This document shows, one piece after another, positions 1 through 64,000 of a stretch of 64,000 nt of DNA. Position numbers and translations under genes: made by a program. Every line of letters starts with the position of its first letter. Positions within the stretch are counted from its first letter, which is position 1. Source of the stretch: Lytechinus pictus (lineage: Eukaryota). The stretch is taken from positions 9,054,001-9,118,000 of the forward strand of contig NC_087251.1 in assembly GCF_037042905.1 (NCBI RefSeq). Direction: 5' to 3'. The notes under the pieces are model-generated. The model made no database searches, had not been told where the DNA came from, and saw only the letters and a program-made list of their open reading frames with translations.

Positions 1-40
1 TGTGGCGTAGTTGGTCATGTACATAGACATGAATACACAG
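1..40 (+). CDS. ADCY10: sAC exon (partial): CGVVGHVHRHEYT
   Basis: In-frame from base 1; donor GT at 41. Confidence 0.9.
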
Positions 41-505
41 GTATTATTTTTGCATGAAAATTGAAATATAATTTAGTTGATATGCCTTTTCATGTACTTT
101 TGTATGAAAATAATTTCCAGCTTGTAGTTTTGAATTTTCATCTTATCCTATCAAACTATATAATTGTAAATAGGTAATTCGTAAATGTATATACATACCG
201 TGGATATAGAGTAGATTTTCCGTAAGTTTATCATTTATGTAATCTATATGAATACGTTTTATTTTCTTTGTAATGCGGTCGGAACCTACTTGGTAAAGCT
301 AGCTTTAAGAAGGAAATACTAGCCTATTTTTTCTATATCATAAAGACATTATCTTTAAAAGTATTACCTAATCAGTTAAGGATATTTACCCAAATTATTT
401 AAAATCATAACTTATGGCTATTTAGTAATATAATGTAGACGTGCTAATCGAGGCTAATGATAGCTTCTCTTACGTAAGCAATGAACTTCTTTCACTACCC
501 TCCAG

Positions 506-689
506 TAATCGGACGTAAAGTGAACATGGCTGCACGATTAATGATGCACTACCCAAATAAGGTGTCATGTGACTCAGAAACATTCCATCATTGTAAACAA
601 CCTCGTGCTTTCTTCCATGAGCTTCCTCTTCGAGAGATGAAGGGTGTCAGTGATGCAGGTGTCATTCATGAGTACATCGAAGGCGATGA
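506..689 (+). CDS. ADCY10: sAC exon: VIGRKVNMAARLMMHYPNKVSCD... (end of C2 catalytic domain)
   Basis: ccag acceptor, gtaagg donor; NxAAR motif. Confidence 0.93.
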
Positions 690-1035
690 GTAAGGCATCA
701 GTAGTACTCACAATTCATTCAATTCTTATTTCATTTATTTCTTTTTTTTGCCTGTCAATATTAAGCAAATTGAGATATCTCATATTCTTTTATCAACATT
801 TCATAAGAACAGCATACTCGATAAAATTAAACAGAGAACTGACACATTAAAAAGATGCAATTTTATTTCGATGACGCAATCACCGTATGTAGGCTTACAC
901 GTACATGTAAGAATTCAGGCGCAATATTCTGGCTTTTTGAGATAATTCCTCGTATCTTGTAATTTATCGAACAAGCAGTTATGCAAGTAAATTCCATCTG
1001 AATGAAACATTTCATTCAATATGTTGATATTTCAG

Positions 1036-1097
1036 GCGCCGTGTCTCAACTGGTTTCAATGCCGTGTCAATACCAGAATACGAGTATCCTCTGCTCG
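1036..1097 (+). CDS. ADCY10: sAC exon: RRVSTGFNAVSIPEYEYPLLG
   Basis: ttcag acceptor, gtaagt donor; YPLLG motif; phase consistent. Confidence 0.88.
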
Positions 1098-1119
1098 GTA
1101 AGTGACCAGAAATGATATA

Positions 1120-1893
1120 CAGTGCGTCCCACAAAAACAAAACCGAGATTTAGCGATGATTTATCATAACTTAATCATAAATACAATAGACAAATGACCT
1201 ACCAATGTAAAGCTTAGAATCTCTTCTTTCATCTGAAATTATTTAGATTATTCCTCATTCACGTATGAGTGAGCAAAAACAATTTGAAGAAAGAATACCA
1301 AAAACTCATTTGGCGGGGGTATCTGAATTTCAAAAAGAAAATCACATGCATAGAAAGTTCAATATCTGCTCTTTTATTTGATACTTTAATCACAAAAATG
1401 GTCAAGAAGTAAAAAAGTTCTGTTCCCTCGAAACAATGCTTGTAATTCCATAATTTTGTTTTCACCGGCTTCCCACAAAAGCTACCGCACGGTTAACAAA
1501 AGACTTAATGCATGGCTGATCGTTAACAAAACGGAGTGTCGAGTTCTGGACGTTAGCCTGTAAAACCCCTTCATTTTATGAAATTATTGAAATTCAAGCC
1601 TTTTTTCAAATAACCAGAACTTTGTTATTTCTTAACAATTTTCTGTAATTGAGGTATCAAATTAAAGAGCACATTTTAAAAATATGGTTTTCTTTTTGAA
1701 ACCCAGAAACAGCCCGCCAAGTGTCTTTTTGGTATATCCTCTTTTCAAATTGTTTTTGCTCAGTCATGCCTGAATGAGAAATAATCTAAGTAATTTTAGA
1801 TGAAAGAGGAGATTCTGGTAGGTCATTTATCTATTGTATTTGTGATTAAGTTATGATAAATCTCGGTTCGTTTTTTTTTTGCGGGACGCACTG
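1120..1893. mobile_element. Tc1/mariner-like foldback MITE, copy 1
   Basis: TA|CAGTGCGTCCC...GGGACGCACTG|TA; long imperfect inverted arms; homologous to 22770-23586. Confidence 0.85.
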
Positions 1894-2489
1894 TATATCT
1901 TAAAGCATCACCCGGGTATCCCCCTTATTATTATACAAATAATGCACGTAAGCGCGTACATGCAGGGCAAATAATGAACGATGTGCGAGAAGTGCCAATG
2001 GATATACCACACCGAGGTCCGCGGGACCGGGTGGATGCGGTATATCCATTTGGCGAGTCGAGCACAGAGTTCATTATTTAGGTCCTCTATCCGGGTCCTC
2101 TATGCACAAGAATGCGTGTATTGTTTGTTTTATACAACCACCCCCCCCCCCTCACCCATGTAACTGAGTTGCCCCGAATGCTAAATTTGATCTAAATTCT
2201 AGATAATTCTAGATAATTCTAGAATTCGCAGTAATGATGATCCTGCACTCTGGCGTCAGAGTGCAGGATAGTGCTTCTGGTATGAGGTCAGAGTGCAGGA
2301 TAGTGCATTTTGGATGCAATAGTGCAATTCGCTGAATAACATGTGATCGGATTTGGACCAATCAGATTACAGAACATTCTTGGGAGTTGCATAAAATATT
2401 CTGATTCATCTATTCATTTATGTGTGGGTTGGATCTATTTGCTGGGCCTGTATGATATTCCCTACTGCTTATCAGATGTTAAGGTTTAA

Positions 2490-2970
<481 letters not shown>

Positions 2971-3011
2971 CCAACATGAACGATATCAGCTGTATTTTTG
3001 ATCCATTTTAG

Positions 3012-3177
3012 GTCGAGATAAAGAGATGGCCGTCTTTATGCGTGAGCTTGATCTTCTTCACCAGCAGAGAAAACGGGGCGATCATCGGCGGATCATTGTC
3101 TTCCAAGGTGACCCTGGAATCGGCAAGAGTCGTATGATGGATGCAGCTATCACGGCAGCTATCAAAGATGATTACAC
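3012..3177 (+). CDS. ADCY10: sAC exon with P-loop (IIVFQGDPGIGKSR)
   Basis: tttag acceptor, gtaaaa donor; Walker A. Confidence 0.92.
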
Positions 3178-3895
3178 GTAAAATATAGTTAACCTAGCTT
3201 TGTTGTCGTATGCTTATCATTAGTGTATGCATGTTAGATAGTTATCTAAGGTAGATGATAAACTATACATTTACGGATATCCTTTGACGAAACGTTTAGT
3301 CCGTTTATGAAGTAGAGATTGGCATCTTTTATGGTTTAGTTCATTCCCATAACACATAATTTCACCACTAGACATCTCAAATTCACTCAATTCAAAACTT
3401 TAATCAATTATGCAAGGATGTCATACGTGTACTTCATTCCAATGTTTAATTCATTTATTAATTTCAGTGTTATGTTATTCATGAAGCATTAAAATTGTCT
3501 TTCTTATAAGTCCTGGGGCCCGTTGCAGAAAGAGTTGCAATCAAATGCAACTCTAAAAATCACGCGCAATATTATTTTCAACCAATCAACAGATGGAAAA
3601 TAAGACGATCACTTTTGCGACTGTAGACCATCTCAGAAATTGGCCTTAAAATATTTTCTTCGTTACCATTATCGTCTGGTATCATAAACGTCGTCATCAT
3701 CATTGTTATAATCATATTTTATTTTCCCGTTAATACTATAGTCCAGTCATAATTTATCTAAATATAAATCAATTATTGCGCACATGCATTTATTATGTAT
3801 AATCATAAATCAATTGAATACGCGAGTGTAACTCATTATCTTCCAATAATTCTCATCACACAAACTACCTTATGATCTTTCTTTGTTATTGCCAG

Positions 3896-4088
3896 TGTTG
3901 TGCCACTAGCACTGACCTTGAATGATTCTGGTACTCCATACTACGTGGTCAAGCTCCTTATCGCCATCCTACTCGAGATGGAAGATTGTGCTAGTCATGT
4001 TGAAAGGGAGCACTCTGTCATTCAACATGTCAAAGAAGAGAAACTACGTGAGGATCTTTGTCTACTCAACGATCTCTTAGTTCTCAAG
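3896..4088 (+). CDS. ADCY10: sAC exon: VVPLALTLNDSGTPYY...LCLLNDLLVLK
   Basis: gccag acceptor, gtgaac donor; phase consistent. Confidence 0.88.
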
Positions 4089-4447
4089 GTGAACTTTCAT
4101 AAACATACATTGTACTATCTCTGAATATAACCTTTAATATCCATATTTATATTATAAATTTCATATATATTTAACCATAATTTCTGTAGCGGAGATAAGT
4201 TTGGGGAAAGAAACCACATTAATGCGCAAACCTATGTGTACATAGTTTGAAGTTAGACTGTAAGCTGAAAAAAAATTTGGTTATCGGTTATTTCACTCTG
4301 TCAAAATATTTCATGAATAAAGCCTTCATAAAAATAATTAAAATTGCTGCGTAATACAACATATTTCTTTTACACGTAAAAAGTGTTTCCTCAGTGCATT
4401 TTTTTTTTCATTTAAGGCTTTTGTTTTTATCTCATTTCATCCGGCAG

Positions 4448-4534
4448 TTCCCTACAAACCCACGATGCCTTCACATGACCAGTGAGCAACAGACAAAGGC
4501 ATTGCACAGACTATTAGTACAGATCGTCAATCAG
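4448..4534 (+). CDS. ADCY10: sAC exon: FPTNPRCLHM...QIVNQ
   Basis: ggcag acceptor, gttagt donor. Confidence 0.87.
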
Positions 4535-4767
4535 GTTAGTCAGATCATCAAAAAAGATATCACTTATAATGCGAACAGATGAAGAGAGCCTAAACTTTCA
4601 TTAAACCGAAGAATACACAATTGTGTTAATTGACCCTCAAAACATGTCTATAAGCAAACTGAGTACACTTCGCACAGTAGTCACATTTAATACTTCATAA
4701 TTTTTGCTGAGTTTATTCATTAATTTGAATGTACTTCGATAATTCGATTATGCCTTTCTTGTTGCAG

Positions 4768-5048
4768 TCTACCTCCGATCAGTCTGTCATATTCGCTATT
4801 GATGATGCGCATTATATCGACAACGAGTCCTGGGACTTCCTGTCTCACCTTGCCTCTAGCAACTCATCAGCAACTCTCTTACTCACCATGCGTCCTTTCT
4901 CAGATGTTCAGCTCTGTCCTACAGCTATGGCTATCCTTAATGATCAGAAGTGCTATCATATCAAGTTAGGACCGCTGAGTAAGAACTGTATGGCTGCCTT
5001 GGCTTGTCAACTCATGGATGTTGTCCAAGTGCCAGAAGAACTCGTCAA
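4768..5048 (+). CDS. ADCY10: sAC exon with Walker B-like VIFAIDDAHYIDNESW
   Basis: ttgcag acceptor, gtaatt donor. Confidence 0.92.
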
Positions 5049-5331
5049 GTAATTCTCTTTCCTTTCGTCGTAATATTTTGGTTTAATTAGTTGAGTGTAT
5101 GTTTGCAGATATTTGTTATTTTACTGACTTGAAAAAAAAATTGATGAAATATTTCTCTTTTACGAAACGCTTCCTTACAGTTGTATGGTTCTTCTTGTTT
5201 ATAAATTCAATAACTAAATTCAAATACTAAGCATCACATTGAGGACCATGATATGCAGAACGCGGGAATGTATCACACTCACAGTATTACACTCAAATCC
5301 GGCGTGTTCTCTGACTTTTCAAATTTATCAG

Positions 5332-5557
5332 GATTCTTCAAGAGAAGAGTCACGGCATTGCTTCATGGTGTGAGCAGCTTATCCGTGAGATGTTCTCGAG
5401 TGACAAACTTCAGTTAGTACCTCGCCGCAGTCCTGAAGCTAATAAACTGGTCGGTCAGATCATGCCTGATCACTCTGTACTCCAGAAACGAAGAGAGAGT
5501 AGTAGCAGCAGCTATTCAGGAAGGCTTCCTAGAAGTCGAAGAGCAAGCGTCGATGAG
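5332..5557 (+). CDS. ADCY10: sAC exon: ILQEKSHGIASWCEQLIREM...RRASVDE
   Basis: atcag acceptor, gtaaac donor; STAND GxP-region equivalent (SHGIA). Confidence 0.88.
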
Positions 5558-5943
5558 GTAAACGTCGTTTCATTCTTGAAAAGCAAAATCACCCAAATGC
5601 CAAGATTGATTTGCATAGGCAAATAATTAATTTATTGAACATATTACAATAATGGTACATTATTTGTCTTTCAGAATACATTTTCTAAATCAGTTAGAGA
5701 AGAGTTGAAAAGAGATATGCATTTATCATATTAATCGCAGTTAAGTTGTCAATTATTAGCGGAGTTATTTATTGTCATACATACCATAATGATGAAAATA
5801 CAAGAAGGGATTAGAACCATGATAATAATACATGTTCAAGAAAGGCTTTAGAAGAATGGGACCATACCATCGCGCATCTACGAGTTATTGTATCTGTTTA
5901 TGACTACTCATATTTTCACGGAATGTTTTTATTTTTCATCCAG

Positions 5944-6103
5944 CCTGGACCCGTTGTTCAGCTTCCAGCCGAGAATATGAGGAGACTTCAACAGTTAGAT
6001 CAGGGTATAGAGGAAGATCAAGGAGAGGCAGATACCAGTGTGGTGTGTATTGTCGCACCCGGTGTACAACTACAAGACCTTGAAATACCAGTCTCAATGA
6101 AAG
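5944..6103 (+). CDS. ADCY10: sAC exon: PGPVVQLP...LEIPVSMKG
   Basis: tccag acceptor, gttagt donor. Confidence 0.87.
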
Positions 6104-6597
6104 GTTAGTACGTTCATGGAATTCTGCCTTAAACTAAAACCAAAATGTGATTTATTTGCCTTTGTTGTTTAAATATACTTGTTGATTCTAACAGATTTTC
6201 TTTAAAAGATTTTATATCTATAGAATAGTATTGATTAATAATTCATGACACTTTTTACTTCAAGAAAGAAATACTATTAAGTGGGCCTATTGGGTATTGT
6301 ATCCGCCTCGCTCTCTTTCTCTTAAGTCTGTCTTGAAGTAAGATACAGTTAGAAGGTCTCGCCTCAATATTGCGTCTCCTTGTATATCAGGGAAAGTGTA
6401 TTAATAATAAAAACTGTCAGCGATCCGGGGGGCACAGTGCCCCCACTTTTTGAAGCCCTGAATAGTGCCCTTTTTTACGCAAGAAAAATGCCCATTACGA
6501 ACGTGTACTTTGCCCCTTTCACCCGAGAAGGACCCGTTTTATTTGTGAGCAAGTGCCCTTTGCCTTCTTGTAAGTGCCTTTTTCGAATCAGTGCCCT

Positions 6598-6850
6598 TTT
6601 TACCCAAGAAAAGTGCCCTTCACGAACGTGATCTGTACCCCTTTCACCTGAGAACGACCCCTTTTATGTCTTAACAAGTGCCCCTTTGAAACACGAAAAC
6701 GATATTCTCAATTTTGCCTTCTTGTAAGTGCCCTTTTTTACCCAAGAAAAGTGCCCTTCACGAACGTGTTCTGTACCCCTTTCACCTGAGAACGACCCCT
6801 TTTATGTCTTAACAAGTGCCCCTTTGAAACACGAAAACGATATTCTCATT
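6598..6850. repeat. 138-bp tandem duplication inside an AAGTGCCC-rich element
   Basis: tacccaagaaaagtgcccttcacgaacgtg at 6601 and 6739. Confidence 0.85.
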
Positions 6851-6852
6851 TT

Positions 6853-7714
6853 TGTCTCACCTGCATAGCAGAGTGAGACTATAGGCGCCGCTTTTCCGAC
6901 GGCGACGGCGGCGGCGTCGTCAACACCAAATCTTAACCAAAGGTTAAGTTTTTGAAATGACAGCATAACTTAGAAAGTGTATGGACCAAGTTCATGAAAC
7001 TTGACCATAGGGTTAATCAAGTATTACTGAACATCCTGCTTGAGTTTCAGGTCACATGATCAAGGTCAAAAGTCATTTAGGGTCAATAAACTTAGCCCAT
7101 GTTGGGGAATCAACATCAAAATCTTAACCTAAGGTTAAGTTTTTGAAATGTCATCATAACTTAGAAAATATATAGACCTAGTTCATGAAACTTGAACGTA
7201 AGGTTGATTAGGTATTACTGAACATCCTGCTTGAGTTTCACGTCACATGACCAAGGTCAAAGGTCATTTAGGGTCAATGAACTTTGGTCAAATTGGGGGT
7301 ATTTGTTGAATTGCCATCATAACTTTGAAAGTTTATTGGTCTTGTTCATAAAACTTGGACATAAGAGTAATCAAGTATCACTGAACATCCTGTGCGAATT
7401 TCAGGTCACATGACCAAGGTCAAAGGTCAATGAACTTTGGCCATAATGGGGGTATCTGTTGAATTATCATCATAACTCTGTAAGTATATTGGTCTAGTTC
7501 AAAACTTGGACATAAGAGTCATCAAGTATCACTGAACATCTCATGTGAGTTTCAGGTCACATGACCAAGATCAAAGGTCATTTAGTGTAGTATTGTATCA
7601 TTATATGAATGGTATTTTTTGTGAATAATTATGTTATAGTAGTTTTCAAAGTCAGCACTGCTGCCATATTGACTCGCGTGATGCAGGTGAGACCACCAGA
7701 GGCATTCCACTTGT
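6853..7714 (+). mobile_element. HINE/DINE-1-like non-autonomous Helentron, family 1, copy 1
   Basis: T-rich target; 5' GTCTCACCTGC with hairpin partner GTGAGAC; (GGC) microsatellite; about 160-190 bp internal tandem units; 3' subTIR GCAGGTGAGAC; ends CACTTGT. Confidence 0.8.
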
Positions 7715-8364
7715 TGTCTAGCCCACCAGAGGTGAAGGCGAGACTTGGGGATCCAAATGTCGACTATGTCGTCCGTCCGTCACAAACATTATGACACATA
7801 ACTCCGCAATCGTAAGTCACTTTTCAACCAAACTTGGATGGTATATGTACTTAGGGGACCTGCATGTTATGCTGCACTCAGAGGTCACATGTTAAAGGTC
7901 AAAGGTCATTTTCAGTTCAAAGTTAAGGTTTACGCGCAAGACTCTCTTATGACACATAACTCCGCAACTGTACGCCACTTTTCACCCGAACTTGGGTTGT
8001 AGGTACTGAGGAGACTCGCATGTCATGGCGCAATCAGAGGTTACATGGTAAGGTCAAAGGTCATTTTGAGGACAATGTTATGACACATAACTCTGCAACC
8101 GTAAGTCACTTTTAAACCAAACTTGGGTTCCTGGTGTACTTAGGAGACCTGCATCTTATTGTGTTTGGAGGTCACATGGTAAGGTCAAAGTTCATTTTGA
8201 GGTCAACATTAAAGTTTACATGCAAGACTCATATGACAAATGTTATTCCATCCCAGTTATTTCACAATGAAGTTTTGATACAATTCTGTTGCGTGCCCTC
8301 GCAAATCACGATATTTCTGGTTACTTTCATAAGTGGGCGAGACACAAAATCGTTTATGCCTTGT
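7715..8364 (+). mobile_element. HINE-like element, family 2, directly abutting copy 1
   Basis: 5' GTCTAGCCCAC and 3' GTGGGCGAGAC subTIRs; (CGTC)n; internal tandem units; ends CCTTGT. Confidence 0.72.
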
Positions 8365-9002
8365 TAGATGTTACTACTTTTGAAGAAAAAAACTTGTAAG
8401 AATAATCCTACGTGCCTTAAGATTCATGAGTCATGTGAGTGGGGTGGATAAGCAGTGGCGTATAGATGGGAGGGGGGCTTGGGCGCTCTTGCCCCCCCCC
8501 CCCCCCCATTCTTCACTACTAAGGGAAAAAAGAGAAATGGAAAGAGAGAAGGGTAAAATATATTATTTTCTGAATATTATGTCCAAATCTATCACAAAAT
8601 TGGATTTTCATATCTTAAATGTCTAAATTTTTGCTCGCTGGCTTCGCTCACTCGTAGCTTCTTTCAAATTTTATGTGATACTACATATCTAGCCCCTTCA
8701 ACATTTTTGGCTCATTAGTCATTACACCACTGTAGATTTTTTTCCCTTGTTTTAAAATAGTGCCCTTTTCGAAAGAAAGGTGCCATTTTTCCCCTGTGCC
8801 CCCCCCCCCACTTTCAACTTCGCTCCGCCGCCCCTGTAATGAAAACTGTAATAAATTGAGATAAGTAAAAATACGAACTATATATCTTGTCATTTTGCCT
8901 TATCCTCAAGGGGGCGACTTCGGACGCAATTCTAGAAATACATTTTCCCTTAATGCTCCCCCCCGAACAATTTTTGGATGAAAATTATGAGACAGGGAGG
9001 TT

Positions 9003-9324
9003 TGTCTCACCTGCATAGCAGAGTGAGAGTGTATGCGCCGATTTTCCGACGGCGGCGGCGTCAACATCAAATCTTAACCGAAGGTTAAGTTTTCGAAATA
9101 TCATCATAACTTTCAAAGTTTATGGATATAGTTCATGAATTGTGGACATAGAGGTAATCAAGTAAAGTCACATGATCAAGGTTAAATGTCATTTAGGGTA
9201 GTAGTATTGTATCATTATATGAATGGTGTTTTTGTGAATAATTATTTTATAGTTTTCAAAGTCAGCACTGCTGCTATATTGAGTCGCGTAATGCAGGTGA
9301 GATTGCCTGAGGCGCTCCACTTGT
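9003..9324 (+). mobile_element. HINE family 1, short internally deleted copy
   Basis: Same 5' and 3' modules as 6853-7714. Confidence 0.8.
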
Positions 9325-9602
9325 TTAATGGAGAGAAGCATGTGTACCTTTTTATAAAAGGGTTGTTCAAAGCATTCTCGATACGATACGCAAAAAAGTT
9401 GAATATTCGTATTGAAAAAAAAAGGAACAGTTTATATTCAAATATTATCTTAAAATCCAAAATTGCATGTTGAGAATATAATACACATTGTTGGTTCTAT
9501 TGGGTACACCCACGATAACATCTACCCAAGTACCGTTTAAAAGTACATGAAAGTGGGAATTACCATGAACTCTTAAAAATGATTTTTTGATTCTTGAATC
9601 AG

Positions 9603-9855
9603 GTATCATCGTGTCTCGTATTGATCGCATGAAACCCACTCAGCAACTCATCGTCAAATGCGCCTCAGTACTCGGCATGACATTCTCTCGTCGGATGCTG
9701 GAAGCCATCTTACCTCATAACACCATATGGCGAAAGGCAATCCTACGTAAAGCTATCCATGCACTAATGTTGGCAGGAATCTTTGAGTGTGCTATGTACT
9801 TCCACGATACTCACCATACCTCAAAGATGAGAAGCATGCTATGTGCAGTGGTTTC
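9603..9855 (+). CDS. ADCY10: sAC exon: IIVSRIDRMKPTQQLIVKCASVLGMTFS...
   Basis: atcag acceptor, gtaagt donor; conserved RIDR...CASVLG..F motif. Confidence 0.92.
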
Positions 9856-10553
9856 GTAAGTATATAATAACTTACTTTTTCGTGCTAAATAATGAAAAAG
9901 ATTATTCACAATGCACTCTCATTTTTATATATTAATTTTTCCTTCTAGTTGCCCATCTTTCCTATTGTAAATTATTTGACCCATTATTCAATCAAGGACA
10001 ATAGAATAAGGGACATTACTCATCTATTTAATAATCGTGATCATGCAATAATCCTCAAACTGAGAGAAATGCCAAAGAAACGTAATTCGGGATGGGGCTA
10101 CCGCTTCTTTTGCAACTCTCGAATATGAGTTTCACCAAGACTGCCGTCGATGTATCAAAGATGGTGATAAAAGGATCTGATTGCAGACAGTGTCGTATGT
10201 GGTAAACCTCGTCAAGAGAGGCATTTTTTTCTGACAAACACAAAAAGATGAAAGGTCATCACAGATTTCTCAAGAATAAAATTTGTAAAATAAAAAATAA
10301 AAATCCGACGAAGCCCCCCCAAATAGTGATCGAAACGCGCCATCACTTTCAGAGGCATTTCTCGTATAAAATATTCAGAGAAGCAAAAAAAAAAATAATA
10401 ATAATGATAATAAAATAAAATGATATATTAAAAATGCTGATAAACTGAATATGTACTGAATCAAACTGTAATATATTAGTTTTTAACTAATGATGAAATA
10501 TAACCCTTGTTTCAATCGTTACTACATACATATCTTGGTGTTTGACCATAAAG

Positions 10554-10655
10554 GCATTCCCATGGGCATGGTCATCGCTTCAATACAAGAGTTGAATGTC
10601 ACTGTGATGGCTTTGCACCGGAACATAGTTCTCATCCTGAAATAACAAACTGCAG
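10554..10655 (+). CDS. ADCY10: sAC exon: HSHGHGHRFNTRVECHCDG...NCR
   Basis: aag acceptor, gtaagc donor; not in the ORF track but phase-neutral (102 nt), open, and carries the CxC motif expected here. Confidence 0.75.
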
Positions 10656-11143
10656 GTAAGCTTATTTGTGGGTCTTGAGTATATTAACAAGATTATCGCA
10701 CAGCTTGCAATTACATGGGCCGCGAACCTATTTGGAAATAGGATGTTACCGTTGATATAAACCGTAAAACTGATAAATATTGATTATCAATTTTAAACAG
10801 TCCATTGAAAACGAAGGTCTTATTCGTCATAGAGTAATGAAAATAATTTAAAATTTTAATCGCATTGACGTCAAGAAAATCATACCCGCGGCATGATTCG
10901 GCTACGAATCGAGTCGGGTTTTGCCTTTACTCCAACCTCCGATCTTGGTGAATTTAGAAGTAAATACTTATCTTAAGTAGATGTGGATATACTATTTTTT
11001 TGTTTTAAGGCTCAATGATTGGGAGAGTTAACTCACGCCAAAATTTAACATTCAAAGAAATAATGAAAGTGCAACATTTAACTGACTATATTTTTACCAG
11101 CTTTTTAATGAGCGCGACTGTATCGATCATATCAATCTTTCAG

Positions 11144-11442
11144 AAATTTGCGTTTCGTAAGTGCGCTCCTGCAGGAGACTCTGTACGAGATGCTCCTGCT
11201 CGACCAACGCAAGAAACTCCACCGTCTCTCTGCTCTCTTCCTGGAGTCTTTCGCACATCGATGTGACTCGTGTGGAGGTGGAGAATTCTTGGCTGGACAT
11301 CAGGAGACTGAGGAAGAGACTGAGCAAGAAGAAGGGGAAGGTGATGATAATAAGAGCGGAAAGGAATCATCAATTAACGGCGTGCCAAAAGATGAGCCCA
11401 CAGGCGGCGACAAAGGAGGGGCTACTTCAAAGATCAGTACTG
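11144..11442 (+). CDS. ADCY10: sAC exon: NLRFVSALLQETLYEMLLLDQRKKLH...HRCDSCGGGEF...
   Basis: ttcag acceptor, gtaatg donor. Confidence 0.92.
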
Positions 11443-11631
11443 GTAATGATTGCTATCATCTTTTCTAAATTCAAAGTGTTATTCAAATCCTCGTTGTTAT
11501 TCCTTGACAAAATATCTTTGAAGAAAGAAATGTACCTTGTCAGTATGCGGAAGCGTTTAGTCCTTTATAATAAACTATATCATAGTCATATAAACTCGAT
11601 CATAGGCCATGTAGCGGGATTATATTTGATT

Positions 11632-12201
11632 CTGGGGGGGGGGGGGGCACTAACATTGACGAGTAGATACCATGTGCGACCAAAAAAACACGTAAAAAGG
11701 ATGTCTTTTTCAAGATAGGGCACGTTACGTACGTAACGTAATAAGGGTGTAAAGAACACAAAAATAATGAAAAAGGGTATCTATTTTCGACAGGAAAGCT
11801 ACGTGTTTAGGGTCAAATTTGCTAGGGTATAAAAAAATCAAGACTAAAATGTTTTATAAAGGATGTACTTTTTGCCCCAAGAGTCAACACTACGTGTTTA
11901 GAGTACGATTTGCGCGAGTGGGGCTGTACTAAACCCAATGATGTAGGTAAAGGTAAAAACGACGACCGACGTCCGTGACATAACAATTGAAATATCGCTG
12001 TACTTGTTTAGGGGTTCAATTCAGGGAATACTTGCCAATAGTATCGTTTTGTTTCCAATACTTGGTAAGGGTAGGGTTCCACACGCCAATACTTGTTAAG
12101 GGGCGCATTTTCAGAATATGGAAAATACGTGTTTAGGGTGCTTTTTAAGATCTCATGTTCGCGCATGGTATCCACTCGTCAATGGAAGTGGCCCCCTGGG
12201 G
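11632..12201. mobile_element. Non-autonomous TIR element (G-run/CATTGACGAGTGGATACCA TIRs), uninterrupted copy
   Basis: TIRs; flanking ATTTGATT direct repeat (11624-11631, 12202-12209); inverted homolog at 43819-46664. Confidence 0.8.
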
Positions 12202-12359
12202 ATTTGATTGCATCTAAACTTAAAGTGGATATTTATACATGTATATAAGCACGCTTGACAAACCTCGTCTGGGGAGGGAAAACATTTCGACAAAAAAAAA
12301 AACAGATACTAAGATGCTTAGTGGGAACATCAAAAAGTGTATTTGTGTAACGTTCTCAG

Positions 12360-12645
12360 AAAATGAAACATCGAAGAAAACCGAGACGACAGCCTTGAAC
12401 GTCATCCAAGGGTTCCGAGGTCGAAACCAGTCAATGGTTCAACCCTTGTTAGAGAGCGAAGAGACAGAAAACAAAGATGGCGTTGATGATGAGAGGACAA
12501 CGCATCATGTCGAGGAGGGAGATGAAGATGATTTCTCAGATGATGATGATGATGATGATCAGGGACTAAACAAGTTCGGTACCGGACGCCGTAACACCAT
12601 CAGTCTCCGTAAGGGTTCGGTGGACAGTACTCTTAGCATTATAAG
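12360..12645 (+). CDS. ADCY10: sAC exon, acidic low-complexity insert (NETSKK...DDDDDDD...RRNTISLRKGS)
   Basis: ctcag acceptor, gtacag donor; phase consistent. Confidence 0.82.
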
Positions 12646-13060
12646 GTACAGATACCCTTCAGATTATGTTCATGATCGTGATGACTCTTAATTCACATTT
12701 TAGATTTTTGACGTAATGTGATACTGTTGAATGACTTTTTGGCTATTAATAATCACAGACTCTAACCATTTATCATTTCTTCAACCGTCTGCAACTCTGC
12801 AATAATGCCTTATAACTTGATTAACTTAATCAAACTGATATTTGATAAACTGTTTTCATTTGGGCTTGAATTATTCAATGAGACAATACTACAAATATAA
12901 GTACTTTTTACACTAACAATTTTTGTTTTTATCGTGTTTGAATAATTTAATTGTAATTAGGAAAAATCATATAGATATTGATTAGGTAATTACTCGGTTG
13001 CATAACATAAATCCCCAAAGAGATCTCTGAATTGATAAACATATCTATTTTGGCTTCCAG

Positions 13061-13295
13061 TTTTGATGAGAAAGATGAATCAAAGGACAAGAGTGTCAAC
13101 CGGACACACCGGGCCAGCAAGCTTGGTATGGAGTTTGATAGTCTAGATCTCCGAGAATGCAGCTGTGCAGACGTTCTGAACTCCATCCTATCTCAGATAG
13201 TGAGACATTGGAGAGCAGCAGGCAACACTGCCAAGACCATCTATTATTTGCTAGAGGCTGGAGCTGCCGCAGTCGCTACAGGCAACAACATGCAG
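13061..13295 (+). CDS. ADCY10: sAC exon: FDEKDES...CSCADVL...VRHWRAAGNTAKTIYYLLEAGAAA...MQ
   Basis: tccag acceptor, gtaagt donor. Confidence 0.92.
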
Positions 13296-14109
13296 GTAAG
13301 TATGAGGTTAGATCTCTTTATTCAAGGGCAGGCGATTGTGGTGAAATCTTATTTTCTTAATTAGAAATAAAATATGTAATTAATCACCAAATCGTGCTGT
13401 AGGAGCGTCGCATAGAAAATGGATATGGGTTAAAGCAATGTAAAAATTTATTTATATAAAAATTGTCAACATGCGGCATTCAATGGTTTCCAAAGAATGT
13501 GAAAGTCTATTATCATTTGTTTTATAATTCCTATTTTGGAGAGGGGGGGGGGCAAATCTCAAATTTGGAGAAGAATGCCTGACTTAGGTGCAAACAACGT
13601 TGTTTTAAGATTCTAAGACAAAGTAATCATGCGAACTTTGCTATTTGGGTGAAATATTGGCTGGCTTTAGCATGTTTAGTGATATTTAACATTATGCACA
13701 TCTTGAGTAGATCCCTTACATATACTGATATATGGCAGAACTTTTAACAATAAAATACGATGAAAACACGACTGTCAAATGTTCCCCTTTTTTTGTCCAA
13801 AATTCCATCAGAACTAAAAAAAAATGCAATGCTTTTAAACCTTCTCGGTCTTGACGAAAATTTGAAGAGCTCATGCACCATCATTTAGACTGGTGGACTG
13901 CATATTCGATATTTGCAGCTCTCGACAATCGTTAGTGGTCCTGTTTAAACGCATTCTTACACTTTCCCATTTTCTCCTTGTGTCATCCCATCTTTTATCA
14001 CTCCCTTTTTCTAATCTCTTTTTTTTTTAATCATAGACATATTTTATAATAATTTTTACTTCTATCATGTCTAAGCTGTTTAAGTTCTATCTTTGCCTTG
14101 TCACCATAG

Positions 14110-14253
14110 GCTATGTCATATCTACACGAAGCCATGCACTTCATTAGTGAGCTTGATGAAGGCAAGAAACCATTAGCTGAAGATCCTAAAGAACCACATG
14201 AGATCATCATCAAGACACAAGAGAGAGCCATCATTGAGAGGATGATTGGACAG
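14110..14253 (+). CDS. ADCY10: sAC exon: AMSYLHEAMHF...IERMIGQ
   Basis: catag acceptor, gtatag donor. Confidence 0.87.
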
Positions 14254-14654
14254 GTATAGCATTAAAAACAATCTCATTTATTTTATCAAGTAGTTTGAAA
14301 TAGGGTTCTTGGAGGGAGAAAGTAGAAGTACAATATTCATAATCAGCAAAAAAGAAATGTTCATGTTTTTTTATATCAATAATGTATTTACCAATGGGCA
14401 GAAGAGCATATTTCGCAGTAGGTTAAAAAAAGTCCATTTTACATTCTAACACATTAGTTTCAGACGTGAGTAGGCCTATTGAATCCATAAATAGCATATT
14501 GACTGCTGTTCGAAAAAGAAGCCATTACATATCGTTCACAATGTGCGTGTAGTGGCGGAGATTTTGTTTAGTCCACAACAAGATAAAATCTACAAAGCCA
14601 ATTAATTGTCCGGAAACTGAATTCTGTCCGTTTTATCGTTGGAGATAGTTCGAC

Positions 14655-14879
14655 CACTAGCGTACCTAGGGGGGGGGGGCAGACTGCCCCCTGACGAGTC
14701 ACAACTCATGCAGGGGACGTACCCCTGCCCCCCTGACGATTTTTTCTGGTACGAAATGTCCTTTATTTGTGGTTGAAGACTTTTTTTTTTTTTTTTTGCT
14801 TGCAAAATTTTTTCGCGGACGAAATATCCTCCAAAAAATTTGCCCCCCCCCCCTTTGGAAAATCCTGGGTACGCCGCTG
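14655..14879. mobile_element. hAT-like MITE
   Basis: TIRs CACTAGCGTACCTAGG and CAGCGGCGTACCCAGG; perfect 8-bp TSD AGTTCGAC. Confidence 0.82.
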
Positions 14880-14992
14880 AGTTCGACTGCGTCAAAAGTG
14901 TTGATCAAGTAGTCGTCTATGAATAGATTGCACAAGTTTGTTTACCCGTGGGTACAATTCTACAATACTTTCCCAAACCTGATTTAAAACAG

Positions 14993-15168
14993 ACGATGTT
15001 TCGGATGGGTCGAGTAGAAGAATCTATACCTCACTTCTATCGAGCTTTGACCGTACTTCAGAATGAGCAACCACGTAGTAGGACTGGTGTATGGGCTAGT
15101 GTCATCAGGGCTGGTTTCAAGCAATTCATGCATCTCTCTTTCCCCACCAGACTCCACGGCAGAATCAG
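14993..15168 (+). CDS. ADCY10: sAC exon: TMFRMGRVEESIPHFYRALTVL...
   Basis: aacag acceptor, gtaatc donor; TPR-like helix. Confidence 0.87.
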
Positions 15169-15430
15169 GTAATCATTTATTTAATTACAATTTCCCGATT
15201 CCTCATTATATCCTTTATTCCACCAACCGTCCACGTAAGCCCGTCACACGCTATATACGATCCAAATACGGCCCCGGAATACGGCCCTTTTTTCCTCAAA
15301 CAAATTGCATTTTGCACTAAACATAAAGGTTAAAAAAAAAGGTGTGCTGTGTTCTTCGTCCATTCTTGAATTGATTATATATGCTGTCAGCGCTTGTTTC
15401 AAATTATACTCATTTCCGATTTGCAGTTTT

Positions 15431-17220
15431 TGTCTCACCTGCATAGCAGAGTGAGACTATAGGCGCCGCTTTTCCGACGGCGGCGTCAACACCAAATCTT
15501 AACCAAAGGTTAAGTTTTTTAAATGACAGCATAACTTAGAAAGTATATGAACCTAGTTCATGAAACTTGGCCATAAGGTTTATCAAGTATTACTGAACAT
15601 CCTGCCTAAGTTTTATGTCACATGATCAAGGTCAAAGGTCATTTAGGGTCAATGAACTTAGACCATGTTGGGGGAATCAACATCAAAATCTTAACCTAAG
15701 GTTAAATTTTTGAAATGTCCTCATAACTTAGAAAATATAAGGACCTAGTTCATGAAACTTGGACATAAGGTTAATCACGTATTACTAAACATCCTGCATG
15801 AGTTTCACGTCACATGATCAAGGTAAAAGGTCATTTAGGGTCAATGAACTTTGGCCAAATTGGGGGTATCTGTTGAATTACCATCATAGCTTTTAAAGTT
15901 ATGAATCTGATTCATGAAACTTGGACATAATAGTAATTAAGTATCACTGAACATCCTGTGTAAGTTTCAGGTCACATGATTAAGGTCAAAGGTCATTTAG
16001 GGTCAATCAACTTTGGCTAAATTGGGGGTATTTGTTGAATTACCATCATAACTTTGAAAGTATATTGGTCTAGTTCATAAAACTTGGACATTAGAGTAAT
16101 CAAGTATCACTAAACATCCTGTGCACATTTCAGGTCACATGACCAAGGTCAAAGGTCAATGAACTTTGGCCATAATGGGGGTATCTATTGAATTACCATC
16201 ATAACTTTGAAAGTTTATGGATCTGACTTATGAAACTTGGACATAAGAGTAATCAAGTATCACTGAACATCCTGTGCGCAATTTTCAGGTCACATGATCA
16301 AGATCAAAGGTCATGTAAGGTCAATGAACTTTGGCCATGTTGGGGGTATTTGTTGAATTACCATCATATCTCTGTAAGTGTATTGGTCTAGTTCATAAAA
16401 CGTGGACATAAGAGTAACCAAGTATCACTGAATATCTTGTGCGAGTTTCAGGTCCCATGACCAATGTCAAAGGTCAATGGACATTGACCATGTTGGGGGT
16501 ATTTGTTGAATTACCATCAGAACTCTGTAGGTATATTGGTCTAGTTCCTAAAACTTGAACATAAGAGTCGTCAAGTATCACTGACTATCTCAGAAGCGGA
16601 TCTAGAGGGGGGGTTGGGGGGGTTGCAACCCCCCCAAAAAAAAAATCCGGGGACCATTTTTTAAAATCTTATCTTTTTTTTAAACTTGTAATTTTATTTT
16701 ATTCTATTTCTATGTATTTATTTCATTTTTCACACACAGATTTTCAAAAATTTTCCCTACTGTGGGAGGGGGGACACCCCCCTCCCACACCCTCCCCCCT
16801 CGCTCGCTCCGCTCGCTTGGACTCGGTCGCTACGCTCCCTCGCATACCACCCCAACCCCCCCCTTTATAAAAAGCTGGATCCGCCCCTGTATCTCATGCG
16901 ACTTTAAGGTCACATGACCAAAGTCAAAGGTCATTTAAGGTCATTGAACTTTGGCCATTTTAGAGGTAATTATTGGATTGCTGTCATAACTTTCAAAGTT
17001 TATAGATATAGTGTATAAAATGTGGATATAGGGGTAATCAAGTATCACTGACAAGTTTTAGGTCACATGATCAAGGTCAAATGTCAATGAACGTAGTATA
17101 ATATCATTATATGAATGGTGTTTTTTGTGAATAATTATTCTCTAGTAGTTTTCAAAGTCAGCACTGCTGCTATATTGAATCGCGTGATGCAGGTGAGACC
17201 GCCACAGGCATTCCACTTGT
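15431..17220 (+). mobile_element. HINE family 1, long copy (about 8 tandem units) with nested MITE at 16591-16890
   Basis: Same termini; repeated catcataactt...aggtcaaaggtca units. Confidence 0.82.
16591..16890. mobile_element. MITE with CAGRRGCGGATCYAG TIRs and 5-bp TSD, short copy
   Basis: TATCT duplicated; interrupts a HINE unit. Confidence 0.82.
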
Positions 17221-17341
17221 TTATTGAGTACATCGATGAAGAAATTTACTTTATTTCCAGCATTTCTTAGATCTAACATGTTACTCTTAATACCATTGTT
17301 TTTCATGACTTTTTCTCATGATTTCACCTTCACCTCATTAG

Positions 17342-17492
17342 TTCCAGTAATTGGAATCGGTTTAACGAGCAAGCCAGATGTCTTTCTCACCTGTGGTACT
17401 TTCACCACAATAATCGTGACTTCATGCAGGCACTTTTGGCAGTATTACAGCAGATGAATAGATCAGAAGCAGCCAATAATGATCTCAGTGAG
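17342..17492 (+). CDS. ADCY10: sAC exon: SNWNRFNEQARCLSHLW...NDLSE (alternative in-frame acceptor at 17348)
   Basis: tag/cag acceptors 6 nt apart, gtatca donor. Confidence 0.82.
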
Positions 17493-17774
17493 GTATCAAG
17501 TCCTTTTCACATAAAAAAAACACTTAATCAATCAGCATATTCAGTTACATTTTTAAATACAAATAATAAGCGAAATTGATGTATTATTCCCGCTATGAAG
17601 GTACTTTATGGCGCTTTCAAATAACAGGCAAAAACATACATGTACATAGCATATTTTACAATTTTAGAATTATTATTTTATAGCAAAAGAATACTCATCT
17701 AAACATTATTTTTGTCCATCTTTGATAACTTCAATCCTTAGCTGATTCGATGTTTGTTTTTATTTATCTCACAG

Positions 17775-17866
17775 GTTATTAGGTCATATAGCAACATGAT
17801 GGAAACATGTCATTCCTACCACTGGAGAAAAATGGGACGACGCTATGAACAAATCGCTATGCAAAG
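17775..17866 (+). CDS. ADCY10: sAC exon: VIRSYSNMMETCH...YEQIAMQR
   Basis: cacag acceptor, gtatat donor. Confidence 0.85.
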
Positions 17867-18019
17867 GTATATAAAACCCTTTTTTCGGATTACCTTTTCT
17901 CTATTAGATGAAATATTTCATCTTAGATGATAAACATTTTTTTAAATTGAGATACTTGTCTTTTGTCTTGCATAAAGAAGACTCGCACTCATGAAGAAAT
18001 TGCAAATGAACGATCACTT

Positions 18020-18665
18020 TATTCTCATATGTCAGAAGCGATACATAGGCACTGCTTTTCCGACGGTGGCAATGGCGGTGCCGTCGTCAACATTGAAAGG
18101 TTACGTTTTTGGAATGTCATAACTATAATGATTTATTTCATGAAACTCACCCATAAGGGTAATCAAGTAGCACTGATCATTTTGAATGAGTTCCAGGTCA
18201 GATAACTAAGGTCAAAGGTCATTTAGGGGTCAATGAATTTTGATCACGTGTTATCAACATTGAAATGTCATAGTCAAGATCTCTTTCATGAAACTTAGAC
18301 AAACGGGCAATGAAGAAGGCCTGTCATTGATCACTTATCATAAATTTTAGGTAGCATTATCAAGGTCAAAGATCGTTTAGGGTCAATAAACTGACCATGT
18401 TGTGGTTTCATCATTAAAAAATTAACGAAGGTTTTGATTTATTTTTTAAAGATGAAATGGAAAGTATGGGTCCCAATCTCATAAAACTCAGATACTCGAT
18501 ATAGAGTAGGCCTATTGGCAAGAATGAAAATTTAGGTCACGGGTGAAGGTCAAAGATCATTTGAGGTCATTGAACTTAGTAGTTAATTATCAAATGATTT
18601 TTTTTTTAAGAACATTAATTTTTAGTCGTTTTCAAAGTGAGCACCCCTTCTCTTGAATCGCGTAA
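18020..18665 (+). mobile_element. Degenerate HINE family 1 copy
   Basis: gcttttccgacggtggc, aggtcaaaggtcatttagggg and ttttcaaagtgagcac...gaatcgcgt modules; termini eroded. Confidence 0.6.
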
Positions 18666-19146
18666 ATAAAATAGTCCATGGAATATTCAATATTTATTAC
18701 TTCCGGCAAATTCATCATGATTAACCTTTTTTCTTGATCGCTGAAAGGTATCTATTATTTTCCGTAAAGTTCGGTTTCGGCGAAGAATTTGAAATTCGAA
18801 ACAGGTCAAACAACCCTGAGACACAAATTTCGACCAAATGCTTGAAGCATCACGCCATTTACAGATTCCGACTAGGATGAAGAATGGTCATCATATTTTG
18901 TAAAATAAAGTTTGTAATTCCTGCCAAAGAAGTTGATTTACAATCAACTAGATATTACATCTCTTGAACTGCCTTGGTCGACGTCAATCAGAACTACAAC
19001 ATTGGTTATTTCATTAAACGTTAAATCAACTCCTTATTACAATTCCGTGTCCTTCTGCCATTCTCAGCTGTAGTCTACAGCTAGAGTTACTTTATTTATG
19101 TCTATCATGGACAGAGCTACGCTTGTCGGGATTGTCCTTGTCTTAA

Positions 19147-19560
19147 AGGCGACCGCACACCTTACGATTGGTCTGCGACCCGATTTCAGAAAAAATGTAG
19201 TAGAATTTGATGCTAATATTAAGACTTGAAATATTTTACTGTGTAATGTTCTAATTCATCGTACGAATACCTATGTTCAATTCTGTGACTATGCTATCAT
19301 CCTTCTTAGAATAAAAGCGAATTTAATATCTAGTCGTAATGACGTCATAGCAGTCGTACGATTGGCTACAATTTGAAACTAATTTGGCCTTTAATCCAAA
19401 ATAAAGGCTTGCAATCTTTCAAAATGGTTATATTAGTATTCTTTCAATTAATTTTAACCTCAAATAAAATGATATGTTCCATTCACATTTTGAGGAAATG
19501 AGCAAAATGCGATTTGTTCAAAAATCGGATCGCGAACAGTCGTAAGGTGTGCGGTGGCCT
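19147..19560. mobile_element. TIR element (AGGCGACCGCACACCTTACGA ... TCGTAAGGTGTGCGGTGGCCT)
   Basis: Near-perfect TIR; TTAA/TTAT flanks; truncated relative starts at 34686. Confidence 0.75.
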
Positions 19561-19802
19561 TTATCAGATACCGGGCCTTTATATAACGAACAGACTCTCA
19601 GTCGCGTGCGACCTAGTCATGCTAGTCTAGATCTGTTCGACCTTGCCCCGCTTGCCAGGACAGATCTCTGTCGCCTGCGACCTCGCCTGACCTCAAGCTG
19701 AGGACAGATCTGTTTTGCAAAATTCCAGGGACTGCTCATCGGTGGCATGATTTCAGATTTTGTTGGATTGCGCCCACGTGTGCTCAGTGGGGGTATGTCA
19801 AT

Positions 19803-20100
19803 TTAATTCAATTCAAATTTATTTTCATTCTTCAACATAATATAAATGAGTACAAGATAAATTGATTCAATTTAAACAAAAGCATGAACAAGATTCAACA
19901 TTGAATAAATGATATACATATTCAATAAGTGATTCAAATATAGATTAACGTGCATGTCAATTTTAAATCAATATAATTAAATATAATTAAAATCAATATA
20001 AGTATATATCATGAGAAGAATGGAGGGGTCCACTAAAAAGCAAAGCTTGTAGAATGTGGACCCCTCAAAAACTTAGATACAAAGAATATTGAAATATACG
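19803..20100 (-). mobile_element. LINE 3' end fragment (CR1/L2-type) with (GAATT)-like tail
   Basis: Reverse complement carries the ggggtc...caagctttgctttttagt...cccctcca stem-loop also seen at 25874-25918. Confidence 0.6.
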
Positions 20101-20940
20101 TAAAGGAGTACATGCTGCCACCAGATGTGTCTTTGTGCCGGTCTCTGGATACTATCTGGGGTGGGTGGGTCAATTTGTGCCCGTTACTATTATTGCTCTT
20201 GTATTGTACATATGTTTATTATCATCATGTTTGATTCTTTTTTCTTTCTTTTTATTTTTTATTACCTTTGTATTTTTCTTGTGCCTATTATTGCCATTGT
20301 TATAACTTGTTATATTTCATCTATGCCCCCAGGAGGGACCGTCAAAGAAATAAAATCATTGTCATTGTCATTGCCGACAGAATGTCAGTCACAGTGGCAG
20401 CAGGGAAGTGAGAGGAACCTCCCACTTCTCTGGTGGCAGCATGGTCCACATTGACAGTAGGCCTACATAGCTCGAAGAGCGATATTTCAATTTAGTTGAA
20501 GTTAGTTTGTAGGTCTCGTATTCTAATATCGAATTTATAAAGCGCTAGAAAGGACTTGTTTTGAAATGCGGACACATAATCATCTTTATTTTGCAACCAT
20601 TTGACGTAGTGGAAACATGTAGTTTCATACGGAGATAACGATGTTTGACTTCTCTCTTTCTCTCAAGGATGATTTACATTAAAGATAAAGTGCAACGTAT
20701 GTGAAACTTCAGAGCCAGTTTGAGAGAGAGAAAGAGAAGTCAAAAACTAATTTGAGAATTTGGAGATTTATGCAGACGCATTGAGATGGCGAAAGGACAG
20801 TGTGTGAACTAACATACATTCCTAGTATTTGTGATACCCAACCCCTGTAACTTCATTTTAGTATCAAAGATGATAATCAGGACGTTTTTATTGCCGTTTT
20901 AGAAAAGCCGGTGGCATAAATGAATTGATTGGTGAATGAT

Positions 20941-22725
20941 TTAGTTGATTGATTGATTGATTGATTGATTTTATTCGTCAAGAATATCACAGGAGATTAC
21001 AATGAAATTGAGGAAAATACCTTGACAGGATAGCCCATGAAAGCCGAAAGGCTTATTTCCAATGGGGTCCTATAGTTAGTATAAAACATTAACATATTGT
21101 ATCAAAAAATATAAACTACGACAAGTACTGGAATATTGGGGGGAAAAAATACATACAAACATATCCATCAGTCATATAATTTGCAAACATCTGAAGCAAA
21201 CAATAATCTTCCTAATATGTGAGACAAGATTATATTTTAACATACCTTAATGTATACATTATCTACAATACTAGAAACCAACTGTACAAAATGTGTTATT
21301 TTACTGGTAATGCTGTTCTCGGGCAGCTTCCAGTTTTAGGTGATTTTTTAATGCACTCTTAAATTGACAAAATAATTTAACGGCTTTTATTTTATCAGGA
21401 AGAGCATTCCAAGATTGGATGCCATTAAAATAAAAAGTGTTTCCAATATGTCCTTCACGTTTTGGTAATACGAAATTAAAATTACTATTTCGAGTATCGT
21501 ACCTATGGATATTTGATACCCGGGTGAAATGATTTGCTATATAATGATCTAATTTATCCGAATAGAATATTTTATGCACGTGGTGTAATACTAATTGTTG
21601 TGACCTGTGATCTACATGAAGCAATCCTGCCTTTTCAAGTTCATTATATCCGACATGTGCTCTTGGTCCTAAAACATTTATATATCTCACAATTTTATTT
21701 TGAATTATTCTTAGCTTTTTCTTATCCGTAACACCCAGACTACCGTACCAAGCCGCATTAGCATAGTCGAATAAACATTGTATTAACGCAAAGCATAAAA
21801 TACGTCTAGACTTCATATTCAAACAGGTTTGATATCTATACAAAAATTTCAAGCGTGAATTAGCCTTTTTGGCGATTGAGTCTACCAAACCCATCCATGA
21901 TAGGTTACTTGTTAAATTAATTCCCAAATATCTTACTGAATCTTTTCTTTCAATTACCTGATTATTATATGAAACCTTGAAATCGTGTGTATATCTTAAC
22001 TTTCGTTTAGAACAAAATAAAATGCTTTCCGTTTTCCCAACGTGTAAACTAAGCTTGTTGTCAGACATCCATTCGATGCAATTAGCCAAATCAGCACTAA
22101 GTTTTTTATCAATTATCTTGGGATTTGTATCCGAATATAGCAAGACACTATCATCAGCATATAAAATTAATTTAGATTCGTTAATACAAGTACACATATC
22201 ATTGATGTAAGACATAAAAAGAATGGGGCCTAAAATGCTTCCTTGAGGGACACCGCATTTAATAGGCAGTGAATCAGAAAGAACCGTCTGCATGGTAACT
22301 ACCTGATGACGGTTAGATAAATATGATCTAAACCATGTCACACATGCAGAGTCTAAACCCATCACTTCTAATTTCTTTAAAAGTATGCTATGATTTACAG
22401 TATCAAAGGCTTTTTGTAAGTCTAGGAGAACCATTCCAACCATGCGCCCATGTGAAATTTCATTCCTGATAAAATCTGTTAAATGTATTAAACAAGTTTC
22501 AGTGGAATATCCGTTACGAAAGCCGGACTGAAATTTATATATTAGGTTGGTTTCTTGGAAGTATTTCTCCACTTGAGCATGAACAGATTTTTCCAAAATC
22601 TTCGACACTACACTTAATACACTTATTGGCCTATAATTACTAACGTCAGTTTTATCTTTCTTTTTATGTAGCGGGGTAACTTTTGCGAATTTCATATCAT
22701 CAGGAAAGGTAGAAGACATAAGAGA
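20941..22725 (-). mobile_element. 5'-truncated CR1/L2-group LINE with intact 472-aa reverse transcriptase ORF (21301-22719) and (TCAA)n tail
   Basis: [53 protein letters not shown] plus TCAA repeats at 20945-20975. Confidence 0.92.
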
Positions 22726-22769
22726 TAAAGTTGCTCATGATCAAATAAAAAGAAGTTGTAAAATCTATA

Positions 22770-23586
22770 CAGTGCGTCCCAGAAAAAACGAAACCGAGAT
22801 TTATCGATGATTTATCATATAACTTGATCACAAATACAATAGACAAGTGACCTACCATTGTAAAGCTTAGACTCTTTCGTCTGATATTACTTGAATTATT
22901 TCGCATTCACGCATGAGTGAGCAAAAACAATTTGAAGAAAGGAAATCAAAAACTCATTTGGCGGGGGGTATCTGAATTTCAAAAAGAAAATCACATGCCT
23001 AAAAAGCCCAATATCTGCTTTTTAATTTGATACCTTAATCACAGAAAATGGTCGAGAAGTAAAAAAGTTCTGTTCCCTTGAAACATTGTTTGTATTTCCA
23101 TAATTTCATTAAATAAACGTGTTTTCACCGGTTTCCCACAGAAGCTATCGCACGGTTTACAAAAGACTTAATGCATGGCTGATCGTCAACAAAACGGTGT
23201 GTCGAGTGAGTCTGGACGCTAGCCTGTAAAACCTCTTCATTTTATGCAATTTTTGAAATTCAAGCCTTATTTCAAATAACCAGAACTTTGTTATTTCTTT
23301 ACCATTTTCTGTAATTGTGGTATCAAATTAAAGAGCAGATATTGAACTTTTTAAAAATGTGATTTTCGTTTCGAAACCCAGATACAGCCCGCCAAGTGAC
23401 TTTTTGGTATCCCCTTTTGAAATTGGTTTTGCTCATTCATGCGTGAATGAAAAATAATGTAAGTAGTTTCAGATGAAAGAGTAGATTCTAAGCTTTACAA
23501 TGGTAGGTCACTTGTCTATTGTATTTGTGATTAAGTTATGATAAATCATCGCTTAATCTCGGTTTCGTTTTTTCTGGGACGCACTG
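22770..23586. mobile_element. Tc1/mariner-like foldback MITE, copy 2
   Basis: Same TIRs and TA target duplication as 1120-1893. Confidence 0.87.
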
Positions 23587-23716
23587 TATAGGAGGGAAGA
23601 AAAAGAGGCATTCAAATTCACATCTTTTGCGATATGAATGCTCATTGTATGCAGAATGAAGTAAATGCACTACATGATTAATGTTCAGATATGAGAAATC
23701 ACTCTTGAATTTCTAG

Positions 23717-23835
23717 ATGCGTTTCATCTCCACGAGAAGTAGGAGCAGAAGAGCTAGCAGTTATCAGCCATCTGTACTGTGTTAGCATGAAAATACGACT
23801 CGCTCAGGGCAAGATTCAAGGTGCCATTGACACAG
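23717..23835 (+). CDS. ADCY10: sAC exon: CVSSPREVGAEELAVISHLY...GAIDTG
   Basis: tctag acceptor, gtatgg donor. Confidence 0.85.
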
Positions 23836-24292
23836 GTATGGAGGAAAAACATTTATGTATTGACATTGATTTTGTTCGTTTGGGGGGGGGGTACAATACA
23901 GCAGAATATGATAGACCTTAATGTACCCGACTAGCAAGAAATATGAGTAAGGAGTTATGAAAACGTGTGAAATAGAATCATTATACATTTTCCCCACCTG
24001 ACTAAAGTAGTACCTTAAGTCTTGGGACCTGACTTACCCCCTTCAGTCCGATACAGAATATAAGATCGCGGGTAATTACTTTATCGAATACTTCGTAATC
24101 ATATTGTTAATTCACTTTTAATAATATTCATAAATGTGTTATTTTCACTGCATTTGATTAACGTAACAACCTTGACCCCAAATTGGTGTTTGATGAGTAG
24201 AAATGCATTGAAGGAAATTGAAAAGAAAAATTACATGAAGACTATTTTATCAACTGCTAAATGAAAAGTTTTTTTTTTTTTGTTGTTGATAG

Positions 24293-24389
24293 GATACAGC
24301 GCTCTGAAAGTAGCTGAAAAGCTTCATGATAATGAGATGGCAATTCAAGTACTACCTACCCTTGTCAGAGCCCTGATGATTGCTGAAAG
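24293..24389 (+). CDS. ADCY10: sAC exon: YSALKVAEKLH...LPTLVRALMIAER
   Basis: T-tract and gatag acceptor, gtttga donor. Confidence 0.87.
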
Positions 24390-24458
24390 GTTTGATTGTA
24401 TTCTCTTTGTTTGTATTTGTTTGTCTGTATCTGTAGCTTATGTTGAACAAATTAAAGG

Positions 24459-26160
24459 GTAACTTCTGGAAAGGATAATTTATAAAAGGACAGTTGCTTT
24501 CCTTAAGAAATATAGTATTATATGTGATAATCAATTCGGTTTTAGAAAAAAACATAATACAACTCATGCTATATTGACATTAATAAATAAAATATCTACT
24601 TCTTTTGACGATTCTGATCATACCGTATGGTTATTTCTCAAAAGCGTTTGATACAATAGATCATGAAATACTATTATGTAAGCTATCAAATTACGGTATC
24701 AGAGGGACAGCTTTACAATGGTTTAGGAGTCATCTTACTGATAGAATTCAGTTTGTTACAGTAAATGAATCAGAATCTCCAACAAGGCCAGTTTCCTGTG
24801 GAATTCCACAAGGTAGTATTCTTGGCCCTTTGCTATTTGTAATTTATGTTAATGATATGAAAAATTCATCTCATGTTCTCTCATTTATTCTCTTTGCTGA
24901 TGATTGCAATATTTTCTTTACACATCATGATCCACATGTACTTGTGAGCACTATAAATGCAGAATTTAAAAAAGTAACAACTGGATTAAAGCCAACAAAC
25001 TGTCATTGAATCTGCAAAAAACGAATTATATGCTTTTTAGTCATTCATTGAAACATCTACCGCATCAAATACTTTTAGATAATACTGAAATCAAAGAAGT
25101 GCAAACAACTAAATTCTTAGGTCTTACTATTGATAACAAATTTACGTGGAATGCTCATATCAACAATATTTGCAAAACTGTGGCAAGAAATATTGGAGTA
25201 ATCAATAAGCTTAAAAACGTTCTTCCAGCACAGGCGCTATCCATGTTGTATTGTGCATTAATTCTACCATATCTTAATCATGGAATTCTGGCATGGGGTA
25301 ATGCCTCTAAAACGAGACTCAATAAAGTCTTGCTACTTCAGAAAAAAGTACTGAGAATAATATGCAATATGTCCTTTAGAGCTCATGCAGATGAATTGTT
25401 TCGTCAGAAACGTATCCTTAAAGTCAATGACCTGTACCGCTTGCAACTATTCCAATTCATGTATCAGCTAGATAGAAATAGTGTACCTAATGTCCTACAC
25501 AAGAAATTTATGAGAAACAATACTTTACAGTCATATATACGAGACAATCAAATGACTATCACTTACCCAAAAGTAGAACAGTATTTTCTAGCAAAACTGT
25601 ATTTTTCACAGGACCAAAACTCTGGAATTCTCTGGACAGAGTAATAAAATAGGCAGCTAATCTGAACCGATTTAAATTACTCATCAAAAAAATTCTTCTG
25701 AATTCTTTACTTATCCACGGTAGTATTGATTATTTTAAAGTCAATATTTCATGTTGTATACAGTGTATATACATTTGTGTTTAATACAGTGTTTATATTT
25801 ATATAATTTTATATAATTTTGCTGATTATTTTACTCTACTTATATCATATTACCCTTGTATAAAATTTTGATAGGGGGTCTACATTTTACAAGCTTTGCT
25901 TTTTAGTAGGCCCCTCCACTTTTTTTCATTTCATTGCTACGTTTCAATCCTGCATGTGTTATGCATTTTTTCATTGGGTCTACATTTTACAAGCTTTGCT
26001 TTTTAGTAGGCCCCTCCACTTTTTTTCATTTCATTGCTACGTTTCAATCCTGCATGTGTTATGCATTTTTTCATTGTAAAAAATTGTTTATTATAAGTGT
26101 ACTTTGATGATTGTGGAATATGAATATATCAATAAATAAAAAAATAAAAATAAAAATAAA
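24459..26160 (+). mobile_element. 5'-truncated, frameshifted CR1/L2-group LINE with a 100-bp tandem duplication in its 3' UTR
   Basis: [29 protein letters not shown] in broken ORFs 24605-25009 and 25006-25644; A-rich tail 26132-26160. Confidence 0.9.
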
Positions 26161-26905
26161 CTTAATTTTAACAATGTCCTTGGCATTTGGATTTCCTATG
26201 GGGGCTGGTGCCTTTATTTGCTAGAGCTCCTGTGAGTACTGAGCTGACCGGGCTTGCCCCTTAAATTGTCGGTGTACTGAGCAGCAAGCAAGAGGGCACC
26301 AGGATGTAGCCAGGAATTCAAGTGGGTGATGCAAAACTGTATTTTAGTTTTTTTTTCTTCTTCATTTACATTTACATCTGTAGTTATATGTATTTATGTA
26401 TATCCAAAGGAACTGCTGCTGCGCTAGCGCCATGAGCGTCTCTGGACGGTGAGTGCGCTGAATAAGAAAAATCACTGTTATAATTATTAATTTACAACTA
26501 TCTCACAACAGATGTGTGGTAAGACACTTCACCATACTTCATGTTAAAGATATTACATTTTCCATAGTTTATCGCTTTTATCAGCGATTTTCTTTTTTTT
26601 ATAAAATTCATGTTAAAACAATACAAAAAAACATTCTAATTCATACAACTTTTGTTTTGCATGGTAAAGCATGGGTTTTCCCAAATCGTTTGAAGTATGA
26701 GTTGTCAAAGATGTATTATAACAAAAGAATGCATTGAGTCTGTCTCATTTTTCACAGGGGGAATATTGGTAGATATTTATTTAGAATACAGTGTCCTACT
26801 TCTTCAACTCCAACTTCTAATTGTACTACTTTCTATACTACGCCACAGTAAAACACATTGTAATTAAGAAATATCTACAATGTGCCTTCAATGAATTTTC
26901 TTTAG

Positions 26906-27021
26906 AACGTCATCAGCAATTGAGAAACTCAAAAAGTTGGACTATGCCGCCGCTGAAGAAGAAGATGTACTCGGTAAGGGACTCTACAATAACGGATGCA
27001 TAGATCTTGCTTTAGAGACAG
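26906..27021 (+). CDS. ADCY10: sAC exon: TSSAIEKLKKLDY...GCIDLALETG
   Basis: tttag acceptor, gtatga donor. Confidence 0.85.
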
Positions 27022-27182
27022 GTATGATCATATTACGTAAAAATGACCATCTGATTATGATTTTTTTGCACGGTCAGCCCCCCCCCCCCCTCACTTTCAA
27101 AACTGTTCCGCGGGCCCTGTATTACACATCATATATAACTTAATCAAATGAATGCTAAAAATACAGATTCAATACCGATCTG

Positions 27183-27339
27183 GGGAGCGTTTCATGAAAG
27201 GACTTGTCGGACGTTTTATCCGACAAGTCCTGTTTTATCCGACAGTTACCATAGTAACAGTGCCTCACAGCCAATCAAAATCAAGGAAAGATGTCAGATC
27301 TGACAACTTGTCGGACAAAAATCTTGATGAAACGCTCCC
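27183..27339. mobile_element. Harbinger-like MITE (GGGAGCGTTTCAT TIR, CTG target)
   Basis: TIRs; inverted copy at 58635-58791. Confidence 0.75.
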
Positions 27340-27342
27340 CTG

Positions 27343-27493
27343 GGGCCCGTTTCATAAAGGACTTACTACTGTTGTAACTTTGCCATTATTGCAACTACCA
27401 TGGTAACATGGATCAGAAGCCAATCACAATGAAGGTTTCCATGTTAGTTGCCATAATGGCAAAGTTACAACAGTTGCAAGTCCTGCCGGGCCC
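27343..27493. mobile_element. Second Harbinger-like palindromic MITE sharing the CWG target with the previous one
   Basis: GGGCCCG...CGGGCCC ends; internal inverted tgttgtaactttgccatt/aatggcaaagttacaaca. Confidence 0.65.
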
Positions 27494-28087
27494 CAGATAC
27501 GTAGTCGCTCTTGTCGGAACATCTGTATGTTCACGTGAAAATGCACATAATCGTTTAGGGGACGGAAAAAATCACTTGAAACATTGTCCATCCATATTAG
27601 GTCCATTGAAGAAACCTGAAGACGTATATCTCCGGCCTAGCAAAAACCCAATCGACTGGCTCCATGCATAGAGCTATTATGCTTCATGCCACAAATCTGG
27701 TTTGAACCCGATTTCAAGCCAGTGTCGAGTTGTCTGTGCATTCGACGTAAAAAGGGGGCGTAAAAAAGCAAAAGTAGGAGATTTGTGCGACGCAAGTATT
27801 TTCTCATTAATTCGCATATCGGTGTACATGGAGACTAGTGTCATTGTTCAGTATGCCCTTCTAATTTATTTCATGATTTATTTGTTGTATTTCACACCAT
27901 TTTAGTTATCTTTCCTTTGAAACGTTGTAAACCGTCTTTGAACAGTGTAATTAAAAATCTTAATTTGTAAATCTTTGTTCATGAAGGCAAGGGGAAATAC
28001 TATCTAATAAATCATCATATTATGTAAGTCAAATCAAAGTTGGTAGATGTGTGACGTTTTCTGTTTTTCATGGGTATGTGAGTTTTT

Positions 28088-28875
28088 TGTCTCACCTGCA
28101 TAGCAGAGTGAGACTATAGGCGCCGCTTTTCCGACGGCGACGGCGGCGGCGGCGTCAACACCAAATCTTAACCTGAGGTTAAGTTTTTGAAATGACAGCA
28201 TAACTTAGAAAGTATATGGACCTAGTTCATGAAACTTGGCCATAAGGTTAATCAAGTATTACTGAACATCCTGCCTGAGTTTCATGTCACATGACCGAGG
28301 TCAAAGGTCATTTAGGGTCAATGAACTTAGACCATGTTGGGGGAATCAACATCAAAATCTTAACCTAAGGTTAAGTTTTTGAAATGTCATCATAACTTAG
28401 AAAATATATGGACCTAGTTAATGAAACTTATACATAAGGTTAATCAAGTATCACTAAACATCCTGCATGAGTTTCACATCACATGACCAAGGTCAAAGGT
28501 CATTTAGGGTCAATGAACTTTGGCCGAATTGGGGGTATCTGTTGAATTACCATCATAACTTTGAAAGTTTATGGATCTGATTCATGAAACTTGGACATAA
28601 TAGTAATCAAGTATTACTGAACATCCTGTGCAAGTTTCAGGTCACATGATCAAGGTCAAAGGTCATTTAGGGTCAATGAACGTTGGCCACGTTGGGGTTT
28701 TTTGTTGAATTGCCATCATATCTCTATAAGTGTATTGGTCTAGTTCATAAAACGTGGAAATAAGAGTAACCAAGTATCACTGAACTTGTGCGAGTTATAG
28801 TAGTTTTCAAAATCAGCACTGCTGCTATATTGAATCGCGTGATGCAGGTGAGACGGCCAGAGGCATTCTACTTGT
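28088..28875 (+). mobile_element. HINE family 1 copy ending 16 nt before a sAC exon
   Basis: Same termini and internal units. Confidence 0.82.
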
Positions 28876-28891
28876 TTTCCATTAATTCCAG

Positions 28892-29009
28892 GTGTATCTT
28901 TAGAGAGTCATGACGCTCTCACTCAGTTCTGTCGACATGCAGCCAGTGATTCAGCTTTCTCCATCAATACTGTACCACGGTTCCATCTCATGGCTTGCCT
29001 GGCTGTATG
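28892..29009 (+). CDS. ADCY10: sAC exon: VSLESHDALTQFC...MACLAVW
   Basis: tccag acceptor, gtaaat donor. Confidence 0.83.
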
Positions 29010-29512
29010 GTAAATCATTCCTCTTCCATTATTCTCCACACTATGCACAACTTTATAATCCCCTCAGTATTATATTCATCTCATCTTTGAAGTGATATAG
29101 GTCGGTTCCGTTCCAATCCTGGTTCTTTACCAGTTTACATTGAAATCTCGTCCTTTTATGTTGCTTCTCATTACCAACTTCCCCGTCTTCTGTTTTTTTT
29201 TTTACCATTCACACTCTTGTAACACCCAATCAACCATTCAATGGAAAGCTTATTAATCTTATGTATAGTATCAAAAGACCCAGTGTAGTATTCTCAAATT
29301 ACTTTTACGTTTTGTGATTTCTGAATTTTCTCTCTCCGACGGTCATAGGCAACAGTCTTCTTTTATTATTTTTTTTTTTATTTGAGATCACGATGAAAGG
29401 AAAGAAGCATGAAATGTTTGCATTGGAAATAAGTAAATGGCTTATTTCAGTAAGTAAAATTCAAAATATCCATGAGCATATTTGGATTTTTTCTTTTAAC
29501 CAATGACATCAG

Positions 29513-29711
29513 GTGTGCTCGTCAGGGTCGATACGAGATGACCAATGAGTGGTTGGTTTCAATGGAAGTTCTGATTCCTGTTCATCCAACCTGCTTCCTT
29601 GCCATAGATGGTCTTCTTAAGCTAGCCGAATGTCACCTTATCAACTACTACAACTGCTTCAAGAGTGCCTACCAAAGTACTAGAGAAAGATCTCGTGTTA
29701 AAGCAAAAGAG
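29513..29711 (+). CDS. ADCY10: sAC exon: CARQGRYEMTNEW...KAKE
   Basis: atcag acceptor, gtaaaa donor. Confidence 0.87.
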
Positions 29712-29808
29712 GTAAAAACCGTAATTTTCTTTTTTGTATAAAAAAAATATTTTCTGTGTAAGTCAAGACAAATTAACAGACTGCATCATTAATTCCGTTG
29801 TGTATCAG

Positions 29809-30150
29809 ATTCTTGATCATCTGAAAGCTGAGATGAAGCTCTTTCCAGTCTTCCTCCCTCGGTTACTGCACATGAAGGCTTACTACGCCATGCTATTAGG
29901 TAACAGAAGGCTAGCTAAGAAGCTCCTCACCAAGTGTCTGAAGGAAAGCGAGAAGATGAGCAACCTGATGGAGCAGAAGTGGGCTCAACAGAGTTGGGAT
30001 TCTTGGGCTGACACGACTGAAGAGAATGTAAAGAGACAGGAAGGATTGTGGCTGGCTAGGTCTGCAGATGATTCCACCGGTAAAGGAGGTGCATCTGATA
30101 TTGAACCGGTCAAGTTTCTCTTGCCTTTCTCTCGACCAGAAGCAAATTGA
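29809..30150 (+). CDS. ADCY10: sAC last coding exon: ILDHLK...FPVFLPRLLHMKAY...SRPEAN*
   Basis: atcag acceptor; PVFxPRLxHxxAY motif of the sAC C-terminus; TGA stop. Confidence 0.9.
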   Translation: MLDHLKAEMKLFPVFLPRLLHMKAYYAMLLGNRRLAKKLLTKCLKESEKMSNLMEQKWAQQSWDSWADTTEENVKRQEGLWLARSADDSTGKGGASDIEPVKFLLPFSRPEAN

Positions 30151-32969
30151 TTGACGATCTTTAGGGCGTTTCATAAAGAATATATACAAGTGTGGTGATT
30201 ATATGATTATAGGGCTCATCACACAATCATATTATATCAAAGTTTCTATGATACTTATAGTTACCATCACACTATAATCAAATCAATGTGTCTATGGTAG
30301 TTGCCACACACACTTATCAAATTCTATATATCATGGTTACCACACTGGCTGAGTTACCATAATCATAATTTCTTTATGAAACGAGACCCCGATCCCTACA
30401 CCTTTTTATCAAAGGCGGTGCTTGCTGACTCTTCATTCCTTATGGTTAACTGTGATTTAGTTCTAATAAGTGGTTGTCCAGTGACATCCATATCAATTTA
30501 ATAAAATTTAAACAGTTAATTGACGTATTTTACATTGGTTCAGAGACTTTTGCAGTGTTATTTTATGCTTAGATTTGTCAAATTGTTGTGTTTGAATTTG
30601 AATCGTTGCTGGAAACGTTACTGGAAAATAGTTACGTCTTGATGTCAAAATGATTGCACAATCTGAATGGTTGGTCTTTGAATGATTCACTAAACAATAT
30701 GGTTGTTAAGGCTTGCGGCCTCATGTTTTGATAATTATAATTTTAGGTTTTATAATGAGAATGCAGGAATTTGTTATATGTATGAAATGGATGCAGTCCT
30801 AAAACTCTTTCCATCGCATTGTAAATATAGTCGCTTTCCGAATTGTAAGATTGTTATTAAAGTATTTATGAAGTTCAAATTCCAAGATAATTTTCAGGCA
30901 TTTTGAATTTCTTTTATTGCATTATTGTAATGTATAAAATTGTATAGTAAATCTCTAAGATTTTTAATCAAATTATATTACTCAAGGATAATCTTAGAGT
31001 ATGATTAATTTATTACTAGAATGATATATCATGGAATACAAGCCATGAATATTGGACTGCGAAAGAAAAAAAACGAGTATTACATCGAGAGCTATAAATA
31101 AATCTTTGAAAAAATTAAGTGCGTGCATACGTCAACAAAGGTCGTCAATGTGAAAAGGGGATGGACGTTGATTGTAGGCGTTTGAATGATTCTTTTCTTG
31201 AAGGAGATGTTGCATATTCAGCAAAGTGAAATTTGAGCATTTTGAGTACAACAGTTTTAGGTTTTGGTCTTGAGTTACATAACGCGTACATGATTTGGGA
31301 AACACCTTTTCCAAACACGAAACACTAATTTCAATCATCCCAAATATAGAATATTATTTTCTGGGAGAATAATTTTGCAGAGGCGAAATCACAAAGTGTA
31401 ATTTAAAAAATGTATTCATCAACATTTTTGAAGTGACACGAAAGCTATGTCTTACACACCCTTTTACTCGGCACACAATCACTGCAATAATTGTGTTAGT
31501 ATTACTAGGCCTATCATTTCCCATTATGCTCAGTTTGTCTGAATACTGTGGACATGTTTTTGCAAAACAAATATTTCTTTCTTAGTCAGTTACTGTCAAT
31601 TTCTAATTCGGTAGCAAACATTCCAAAGTTACGTTCCAGAGAGTGTTTCATAACGCAGTTCATAATTTATGAATTAAGAATTAAACGACCTACTACATAA
31701 AGTACTAATGTCTGAGCCCAATCTTTCAATCCAATTTATTTACATTCTCAATAAGAGCATAGAAAACATGCACAAGATATATTAGTAAAACTTTGTCACA
31801 ACATCCAAATAACATATTTATGAGAATGAGGGGCCAACAAAAAAGAGCAAATAGCCTTATGGAACGTTTACCCAACATCTAAGACAAAAATAATAACTGC
31901 TGATGTTATAACCTGTTTACTGATTTTATGACAAAATTTCACTACATGTCACCCGATTTCATTAAACATGTGGAAAAGAGCATACTTTTGCATTAGAGTT
32001 TGTTTACAATGCGAATATTGATCAACATCTTATTTAAACTTCAAAGAATACTACTATAAGCTACTATAAGTGATTAAGATATTTTGTTTTTAATATTCCA
32101 TTCGATCACATGGTCCTTTATAACTTTACACACAGCTTCATGAAACACCCTTATAGTGACAATCACAAGTGACACTGATTTAAAACCAATTAATCTCTTT
32201 GTATTTGAAGAGAGGGAGCGGGAAGATTTTGGCTTGTAAATACATTGTCATGTATGTGAAATAATTTCTTAGGCCTGAATCACATGTGGAATCGATATTC
32301 TTGAAATTCTAGGAGTTGTAGATTTTGTGCATTGTTTAAATATGTATGTTAAGAGTGTGTTTCCAAGTCTAATTATCTATTAAAAAAGAAAAAAAAAACA
32401 TCATTCCATATTTATTAAAAAGCTTTTTATTTTGAATTTAATCGTTCACACTGCAGTATTCATTCATGCATACTATATTTCTGTCTTAGTAGACAGTTAC
32501 GATGACTCTAATGTAAAATAAAATTATGCTAAATTTTCATGTTGATTGTTTATCTGTTAATTACTGTATCATGCATTCGTGCTGTTTGTATTCTATTGCT
32601 ATAGAACAATTTTCCCTGTTCGACATTTAAATATGAATTGAATTCAGATTTAATACCATTGCAAGCATGTACATAGATTTTACATGTTAACCGTTTTTTC
32701 ATTAAACTCTATATTGATTTTTTTTTTTCATGAAAAAATCCCAGAACTTTCTGCATTAAATTTCAGAGGAAAACTTAAGCGGTTATATGATGTTCAAATA
32801 TGTCTCCTTTGTTTATCACACTCTATTAGTAATACAAGACAATCTTGACAAAATAGTATTTGACGGTGGAGGGCGGTGGGACGTCTTCCAATGCGGCGAT
32901 ATGCAAAATGAGGGTCGCATTTTTAAAGGACATTTCGGTACCCCGTTGCATTAAAGTATAAAATATTAA

Positions 32970-33529
32970 AGGAAAATGAAACCTTTGGAACAAGATAGCT
33001 CGTAGGAAAACAGAAAAATCAAAGAAATAGATCAATGAAAGTTTGAGAAAAATTGAATAAATAGTTATGAGCATTTGAAGTTTAGATCATTATTGTAATG
33101 TAGATCCTCTGATTGGCAACGAGACAAAGATGTGTAATATCACTTGCGAACATCTCTCCCACTAATGTTGTATATCACATCTACCAGTATATCATGTATT
33201 TTTTTTTTCTATAGGAGGGCATGAAATACAGATTTTAAAAGAATACCTTGTGAATAGAGAATTTGTATCACCATAAGAAAGAGCAAAACAGACATATTTG
33301 GGGTATTTTATAGTCCAATGAAGGGAAAGTTGTTCACATGTGACATTATACATCTTTGTCGCATTGCCACAATGGGAGGATCTTCATTGCATTGGTCATG
33401 TTGGTGATCGCAATATTCAATACTTTCTCATAATATTTGTCTGATTTTTCTCAAACTTACTTGGATCTTATTCTTGGATTTTTTCTGTTTCCACACAAAG
33501 CCCACTTGTTCCAAAGGTTTCATTCCCCT
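32970..33529. mobile_element. TTAA-targeting MITE (Kolobok-like AG...CT ends)
   Basis: TTAA|AGGAAAATGAAACCTTTGGAACAAG ... CTTGTTCCAAAGGTTTCATTCCCCT|TTAA. Confidence 0.78.
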
Positions 33530-33699
33530 TTAAAATAACTTCGCCATCCAGTGGTATCCCCAATGAAATCCTGCTCATTATGTATTAGTTGTCATTGTAT
33601 GACTAAGTTATAGGTCATTAGTTCTGTCTCCTATCGATTATTGCATTATTGCTTCTTTCTACAATCCACTCTAAAATCAATTAATTCGTATTCAAAATT

Positions 33700-33975
33700 G
33701 GGCAGCACGATTAATTTTACAGGTTTCTCGAGATCATCCTTCCCAGTCACTCTTTAATTCACTGGCTTCTATTGAAACAGAGAATTAAATTACTCTTGAC
33801 CGTCTACAAAACACTGAACAAACAGGCTCCAGTCGCGTCGGCCGGTTACCCTCTTCGTCTCACATTATTTATGTACATTAGCCGGTGATGTAACTTTTTA
33901 CTATACATGTTTCAGCTTCAAAATACTGGAATGATTTGCCATTTATAATAAGACAGTCTCCATCAAAAACCCATC
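33700..33975 (+). mobile_element. Degenerate L2-type LINE C-terminal fragment
   Basis: Translates (with a frameshift) to HWLLLKQRIK..LLLTVYKTLNKQAP, like the L2 LHWLP...YK.L...AP motif. Confidence 0.55.
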
Positions 33976-34077
33976 TATTTGTAGTTTGTAGGTTTAGCCC
34001 TGGGATTTCCGCCCATGATCATGACGATAAAAGCGCATTGGGTCTTATAGGAAAGGCGCAGTAACTGTTATTGTTAA

Positions 34078-34681
34078 AGGTCAAGTCCACCCCAGAAAAA
34101 TGTTGATTTCAATAAATAGAGAAAAATCAAACTAACATAACGCTGAAAATTTCATCAAAATTTCATCAAAATCGGACGTAAAATAAAAAAGTTATGGCAT
34201 TTTGAAGTTCCGCTTGTTTTTCACAAAACTGATATGCACAACTCAGTGACATGCAAATGGGTCAGTCGATGATGTCCATCACCCACTATTTCTTTTGTTT
34301 TTTATTGTTTGAATTACACCATATTGCATTTTTTACATATTTGACAGTAAGGACCAACTTGACTGAACGATATAGTATTAAACAATGCTAATTCCACATA
34401 TTCAGGGATGAATTATTTGTTGTTCCCTTGACAATGAGGAGAAAAATAGAATATTTCAAATGATAAAATACAAAAGAAATAGTGAGTGGATTACGTAATC
34501 GACTGACCCATTTGCATACCGACCAGGATGTGCATATCACTGTTTTGTGATATTAAGCGAAACTTTTAAATGTCATAACTTTCTTATTTTACATCCGATT
34601 TTGATGATATTTTCAGTGTTATGCTTGTTAGATTTTTCTCTTTTTATTTAAATCAACCTTTTGTTGGGGTGGACTTGTCAT
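34078..34681. mobile_element. TTAA-targeting MITE (Kolobok-like), AGGTCAAGTCCACCCC family, copy 1
   Basis: TIRs and TTAA flanks; copies at 40346-40940 and 57449-58048. Confidence 0.82.
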
Positions 34682-35589
34682 TTAAGGCCTCCGCACACCT
34701 TACGATCGATTGGTCCGCGACCCGATTTTGGAATGAAACGTAGTCGATTTGATGATAGTATTGAGACATGGAATATTCAAGGGTGGTGGAACGTATTTTT
34801 CGTTAGGGGGGGGGGGCAATGCCAAAAAGGGCGCTTATATGTGAATTACCATCTTTACTAAAGCTAAATACCTGCTCAAACCTATAAAACGAAAGGAACA
34901 TATCTTGGCTTGTAATATGAATAGGTTTGGATTAGGTTAAACAATTCATTTAGAAACTATTATCATTTGAAAACAAAGAGGTCAAGTGTTATACTTACCC
35001 CAACAATACAGGGGCAATTGTAACACACCTATGGGGCATTTTTTTATCAAATTTTATGCACTTGACAGATGCAAGATTTGTTAAACAACTTCAGCCTCAT
35101 GTATAATAAAACATGACAATTTGACTAATTTACATTATATTTTCCATTCATGGGGAACATTTTGACTTTTTTTTAAGGTTGTGGCGTCACCCTAACTGTA
35201 GAACTATACATCAATTTCTATTTGGGTTCTGTATCTACTTTAAATAATTAATATGTACCTACCCTGCATCTCTTTAAATGGACGACTATTGTAAAACACT
35301 ATAGGCCTACATTGTGCTTTTTAACTTTAATGTATTCTCTTCCTAATACAGGGATATTATTTCTTAAAGAAGTGGATTGCAGGTTTGTCTAAAATCTATC
35401 AAAAAATATATACGCCACTTTTTTGGGACAAAATCGATATTTCTTTACTTTGTTAATAATTTATCAAATCCCGAATTACTGTTTTATTCAGATATCATTT
35501 TGTATGAAAGACATGCTCCCACTTTCAATTTACTCCCTTTAATTTAGTGATTTACCCTCTCTGTATAATTATCTGTGCTGCATGTGCTT

Positions 35590-36520
35590 TTATTTCAAGC
35601 CTATACTCAGATTTACAATTTTGACATTAGAAGAACCTATACACTCTCCTTGAGTTTTTAACTTATTCTTTTCTAGTAAAGTGCTATAGATTATGAAAAA
35701 CAAAAAAAGTACAAAAACTCTAGAATTTTTGAGAAAAATGGGAGTAAAGAAATCGGACAATAATTTGAAATAACATGTAAATATTTTTTTATGTATAGGA
35801 ATCAATTTAGAAATTTTAAATTTGGAAGGAACTATACCGGATGATGATGACGAGTTAAACATATGACATAATGGTTTTAAAATGAGTAAAATTATTTTTT
35901 TAATGACTATGGGACTAATATCGTCGATTCCACAACTTCTACTACTTTTCAATTTTTAACAATATCAAGTATTTCATTTTCAGTAACAGGTTTTGAAAAT
36001 ACATTACTGTGGCAAGAATTTGCTACAGTAATCATTATCATCTAGGCAATTTCCAGATTTATATGTCTTCAATCCAATCTTCACACACAAAAAAAATCAT
36101 TAAAACTGTTTCCTATATTCTTATCCCGATGAACATTGTTACCATTTACATTTATATAGTTAGGGGGCTTGTTCTTTTTATTTCCAAGTTCTTTAATAAT
36201 GATCCATGTCTTTTTTATTTTATTTACCACTACACTCTTTAAACTTATCTTCGTAAAATCTATTTACAAATCTCGTATTTTCACATATTTTGTCTTTGAA
36301 TTCTCATTAGGAGTTTCACGATATTTCTTAAACAGTCCTTTTCAATCCATGGTTTCTTTGCTTTTCTCTTTCCTATGGATCTAGAAACTTTTTGAAAGAA
36401 TTGTTATATAATTTTCTAAATTTCATTAAAGTTTTTTTATAAACAATTTCAGTGTTTCCACCGAATAATATTTCATCCCAATTAATCATGGCATGTTTTT
36501 CTTTAAAAACTTTGATCGCG
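35590..36520 (-). mobile_element. Degenerate CR1-type LINE ORF2 fragment
   Basis: SCGIDDISP...PLCHMFNSS...GIVPSKFKISKLIPIHKK (pre-RT region). Confidence 0.7.
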
Positions 36521-37611
36521 TTTCCATTTATACATTGGCATGGATTTCGTCTAATTGTTATATGGTCTAATGATCATTTGGTCTAATGTCCATTTAGTCC
36601 AATATAAAATCATTCATTATGATCTATTTGATCTGAAATTAACAAATATGGTCATGGATAATAAATACACCATGAATCAATTCATGTCGCCAAGATCCGG
36701 AAGGGTCGAGCCGGGTTAAGGCTGGTGGCGGGCGCAAAACCTCTCCGTGAAGGACTACTGATGACGAGTCGCTCATCGAATGAATTCTAATCAAATATCA
36801 TTCTTATAATTAGGCCTATATATATCGATTATATCTATGATGCTGAAAAATATCTACTCAAAATAACTACATCACTGCATGCTTATTTACAGATTCTAAG
36901 TAATGGATGAGCAATAAGTTTGGGACCTTGAAGCTTATAATGGTCGAATGGCGTGGTTTTCATCAGAATAACATTATTATGAATTTATAAAGGAACGAAA
37001 ATATAATGTAATTCATTGTGTGGATACGTATCTGGTAAACATGTTTATGCCTCTTCGTAATCATACTTCAACTTTACAGAAAATAAGCGAATGATTATGG
37101 TTATGCAGTTTGGGGGATTCCAAAAGTTACAAAGCCATTAGATCATGTAATTTTGTTTGGAATATTTTGTTCATTCATCTTATCGTCCCATATTATGTTT
37201 TTTATCTTACTTCTTCGCCTCCTCCGTAAAATGGAGGGGGGGGGGGGCAACGGGCTAGCGATCCCTAACATGAATGTTGTCCCCAACAAAATATTTGAAA
37301 GAAATTGCAGTTTTGTATGTGATAGCAAGATAAAAAAAAATTTCGATGTCGTATATGTTTCTTTTCACCCTTTTCTATCTTTTCGTTTCCTTTCCCTCTA
37401 TTGCTTTCTCCTCCCCTTTTCCCGCCCCTCTCCTTTCTTTTCCATTTCCTTTCTTCTCCCTTCTCTCTTTCGTTTTCTCTCTCATTTTCCCTCTCTCCCT
37501 TCTCTTTTTTGTTCTATCCTTCATTTTTCTCGAGTAATTCTCCATTTCCCGTTTTCTTTCTCTCTTTTCCCCTGTCCCTTCCTTTTCTTTCCCCTTTCTT
37601 TTCCCAAGTGA

Positions 37612-37985
37612 GGATTAGACGAACTGGTATTAGACCAACTAGTATTAGACTAAACGACAATTAGACGAACTAGTATTAGACCAAATACAATTAGACCAAG
37701 TGACAATAAAATACATTAGACGAAATGGCCATTAGACCAACTGAAAATTAGACTAAGTGACGATTAGCCAGGCAGGGCATTAGACCAAATGGCTATTAGA
37801 CCAAGTGGTCATTAAACCAATTGGCTATTAGGCCAAGTGGTACATCATGAGCCTGACTAATTGGCTATTAGACCAAGTGGTCGTTAGACCAAATGAGAAT
37901 TGGACTAAATGGGTTTAGCCCGAATGTTGTTAGCCCATCTGAAGATTAGAGACCAAGTGATATTAGACCAACCGTCAGTAAACCG
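37612..37985. repeat. Minisatellite of 15-21 bp units built on ATTAGACCAA
   Basis: More than 15 visible units; inverted units (TTGGTCTAAT) at 36547-36620. Confidence 0.8.
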
Positions 37986-38835
37986 TATTGCTATTAATCC
38001 AGGTTTCCGAAAATCCGAATACAGAAAAGTTAAAAGATAATGTGGATAAATATTTTGCTATTGCATCAAATTTTTACTTAAACTACGAGAGTTGAAATGT
38101 AATATACTAAAACTATTATTCATATTTCTAAAACTATCTACAAATTGGTCATTGAAAAATATTTACAGTTACAATCAATATCCAAGTCACTTCGGTGTCT
38201 TCATTTGCAATAAAAGTATCATACAAATTATTCAAGTCCTGATTACTATACAATTAATTGTTATCATAATAATGCATATTAATAAATTCATCATCATTTA
38301 TTTCATAAGGTAAAATGGAATGAATACATCTTGGAAAAGGAGATTGACATGTATCATGAATATCACATTATTGAATAAATGAATGCCAGTGTTAAAGTCT
38401 CTACAAAATGGACATGTAAGTATGTTTGTCTTTACTTTCAAGGTCACAATCTACAGTTAACATTAAATACAAATAGTATCAAACGTTAAAAATATACAAG
38501 AGTTCAATTACAAAAGAGAAAAAAAATACAACAGTTCAATTATTTTTCTTTAAAGAAAAAAAAAGTGAAACAACAGAAGTCATACAAAATCGTCCAAGAG
38601 TACAAACTTGAGAGAGTTATAATATCTCATTTTGATATATTCAGTTTCTTGGTACTTCCACTTGATTTGCTTATTTCGCTACTCTTAAATTTTTGTTCTC
38701 ATTTCTTTTGTTATGTTCTCCACTTATTTTGCATCATTAACCGGGATAAAGACCGGGGATAAAGAATACTAACAAAAATAAAGTGATCAAACGGGTTGTA
38801 AATTGAACGGGGTACACCCTATGCGATTGGTTGGG

Positions 38836-39633
38836 CAGAAGCGGATCTAGAGGGGGGTTGCAACCCCCCCAAAAAAAAAATCCGGGGACCATTTTTTTAA
38901 ATCTTATCTTTTTTTTTAAACTTGTAATTTCATTTTATTATATTTCTATGTATTTATTTCATTTATTATTATTATTATTATTATTATTTCTTTTTGGGGG
39001 AGGGGGGGTTGGGCGAACAAATGTCACAGAGTCCCCCCCCCCCCCCCATCAGCTTTTTTTGAGGACACGGGCCACCGCCGAAGTGACAAGCTAGGCCAGC
39101 GTTGCCGATTCTCATCCCCAAAATCCCCACATTAAAAAAAAAAAATTAAAAAATGGGGGATTGTTGAAGTCTTTGGGGATGAAAAATAAATATTTGGGAA
39201 TGAAAATAATATTGAGTTTTATGAAAAACGAATTTGGGGATTTTCTGTCAAAATTTGGCAACTTTGGGGATATTTTAAGTGTCGTTTGGGTGGGGATTTT
39301 GTTCATAATAAAAGTACTAGGCTAACAGTGCTTATTCCAAGGTCCCCAATTCTTTGTATCTGTGTTGTTAACTGGCCTTACATTGCAGGAAAATGCAACT
39401 TAATTTTACAAATTTTCATGGGGGTTAATTTGGCAACGACCTCTATACCAAAAAGAGTGGTGTTTTAGATGCAAGAAAACGCCATTTTCACACACAGATG
39501 TTCAAAAATTTTCCCTAGGGGGGACACCCCCCTCCCACACCCTCCCCCCTCGCTCGCTTGGACTCGGTCGCTACGCTCCCTCGCATACCACCCCAACCCC
39601 CCCCCCCTTTATAAAAAGCTGGATCCGCCCCTG
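38836..39633. mobile_element. MITE with CAGRRGCGGATCYAG TIRs and 5-bp TSD, long copy
   Basis: TTGGG duplicated; both ends nearly identical to 16591-16890. Confidence 0.82.
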
Positions 39634-40058
39634 TTGGGGGTGGGGTAAATAATAAAAAAATAATGTCATGTTTAAAGACAAACATGAACATGTTATTTTA
39701 CTTCTTCCTGTACTTTTGATTTCTCCATCCGTTTCTGATTCCGTAAATGTACAATACTTATGACGAGCATTCTTTTCTAAATTTTATTAGTGAGGATTGG
39801 CATGCATTTGCCCATTGTCAATGTGCCACCGAGTTGCAGATTTTGTGCTTATTTGTTCAGATTATGATTGAGCCCAAAATTATAAGATAGGGTCCTTCTC
39901 ACAAGCCTATATTCTCTCATGTTCTTAAAAACATTCATGTTATTATGTAAATGTTACATGTTTGGTTTTTAATAATAATCATTCACGATAGATAACTTTG
40001 ACTATTCATATTTATAATTAGAGATTCTCTTAGAATCAGACACACCACTCTTGCACTT

Positions 40059-40231
40059 CAGGGGCCGCGGAACGGTTTTCAAAGTGGGGGGGGGGGGGGC
40101 TGAGCCAAAAGTGGGGGGCTGACCATGCTAAAAATCACAATCATATGGTAATTTTTACGTTTTTTGTACACGGTTTTGGAAAAAATGGGGGGGGGGGGCT
40201 GAAGCCCCCCCCCCCAGTTCCGCGGCCCCTG
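40059..40231. mobile_element. Small MITE with CAGGGGCCGCGGAAC TIRs and 5-bp TSD
   Basis: CACTT duplicated; perfect 15-bp TIR. Confidence 0.8.
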
Positions 40232-40345
40232 CACTTCCCCTACATTTGCACTTGCATCAGCTTCGATCCATTACTTATCTTGCCGATAACTACAAAACAT
40301 GCATTATAACCAAACATGATTATTCTAGAATATGTACTAATTTAA

Positions 40346-40940
40346 AGGGACAAGTCCATCCCAACAAAAAGTTGATTTGAATAAAAAGATAAAATCCAAC
40401 AAGCACAACACTGAAAATTTCATCTAAATCGGATGTAAAATAAGAAAGCTATGACATTTTTAAGTTTCGCTTGATTTTACAAAATAGTTATATGCACATC
40501 CTGGTCGGTATGCAAACTGATGACATCACTCACTCACTATTTCTTTGGTATTTTATTATATGAAATATGAAATATTCTAATTTTCTCCTCATTGTCCTGT
40601 GAAACAAAGTTTTATTTTGCCCTGAACATGTGGAATTACCATTGTTTAACATTTTATGGTTCAGTCATGTTGGTCCTTATTGTCAAATCTGTAAAAATTG
40701 AAATATTGTATAATTCAAACAAAAAAAATCAAAAGAAATAGTGAGTGAGGGACATCATCGATTCTCTCATTTGCACGTGACTAAATTGTACATATAATTA
40801 TTTTGAAAAAAATAAGCGAAACTTTAAAATGTCATAACTTTCTTAGTTTTCATCCGATTTCGATGGAATCTTCAGCATTATGCTTTTCTGATTTTTCTCT
40901 ATTTATTCAAATCAATATTTTCCTGAAATGGACTTGACCT
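40346..40940. mobile_element. Same TTAA MITE family, inverted copy
   Basis: TTAA|AGGGACAAGTCC...GGACTTGACCT|TTAA. Confidence 0.82.
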
Positions 40941-41046
40941 TTAAGTTAAACCCGACTTTAACTTTGACCTGTATTTTCAAATACTTGTGTATTGCAATAA
41001 TTCTGCATGAACCATGTATACCTGAGTTGGAAATATTCCCTCGTGT

Positions 41047-41318
41047 CAGGGGCGGATCCAAGATTTTTCGAAAGGGGGAGGGGGCACATTTTCCCTAGGA
41101 AAGATTTGACAAGCAAAAAAAAGGGGTTAAACAAAAATTAGGGTATTTCGTCCACGAAAAAATATGACAAGCAAAAAAAAAAAACCAAAATCTTCACTTT
41201 CAAAAGGGAGGGGGGCACACTTCTGTTTTTAAGGCATTTTTACATTAAAATTTTTAATTAATCTCAAGGGGGCACGGGCCGCCTAGGCGCGCCTGTGCCC
41301 CTCCTGGGTCCGCCAGTG
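41047..41318. mobile_element. hAT-like MITE about 300 bp upstream of the YY1 start
   Basis: CAGGGGCGGATCC and CACTGGCGGACCC TIRs; 8-bp TSD CCTCGTGT/CCTCATGT. Confidence 0.78.
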
Positions 41319-41502
41319 CCTCATGTTGACATATTTTCATCATATTTTGTTTTGTGTATATACACTGCATCTACATGTGTGTTAACCAGTGAAAAAGAAT
41401 TTCTTTTATGGACAATAAATCCATTCAATTCATTCATTCAATCAAAATAATCGGCCGCAAAACAAAATGTTCTGTATCATCAGACTAGTCACTGCTTTAA
41501 TT

Positions 41503-41526
41503 GTCACGTGACTGAACCTCGCGAGA
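41503..41526. promoter_or_regulatory. YY1 proximal promoter motifs: palindromic E-box GTCACGTGAC and CCTCGCGAGA (BANP/CGCG-type element, 1 mismatch)
   Basis: Motif matches about 90-110 bp upstream of the first ATG, in a CpG-rich patch. Confidence 0.55.
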
Positions 41527-41613
41527 AATCGTGAGATTTCTGTCTACGTCACGACCCCCTGCGATGATGAGACGAACTTGGCTGCCAAAACTGGAAGCAG
41601 AAGAAAATCCAAC

Positions 41614-42175
41614 ATGGACGCCGAAGAAGTTGACATTGAGCTGCCCTATATTACGGCCAAAATGGCGGCTGATCCGGACATTATTAATACTGCAATTGAA
41701 TTACCTGTTCAAGAGGTGGAAATAGAGAGCATACCAATGGAAAATATTGAGGGCATAACGACTGAAAATATAGTTACAATACCAGTACACGGAATAGGAC
41801 AAGTGGAAACGGTGGAATGTGAAACTGTCGATGGAATTGAATGTCAACCCATCTCGATTCACCATTTAACAGATCGTGAAGAAATAGTTCTCCAGACTCG
41901 AGAGGAAATCGTTGGAGATGTTGATGATTTGACAGGTTCTAGTTATATAATTGATGCAGATTCTGTCCCTGTTCCAGTACCAAATTCAGACTTATCTGAC
42001 GAAACATTAGCTGGTCCAAGCAGACGGAAAAAGGGGAAGAAAAATTCGCGAACGAGAGTCTTGGCGAGTGGGGAGTTGTCTTTTGACTCAGAAAAGAACA
42101 CCAGAAAATGGGAACACAAGCAAGTTCAAATCAAAACTCTGGAAGGGGAATTTTCAGTGACGATGTGGGCTTCAG
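41614..42175 (+). CDS. YY1: YY1 exon 1 (acidic N-terminus plus REPO); alternative start ATG at 41662
   Basis: ccaacATGg context; donor gtgggt at 42176. Confidence 0.92.
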
Positions 42176-42498
42176 GTGGGTGATATTTTTCTTCAGAATA
42201 ATTTGCAAAAACGTCAGATTAAACGATCTTTGCATCGCCCTTCCCTCAACGTGCATTCCTCAGCTGCAACTGCAATGCGAATGCCGTAGTGGAATTCTCG
42301 ATCACACACACGCAAAACGAATGAGCGAACGCTTACGCAGAACTCGCACTCTATTTTCCGTTCATCAAAATATCAAAGCGTCTCCATCAACTAAAATGTC
42401 CATTTCAAAGAACATATTTGATATGAATGATCACATGAATAACCAAAGGGTCTAATCGACCCAAAATCTTGAATGTTGGATTTGTTTTGATGTGATTT

Positions 42499-42556
42499 CG
42501 GCCATGTTTTTGTCATGGGCGCAGCCATGTTACAAAATGGCGTTTTCAAAATGGCG
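42499..42556. promoter_or_regulatory. Cluster of four YY1-binding motifs in YY1 intron 1
   Basis: CGGCCATGTT (42499), GCAGCCATGTT (42521), CAAAATGGCG (42533), CAAAATGGCG (42547). Confidence 0.75.
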
Positions 42557-43818
42557 AATTTCGGAGAGGGTTTTTGGAGGGCTACTCGTCAAAAAAACAG
42601 ATTTTGCGTTGGGGATATATCTCATTTATTGACTTGTCGGTAATTATCAAACTCCTTTAATGTTATCTGATTTTTTAAATATCTTATATTAGTGCAGTTT
42701 AAAGCATTTTATCCTTATAACCCTCAAAACTATACATGTTTTCGGTTGTTTCCTTGACCTGCTTGAATTGAGTGCAGAAACTGCACACAGTGTACGCCTA
42801 TGTCGGCGCACTGGGCCCTCGCCCGATCGCCAAGGCGTGGATCGTGTGATTGGGGTGTCATTTCTTTATGCCGTGTCGTGGTTCTTGCACATGCAGTTGC
42901 TCGAGGCTGAGCCATCATGGCCATGGGGCTGGCTTGGTGACGTGACTAGTCTAGGGGTGCCGCAATTTAATTTTCTAGTTTGACATTGTTTCATTTGTCA
43001 ATGTTACCCATTTCTAAAACATTTCAGTTTTCTAATGATTTTTAAAATATATTTTTAGAATATTTCATTGAAAAAGTCAAAGATGATTGATTTTTGTTGT
43101 TTCATTTTAAGTAGCTTTGAGCTTTCTTCCCCGTAATGTTTTTTTTTCCTTTCTTCATCCTGTCTTCTAGTTCTATCCTTGCTTCATGCATTTTTTCATT
43201 CCATCTGTCTTTCTTACTTTCATGTCTTTCTCTGTGTCCATTTATTTTCTTTAAATTTCTTTTATTTATTTTTTCCTTCTGTTTTCTTCTATTTTTTTAA
43301 AACTTTAAATGTATTTCTTTCAATCTTGTTTTCCTTAATTTTCTTTGCTTCTTTCATTTTCACTTCCTCTCTTTTTTCTTTCCTCCCTCTCTTTCCTTCA
43401 TTCTTTCTTCCCTTCACTCTTTCCTACCTCTTAATTGTTCATCGTTTAGACTTTAGTTCATTCTTTCTTTTCTTTTATCCTTTCTGTTTTGCTTTCCCTT
43501 TAATATTCTACATTATCTATTCTTCATTGAATTTCCTTTCTTCAATTCTGTGCTTATATTTATTTTTTTCTTTCTATATTTTTTGCTTGCTTTCTTTCTT
43601 TCTTGCTTTTCTATCAAAGAATGAAAGAAATCTTTTCTTCTTTCCTTCATTCTCTCTTACCTCCTTTCTTTTTTCTTTCTTTTTACTGTCCTTCAGTTTT
43701 TATTTCCTTCTCCCTTCATCGTGGTATATCCCAAAACATTGTTGGTTATGAAAAGTTCATCACTATTTACCACAACACTGCCCGTCTTGCTTTAAACCAA
43801 CTAGAGCTTGGCAAGTTT

Positions 43819-46664
43819 CCGGGGGGGGGGGGGGGGGGGGGCAACTTCCATTGACGAGTGGATACCATACGCGACCATGAGATCTCAAAAAGCACCCTAA
43901 ACACGTATTTTCCATATTCTGAAAATGCACCCCTTAACAAGTATTGGCGTGTGAAACCCTACCCTTAACAAGTATTTGAAACAAAACTCTATTGGCAAGT
44001 ATTCCCAGAATTGAACCCCAAACCAAGTACAGCGATATTTCAATTGCTATGTCACGGACGTCGGTCGTCGGTTTTACCTTTACTGTACATCATTGGGTTT
44101 AGTACAGCCGCGCAAATCGTACTCTAAACACGTATAATGTTGACTCTTGGGGCAAAAAGTACATCCTTTATAAAACATTTTAGTCTTGATTTTTTATACC
44201 CTCGCAAATTTGACCCTAAACCAAGGCTCGACATTAGCGGTGGCCCGGGGCCACCAGAAATTCACCTCGGGCAACCATTATTGATAAAATGTTAAGTTTT
44301 GGTGGCCCGAATCGGGCAACCAATAATTTTCAAAGTAGCGCAATTTTTCTCCCGATTTTGCACGCATTTATCAACTTTCTACAGTTCAAATTGCAACCCA
44401 GTTTGTCATGCGCCCTTTTTGTTGATCTACACACAAATACACACACACAAAGTTTGCATATTAGGCCTACAGCTATAGCATACAGTAGCTATTATCCAGC
44501 CAGCCGCGCCGGCCGGCTGGCATGAGCTTTGCATGAAGCCACTGCATACAGCTGTGCTCTAGATCTAGCTCAGCCTATTCAGACTCCGGGAGCTGCGATT
44601 AAAAATGTTGCTGCTAAGAAATCTTCCACAGAACTTTGAAAATCTGAGTCAAAGTCACATTTTACACCAATGAAATGACATTCTACAGTCTATATTACAA
44701 AAATTTGGTGTACCCTGATTATTTGCAAGCATTAAGAAGAGGAATTATGACCTCTCTTTTGACTACAAAAGACCGATTTCCAAATGAATTAATACACATA
44801 AAAACACATAGGAAAGTACATCACAGTCCCACGTGTGCATTTGTATGTATGTTGATACTTGGTTTCTTTCGAAGCTGTGTCTTTTCTAGCCAAAAATAAA
44901 CAGACAGTTTCTTTCTTTCTTGTTTATAAATGACTTCTTAAGGACGTCATTTTTATTAGAGCAAATGTGCTTTTTAAAACACCAAAAATGCGCCGAATGC
45001 TTAGTATCTATGTGAAGAAAAAATCAAAACTACTCTACCATTTATTCAAACTCGGGGTAATATTCGTGATTCTTGGCAGCACTGCAGAGTAAAGTATTTT
45101 GAAATTGTAGAGAATATTTTTTTGAATGGTCCATTGAATAATTCCATTTTTTTATCTTCATGAAATAACGCATCGGATCTGCAGTTAAAGTGCAGAAGAT
45201 GAGAAAAATCAGCTTATACCCGCAGCTAATTAATCACCTGTTCATCCATTGTGACGTCAGCGCGCAGAGTGTAAACTATGCGCAGATCATAATGCGCACA
45301 AACATAACTGTGGAACGTCCTTAAACCACTCTTGAGAAAGTAAATACTTTGGGAAGGCATTTCATTGATATGAAATGTGAATTTTCCAATATTTTGGCAA
45401 ATATAGGGAAGGACTTTTCTCACCCTTTTTTCCACATATAACTTTTGCCGTTTTCTTCTTATTTTTTTTCTTTCATTTTTTTTTAGTGGTTAAACCATTT
45501 ATACCCCTTCCCATTGAATATGTCTGATTAAAAAATATGTTTCTACTGAAAATAAAATAATACAAACTAAAGGATATAAAAATAGAAATGTGCCATTCCC
45601 AGAAGATAAGTGAAAATTATTTGCTTGGCTTTTAATTATATTCCAGTCAGAATAGACTGTTGCCACAGCTGTTAAAAATATTTGTAATGGCTTCTTAATT
45701 TTCCCCTTTTCCCCATGTTTATATTAATTTTGTTTTATTCATTTTTCTTTCACTTTCTTTTCTTTTTTTTTTCTCTATAAATTTTTTCTTTTCTTTTTTC
45801 CCTGTTCTTTGTTTTTTCTTTCTTCATTTTCTTTCTTTTGTTTCATTTCACTTATTTCTTATTATTTTTGTTTATTTTTGTTTTCTTTTTGTAATATACC
45901 GGGTACTTTTTGAATATTATTTTCATTTGTTTCCCCCTTTTATGCATTGTTCTAATTTTGCAGCATACTTTTCTGTGATTTTCTCCTGCTATAATATGCT
46001 GCAAAAGAGAAAACAGAAATAAACTGGATTTGGGGCCTGCATAATCTAGGTTTTAGGATTAAAAGAGGAAGAAATGAAAAACCATTGTTTTGTACATCTA
46101 TCTGAGTTTGCTATGCACTATTTATTTACTTTACCATTATGAGTGTGTGTCTATACGGAGATTTAAAAAAAAAGTCCACACAACCTGCGAACAATAAAAT
46201 TCATTTATTCTCTTTCAATCATTTCATTTTTACAATGATAGAAACAATTTATATTTTACCACAAGCCAATTAGCAAAGTAAAATAACAGCAAACAAGGTT
46301 TACATACAAGATGATAAAGTGAAAGTAAATTAGTGGTAGTGGCTGCAGAATTAATATTTCAGAAGTTAGTTTTATTAATTTTTAATGTGTTTCTTTATAT
46401 TTTTCGGGCCACCAAAAAAAATTATTTGATGGTTTTGGTGGCCCGAACGGGCCACCACCAAAAAAAGTTAATGTGGAGCCCTGCCTAAACACGTAGCTTT
46501 CCTATCGAAAATAGATACCCTTTTTTCATTATTTTTTTTTCAGTGTTTTTGACACCCTTATTACGTTACGTATGTACTGTGCCCTATCTTGAAAAAGACA
46601 TCCTTTTTATGTGTTTTTTTGGTCACGCATGGTATCCACTCGTCAATGTAAGCGGCCCCCCCGG
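43819..46664. mobile_element. Same TIR family as 11632-12201 in opposite orientation, interrupted by a 2.26-kb insertion
   Basis: CCGGGG...CCCCGG ends; GCAAGTTT target duplication (43811-43818, 46665-46672). Confidence 0.85.
44222..46483. mobile_element. 2.26-kb non-coding TIR element with 7-bp TSD, nested in the previous element
   Basis: TIRs CAAGGCTCGACATTA and CAGGGCTCCACATTA; CCTAAAC duplicated; subterminal GGTGGCCCG repeats. Confidence 0.85.
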
Positions 46665-47195
46665 GCAAGTTTGTACCCAAGCCTGCTTTTCATGGACAAG
46701 CACTGATGAAGAAACTTACAGAAAGCCTTTTTTTCCTCCCTCCCTACATGTACATGTACTTTCACAGAACTGCAGCTCATAATAAACTTGCATGTACATG
46801 TACGTGTACATACATACAAATTAATTTTGATTAAACTTTAGACTCAGCGATATTTTGCGGGCAAAATTCAACTAACATTGATTGATATACAAATACATGT
46901 AATTCACAATTTATAAATGTGTTGTGTAGGCCTAGTGTTACGTGATTCAGCACATTCAAGGATATTTGAAATTTGCGAAAGCACAAGGTGTTTTTGTTAT
47001 TGTGAATACATACATTTTTGTACATCTACCCGAATTACCCGCATTGTCAACATCACAAACTTTTTTGTATAATTAAGTTTTTATTGATAAAATAATTATA
47101 CAACAACAATCAAGAAAACAATTACATTGAATATCACACATACATGTAGCATTACAATATAAACAAAAATTGAATAAAAAAGAAAATAAAATGTA

Positions 47196-48904
47196 ACTAG
47201 AATTTTAATTCGTCATGAGGACGAATTAGGTGATCTGTCTCTGATTTCATGATCAGGAAGACAATCAGCATGCTTATTGAGATCAATATGATCATCATGA
47301 TGAGAACTGAACTTCTCTTACAAAAAGAACGTGTTGGATACTCTTGAAAAAGAGGGAAATGAAAAAGTTGTGTGAAAAAGTGTAGGTCATACACATACCG
47401 GTATTGTACAGGAACATTGTACATTAAAAGGGATTTTAATCTCTTTTATTGTCCAATGTTTTATTTAATATACATTGTAATGGTCATAAAGGACCATTTG
47501 TGAAATGTTGAAAAGAAAAAAAAAAGAAAAAAAAATTCTCCTGTTCACCCCGGCCTCCTGGGCTCGAACCCTGGACCCTGAGGACGCAAGGCTCATGCCT
47601 TACCCATTGAGCTACACACTTGCCATAGACTTACACATAAGCAAAACAAGAGGATCTCAAATCCAATTTTGCAAGTGAAATACGGGCATGATCCCGGCAT
47701 CTGATCGGAAAATGGAGACCACATTTGCGATAGCTTACAATCTCAGCTACAACATACTTCAAGCTCAGAGAAAACCGACAAAAAAAATGGAGATATGGCT
47801 CGCGAAATAGAGGAATGTAAAATCCAGTTTTGAGAAAAAGTCATTTCCAATAGAGATTGCACACAAAATGAGCGAAAATGACATACCCCTATAAATCAAC
47901 ATTTTCAGGGATAATCCGTGCCTTAAAATGTAAAAATGCCAACTCATTAGATAGAGTGAGTCCTCCGCTACAATATATAGGAAACTGAGCGAAAATTGAC
48001 CATATTTATGGAGTTAGAGTCAAATTTGCATAATTATGATGACGTCATACATGTACATGTAAGTAGCAAAATGGGAATTTTGAGTTCCGACGCCATTTTG
48101 ATGACGTCATGATAAAATTTCGGGTCAAATGTGACATGAAATCATATCTCCCATCCATACTCTATTCGAATTTGAAAAAAAATTGGGGGTCAACGGACTA
48201 CCTGGAGAGCTATAATGAGTTTTGTATAGTCATGTTTTTGCACATATATTGTCTATGGTTAGTGCGCGCGCGCGTGCGTGCTGTAAACTTTGATGGAGGC
48301 CAATTCCGATATTACTTGTCGTACATGTAGAAGGTTGATCAAGGTATCAAATTACTCAGAATTATATAATCAATGCATTGATATTTTAAAAAATGCTGAT
48401 CCTATGTTGTATAGTGCCGTTACGCGCGAGAACGCGCGCGTAACCGTGCGTTCGCGCAAATTTTTTAAATGCTTAAAATGACCTGATTCGTACTCTGGTC
48501 AAAAAGTGATTTTGAGCATTTTAAAATTTTGACGCGCGCGTACGCGCACGTCGTGACCTTTACATGACCTTTGATGACATGGACAGTTGACCCTTGACCT
48601 GAAGTTAATGTGATGTAAATATTGTTAATTTTTAAAATTGATAATGAAGATATGATTGATAATGTGATTTTACAAAATGGCGTCTAGATGACGTCATGAT
48701 GACCTTTTGACCTTGAACTTGTTTTATACACATCACATGATAAGTCATGATATCTGATGATATTCTGAAGATAATTGATGATGTAGATTTGGAGATTTTG
48801 TGCTAACAAGAAAAGGGCGGAAAATAAAGAAAAATAATAAATAAATAAACAAGAAAATTCGTACGAAATTAAGAGTTGATCTGTTGATTGACAGATCACC
48901 TAAT
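47196..48904 (-). mobile_element. Non-autonomous Helitron2/Helentron-type element in YY1 intron 1
   Basis: Minus strand: 5' TTAGGTGATCTGTC with hairpin partner; 3' GACAGATCACCTAA, then hairpin AATTCGTC-ctcat-GACGAATT, then CTAG and TT. Confidence 0.75.
47548..47619 (-). pseudogene. tRNA-derived sequence (pseudo-tRNA or SINE head)
   Basis: Minus strand GTGTGTAGCTCAATGGGTAAGGCA...CCAGGGTTCGAGCCCAGG with A and B boxes; acceptor stem does not pair. Confidence 0.6.
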
Positions 48905-49059
48905 AAAGGCACGATATGAATTTCATCACATAGAGATTAATAAAGATAAATATGAACATTTTCAGCAAATTTCAGCTCAAATCTCCTTTTGTGGAAATGA
49001 AGAGTTAGTTTACCTTGCTTTTTGGCTATCCTACATGTATATACTCTGTTTCTAGATTT

Positions 49060-49932
49060 TAAAAGCTTGGTAGGTGGGAGAGTTATTTTGGAATTGACAA
49101 ATATAAATAAAATATTTCAGTAAAAGAAAAATATAACTTATAAGTCACTACAAATCTATCGTCCTTATATCCAAACATTCTTTCAAAGGGTGTAAATTTG
49201 ATGTTATTATGCATTTTCATATTTATAGATTTTATCACTTCCAAAGAGGTTGAATGTGGGTGCATTTCATAAACAAATGTAAAAATGTTTCTTGTTTGCT
49301 TTTACAAAAATCGCAATTTGGAGAGTCCTTTCTTTTAATCTTGTATAAAAAGAAATTAAGGGCAATTGCTCTATGAAAGAATTTAAAATAAAAAGAACGA
49401 AAACGTGTATTGATCGAACATTTAAAAATTTTCAGATGAATTTCTTTCCAATTCAAAGGTACATCTTTACAGAGAGCATTCCAGTATGATAAGGAATTTT
49501 CAGGAATACAGTCCTCCAACATGGTATTATACACATATTTAGGAACTTGGATGTTTGCATAAGTTTGGATTTGGTCCTACATGCATCAAAACTATCATGC
49601 TTGTTGAAATCAGAGCTAGAAATCCAGCCTTCTGGAATATTTTTCATGAAAAAAATTATATTTCCTCCTGTGTGTAAATTAACACCATAATCGAAAACAA
49701 TGTCTTCAAATAATTTACTGCCTGGAATAGGAGGATCAAGTAAATTGTTGATATACATGTAAATCAAATCTTTATCCAGCCAGTCTTCATATAAAAAGTA
49801 TTGTTTTGATTTGGATCTAATATTCCTGTTAAACCATAAGCATTGACATGAGCCAATTTCAAAATATTTGACACCAAATTCGTCCTTGAATGTCAACATC
49901 AAAAACTTAGAAATGTGCATGTTTTTATTCAA
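49060..49932 (-). mobile_element. L1/Tx1-type LINE ORF2 C-terminal fragment
   Basis: LWFNRNI...W.DK..IY..INNLL; FRSFYFKFFHRAI...SPNCDFCK...ETFLHLFMKC (CCHC knuckle); frameshifted. Confidence 0.8.
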
Positions 49933-50492
49933 CGGGTCGGAAGGATGAATTTGTAGTGGAAACGTTTGATTTCCACCAAATTTTCGAGGGATTGCATGAA
50001 GAGATCACACCCATACCTACTTTTTGTTATGACATCACAGGCATATCTAGTACTGGTATGTGCAGCATCAATAGACTTCTTTGAGAGAACACATATTTCA
50101 GATGGTCTCTTTAATAGTATACATGCTAAAAATGATGCACAAAAAAGGGAACAACGCTGCATAAAAATGTACGGATGGGAGGTTTTGTAGAATTAAAGCA
50201 TGAACACACGATTTGTATATTGCTACATCCTGTAACCAGTTTTATCAAACCAAATATCGACCAGCAACATCCTCTATATTTGTTTGGTTTATGTTTGTTC
50301 TTCATTTTAAACTTATTGAGGACACTGAGGGATAAGCTTATATGTGTACATGTACTTCTGAGGGTGGTTTATCATTGAGGAATATAATGGAATGACTGAA
50401 CTTTGTTAAATTTCCATTTATTACATGTATGATGTACAATCCTTTAAAAAATGAGGTGAGAAGTCTAACTGAAATGAATTTGATTTTGTTGA

Positions 50493-50717
<225 letters not shown>

Positions 50718-51828
50718 TAGAATAGTCACAGTATCACTGGCCCATGAACTGTACATGTTCATCTTTATTAATTTTTATTAATTGACTAATGCTCAATAGA
50801 ATGTATCTCATCTTTGTTTCTTTTTTTTAAAAGTTGTGTTGACTTTTTAAGATGCGATTGTTGTGATTGTTCCTGATAAACTGATTGTACATGTAATGAA
50901 TGTTGACTGATGCAGTTTTATTTACAGTGTACATTGCCGTTTCTGCAGTATCAATTTTTTTCATACATGTACATCTAGGAACATGCTCAAATATAATATA
51001 CACACCTGTACATGTTTATATATATATTTTATGTTCAGTTTACCCCTTTTCTTTGAGGGAAAAGTCCACTACGTTAATGTCTGCCATTTCTACCCAACAA
51101 ATTGCCATCTTTCCCAAGTTTCAAATCTTTTCACGCTTCACTACTAGATTTAATTTGTCCCTAACTCTGAATCACTGATAAACATTTTTCTATGAACATT
51201 TTATCTTTTATGTCTATCATATCACAATCATGAAAATTATTGTTTTTCAAGTAATTATTACTTTGAAAGAATACAGGAACTTTGTCCATAAACAATCAAA
51301 AAATATTTTATTTCAATTAGTATCTAGTTTGCCAATCACCATTATATTACAGTTGCTGTTACACTACTTCAGTGTGTCTAAAAAATATTGTACAAGTGAA
51401 GCTACCGTCTTTGGCAATTATAAAATACTCTTATGATATGATGCTTACATTAACTTCAAGAGCATCGTATTAGCTTTTCACTACCATTAGTTATTTTCAA
51501 TTTGCCTTATTATTCCTTAGAATTGGATTTAAACAACAAATTGAAAAATGGCATTTGAAAGCTCAGACTGATGGTGATGTGAGCATAGAGGGCCCTTATG
51601 ACTCGTGCAACTTTATGTTTCAGACACACTGTATTACTCATGCAAGCATTAATAGCTGTTTGATTGGTGCTTTTTTTTTTCTTAATACTCTACTTAATAT
51701 TACTCTACATAGGTTGGACATGGAGTTCTATTGGTCCATGATTGAATATCATGGTGCAATTTAGTAATTGATTTTTGATGTTGCATAATTGCATTTCATT
51801 GCAACTCTTTCAGCATAAGGTGACTTAA

Positions 51829-52607
51829 CCCTAAACTTAGCCCTTAACTGGGCTATTTCGACGCCTACATGTAAGAAGACTGGGGGGGGGGGGGGGGGGG
51901 GGGGGCTGATTCAGCCCCCCCTAATGATCTCGGCCGTCGATCGCGACGAAAATTGGCACGCACGTTACCCATGGCATTATCTACAAAACTATAATATCAG
52001 ATTCTGTGAAAAATCTCATTGCTCATTAAATTATGCTAATTTATGCGTAAAATCATAAGTTTGCTCTAATTAACAAAATAATGCCCCTAAAATGCTAATT
52101 TTGGTTTCAGATACTCTTTATAGGCATCTGATCAAATTTATTTTAAAAAAATGTCAACATCATATTTATTTTTTTATGTATTTTATTGTATTCTTAATTT
52201 TCTTATGTATTTCTTTGTTTTTTGACTTTTTGTTTTTTAAAGTTTTTTCAATGGAAATTGTCAGAGACTTTATTATGACCATAAACAAGATAAAATTAAT
52301 TGATTTTAAGCGGTAAAAGGAAAAATAATGATACATTTTATGAATTTGGCTAAAAACACTATTTGCATTGGATTTGTACACAAATTCACATTTTTGAGCA
52401 ATTTTGGGTCTGCATGCACTTACGAAATGTTGCGTAATTTCGGAATCGCGTACCCGGGGGTCGCAATTTTGGTCTCAAAAGCTGCGCGAGACTTGAAAGT
52501 AAAAAGTCAGCGAGTGACGCGGTCAAAAAAATTAGCGCGGCGGATTTATCGCGAAAAATGTCAAGGGGGGGGGCTGAATCAGCCCCCCAGTCTTCTTACA
52601 TGTAGGG
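51829..52607. mobile_element. piggyBac-like MITE in YY1 intron 2
   Basis: TTAA|CCCTA...TAGGG|TTAA; subterminal inverted repeat aagaagactgggg..gctgattcagcccc. Confidence 0.8.
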
Positions 52608-52734
52608 TTAAGGTCTTACATGTTACTTGATTTTGATTTAATTTATAATACCCACATTCAAATTTAAATTTTAATAGAAAATATTTTTTTTATTTCTTTA
52701 TTCAAATTGTGTTTGTTTTGTTTTTTAATTGAAG

Positions 52735-52795
52735 GATTAAACCAAAGAAGCCAAAAGATGATGATGTACCAAGAACAATAGCTTGTCCTCACAAG
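52735..52795 (+). CDS. YY1: YY1 exon 3 (IKPKKPKDDDVPRTIACPHK)
   Basis: Not in the ORF track; gaag acceptor, gtaagt donor; matches YY1 PRTIACPHK. Confidence 0.95.
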
Positions 52796-53310
52796 GTAAG
52801 TAAGTCAGCCCCAAGTTGGCAACTTGGTATATTTTTATTTGTCTAAATACATTGTAAAATGCACTGTTGTACACATGCCATTTTCAGTAAACTTTTAGCT
52901 GTGGGGGGGGGGGGGGAGTCTTTGGGAGTGTAGATTGAATGCAATGCTTAATACATACAATGCATACAGAGACACAAGCATTTAAAGACCCCAAAAAGAG
53001 AAGTATTTCTAGAGGAAAAAAAACTACATACATGAACATTTAGTGTTTGAAAAGTGAAAAATTGGTGTGTGATAAAGGTATTGATTATTTGAATGACATT
53101 GCTGTTTTTCTAATAAATTTCCTAGTTTGTCTGTTACAATTTGAGAATAGATTTCATTACACAGTATTTGTATTTTTTAAATTGTTTATTGGGATCAATG
53201 CTTTGTGTGCAACCTCGTTTGTAGATTTGGTGAATATTCTGCTGAATGTATTTAGAGAAATTTAACAAGAAATAGGTGAACAATGAATCATTTCATTGAT
53301 TAACACATAA

Positions 53311-53763
<453 letters not shown>

Positions 53764-53970
53764 TAAAAAAAGGTTGAAAACACATGGTTTTCATGTGATT
53801 AAAGACTAACTCTATATGGTAAAATGTAAAAGGGCATAAAGTATAAAAGGCCAATGAGAGACACTGAGGCCAATCAATAGATCATCAATGGCCATGTCAT
53901 TTGTGGCTTTGGATTAATGTATAGCCCTGTAATAGATTTAGCATAAATAGTCAAAGTCACACTGGTATAA

Positions 53971-54246
<276 letters not shown>

Positions 54247-57200
54247 ATGTAGTCAAGACATCTGAGCTGTAAAAAGCTCTATGTGATGCAGTGCTCCCTA
54301 GCCTTAACCCACGTACCTAATCAAGTGATGAGGGAATTTTTAAAGCTTTATTATTACCTATAATGTATCAATGACCCAGCAAACATTGTTGGTCAGTGTA
54401 CATGTATGTATAGGTTTGGTGACTTAAATGGTCTTTACAAAGTAAAGATGTTCATGTATTTTAATACTACTCCTATAGTTTCGTTATCTGTCCCTCTCTT
54501 TCCCCCTTTCCTCTTTCTACATTGAATTTCTCTGTCTCCATTGAATATCCTATAGATGATGACAACAGTAGAGGAACGCATTTAACTGATCGTCTAATCA
54601 ATAGTTCAGTATTGCACCTCGAAGTGTTGACTGTTAAGATGTTTTCTGTCTATATCTGTCTACACTCATCAGCTTTACAACATTCACAATTTTCTATGGT
54701 GTTCTGCACATCCCTTACTTGGCTGGCAATGTACATATCTATACATATTGCGTGACCTATGGCTTATCAGTAGCTGTCTCATGTTGAAATAGTATCTCTT
54801 AGCACTCTTTCAAATGGACTTAAATTTGTAAATATACAGTTTGAATTTGGTCATGGAAAGTGAATTGTATATCTATGCTACCAGGTTCATTATTAGTATA
54901 TATTTTTTCATGAAAACATGGTTTGGGAAATACAGTTTATCTTATCATTAAGATCCAAGATGATTTCTGGGGTATTAAATAACTCCGAGTTATTGTAGTG
55001 CATAAACCAGTCAATGCTGTCAGACCTGGCCAATTGGTGCATCATTTCCATTCATTTTAGAGCTGTTGCAAAAAAATATTTATTATGCTTTAATTAAAGT
55101 GATGTTTTAGGTATGTCTTTAATTTTTTTTTTTTTTTTTGGGGGGGGGGATTGACCTTGACAAGTATACAGAGACAGAGTTGTGCATTTCACTACTTACC
55201 TGCACAGATGTACGTGCTGTTAACAGTATCAAAGTTAAAGAAAATATACAATTTTGAACTACTGTATTTGCTTAGATGATATCTTTGTAAGGAAAACCAT
55301 CCACATGTGTCAACATGTTTCTGTTATCAGTTTATTGTAATTCTACCAGTAAACTAAAGTATAGTCATATCATCCTTGTTATGGCAGGAATGTCATTAAC
55401 TATTATTTAGAAATTCCTTGATGCCTATGATTAGGCTTTCTTGAGTTTTATTGGCCTTAGTCCTTGATTAGGCAACACTGGAATCCATCCGATGTGATCG
55501 CATTCCGGTAACATTTTTTCCCTATTCCGATGTTCTAGTTAATGAACAATACCACAATCCATATCTATAAATTCAGTATAATTTCTAATGTAGTTTTTTT
55601 TTTCTCACCATTCAGTATAGATCATTGAGTTGATTGTGATGCAAGTACCAAGATTTTAAAGCGCCCTCTGTGGCCGCAAATGGTGCATGATATGGTTACC
55701 AGCTTTGTGAGGCTGCAGTTATGAGAGACACATCAGAAACAATACTGAGTGTTTGGTAGGAAAGTGAGGATATGCGACATAAATCTTGCTTTTGATTTGT
55801 TTGATAATTTTTCAGAAATAAATTTTGTTGTATAATTATGATTTAAGCATTTCATTGTCAGGAAAATTAGAATCTGTATTTTCTATTCAATTTTTTTGAC
55901 ATGATTCTGTCCTAACTTTTATCATTAAAAATATTGTATTTCATTGACATTTCAGTCAATATGTAAATGTATTTGTGCTACAGATAGGTTTTTAATTTAA
56001 CAAACTTTATTCAAATATTTTTTTACTCTTTTGATTAGTGAATACTTATATTTTTAAATGTTAACCTTCTTCGCAATCATGTGTTTTGTATTTTGATACC
56101 TTATTTGAAATGCTCTTGAATTTCTGTGTACTTTGCATGGTTTGATTTTAAAAGAATTTTCAACGATGACTTTAAAAATTGTGGAACAGCCCATGTTTCT
56201 GATATATATTATTATTCAACTTCTGCCACCCCCCCCCCCCCAAAAAAAAGAAATAGACAATAGTTGCAGAGCTCATTTTCTGTACATAGCCATTCAAGTA
56301 GAGATTAATATCTTGGATTGGTTATGAAATAAATGTACGTTGCACTTGCATTATTGGACACTTCATTGGATGTACTTGTGTTGATCAAGACTGATAATGA
56401 AATAAATAACATCTTATTTTTTGGTCGATGAGTAACATCCATGATCCCTTTTGTCCCATTGTGCAATTCTGATAAGAGGCAACTTGACTGCAACAGGGGG
56501 GGGGGGGGGGCCATTTCATAAGCGTTTTGTAAGTGACACATAACATTACACGGAAGGTGACCATCTCTTATGCTTGATGGGAAATTTCAATTTTCACTGT
56601 TTGGAGTGCACTTCCTATAACCCTAATCTAACTTTGAAAAATATTGCATTTTGTAATCAGATGCTTATTGAAAATCAGAATTTTGTTTTACATAAATTGT
56701 ATATCAACTGTAGCTGATGAAAATAATGTTTGGGAATTTGATTTAGCACCCAGAAAATGCTCACCAGTGATATGTAATATAACTTCTTAAAAAGACTTTA
56801 TGAAACATTTGTTGCAGTCGCTCAATATGCAAGATGATTTTACACAGGGTTGAATAATTACTTGTACTTCAAAAAAAGAAGATTTTAAATGTTTGTAACA
56901 ATCAAAGAACTAAAATGAATTATTTTGGGTAACGGATGTTGCTTTGGTAATTAGTGCACCTGGTATTGTAATTGAATACTGTGTTTGCATTTGGTGAGGC
57001 TCAGCTGAAAGTCTGTTTCCACCAGAGATAATATTTACTCAATGATGATGCCCCAGTTCTCATCATATTTTATTTGTGTTTCTCATGAGATGAATATACA
57101 CCTGTGATCAAAGTGCATAATATATTCTTGTCAACAAGAAAAGTCTACAATGTCTCACATTTTTGTTTTGAAGGTTTACATGTTTTCATGTCTTCAGCAT

Positions 57201-57448
57201 GCTTGTCTTGAATAGTTGAAGTAGACTTATTTTGTTGTTTCTTTTGAATCCATCACATTCACATCCATTTTCACCTACCAAAATACAATTATGTATTTGT
57301 ACATGTAGGAGGCCTAATCAATATAATGGTGTACGTGTGCCATGTAAATAGTGGTTAAATTGAGACAGAAAGCCAACCTTTTCATAACCTTAACTACATG
57401 CAGCTATTTGAGATAAAAATAAAAGATAATTCCCATATCATGTTTTAA

Positions 57449-58048
57449 AGGTCAAGTCCACACCTGAAATATTTGATTTGAATAAATAGAGAAAAATCAA
57501 ACTACCACAACCCTGAAAATTTCATCAAAATCGTATGTAAAATAAGAAAGTTTTGACATTTTAAAGTTTCACTTATTTTTCACAAAACAGTGATATGCAC
57601 AACTCAGTAACATGCAAATGGGACGGTCAGTGATGTCCGTCACTCACTATTTTTTTGTTTTTTATTGTTTGAATTATACAATATTTCATTTTTTACAGAT
57701 TTGACAATAGGGACCAACTTAACTGAATCATATAGTTTTAAGCAATGCTAGTTCCACATGTGCATGGAGGATCAAGCGTTGTTTCACTTGACAATGAGGA
57801 GTAAATTAGAATATTTCATGTACAATGTAATAGAATACAAAAGAAATAGTGAGTGGATGACGTCATCAGTCTCCTCATTTGCATACCGACCAGGATGTGC
57901 GTATAACTGTTTTGTGAAATTGAGAAAAACTTTAAATTGTCATAACTTTCTTATTTTACATCTGATCTTGATGAAGTTTTCAGTGTTTTGCTTATTAGAT
58001 TTTCCTCTTTTTATTCAAAACAACTTTTTGTTGGGGTGGACTTGTCCT
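57449..58048. mobile_element. Same TTAA MITE family, copy 3
   Basis: TTAA|AGGTCAAGTCC...GGACTTGTCCT|TTAA. Confidence 0.82.
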
Positions 58049-58634
58049 TTAACAATAATGTATTGTTTTTTATTGGTTTATTCTTGGAGAGATTATTGCA
58101 GCATAATTAGAAAGTAAAACAACAACATCAAAAGCAATATCATTGATTGGTGGCTAGGCAAACAATATCTATGTAATTTTTTTTTTATTCTCCACTCGTT
58201 TTAACCTCTAAAATTAGGTGAATTAAAGCCCATGACTTAATGATAAATACTTTGTTCTCAGAGTGATGTTCTTTTGATAAATTTTATTTCTGTTGATGTT
58301 ACAGTTTAGTTTTTAGTACATGAAAATACTGTTCAATTCAATTACCAGTGTCAAAACTGAATGTTTTGCAGGTAATACGCAATTAGGTTCTCCAATATCA
58401 AAACATTGCATTAGAAGTATGGTTGATTAGGATGATGTGGTATAGCAAAGACCTTGTCATCTTCCTTTCCTAATGATATTCATGTTCAAATGATTCTGAA
58501 AGTATACCTTGAGTGTACCATTTATAGTTTAACAACCTTAGGTTTGCTATTTTTTTTAAATGTAATCTCATTTACATGTACATGTATGCACTTCCTAAAA
58601 CTAGAACCCCATCGGTATTGTATACATTTATCTG

Positions 58635-58791
58635 GGGAGCGTTTCATCAACATTTTCGTCCGACAAGTTGTCAGGTCTGACAACTTTCCTTGATTATGAT
58701 TGGCTGAGAGGCACTGTTACCATAGTAACTGTCGGATAAAACAGTACTTGTCGGATAAAACGTCTGACAAGTCCTTTCATGAAACGCTCCC
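58635..58791. mobile_element. Harbinger-like MITE, inverted copy of 27183-27339
   Basis: Near-identical reverse complement. Confidence 0.75.
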
Positions 58792-60086
58792 CCGGTGTGA
58801 ACCAGCTTTCTGTTGACTGGAAAGTATATTGAAAATTTACCAACATGACCAAGAATATGTAATGAATATGTAATGATGAATGAAATAAATGGATGGCTCC
58901 AACAATAATGAACTATTTCAGATGATGTCTTTTGTCATCAATCGTTTGCAAAATGAATGAATAATAAGAAGAAATTAACAAATATATAAAAGTAAAAATG
59001 ATAAAAATAAGGTAATTATGAAAATACACAAATTAAAAAAAAAAGTAATGAAAATACAAATAAATGATGCCTTAATTTATTTACATAGGGACCTGATATT
59101 GCCAGCATACTGTTTTGCTAATAGGATAGTTTGATATTGAAGTGTTTTGTTTTTTATATGCTTTGATAATGAATCTCTCATCCATATCTTTCACAAAGGA
59201 AATCAATCAAATAGCAGCAGCTAGCTAGCCTAGCTTATTGAAGCACTATTTGCATTACAATCAATCCATACTGAGCTAAAAATAATTGACAGTTCAACAA
59301 ACAAATTCTGTAACATTTTTTTACTTTAGTTTGTGTAACTTGCTTTTATGTTTAGCCATTTAATGCAAGGAAACTGTGTTTGTTCTATTGTGGGATTTTG
59401 ACGAAAGGTTTATTGTAAAAATAGAAAAAAACAAAAAGTGAAGGTTTCAAGAAAAACCATCAAAGTTAAAAAAGTTAGAACTGCAATTTAAATTGTTTGA
59501 TTTGTGATGTCATATGCAAGCAGCATCCCCATAAATTGTGTAGTATGACAATAAAATGTCATTTTCTGAAAAAAAATGAAAATGTTTTTTATTGTACTGT
59601 CAGTATATCAACCGACAAATTATTTTACACCTGCTCCTGAAAGAAAAAAGAACGAGTCATGAACCATTAAAATATCAAAATTTCAGCATTTTATTCTACG
59701 GCACCGAGCGCCGGTGATGGTAGCTCGAGCTAAAGCCGGTGTAATAATAGCAAGTGCTTTGTATCTTCAGGCAAAAGCGCTCTATAAATCCAGCTTTTAA
59801 CATTATTGTATGGGACCGCTGCTCGTATAATTATAACATGAATAAAAAACTTCAAATAACTTTCATATTTGATGGAATTTCCTCAATTCTTCACCAATAT
59901 TTTTATTGGTTTGGTTTTCCCTTTACCAGGAATTCATTAATTTTCAAAACTGTCTTATAAATTCAAACACTTATCATCCAAATTTCAATTACGATGCAGT
60001 AGGCACGATTCCCATTATCAGCTTTATATAAATCAAGAATACTAGTATTCTGGATTATGAACATAATTGTATATTTTTTTCTTTAA

Positions 60087-60650
60087 AGGGGTATCCAACC
60101 CAAATAAAAACTTGTTTTCAGAGGAAAAAGAAAAATCAGACAAGTTCATAGGTGAAAGTTTGAACAATATCGGACAAACAAGAAAGTTATGAATTTTCAA
60201 AAGGTTTAAAAATTGGTAATCACTATACCCATGGAGACTACAAATTGGTCGCATATGTGATGTAAGGCAAAGGCTACTCTTCCATCTACTCCAAGACATA
60301 AAATTGTTAAAATTTCATGTTTTTTTTTCTTCAAGTTACACTTCAAATTATATTTTTCTTTCATGAGGACATAAAACAATATACTACCTGGGTTATATTT
60401 AGATGACTGCCCCAGGGGGGATGGGTACTTATGAGAAAACCACAAATCCCTAATATTTAAGAAAATGGCCTATGGGAAAGTTGTCCTTGCCCATTGTCAC
60501 AATTTACTTACCCAGTTGCCAATTTGAAATCTACAGTCTGAGGGATCTCCATTTTAAAGCAGCCATCGCTTGTCCAATTTCTTTCAAATTTTCACCATTC
60601 TGTTTTCTTTATTTTTATCCTTTCCAACACAACATTTATGACCAAGGCTG
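60087..60650. mobile_element. Truncated TTAA-type (Kolobok-like) MITE
   Basis: TTAA|AGGGGTATCCAACCC start; gaaagtttgaa...cggacaa...aagaaagttat module like the other TTAA MITEs; right TIR missing. Confidence 0.5.
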
Positions 60651-63600
60651 GTGAAGCAAGTTGATCGTTTTCTCATATGATATTGCCTTAAATACTCGAC
60701 TCAAACCAGAAAAAGGAAAGACAGAAGCACAAATTTTCATCCTGGCACTTTATATTTAATATTCAACCTTAAAAAGGTGTGAAATAGGAAGACGAGATTT
60801 GCTTTGAGCATAAAGTATTCAAACACACGCTTACACTTTAAGATCATTATTTCAGAAGTTAAAATGCTAATTTTAAGACTTAAATGCGCATTATTTCTGT
60901 AATACGTAGAATTCATTAAGCATGATGATACATGTTCTTGAACAGAGATGCCACTCTCTAATTGAAAATAAAGAAATAAAAATCCAGCAAATGTGTGCCC
61001 TAGGGAAGAATCTGTTGCTTGGAGTTTGATCCAGTGCATCCTGAATATTGTTAATTGTTCTTAGAATTACTCCCAGAAACAAAGATGTCTAGGAAATAAT
61101 ATATGAGAAAGTAATTATTTCATCCTTTCATTCTTTCTGAAGTATGTAATCACTTATCAGTCTTGACAGAAAATATCCATCCTCCAGGAATTATTATTCT
61201 GAAGAGTGGCATCTCTAGGTATACACATAAAACAACCTATGGATGACACAGTCTAATGACAGAGATGAAAACAATGAAATTGAATTTCACAGTCACTAAC
61301 TTTTTTTTTGTATAACATTTATGTTAGTTTGACTTGCCATTTAAATACAAGTCAGCCACTAATAATATATAATATTTTCTTTACAATCTATATATTTGCG
61401 ACATTAAAAAACCCAGCTAATATGACACAGTTCAAACACATACATACATAAATAAAGAATACCCACATCAATTTCTTATACTACCATACAGTAAAAAAAG
61501 TATATGGACCACTACACTTGTTAGACTAGTAGTATTCAGCATTTGAAGAATACGTATATAACGAAATAAATTTTGTGTACATGAACACTTTTGTAGATAT
61601 ATTTTTGATATATTGATGACAATAAACTTAAAGGGGATATATTGCTAGGAAAAGCCACTCCTATAGGCCACTACTGCTCTTCAATACAATGTAAGAATTA
61701 GTTCGCCATACCCTCTAAAAAAATCAATTTAATGATTTTACATTCAAACTTCCAAATTTACATTCAAACTTCCAAATTTTGTCAATTAAGAGTTGTAATG
61801 GAAAGTTAATCTAATCAAGTAACAAGTTATAACAAAATCAATAATGTTCATCTATGATCATTATATGTTACTAAGGGCCTCATGGAAGACCACTACTATT
61901 GGTGATGAGTCATTCTGTCTAAATATCAGTAATAAACAAATAAATACATAAATAAATAAAAAGTGGTAAGTGGTTATACACATATTGAATGTAAGCGGAA
62001 AATGCTTTTGAATACTACATACAGCAATTAAATCGATAAAATTTACGAACAGAGTAAATCATTAAAAATACACCCATTCCAGCAACGAATAAAGGATTAA
62101 CAAAAAAATACATAATCTTCATTAAGAGTAGACCTTTATTACTACATGTATTTCCTGTACACTTAAGTACAGCTGGTTATTTTTTTATTTTTTTTTAAAT
62201 CTGCACTGTATACTGGTATTTCAAGTTTTCTATATCCTCCACCACCTGGATTTTTTTCTTGGGATCATTTATCACTCATGCCGACAAAACTATAAAAGCT
62301 TGATTTTCATTTTTTGTGTACTTGGGTTTTCAGTCTTCAAACAGTAAAGGACTTGGTTATGACAGGGTTTTAAAAGCCTATCTTTGATTTTGGAAAACCA
62401 CCCAGAAATTGATCTCACTTTTCCAATTCAATATTAAATTATATGAATGTGTGTGCCCTAAAACAATTACAGAGTGAAGGGGTCCAAAATCAGAATGTGT
62501 TTTTATTGAAAAATGTACGGATTTTACATCAAAATTTTTCTTGAACGGGTGCCCAATCAAAATAAAATATTTAATTTTGTCTTGCTTATCAAACCCCTTC
62601 TCAAGCATGGAATGGGCATATCAAATCACTAATTTTGTATAGTAAGCGCCAAAAAGGCTAATTAAAAGATAAAACATTACAGAGAGAGGGTGCTAGATGC
62701 CAAATTCTGAATTCTATCGGCTGAAAAACAGTCATTGACCTCTAATTTTTTAAATATGAATATTGGAGTGTAACTCCCACTAGCAATTCCATAAAATAAT
62801 CAACCTTTTTGTATGTCCGACCTTCATTTTTCTCAAGTCTTACCTCACTTCATAAACTGACCAAGTCATGGTCCTTTGAGAACATTACAGACTGTCAGAA
62901 GAACACAAAATCAGATACAGAAAATTTCACGATTGAAGGTCCCACATATGGGAGGTCGAACATACTTAGTGTATTTCATGGAATTGCCCATTATACTGAC
63001 CCTCTACCAAAACTTTAGACAGGCTTTGAAGCCAAGTCAAATTAAAGAATTTGAAGAAGCTGATGTACAGGTGTACGTGGGTTCATATACCCAGCAATTC
63101 TTCTGAATTCATATCATGAATTGCTCTTACATAAATGACATGGACACCACATGTAGAGTTCTTCAAATACAAAGTAAATATTACTCATTTCCAGAAATTA
63201 AATGCGACATACATTGTAATGCTACATAGATTTTGAAACAGTGACTTGTAATTTCTGAACTGACGGTGTTCCATAACTTATATTCAAATAATAACATATT
63301 TCAGCATTCCACAAATACATCATTTGGTAGTAACTATCAATTGCATATCAGAGTATAGTAAAAATAAAAACCCTATTATTCCAGAAATTCAGACAACTGC
63401 TATTTACTGTATAAGCTGAAAGAACCAGGAAAACATAATATAGTGTAATTCAGTTTGTTTCAAGGCACATATTATGAACAAGGAATACCAGCTAGATAAA
63501 ATAAGAAAACATTAAAATTCATGGAATATATTTAGTACTAAATACAACAATCTTTGCATTTGATTTTAAGCATGAAAATAATCCAAGTTTATAGATGATT

Positions 63601-64000
63601 GAAAAGAGAAAAAAATAGACATCTATATAAATTTGTATCCTTAAAGCAATGAGATTAATACTTGCTGATTTGGTTTGTTTTACCTGAATGCTGTTAGTCT
63701 AAAGGCCTAATACCAATCACAAAGATAGGGTAAATTCTGCTTTGCTTCTAAATCAAATTAGAATTGTACTAGATCTATATCTAAATAATCTATCTTGCCT
63801 TAAATACAGGTATAACTATGAATTATCTGTGATTTTTCTCATTTTTAACAGACACTTCCTCAGTAATAATAATGAAAAAAGTAAAGTACTTCATCATGTT
63901 TGTGACTACCAGCATCAGAATGTTCAATATTCATGAAATCTTCATATTCTGGAAAAAAAATCACAATTTTGTGCAAAGATAAACAGTATCATTAACAAAG

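Follow-up and report, generated by a model that had tools for sequence, protein, structure and literature searches.

The window, i.e., the whole stretch of 64,000 nucleotides from Lytechinus pictus which was analysed here, contains a YY1 gene with five exons on the plus strand, as judged by splice sites and reading frame. Its first intron holds a compact cluster of YY1-consensus sites, which is the subject of this report. The relevant parts of the gene are:

41614..42175, plus strand: coding exon 1 of YY1, with the acidic N-terminus and the REPO segment's first half, 93% identity to S. purpuratus YY1
41658..41669, minus strand: fifth YY1-consensus site, GCCGCCATTTTG, overlapping the second in-frame ATG at 41662
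42176..50496, plus strand: intron 1 (phase 1, after ...WAS-G), with GT/AG ends and the frame leading into exon 2
50497..50695, plus strand: exon 2
52736..52795, plus strand: exon 3 (start approximate by one base)
53419..53577, plus strand: exon 4, zinc fingers 1-2, 53 of 53 residues the same as in other YY1 proteins
54037..54246, plus strand: exon 5, zinc fingers 3-4 and stop codon, 56 of 56 residues matching the chain of PDB 1UBD

The exon 1 protein showed 93% identity over 99% of the query to YY1 of Strongylocentrotus purpuratus and 88% to that of Diadema; in an exon-1 tree the window sequence was grouped with both and was sister to the S. purpuratus protein. All 53 residues of exon 4 are identical in YY1 of frog, shark, amphioxus, termite, ant and thrips, and all 56 residues of zinc fingers 3-4 are identical in the YY1 zinc-finger chain of PDB 1UBD. 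Since the zinc fingers are identical to those of vertebrate YY1, the same DNA-binding specificity would be expected for the window protein. A contig of run X1 (41584-42175) ends exactly at 42175 and stranded RNA reads of run X22 stop at the same base, which is followed by a GT donor; the start of intron 1 is thus fixed at 42176, and the element described below is intronic by these read and contig ends.

Exon 1 has two in-frame ATGs, at 41614 and 41662. Urchin YY1 proteins are annotated from the first one, and RNA coverage sets in no more than about 30-80 bp upstream of it; the start methionine of starfish, brittle star, hemichordate, amphioxus, mollusc and frog YY1 matches the second. An in-frame AAnATGGC at the presumed start methionine recurs in many other YY1 loci, and this recurrence of a YY1-consensus site may partly reflect start-codon context. 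A convergent pair of such sites, about 15 bp apart, was seen around the presumed start codon in four of the loci surveyed below (L005, L009, L012, L040; bivalve, thrips, ant, termite). The region 41503-41555, just 5' of the RNA start, is promoter-like, with a palindromic GTCACGTGAC (41503), CTCGCGAGA (about 41519) and TACGTCACG (about 41546), which we take to resemble the E-box, TCTCGCGAGA-type and CRE motifs of housekeeping promoters.

Within intron 1 the following features were delimited:

42481..42559, plus strand: whole conserved non-coding element, best match of a protostome-only profile (blastn matches span 42471-42559)
42481..42490, plus strand: TTTGTTTTGA box, which is no YY1 site and lies 43 bp upstream of site 2
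42501..42508, plus strand: YY1 site 1, GCCATGTT, with CCAT invariant in 12 of 12 aligned segments
42517..42531, plus strand: GGGCGCA extension and YY1 site 2, GCCATGTT (42524-42531), the best conserved block
42533..42542, minus strand: YY1 site 3, CAAAATGGCG (minus strand CGCCATTTTG)
42547..42556, minus strand: YY1 site 4, CAAAATGGCG (minus strand CGCCATTTTG)
42911..42927, no strand assigned: three weak GCCAT cores lacking the nTT flank, with no profile or blastn match there

The four GCCATnTT-type sites span 42501-42556 (56 bp) in the orientation >><<, i.e., sites 1 and 2 point one way and sites 3 and 4 the other. The full CGCCATnTT is matched by sites 3 and 4 only, site 1 being GGCCATGTT and site 2 AGCCATGTT. 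A preliminary description of this DNA had reported four YY1 motifs, two per orientation, about 320 bp into intron 1; the motifs lie where it placed them (positions 42501, 42524, 42533 and 42547), and the distance from the donor at 42175/42176 was measured as about 325 bp. Its interval, 42499-42556, covers the four sites and misses the upstream portion of the conserved element, which begins at 42481. Of the extra cores that it had noted near 42909-42928, three GCCAT are indeed there, none of them with an nTT flank. In the window these weak cores are followed by GGTGACGTGAC (42911-42947). The bivalve loci L005 and L052 contain CAAGATGGCGG about 550-590 bp past the REPO match and GGTCACGTGA about 20 bp further on, and L017 also has a downstream CAAGATGGCGG; together with the cores of the window, these are possibly a second, weaker module.

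Other parts of the region are rich in repeats. High-copy repeats at 41030-41480 and 43000-43760 flank the promoter and the cluster, with very high contig depth at 41200-41480, and a T/C-rich tract of low complexity is found at about 43130-43700. In a CpG-rich block further into intron 1 (48030-48710; observed/expected ratio up to 1.7), GATGACGTCAT palindromes recur along with CGCG runs, and two CGCCATTTTG motifs stand in opposite orientation, at 48091 and 48673; the block is probably a repeat or a transposon remnant. On the minus strand, 49235-50004 contains broken open reading frames with a Cys-rich 'CDFC...ETFLHLFMKC' stretch, which presumably resembles the 3' end of a LINE-type retroelement.

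The cluster could be an accident of base composition or a piece of a dispersed repeat, and AAAATGGCG is in fact somewhat enriched in the window (7 copies versus 1.3 expected), two copies flanking the CpG-rich block at 48091-48682. However, with 19 GCCATnTT/AAnATGGC sites in the 64 kb, four sites within 58 bp were reached in none of 200 Markov-1 simulations, whose largest cluster was 2, nor in any of 100,000 random placements of the 19 sites. In two DNA-type runs of a relative, organism B, the cluster is spanned by one contig each, at a depth equal to that of exon 1 (65.7 versus 65.7, and 41.5 versus 41.1), whereas the neighbouring repeats at 41200-41480 are many-fold deeper, and a profile search found no second copy of the element within the 64 kb window. 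The cluster is single-copy, the genome-wide copy number resting on contig depth. Membership of a dispersed repeat, which the preliminary description had named as an outcome that would speak against its reading, is contradicted by this depth and by the uniqueness in the window, and we assign a negligible probability to either origin.

Substitutions in organism B are consistent with constraint. A contig of run X11 (42229-42791) differs from the window by 26 substitutions, 24 of which are listed: five in 42229-42436 (208 bp), one in 42437-42568 and 18 in 42569-42791. The lone change in the middle segment is at position 42546, a spacer base. This is modest evidence, the quiet zone being wider than the cluster and two of the 26 changes being unlisted.

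An intron-1 cluster of YY1 sites was described by Kim, Yu and Kim in 2009 (PMC2743690), who aligned it from purple sea urchin, amphioxus, sea squirt and vertebrates. In their alignment it occupies less than 100 bp, and the sites after the second run opposite to the first two; the invertebrate clusters comprise 70 bp in the purple sea urchin, four sites in amphioxus and three in the sea squirt (PMC2743690). Occupancy by YY1 was demonstrated for the vertebrate cluster by ChIP in mouse brain, and the activity of the zebrafish promoter, tested with reporters in mouse cells, was lost upon any change in the affinity, number or orientation of the sites (PMC2743690). YY1 dosage affected transcription inversely via the cluster, excess YY1 lowering it in a Tet-On system (PMC2743690). 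Since no such region was found in Drosophila pho, the element was dated to a time when vertebrates and invertebrates had already separated (PMC2743690).

The cluster of the window corresponds to the one of 2009 in gene, intron, length of less than 100 bp and orientation of the sites, and the earlier assignment of host gene (YY1), intron (the orthologous intron 1) and cluster (ortholog of the vertebrate autoregulatory cluster) is upheld. Its occurrence in a sea urchin is therefore a repeat of the 2009 result and ordinary. Several points differ, as far as the accessible text of the 2009 paper goes: four sites are present in the window and five are implied for the purple urchin, and the TTTGTTTTGA box and the GGGC extension, which were seen here, do not appear in that text, where the spacers are called not conserved (PMC2743690). 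Moreover, this type of element was found here in insects and lophotrochozoans, in contrast to the later origin argued in 2009.

For the survey of further loci, metagenome contigs were scanned for the conserved exon-1 peptide, which yielded 59 loci; in 26 of these, mostly mRNA-like, that exon is not directly followed by an intron, and 33 were genomic, with an intron. A similar element was present in intron 1 of 16 of the 33 genomic loci, about 190-440 bp past the REPO match, and all 16 copies lie on the strand of the gene, in the intron after the REPO exon. The protostome loci come from metagenome contigs without annotation, and protein similarity was the sole basis for placing them. The element-bearing loci are:

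termite, four loci (97% to Cryptotermes)
attine ant, three loci (99% to Cyphomyrmex)
thrips, one locus (89% to Megalurothrips)
Mya-like bivalves, two (91% and 97%)
lophotrochozoan-like, L024 and L035 (weakly placed near an annelid)
fish, one locus, L032 (100% over 41 residues to a cichlid)
taxon uncertain, L007, L017 and L041

The tree of the loci was a quick version from which Tubulanus was dropped, and L007 and L041 formed long branches and are unplaced. The common order of the blocks is TTTGTTTTGA, GCCAT, GGGCGC(A/C)GCCAT(A/G)TT, ATGGC, ATGGCG; several protostome loci have a fifth forward site, which is absent from the window. The sole vertebrate locus, the fish L032, aligns with the window element in the common box, site 1 and the GGGCGC-site 2 block.

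No element was found in the remaining 17 of the 33 genomic loci. In 15 of them exon 2 follows within 500 bp (L002, L006, L008, L013, L015, L018, L020, L022, L025, L028, L029, L038, L047, L053 and L057); the best protein matches of all 15 are low. The absence in all short-intron loci suggests that the element was lost along with compaction of the intron. The other two, L034 and L049, are copies of one ascidian locus, in which no cluster was found in the first 2.5 kb of intron 1, in contrast to the sea squirt with three sites (PMC2743690). They had been considered as a non-bilaterian outgroup, which was rejected, both being ascidian. A similarity of 177 bp between termite and bivalve further into the locus was likewise rejected as a second conserved element, as it is exon 2; it also shows that intron length was overestimated for some element-bearing loci.

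Homology of the elements was assessed with profiles in several directions. A profile from eight protostome-type segments matched 42481-42559 of the window with E = 7.4e-10, the next match in the 64 kb having E = 0.13. Profiles from three insects only and from four lophotrochozoans only also retrieved the window element (E = 5.5e-9 and 5e-7, respectively). Conversely, a window-plus-fish profile, searched against 172 kb, matched L017, both bivalves, L024, the thrips, the four termite loci and L035 at E < 0.01; in the same search the ants reached E = 0.74 only, and L007 and L041 gave no significant match. The training segments of the profiles had been picked by eye; therefore, a motif-blind blastn search was run as well. 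With 1.5 kb of the window intron as query, the six best matches were all this element, e.g., L017 with 85% identity over 65 bp, L024 with 73% over 74 bp and the four termite loci with 69% over 91 bp (E = 6e-5), and reversed-sequence controls gave E values of 1.8 or worse. There is, then, noncoding similarity between deuterostome and protostome loci, together with conserved position and orientation at an orthologous gene.

Such clusters might also have arisen independently in intron 1 of several phyla, if autoregulation had been selected repeatedly. The spacers are poorly alignable and the number of sites varies, as the fifth forward site of several protostome loci illustrates; an nhmmer profile in which the 11-bp YY1 footprints were masked produced no match at E <= 10, little unmasked sequence being left. 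On the other hand, the elements have in common not only the intron, a similar distance from the donor and the order and orientation of the sites, but also two features which are not YY1 sites, at near-fixed distances. TTTGTTTT stands 43-47 bp before site 2 in eight of 12 aligned segments, and GGGCGC(A/C)GCCAT(A/G)TT is present in nine of the 12, with one mismatch in the ant; the spacing between sites 1 and 2 is mostly 22-27 bp. Among 460 GCCAT cores in the window and the loci, GGGC at -7..-4 accompanies 12 and the upstream box 13, which is as many as there are element copies with the respective feature. A YY1-free pattern of box plus GGGC, defined after the alignment had been seen, had 13 matches, all of them elements, versus 0.03 expected per 64 kb. 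Among synthetic clusters of four sites, one in 1000 with random orientation and none in 1000 with the same orientation attained the real score. As to the question of a mere repetition of motifs, the synthetic clusters and the counts of box and GGGC point one way and the empty masked-core profile the other. Because the TTTGTTTTGA box and the GGGC before site 2 are common to the elements at near-fixed spacing, common ancestry would be favoured over convergence, which we consider very unlikely. The earlier proposal that the design predates vertebrates or evolved convergently is supported in its first half; it is not new in view of the 2009 alignment (PMC2743690), and the origin looks bilaterian rather than deuterostome.

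A conserved unit of this kind could act as RNA, the GCCAT and ATGGC motifs forming a hairpin in the pre-mRNA which affects splicing or pausing. The convergent sites are self-complementary and a 5-bp stem was predicted, but the consensus energy is -3.9 kcal/mol with a covariation term of 0.03, and compensatory changes were seen in none of five pairs. Comparison with Rfam gave no credible match, a single sub-threshold match to a bacterial sRNA lying within the exon. A structural RNA was rejected for the element, and a role at the RNA level appears highly improbable.

More weight is due to the notion that the element is ancient and bound by YY1, yet works in invertebrates as a constitutive activator, a chromatin-opening element or an alternative promoter without negative feedback. 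Each site was needed for activation in the experiments of 2009, which left a promoter or epigenetic role open (PMC2743690), and the gene start is surrounded by a CpG-retaining zone (about 41250-43000), within which the element lies. In an intron otherwise almost uncovered, about five sense RNA reads of run X22 begin near 42548, at YY1 site 4. However, these reads, at about 42548-42640, have the same ends by depth, and no start site is listed for them; they could all derive from a single molecule or mark a rare start within the intron. Feedback via the orthologous zebrafish cluster has been demonstrated (PMC2743690), and activity without feedback would appear rather unlikely.

Thus, the element of the window is, with a probability of about 0.78, the sea-urchin ortholog of the YY1 intron-1 autoregulatory element, promoter-proximal, about 80 bp long and inherited from the ancestor of protostomes and deuterostomes. 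Autoregulation, which was demonstrated for vertebrates only, would follow for the window animal from orthology. It also seems probable, judging from the sequence comparisons, that this represents an unreported pan-bilaterian cis-regulatory element serving one autoregulatory circuit, with fixed order, orientation and spacing and with a previously unrecognised box for a partner factor; from the bilaterian ancestor it would have been retained by urchins, fish, bivalves, annelid-like worms, termites, thrips and ants, and flies and lineages whose first intron is compact would have lost it. Conservation into insects and molluscs appears to be unreported and is well supported, on unannotated contigs. 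No report of the element in a protostome was found in the literature within reach, i.e., outside subscription journals and bioRxiv supplements. A 2025 review, in its accessible part, supports YY1 autoregulation by citation of Kim 2009 only.

In the window animal, YY1 would occupy the cluster as two convergent pairs of sites; the bound element would activate transcription at a normal level of YY1, and abundant YY1 would damp its own transcription via the element. The near-fixed spacing and the conserved TTTGTTTTGA and GGGC bases may reflect a stereospecific complex in which YY1 is joined by one partner factor or more. At the T-rich box this might be a forkhead- or HMG-type protein, which is a guess from the motifs of such proteins. 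An ordered complex with a partner would explain why the reporters of 2009 lost their activity upon any reorientation.

Only a few dozen regulatory segments are known which can be aligned between protostomes and deuterostomes; for those on record, the targets are developmental genes. If the reading is true, a dosage-control element of a general transcription factor would be added to them, and the published inference of an origin on the deuterostome or vertebrate side would be overturned. By means of the two conserved non-YY1 features one could test directly how a single cluster changes between activation and repression, and autoregulation of YY1/pho would become testable in insects other than Drosophila.

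Among known systems, the exon-1 site at 41658-41669 is TISU-like, since it overlaps an ATG close to the transcript start; the intron cluster is not concerned. TISU is a transcriptional as well as a translational element with a consensus of its own, which is bound by YY1. The YY1 cluster of Peg3, as described in the accessible text, likewise consists of multiple YY1 sites in a first intron; it differs in being mammalian, with at least 10 sites in the mouse, in number and spacing that are not conserved, and in regulating another gene (PMC2665242). The element also resembles the Bicores (PMC3410860) and a set of regulatory segments, 25 in number, which Frith and Ni described for bilaterians (PMC10735318). 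YY1 as a named locus is absent from the accessible text of Clarke et al. 2012 (PMC3410860) and from the accessible main text of Frith and Ni 2023, where the one mention in the accessible supplement is a motif label (PMC10735318); in a further study (PMC13317027) the accessible main text contains no YY1 and the supplement lists it as an orthogroup row, and the coordinate tables could hold the element unnamed. According to the parts of these papers at hand, the Bicores and the Frith-Ni segments are, like the window element, about 100 bp long, made of short factor-binding blocks in fixed order and orientation, syntenic with an orthologous gene and about 65-70% identical between protostomes and deuterostomes. 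The two Bicores of Clarke et al. were not found in insects, in the text accessible (PMC3410860), whereas the window element is present there. Finally, those segments control developmental regulators, as far as the same accessible sources describe them, whereas the window element lies in a gene described as ubiquitously expressed and, unlike them, is built from sites for the product of its own gene.

Follow-up and report, generated by a model that had tools for sequence, protein, structure and literature searches.

Probable scars of cut-and-paste transposition and their patchy distribution around a YY1 gene in Lytechinus pictus

The locus and its features

The window analysed is a stretch of 64,000 nucleotides from Lytechinus pictus (assembly GCF_037042905.1, contig NC_087251.1, positions 9,054,001 to 9,118,000 of the forward strand), and positions are counted from its first letter. 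It carries a YY1 gene, the exon 1 piece of which matches the YY1/Pho spacer peptide 4C5I (E = 7e-9), and numerous copies of the eight-base word TACATGTA (Table 1). Some of these copies lie in repeats, namely a 1.7-kb dispersed repeat with paralogs that are 86-94% identical and a piggyBac-type MITE with a TTAA duplication and the ends CCCTAAA...TTAGGG. The copy at 49754 adds two residues to a dead LINE-like open reading frame and keeps the frame. An earlier note on this DNA had claimed that no coding exon is struck, and this is borne out; the nearest copies, at 50422 and 53357, stand approximately 55-70 bp upstream of exon starts.

Table 1. Features of the window; rows called scars are so named on the interpretation preferred here
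Feature	Position	Strand	Basis or remark
YY1 exon 1 (open frame piece)	41512..42183	+	no scars here or in the 4.5 kb of intron 1 that follow
Putative tandem double scar TACATGTACATGTA	46745..46758	.	exact count; flanks unique
TACATGTA locus, then decayed copy TACGTGTA	46795..46802	.	
TACATGTA locus	46894..46901	.	exact count
TACATGTA locus, ~30 bp left of 1.7-kb repeat copy	47141..47148	.	
1.7-kb dispersed repeat copy, host of three tested scars	47179..48907	+	2,681 first-look candidates
Putative scar of a second type, TACCGGTA; +6 bp (TACCGG) at TA, private to this copy	47396..47403	.	paralogs 5/5
Putative double scar in tandem, a single TA with +12 bp	48048..48061	.	paralogs 5/5
Putative TACATGTA scar, +6 bp at TA	48322..48329	.	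paralogs 5/5
TACATGTA locus	49032..49039	.	exact count
Putative TACATGTA scar, +6 bp at TA within dead LINE-like ORF	49754..49761	.	paralogs
TACATGTA locus	50347..50354	.	exact count
TACATGTA locus, intronic, ~70 bp upstream of YY1 exon	50422..50429	.	
YY1 internal exon (within open frame piece)	50493..50720	+	
TACATGTA locus	50888..50895	.	exact count
TACATGTA locus	50964..50971	.	exact count
piggyBac-type MITE copy, host of two scars	51825..52611	+	4,852 first-look candidates
Putative TACATGTA scar, +6 bp, TA adjoining AGAAGACT-polyG, MITE left arm	51866..51873	.	MITE copies
Putative TACATGTA scar, +6 bp, mirror-image TA, MITE right arm	52597..52604	.	MITE copies
TACATGTA locus, intronic, ~55 bp upstream of YY1 zinc-finger exon	53357..53364	.	
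YY1 zinc-finger exon (approximate)	53390..53560	+	
TACATGTA locus	53690..53697	.	exact count
YY1 last zinc-finger exon (approximate)	54030..54230	+	1UBD YY1 zinc-finger domain, E = 2e-45
TACATGTA locus, directly beyond last YY1 coding exon	54399..54406	.	
TACATGTA locus	57300..57307	.	exact count
Putative tandem double scar	58573..58586	.	exact count
TACATGTA locus; patch carries on past window to ~87.2 kb	62143..62150	.	

Abundance of the word in the window and in the genome

Exact counting gave 26 copies of TACATGTA in the window against an expectation of 1.6, and in 100 dinucleotide-preserving shuffles the mean was 1.64 and the maximum 6, so that 26 was reached in none of the 100. Each coordinate of the 20 loci claimed between 46745 and 62150 proved to be correct, as did the three tandem doubles (46745/46751, 48048/48054 and 58573/58579) and the finding of only three copies in the preceding 46.7 kb (902, 12236 and 17637). 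Including the doubles, the 20 loci hold 23 copies in 15.4 kb, well above the genome mean of 0.276/kb (Poisson p = 2e-10), and the three copies in 46.7 kb represent a deficit against the same mean (Poisson p = 1e-3). In the interval 46745-62150 the word ranks first of the 8-mers by excess (23 vs 3), and it is the only one enriched among 31 palindromes of the forms TA-xxxx-TA and xx-CATG-xx (patch 51 vs 13). Moreover, the excess is a genome-wide phenomenon, with 224,046 copies compared with 29,568 for the composition-matched palindrome TATGCATA, a 7.6x difference.

Comparison with paralogous copies

Five of the 20 loci, those in repeat copies, were polarised against paralogs; the remaining 15 lie in unique DNA. 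The prediction that each site should differ from a plain TA by +6 bp (CATGTA) held at all five, with one double at +12 bp. At 49754, exactly 6 bp are absent from the three closest paralogs (89, 82 and 75% identical), and none of 19 aligned paralogs has the motif at the site. The two MITE loci are equally clear: at 52597 all 29 other MITE copies have a plain TA, and at 51866 so do 28 of 29, the site being deleted in the other one (L050). In the 1.7-kb repeat, all five paralogs read GACGTCA/TAAGTAGC at 48048/54 (the slash marks the point of insertion), where the window has +12, and all five read TTGTCG/TAGAAGG at 48322, where it has +6. Judged by these alignments, six bases (CATGTA) have been inserted at a pre-existing TA at the tested loci.

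The word could instead have arisen by point substitution, for example through CpG decay of TACGTGTA or TACACGTA, or have been retained as a selected binding motif with an ACATGT core. The dense patch is indeed CpG-poor and rich in TG/CA. However, 6-bp insertions were found at 5/5 polarised loci, and selection for a binding motif would not prefer one identical insertion to substitutions. In addition, ACATGT outside the full 8-mer is unenriched (33 vs 34.3 expected). CpG decay, which the earlier note had named as grounds for rejecting its reading, fares no better: only four one-step CpG precursors occur in the 46.7 kb outside the patch (~0.09/kb), compared with 1.23/kb for the motif within it, and on this count CpG decay is unable to supply the polarised TACATGTA loci. 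An origin by substitution or motif selection is extremely improbable.

Tandem arrays and flanking bases

Genome-wide matches for one, two and three units number 224,046, 9,353 and 449, a near-geometric series. These arrays raise the alternative that TACATGTA has grown by replication slippage of the CATGTA hexamer as a proto-microsatellite, without transposition. Tandem doubles and triples do occur, and the share gaining another unit climbs slightly with length, from 4.1% to ~4.8%. Nevertheless, slippage requires a pre-existing unit, and single sites come from plain TA without CATG nearby; the TA...TA phase of the double, with 9,353 occurrences, is 3.7x commoner than a different phase of this repeat (2,537), and the arrays remain very short. 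On the paralog alignments, slippage is refuted as the origin of single sites, although it could still make some of the doubles; as a general account it is very improbable.

Reading outward, the 218 outer half-sites give Y-R-T-(g), with a chi-square p of ~1e-6 at positions 1 and 2 relative to all TAs. The published Tc1 target consensus is given as CAYATATRTG (PMC9635669), and the flanks are like it except that position 1, T alone there, may be C or T in these half-sites. Each scar would provide two TAs with CATG on the inner side, matching this measured preference, so that scars would be re-hit at above the rate of the average TA and would yield tandem doubles and triples. The suggestion that the doubles represent re-insertion into old scars is quantitatively adequate with respect to unit counts and flank preference.

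Minor scar forms would be expected as by-products of excision, and their enrichment in the patch is weak. The +4 forms TACATA/TATGTA number 60 in the patch vs 46.9 expected (p = 0.012) and TAC(A/T)GTA 16 vs 9.8 (p = 0.014), differences for which composition could account in both cases, and forms that CAC/GTG ends would produce show no enrichment (7 vs 5.9).

Candidate source element

The earlier note had postulated a Tc1/mariner-type element that duplicates TA and ends in CA...TG, and a Tc1-type element of this kind is abundant in the genome, with hundreds of copies whose frames are mostly intact. A DDE_3 search of the genome gave 729 candidates; 150 were scored, and most of these have an open 364-aa frame. 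One copy matches HTH_Tnp_Tc3_2 (E = 8.5e-19) and DDE_3 (E = 9e-20). The element is 1,896 bp long, starts CACTACTC... and ends ...GAGTAGTG, and has inverted repeats of ~195 bp that are 83% identical; the unique DNA adjoining it ends in TA in 4/4 copies for each side. Its predicted transposase domains, TA duplication and terminal inverted repeats identify it as a Tc1 family transposon. Its ends, CA(CTACTC...) and (...GAGTAG)TG, correspond to the added bases of the TACATGTA scars.

CA...TG termini are near-universal in the Tc1/mariner superfamily, and the fit of the termini is therefore weak evidence. Furthermore, the end pieces are identical among 4-5 copies, which look very young, whereas the scars here have ~4% per-site decay, so that most of the scars probably do not stem from the family in its present state. 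The family is a candidate source of TACATGTA on this evidence.

By chance, a second putative scar, TACCGGTA, was found, with the build of TACATGTA and other letters. At 47396, TACCGG is inserted at a TA where 5/5 paralogs read ACACA/TATTG, and genome-wide the word occurs 20,388 times vs 14,407 for its CpG-free reverse. Elements with other termini would leave scars of like build, of which TACCGGTA may be an example; a search of the genome for a matching CC...GG element found none.

Extent of the dense patch and possible causes

With 30 kb added on each side of the window, 124 kb of contiguous sequence was examined. The patch holds 51 copies of TACATGTA in 41.3 kb (1.23/kb) vs 13 in the 76.7 kb on its left, and adjoining stretches differ ~16-fold in scar density. 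Sharp bounds at 46745 and 62150, coinciding with the YY1 gene body, had been claimed. The left edge is sharp, although it falls 4.5 kb into YY1 intron 1 and not at the start of the gene, and the right bound was set by the end of the window, the patch running on to ~87.2 kb. The patch is consequently not confined to YY1: it begins only after ~5 kb of the gene have passed and extends over the neighbouring gene, covering parts of two convergent genes, YY1 and a mitochondrial-carrier gene. Target availability is flat, at 70-87 weighted TAs per kb everywhere, and does not explain the patchiness.

The leading guess for the cause is a regional difference in the landing of elements and, above all, in excision and its sealing by end-joining. 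A rival account takes up the inference of the earlier note that motif density maps germline chromatin state: elements that land in germline-methylated, transcribed gene bodies would be excised far more often, so that scars would accumulate there. CpG o/e, an indirect proxy for methylation, is 0.3-0.5 over ~50-89 kb vs ~0.7-1.0 outside and at 90-92 kb, and is 0.48 for the patch vs 0.77. Depletion over the gene body with the 5' end spared is the pattern of a germline-methylated domain under the mosaic methylation of invertebrates, so that the patch is a putative domain of this kind. Scars follow CpG depletion in the contiguous 124 kb (rho -0.41, p = 9e-4), with the uniform supply of targets noted above. 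The 5-kb gap over the 5' part of YY1, the span over two convergent genes and an end ~3 kb short of a GC-rich stretch at 90-92 kb (CpG o/e ~1) are also in keeping with this account. TACCGGTA occupies the same patch and, on contig 1, lies near TACATGTA doubles above chance (16 vs 9.9, p = 0.03; control word 14 vs 13.8).

A precedent is available, in that CpG methylation of the donor is reported to raise excision of the IR/DR-type Tc1-family elements SB, Frog Prince and Minos more than 20-fold, from plasmid donors in cultured cells (PMC3680223). Such an effect would make scars gather wherever donor DNA is CpG-methylated, and the candidate element resembles these elements in its long inverted repeats; methylation of the patch is putative, from the CpG proxy. 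IR/DR elements are defined by a second binding-site repeat inside each long inverted repeat, and a short-word BLAST of the candidate for a further, internal copy of its terminal site in direct orientation detected none.

Against the chromatin account, CpG o/e did not predict scar density in 58 random loci (rho -0.005 and -0.05), and the 14 most CpG-poor of these had 0.20 scars/kb. The local correlation comes, in essence, from a single domain and its two edges, and the right edge is without a tie to a promoter because the 5' exon of the carrier gene was not found (0/96 ORFs). The chromatin account is accordingly unlikely.

Trivial patchiness is a tentative possibility, albeit on the doubtful side: the scar-poor DNA may be younger, consisting of recent repeat insertions later than most of the scarring, or one resident element may have hopped locally many times. 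The scar-poor side is rich in reverse-transcriptase debris and contains very young repeats, namely a LINE piece at ~20.9-22.7 kb with many copies at 98-99% identity, a piece of 0.7 kb at 44.2-44.9 kb (96-99%) and one of 0.8 kb (92-98%). Counts of TACATGTA on contig 1 have moderate overdispersion (variance/mean 1.6 at 10 kb), and a reversed control word clusters equally at 170-200 bp (3.7x vs 3.2x). However, the dating took the strongest repeat per segment, a minor part of the 46 kb, and the DNA in and around YY1 exon 1 lacks scars even though it is not young. A repeat at 45.3-46.5 kb is diverged (88-94%) like the scar-bearing repeats, although only ~1.4 scars would be expected there. Trivial patchiness is further opposed by the absence of candidate Tc1-type copies from the 124 kb and by the sharing of the patch with TACCGGTA, and the 51 copies compare with 11.4 predicted from the genome mean (p = 7e-18).

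It is quite unlikely, on present evidence, that the scars form a fossil germline map, with Tc1-family elements ejected faster from methylated transcribed gene bodies and sealed by overhang-preserving end-joining. If they do, the density of TA-XY-Y'X'-TA per available TA would give a gene-by-gene, long-term average of germline chromatin state, and every scar would be a better target, making the record self-reinforcing.

Proposed mechanism and comparison with known systems

The insertions at TA, the presence of a Tc1-type element with CA...TG ends and the likeness of the flanks together support the reading of TACATGTA as the scar of cut-and-paste transposition, to which a probability of roughly 0.78 is given. 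A Tc1-family element would integrate at TA and duplicate it; on later excision, its 3' ends would be cut exactly at the terminus and its 5' ends two bases further in, leaving the flanks as ...TACA-3' and 3'-ACAT..., and end-joining that retained both 2-base overhangs would give TA-CA-TG-TA. In this locus the scars are fixed and of moderate average age, and they lie in introns, UTR and dead repeats, where they are selectively silent.

This scheme is like the Tc1/mariner footprints described elsewhere, with TA on both sides, bases of the terminus between, and staggered cuts followed by end-joining: cleavage is described as falling at the 3' end but 2-3 nt inward of the 5' end (PMC2170065), and footprints are given as the terminal 2-4 nt between TAs (PMC6943129). 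In the soma of C. elegans, the typical Tc1 scar is reported as +4 (78%), not +6 (PMC13148408), and in rice only 8 of 94 Mariner-like/Stowaway excisions are reported as clean, most having deletions or filler DNA (PMC4423477). From what these sources report, a uniform outcome with both overhangs kept is unusual, and we infer it here rather than demonstrate it.

Unlike Sleeping Beauty (+5) and C. elegans Tc1 (+4), four bases would be kept here, two per end, giving +6. Sleeping Beauty footprints are TACAGTA/TACTGTA, in which one overhang's worth is kept. Unlike assayed Tc1/mariner footprints, the outcome here is near-uniform and is known as a fixed genomic record. As with the Mariner-like/Stowaway scars of rice, excision is deduced from comparison of related sequences, and the rice study argues that excision scars are a real force in genome change; in contrast to rice, the present case consists of one stereotyped 8-mer in 224,046 copies with a strongly patchy distribution (PMC4423477). 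The scars would therefore represent a known kind of mutation which, in this animal genome, is strikingly uniform, abundant and patchy.

Abundance of the motif in the window and in the genome

The palindrome TACATGTA, which reads TA-CA-TG-TA, occurs 26 times across the 64-kb window by pattern search, whereas 100 dinucleotide-preserving shuffles of the same DNA average 1.64 and never exceed 6. The loci listed by eye in the earlier note all proved exact, with 20 in the interval 46745-62150, only three before them (902, 12236 and 17637) and three tandem doubles among the 20 (46745/46751, 48048/48054 and 58573/58579). In an unbiased comparison of the interval with the DNA outside, TACATGTA ranks first of all 8-mers (23 vs 3), and among 31 distinct palindromes of the form TA-xxxx-TA or xx-CATG-xx the enrichment is limited to this word. 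The excess is real, and its counts are exact.

The excess is also a genome-wide property. Over the 812-Mb assembly, in which the window sits on contig 7 at 9,054,001-9,118,000, TACATGTA is present in 224,046 copies (0.276/kb), its reversed word in 85,448 and the matched palindrome TATGCATA in 29,568, while doubles number 9,353 and triples 449. Abundance is 7.6x that of the matched control, corresponding to roughly 190,000 excess copies. Relative to the genome mean, the word is 5.4x denser in the interval (p = 2e-10) and 4x sparser in the 46.7 kb before it (p = 1e-3), and on contig 1 its distribution is moderately overdispersed, with a variance/mean ratio that goes from 1.6 at 10 kb to 2.2 at 20 kb. 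Pairs spaced 170-200 bp apart are in excess (6,149 vs ~1,917 expected), but this count says little by itself, as clustering is equally strong for the reversed control (1,021 vs ~279).

Extent of the dense patch and its gene setting

The excess had been described as having sharp bounds at the YY1 gene body, which is true of the left edge only, since the dense patch continues past 62,150 to ~87.2 kb and contains 51 copies in 41.3 kb (1.23/kb). To its left there are 13 copies in 76.7 kb, and the final 6 kb of the 124 kb formed by the window and 30 kb on each side contain none. The patch starts 4.5 kb into YY1 intron 1, covers the remainder of that gene and extends over an opposite-strand mitochondrial-carrier gene beyond it. 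Judged by its sequence matches, the gene under the left part of the patch is YY1: the last zinc-finger exon has the solved YY1 zinc-finger domain 1UBD as its best match (E = 2e-45), and exon 1 closes with a match to the YY1/Pho spacer peptide 4C5I (E = 7e-9). The coding exons are scar-free, as had been noted, and the closest two scars lie ~55-70 bp upstream of exon starts. The carrier gene and YY1 are arranged tail to tail. SLC25A29 also adjoins YY1 in vertebrates, and this neighbourhood may be an old conserved linkage.

Features of the window and its right-hand extension
Feature	Position	Strand	Observation
YY1 coding pieces	41512-42183; near 50.5, 53.4 and 54.1 kb	+	
Mitochondrial-carrier (SLC25-type) gene	L068 (right-hand extension):4568-5383, window ~68.6-69.4 kb	minus	Mito_carr E = 1.4e-45
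Second scar word TACCGGTA	47396-47403	.	private TACCGG at TA in 1.7-kb repeat copy; absent in 5/5 paralogs
Scars in MITE arms	51866-51873; 52597-52604		at mirror-image TAs of the arms, each adjoining AGAAGACT and a long G/C run
Private 8-bp insertion TTAGCCCT	51837-51844		near MITE left end; in none of 29 other copies
G run in window MITE copy	51877-51908		~30 G; 9-25 G in 29 other aligned copies
LINE piece	20936-22730		very young; reverse-transcriptase frame open over 477 aa; many copies elsewhere at 98-99% identity
610-bp element	57445-58052		long inverted arms (own reverse strand 72-75%); 12,457 first-look candidates; scar-free

Origin of the sites by insertion at TA

The proposal that each site is a +6 bp indel relative to a plain TA could be polarised by paralogs elsewhere in the genome at five loci inside repeat copies, the other 15 of the 20 lying in unique DNA, and all five proved to be insertions of CATGTA units at TA. 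The locus at 49754 lies in a dead LINE-like frame, where its nearest three paralogs (at 89, 82 and 75% identity) have ATA/TAAATC and the window has TACATG inserted; the motif is found at that position in 0/19 aligned paralogs. One 1.7-kb repeat hosts both 48048/48054, where 5/5 paralogs read GACGTCA/TAAGTAGC and the window has gained 12 bp at a single TA, and 48322, where 5/5 paralogs read TTGTCG/TAGAAGG and the gain is 6 bp at a single TA. The remaining two loci, 51866 and 52597, lie in a piggyBac-type MITE with a TTAA duplication and CCC...GGG ends (4,852 first-look candidates). Of its 29 other copies, 28 have plain TA at the former site, with a deletion over it in one, and all 29 have plain TA at the latter.

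Origin by CpG decay or other point substitution was rejected, since 5/5 loci are insertions and the one-step precursors TACGTGTA and TACACGTA are too rare (four together in the 46.7 kb outside the interval). ACATGT apart from the complete 8-mer shows no excess (33 vs 34.3 expected). A single dispersed repeat carrying the motif is likewise ruled out: the sites do not form one repeat family because their flanks are unrelated to each other, and the repeat consensuses lack the motif. A 740-bp element with TACATGTA-bearing ends was considered and proved wrong, being the piggyBac-type MITE, in which the motif is private to the window copy. The two mirror-image scars in that copy are unlikely by chance at the ~1.4% per-TA rate of the patch and may reflect a structural hot spot or conversion between the arms.

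Candidate source element

A DDE_3 search returned 729 first-look candidates, of which 150 were scored, nearly all of them equally and most with an open 364-aa frame, and one Tc1-type copy encodes both HTH_Tnp_Tc3_2 and DDE_3. This element runs CACTACTCAAAAAAAGTTAAGG......CCTTAACTTTTTTTGAGTAGTG over 1,896 bp and carries ~195-bp inverted repeats, and in 4/4 copies the unique flanks end in TA on each side. The TA flanks and the terminal sequence therefore define a TA-duplicating element with CA...TG termini, and an element fitting the footprint reading exists in the genome. TA/CAGCTGTCC was rejected as its end, being an internal repeat; copies are identical past it and the true ends lie farther out. 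CA...TG ends are the rule in the Tc1/mariner superfamily, and because they are so common the fit of the termini does little to single out this family.

PMC2170065 describes Tc1-family transposases as cutting at the 3' end and 2-3 bases inside the 5' end, and according to PMC6943129 end-joining after excision leaves two TAs separated by 2-4 terminal bases of the element. If both 2-base overhangs of a CA...TG element were kept, the product would be TA-CA-TG-TA. Read outward, the scar flanks follow Y-R-T-(g), with A depleted adjoining the TA (218 outer half-sites of 114 scars, doubles excluded), which is close to the published Tc1 target consensus CAYATATRTG (PMC9635669). The end pieces examined of the Tc1-type copies are identical to each other; for the patch scars, decay per site amounts to ~4% (an excess of 44 intact words and of 14.5 with one mismatch). 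No Tc1-type copy was found in the 124 kb, and a Tc1 relative had no terminal repeats in the piece examined. A different source would be an element that has CATG...CATG ends and is cut with a 4-base stagger, giving cohesive overhangs; ~350 kb contained no candidate of this type. Across the genome, many Tc1-type transposase matches form head-to-head pairs on opposite strands, 1.0-1.9 kb apart, and the left end of one Tc1-type copy continues directly into coding sequence in reverse complement; the family seems often to form rearranged inverted dimers.

The second scar word, TACCGGTA, has 20,388 copies genome-wide vs 14,407 for its CpG-free reverse, and is as expected if the rule is general, namely TA, the two end bases of the element, their mirror and TA. 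A search for a mariner-type transposase that could account for the corresponding CC...GG ends gave 0 matches at E <= 1e-10 with 8 candidates scored; the controls of that search were also without signal, which makes the negative a weak one. Two further words of the build TA-XY-Y'X'-TA, TACTAGTA and TAGTACTA (60040, 63533), have three and two copies in the patch but none in 76.7 kb outside, and may be scars of other elements; minor scar forms are weakly enriched in the patch. TGTACA not touching any scar is 3.3-fold enriched in the patch, counted over 46701-64000 of the window and on to ~88 kb in the right-hand extension (L068-L070), with 32 vs 18 outside (p = 3e-5). Free TGTACA was ruled out as a scar for the three testable copies (47405, 47418 and 52375), which are ancestral by comparison with paralogs, and its CpG-bearing precursors are not depleted. 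The form TG/TA/CA agrees with the flank preference of the scars.

Doubles and triples

A second unit is present in ~4.1% of arrays, and a third in ~4.8% of those. Random re-hitting of the two TAs of a scar would yield ~0.3-1.4% by our own arithmetic from genome-wide and in-patch TA-hit fractions. Each scar TA has CATG on its inner side, a half-site ~3.8x preferred by flank ratios, and because this preference lifts the expectation to ~1-5%, re-insertion into an old scar, as the earlier note had supposed, is quantitatively adequate for the doubles. Counts of the double in its TA...TA phase are 3.7x those of a different phase of this repeat. Slippage of the CATGTA unit may add to doubles and triples, but is unable to make single scars.

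Regional differences in scar density

Preference-weighted TAs are evenly available, at 70-87 per kb everywhere, whereas scars per 1,000 weighted TAs amount to 14.3 in the patch (46.7-88 kb), 4.1 from -30 to 0 kb, 0.9 from 0 to 42 kb, and 0 both in the first 4.5 kb of YY1 intron 1 and at 88-94 kb. Target availability is thereby ruled out as the cause of the patch.

The suggestion that scar density tracks germline chromatin state or gene-body methylation is not established. Scars here are indeed denser where CpG is depleted (rho -0.41, p = 9e-4; CpG o/e 0.48 vs 0.77), and the patch stops ~3 kb short of a GC-rich stretch with CpG o/e ~1, which is the expected picture of gene-body methylation. Moreover, PMC3680223 reports that IR/DR-type Tc1-family elements are excised >20-fold more when the donor is methylated, although an IR/DR layout is unproven for the candidate element. 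Nevertheless, CpG o/e was no predictor of scar density among 58 random 3-kb loci (rho -0.005 and -0.05), the 14 most CpG-poor of which have 0.20 scars/kb, and the 5' exon of the carrier gene was found neither by motif nor by Pfam (0/96 ORFs). The scar-poor side may simply be younger DNA, for which the dating covers the strongest repeat per segment. On contig 1, TACCGGTA occurs near TACATGTA doubles 16 times vs 9.9 by chance (p = 0.03; control word 14 vs 13.8), which hints at a scar rate governed by domains and not by single elements.

Implications and comparison with known excision footprints

The change from TA to TACATGTA is one stereotyped mutation that forms a sizeable insertion class in an animal genome, and with ~190,000 copies over the matched control, k-mer content and intron sequence probably bear a visible mark of transposon excision, beyond that of insertion alone. 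For annotators and motif hunters, the top over-represented palindrome in Lytechinus pictus is most likely a repair scar and not a binding site. Per available target, the regional contrast is 16-fold, a difference for which sequence does not account; if it tracks chromatin, a history of germline state would be readable from any assembly without experiments.

As a kind of event, the excision footprint is textbook; the uniformity of the +6 product, its abundance, the self-reinforcing arrays and the 16-fold regional contrast are the unusual features. Among the papers listed by a full-text literature search for TACATGTA, none was about scars, and narrowing to footprints and transposition gave none relevant by title or abstract. 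Sleeping Beauty usually leaves a +5 scar, and the Minos footprint is +6. The scars of Lytechinus pictus, uniformly +6, differ from the former and from those of Tc1 in C. elegans soma, where +4 is the usual scar (78%; PMC13148408). This uniformity bears on the germline joining of non-complementary 3' overhangs in Lytechinus pictus. The nearest literature on genome-wide or intronic excision footprints is a rice study in which few excisions, 8/94, were clean (PMC4423477), in contrast to the uniform product in Lytechinus pictus, which would represent an unusual repair outcome.
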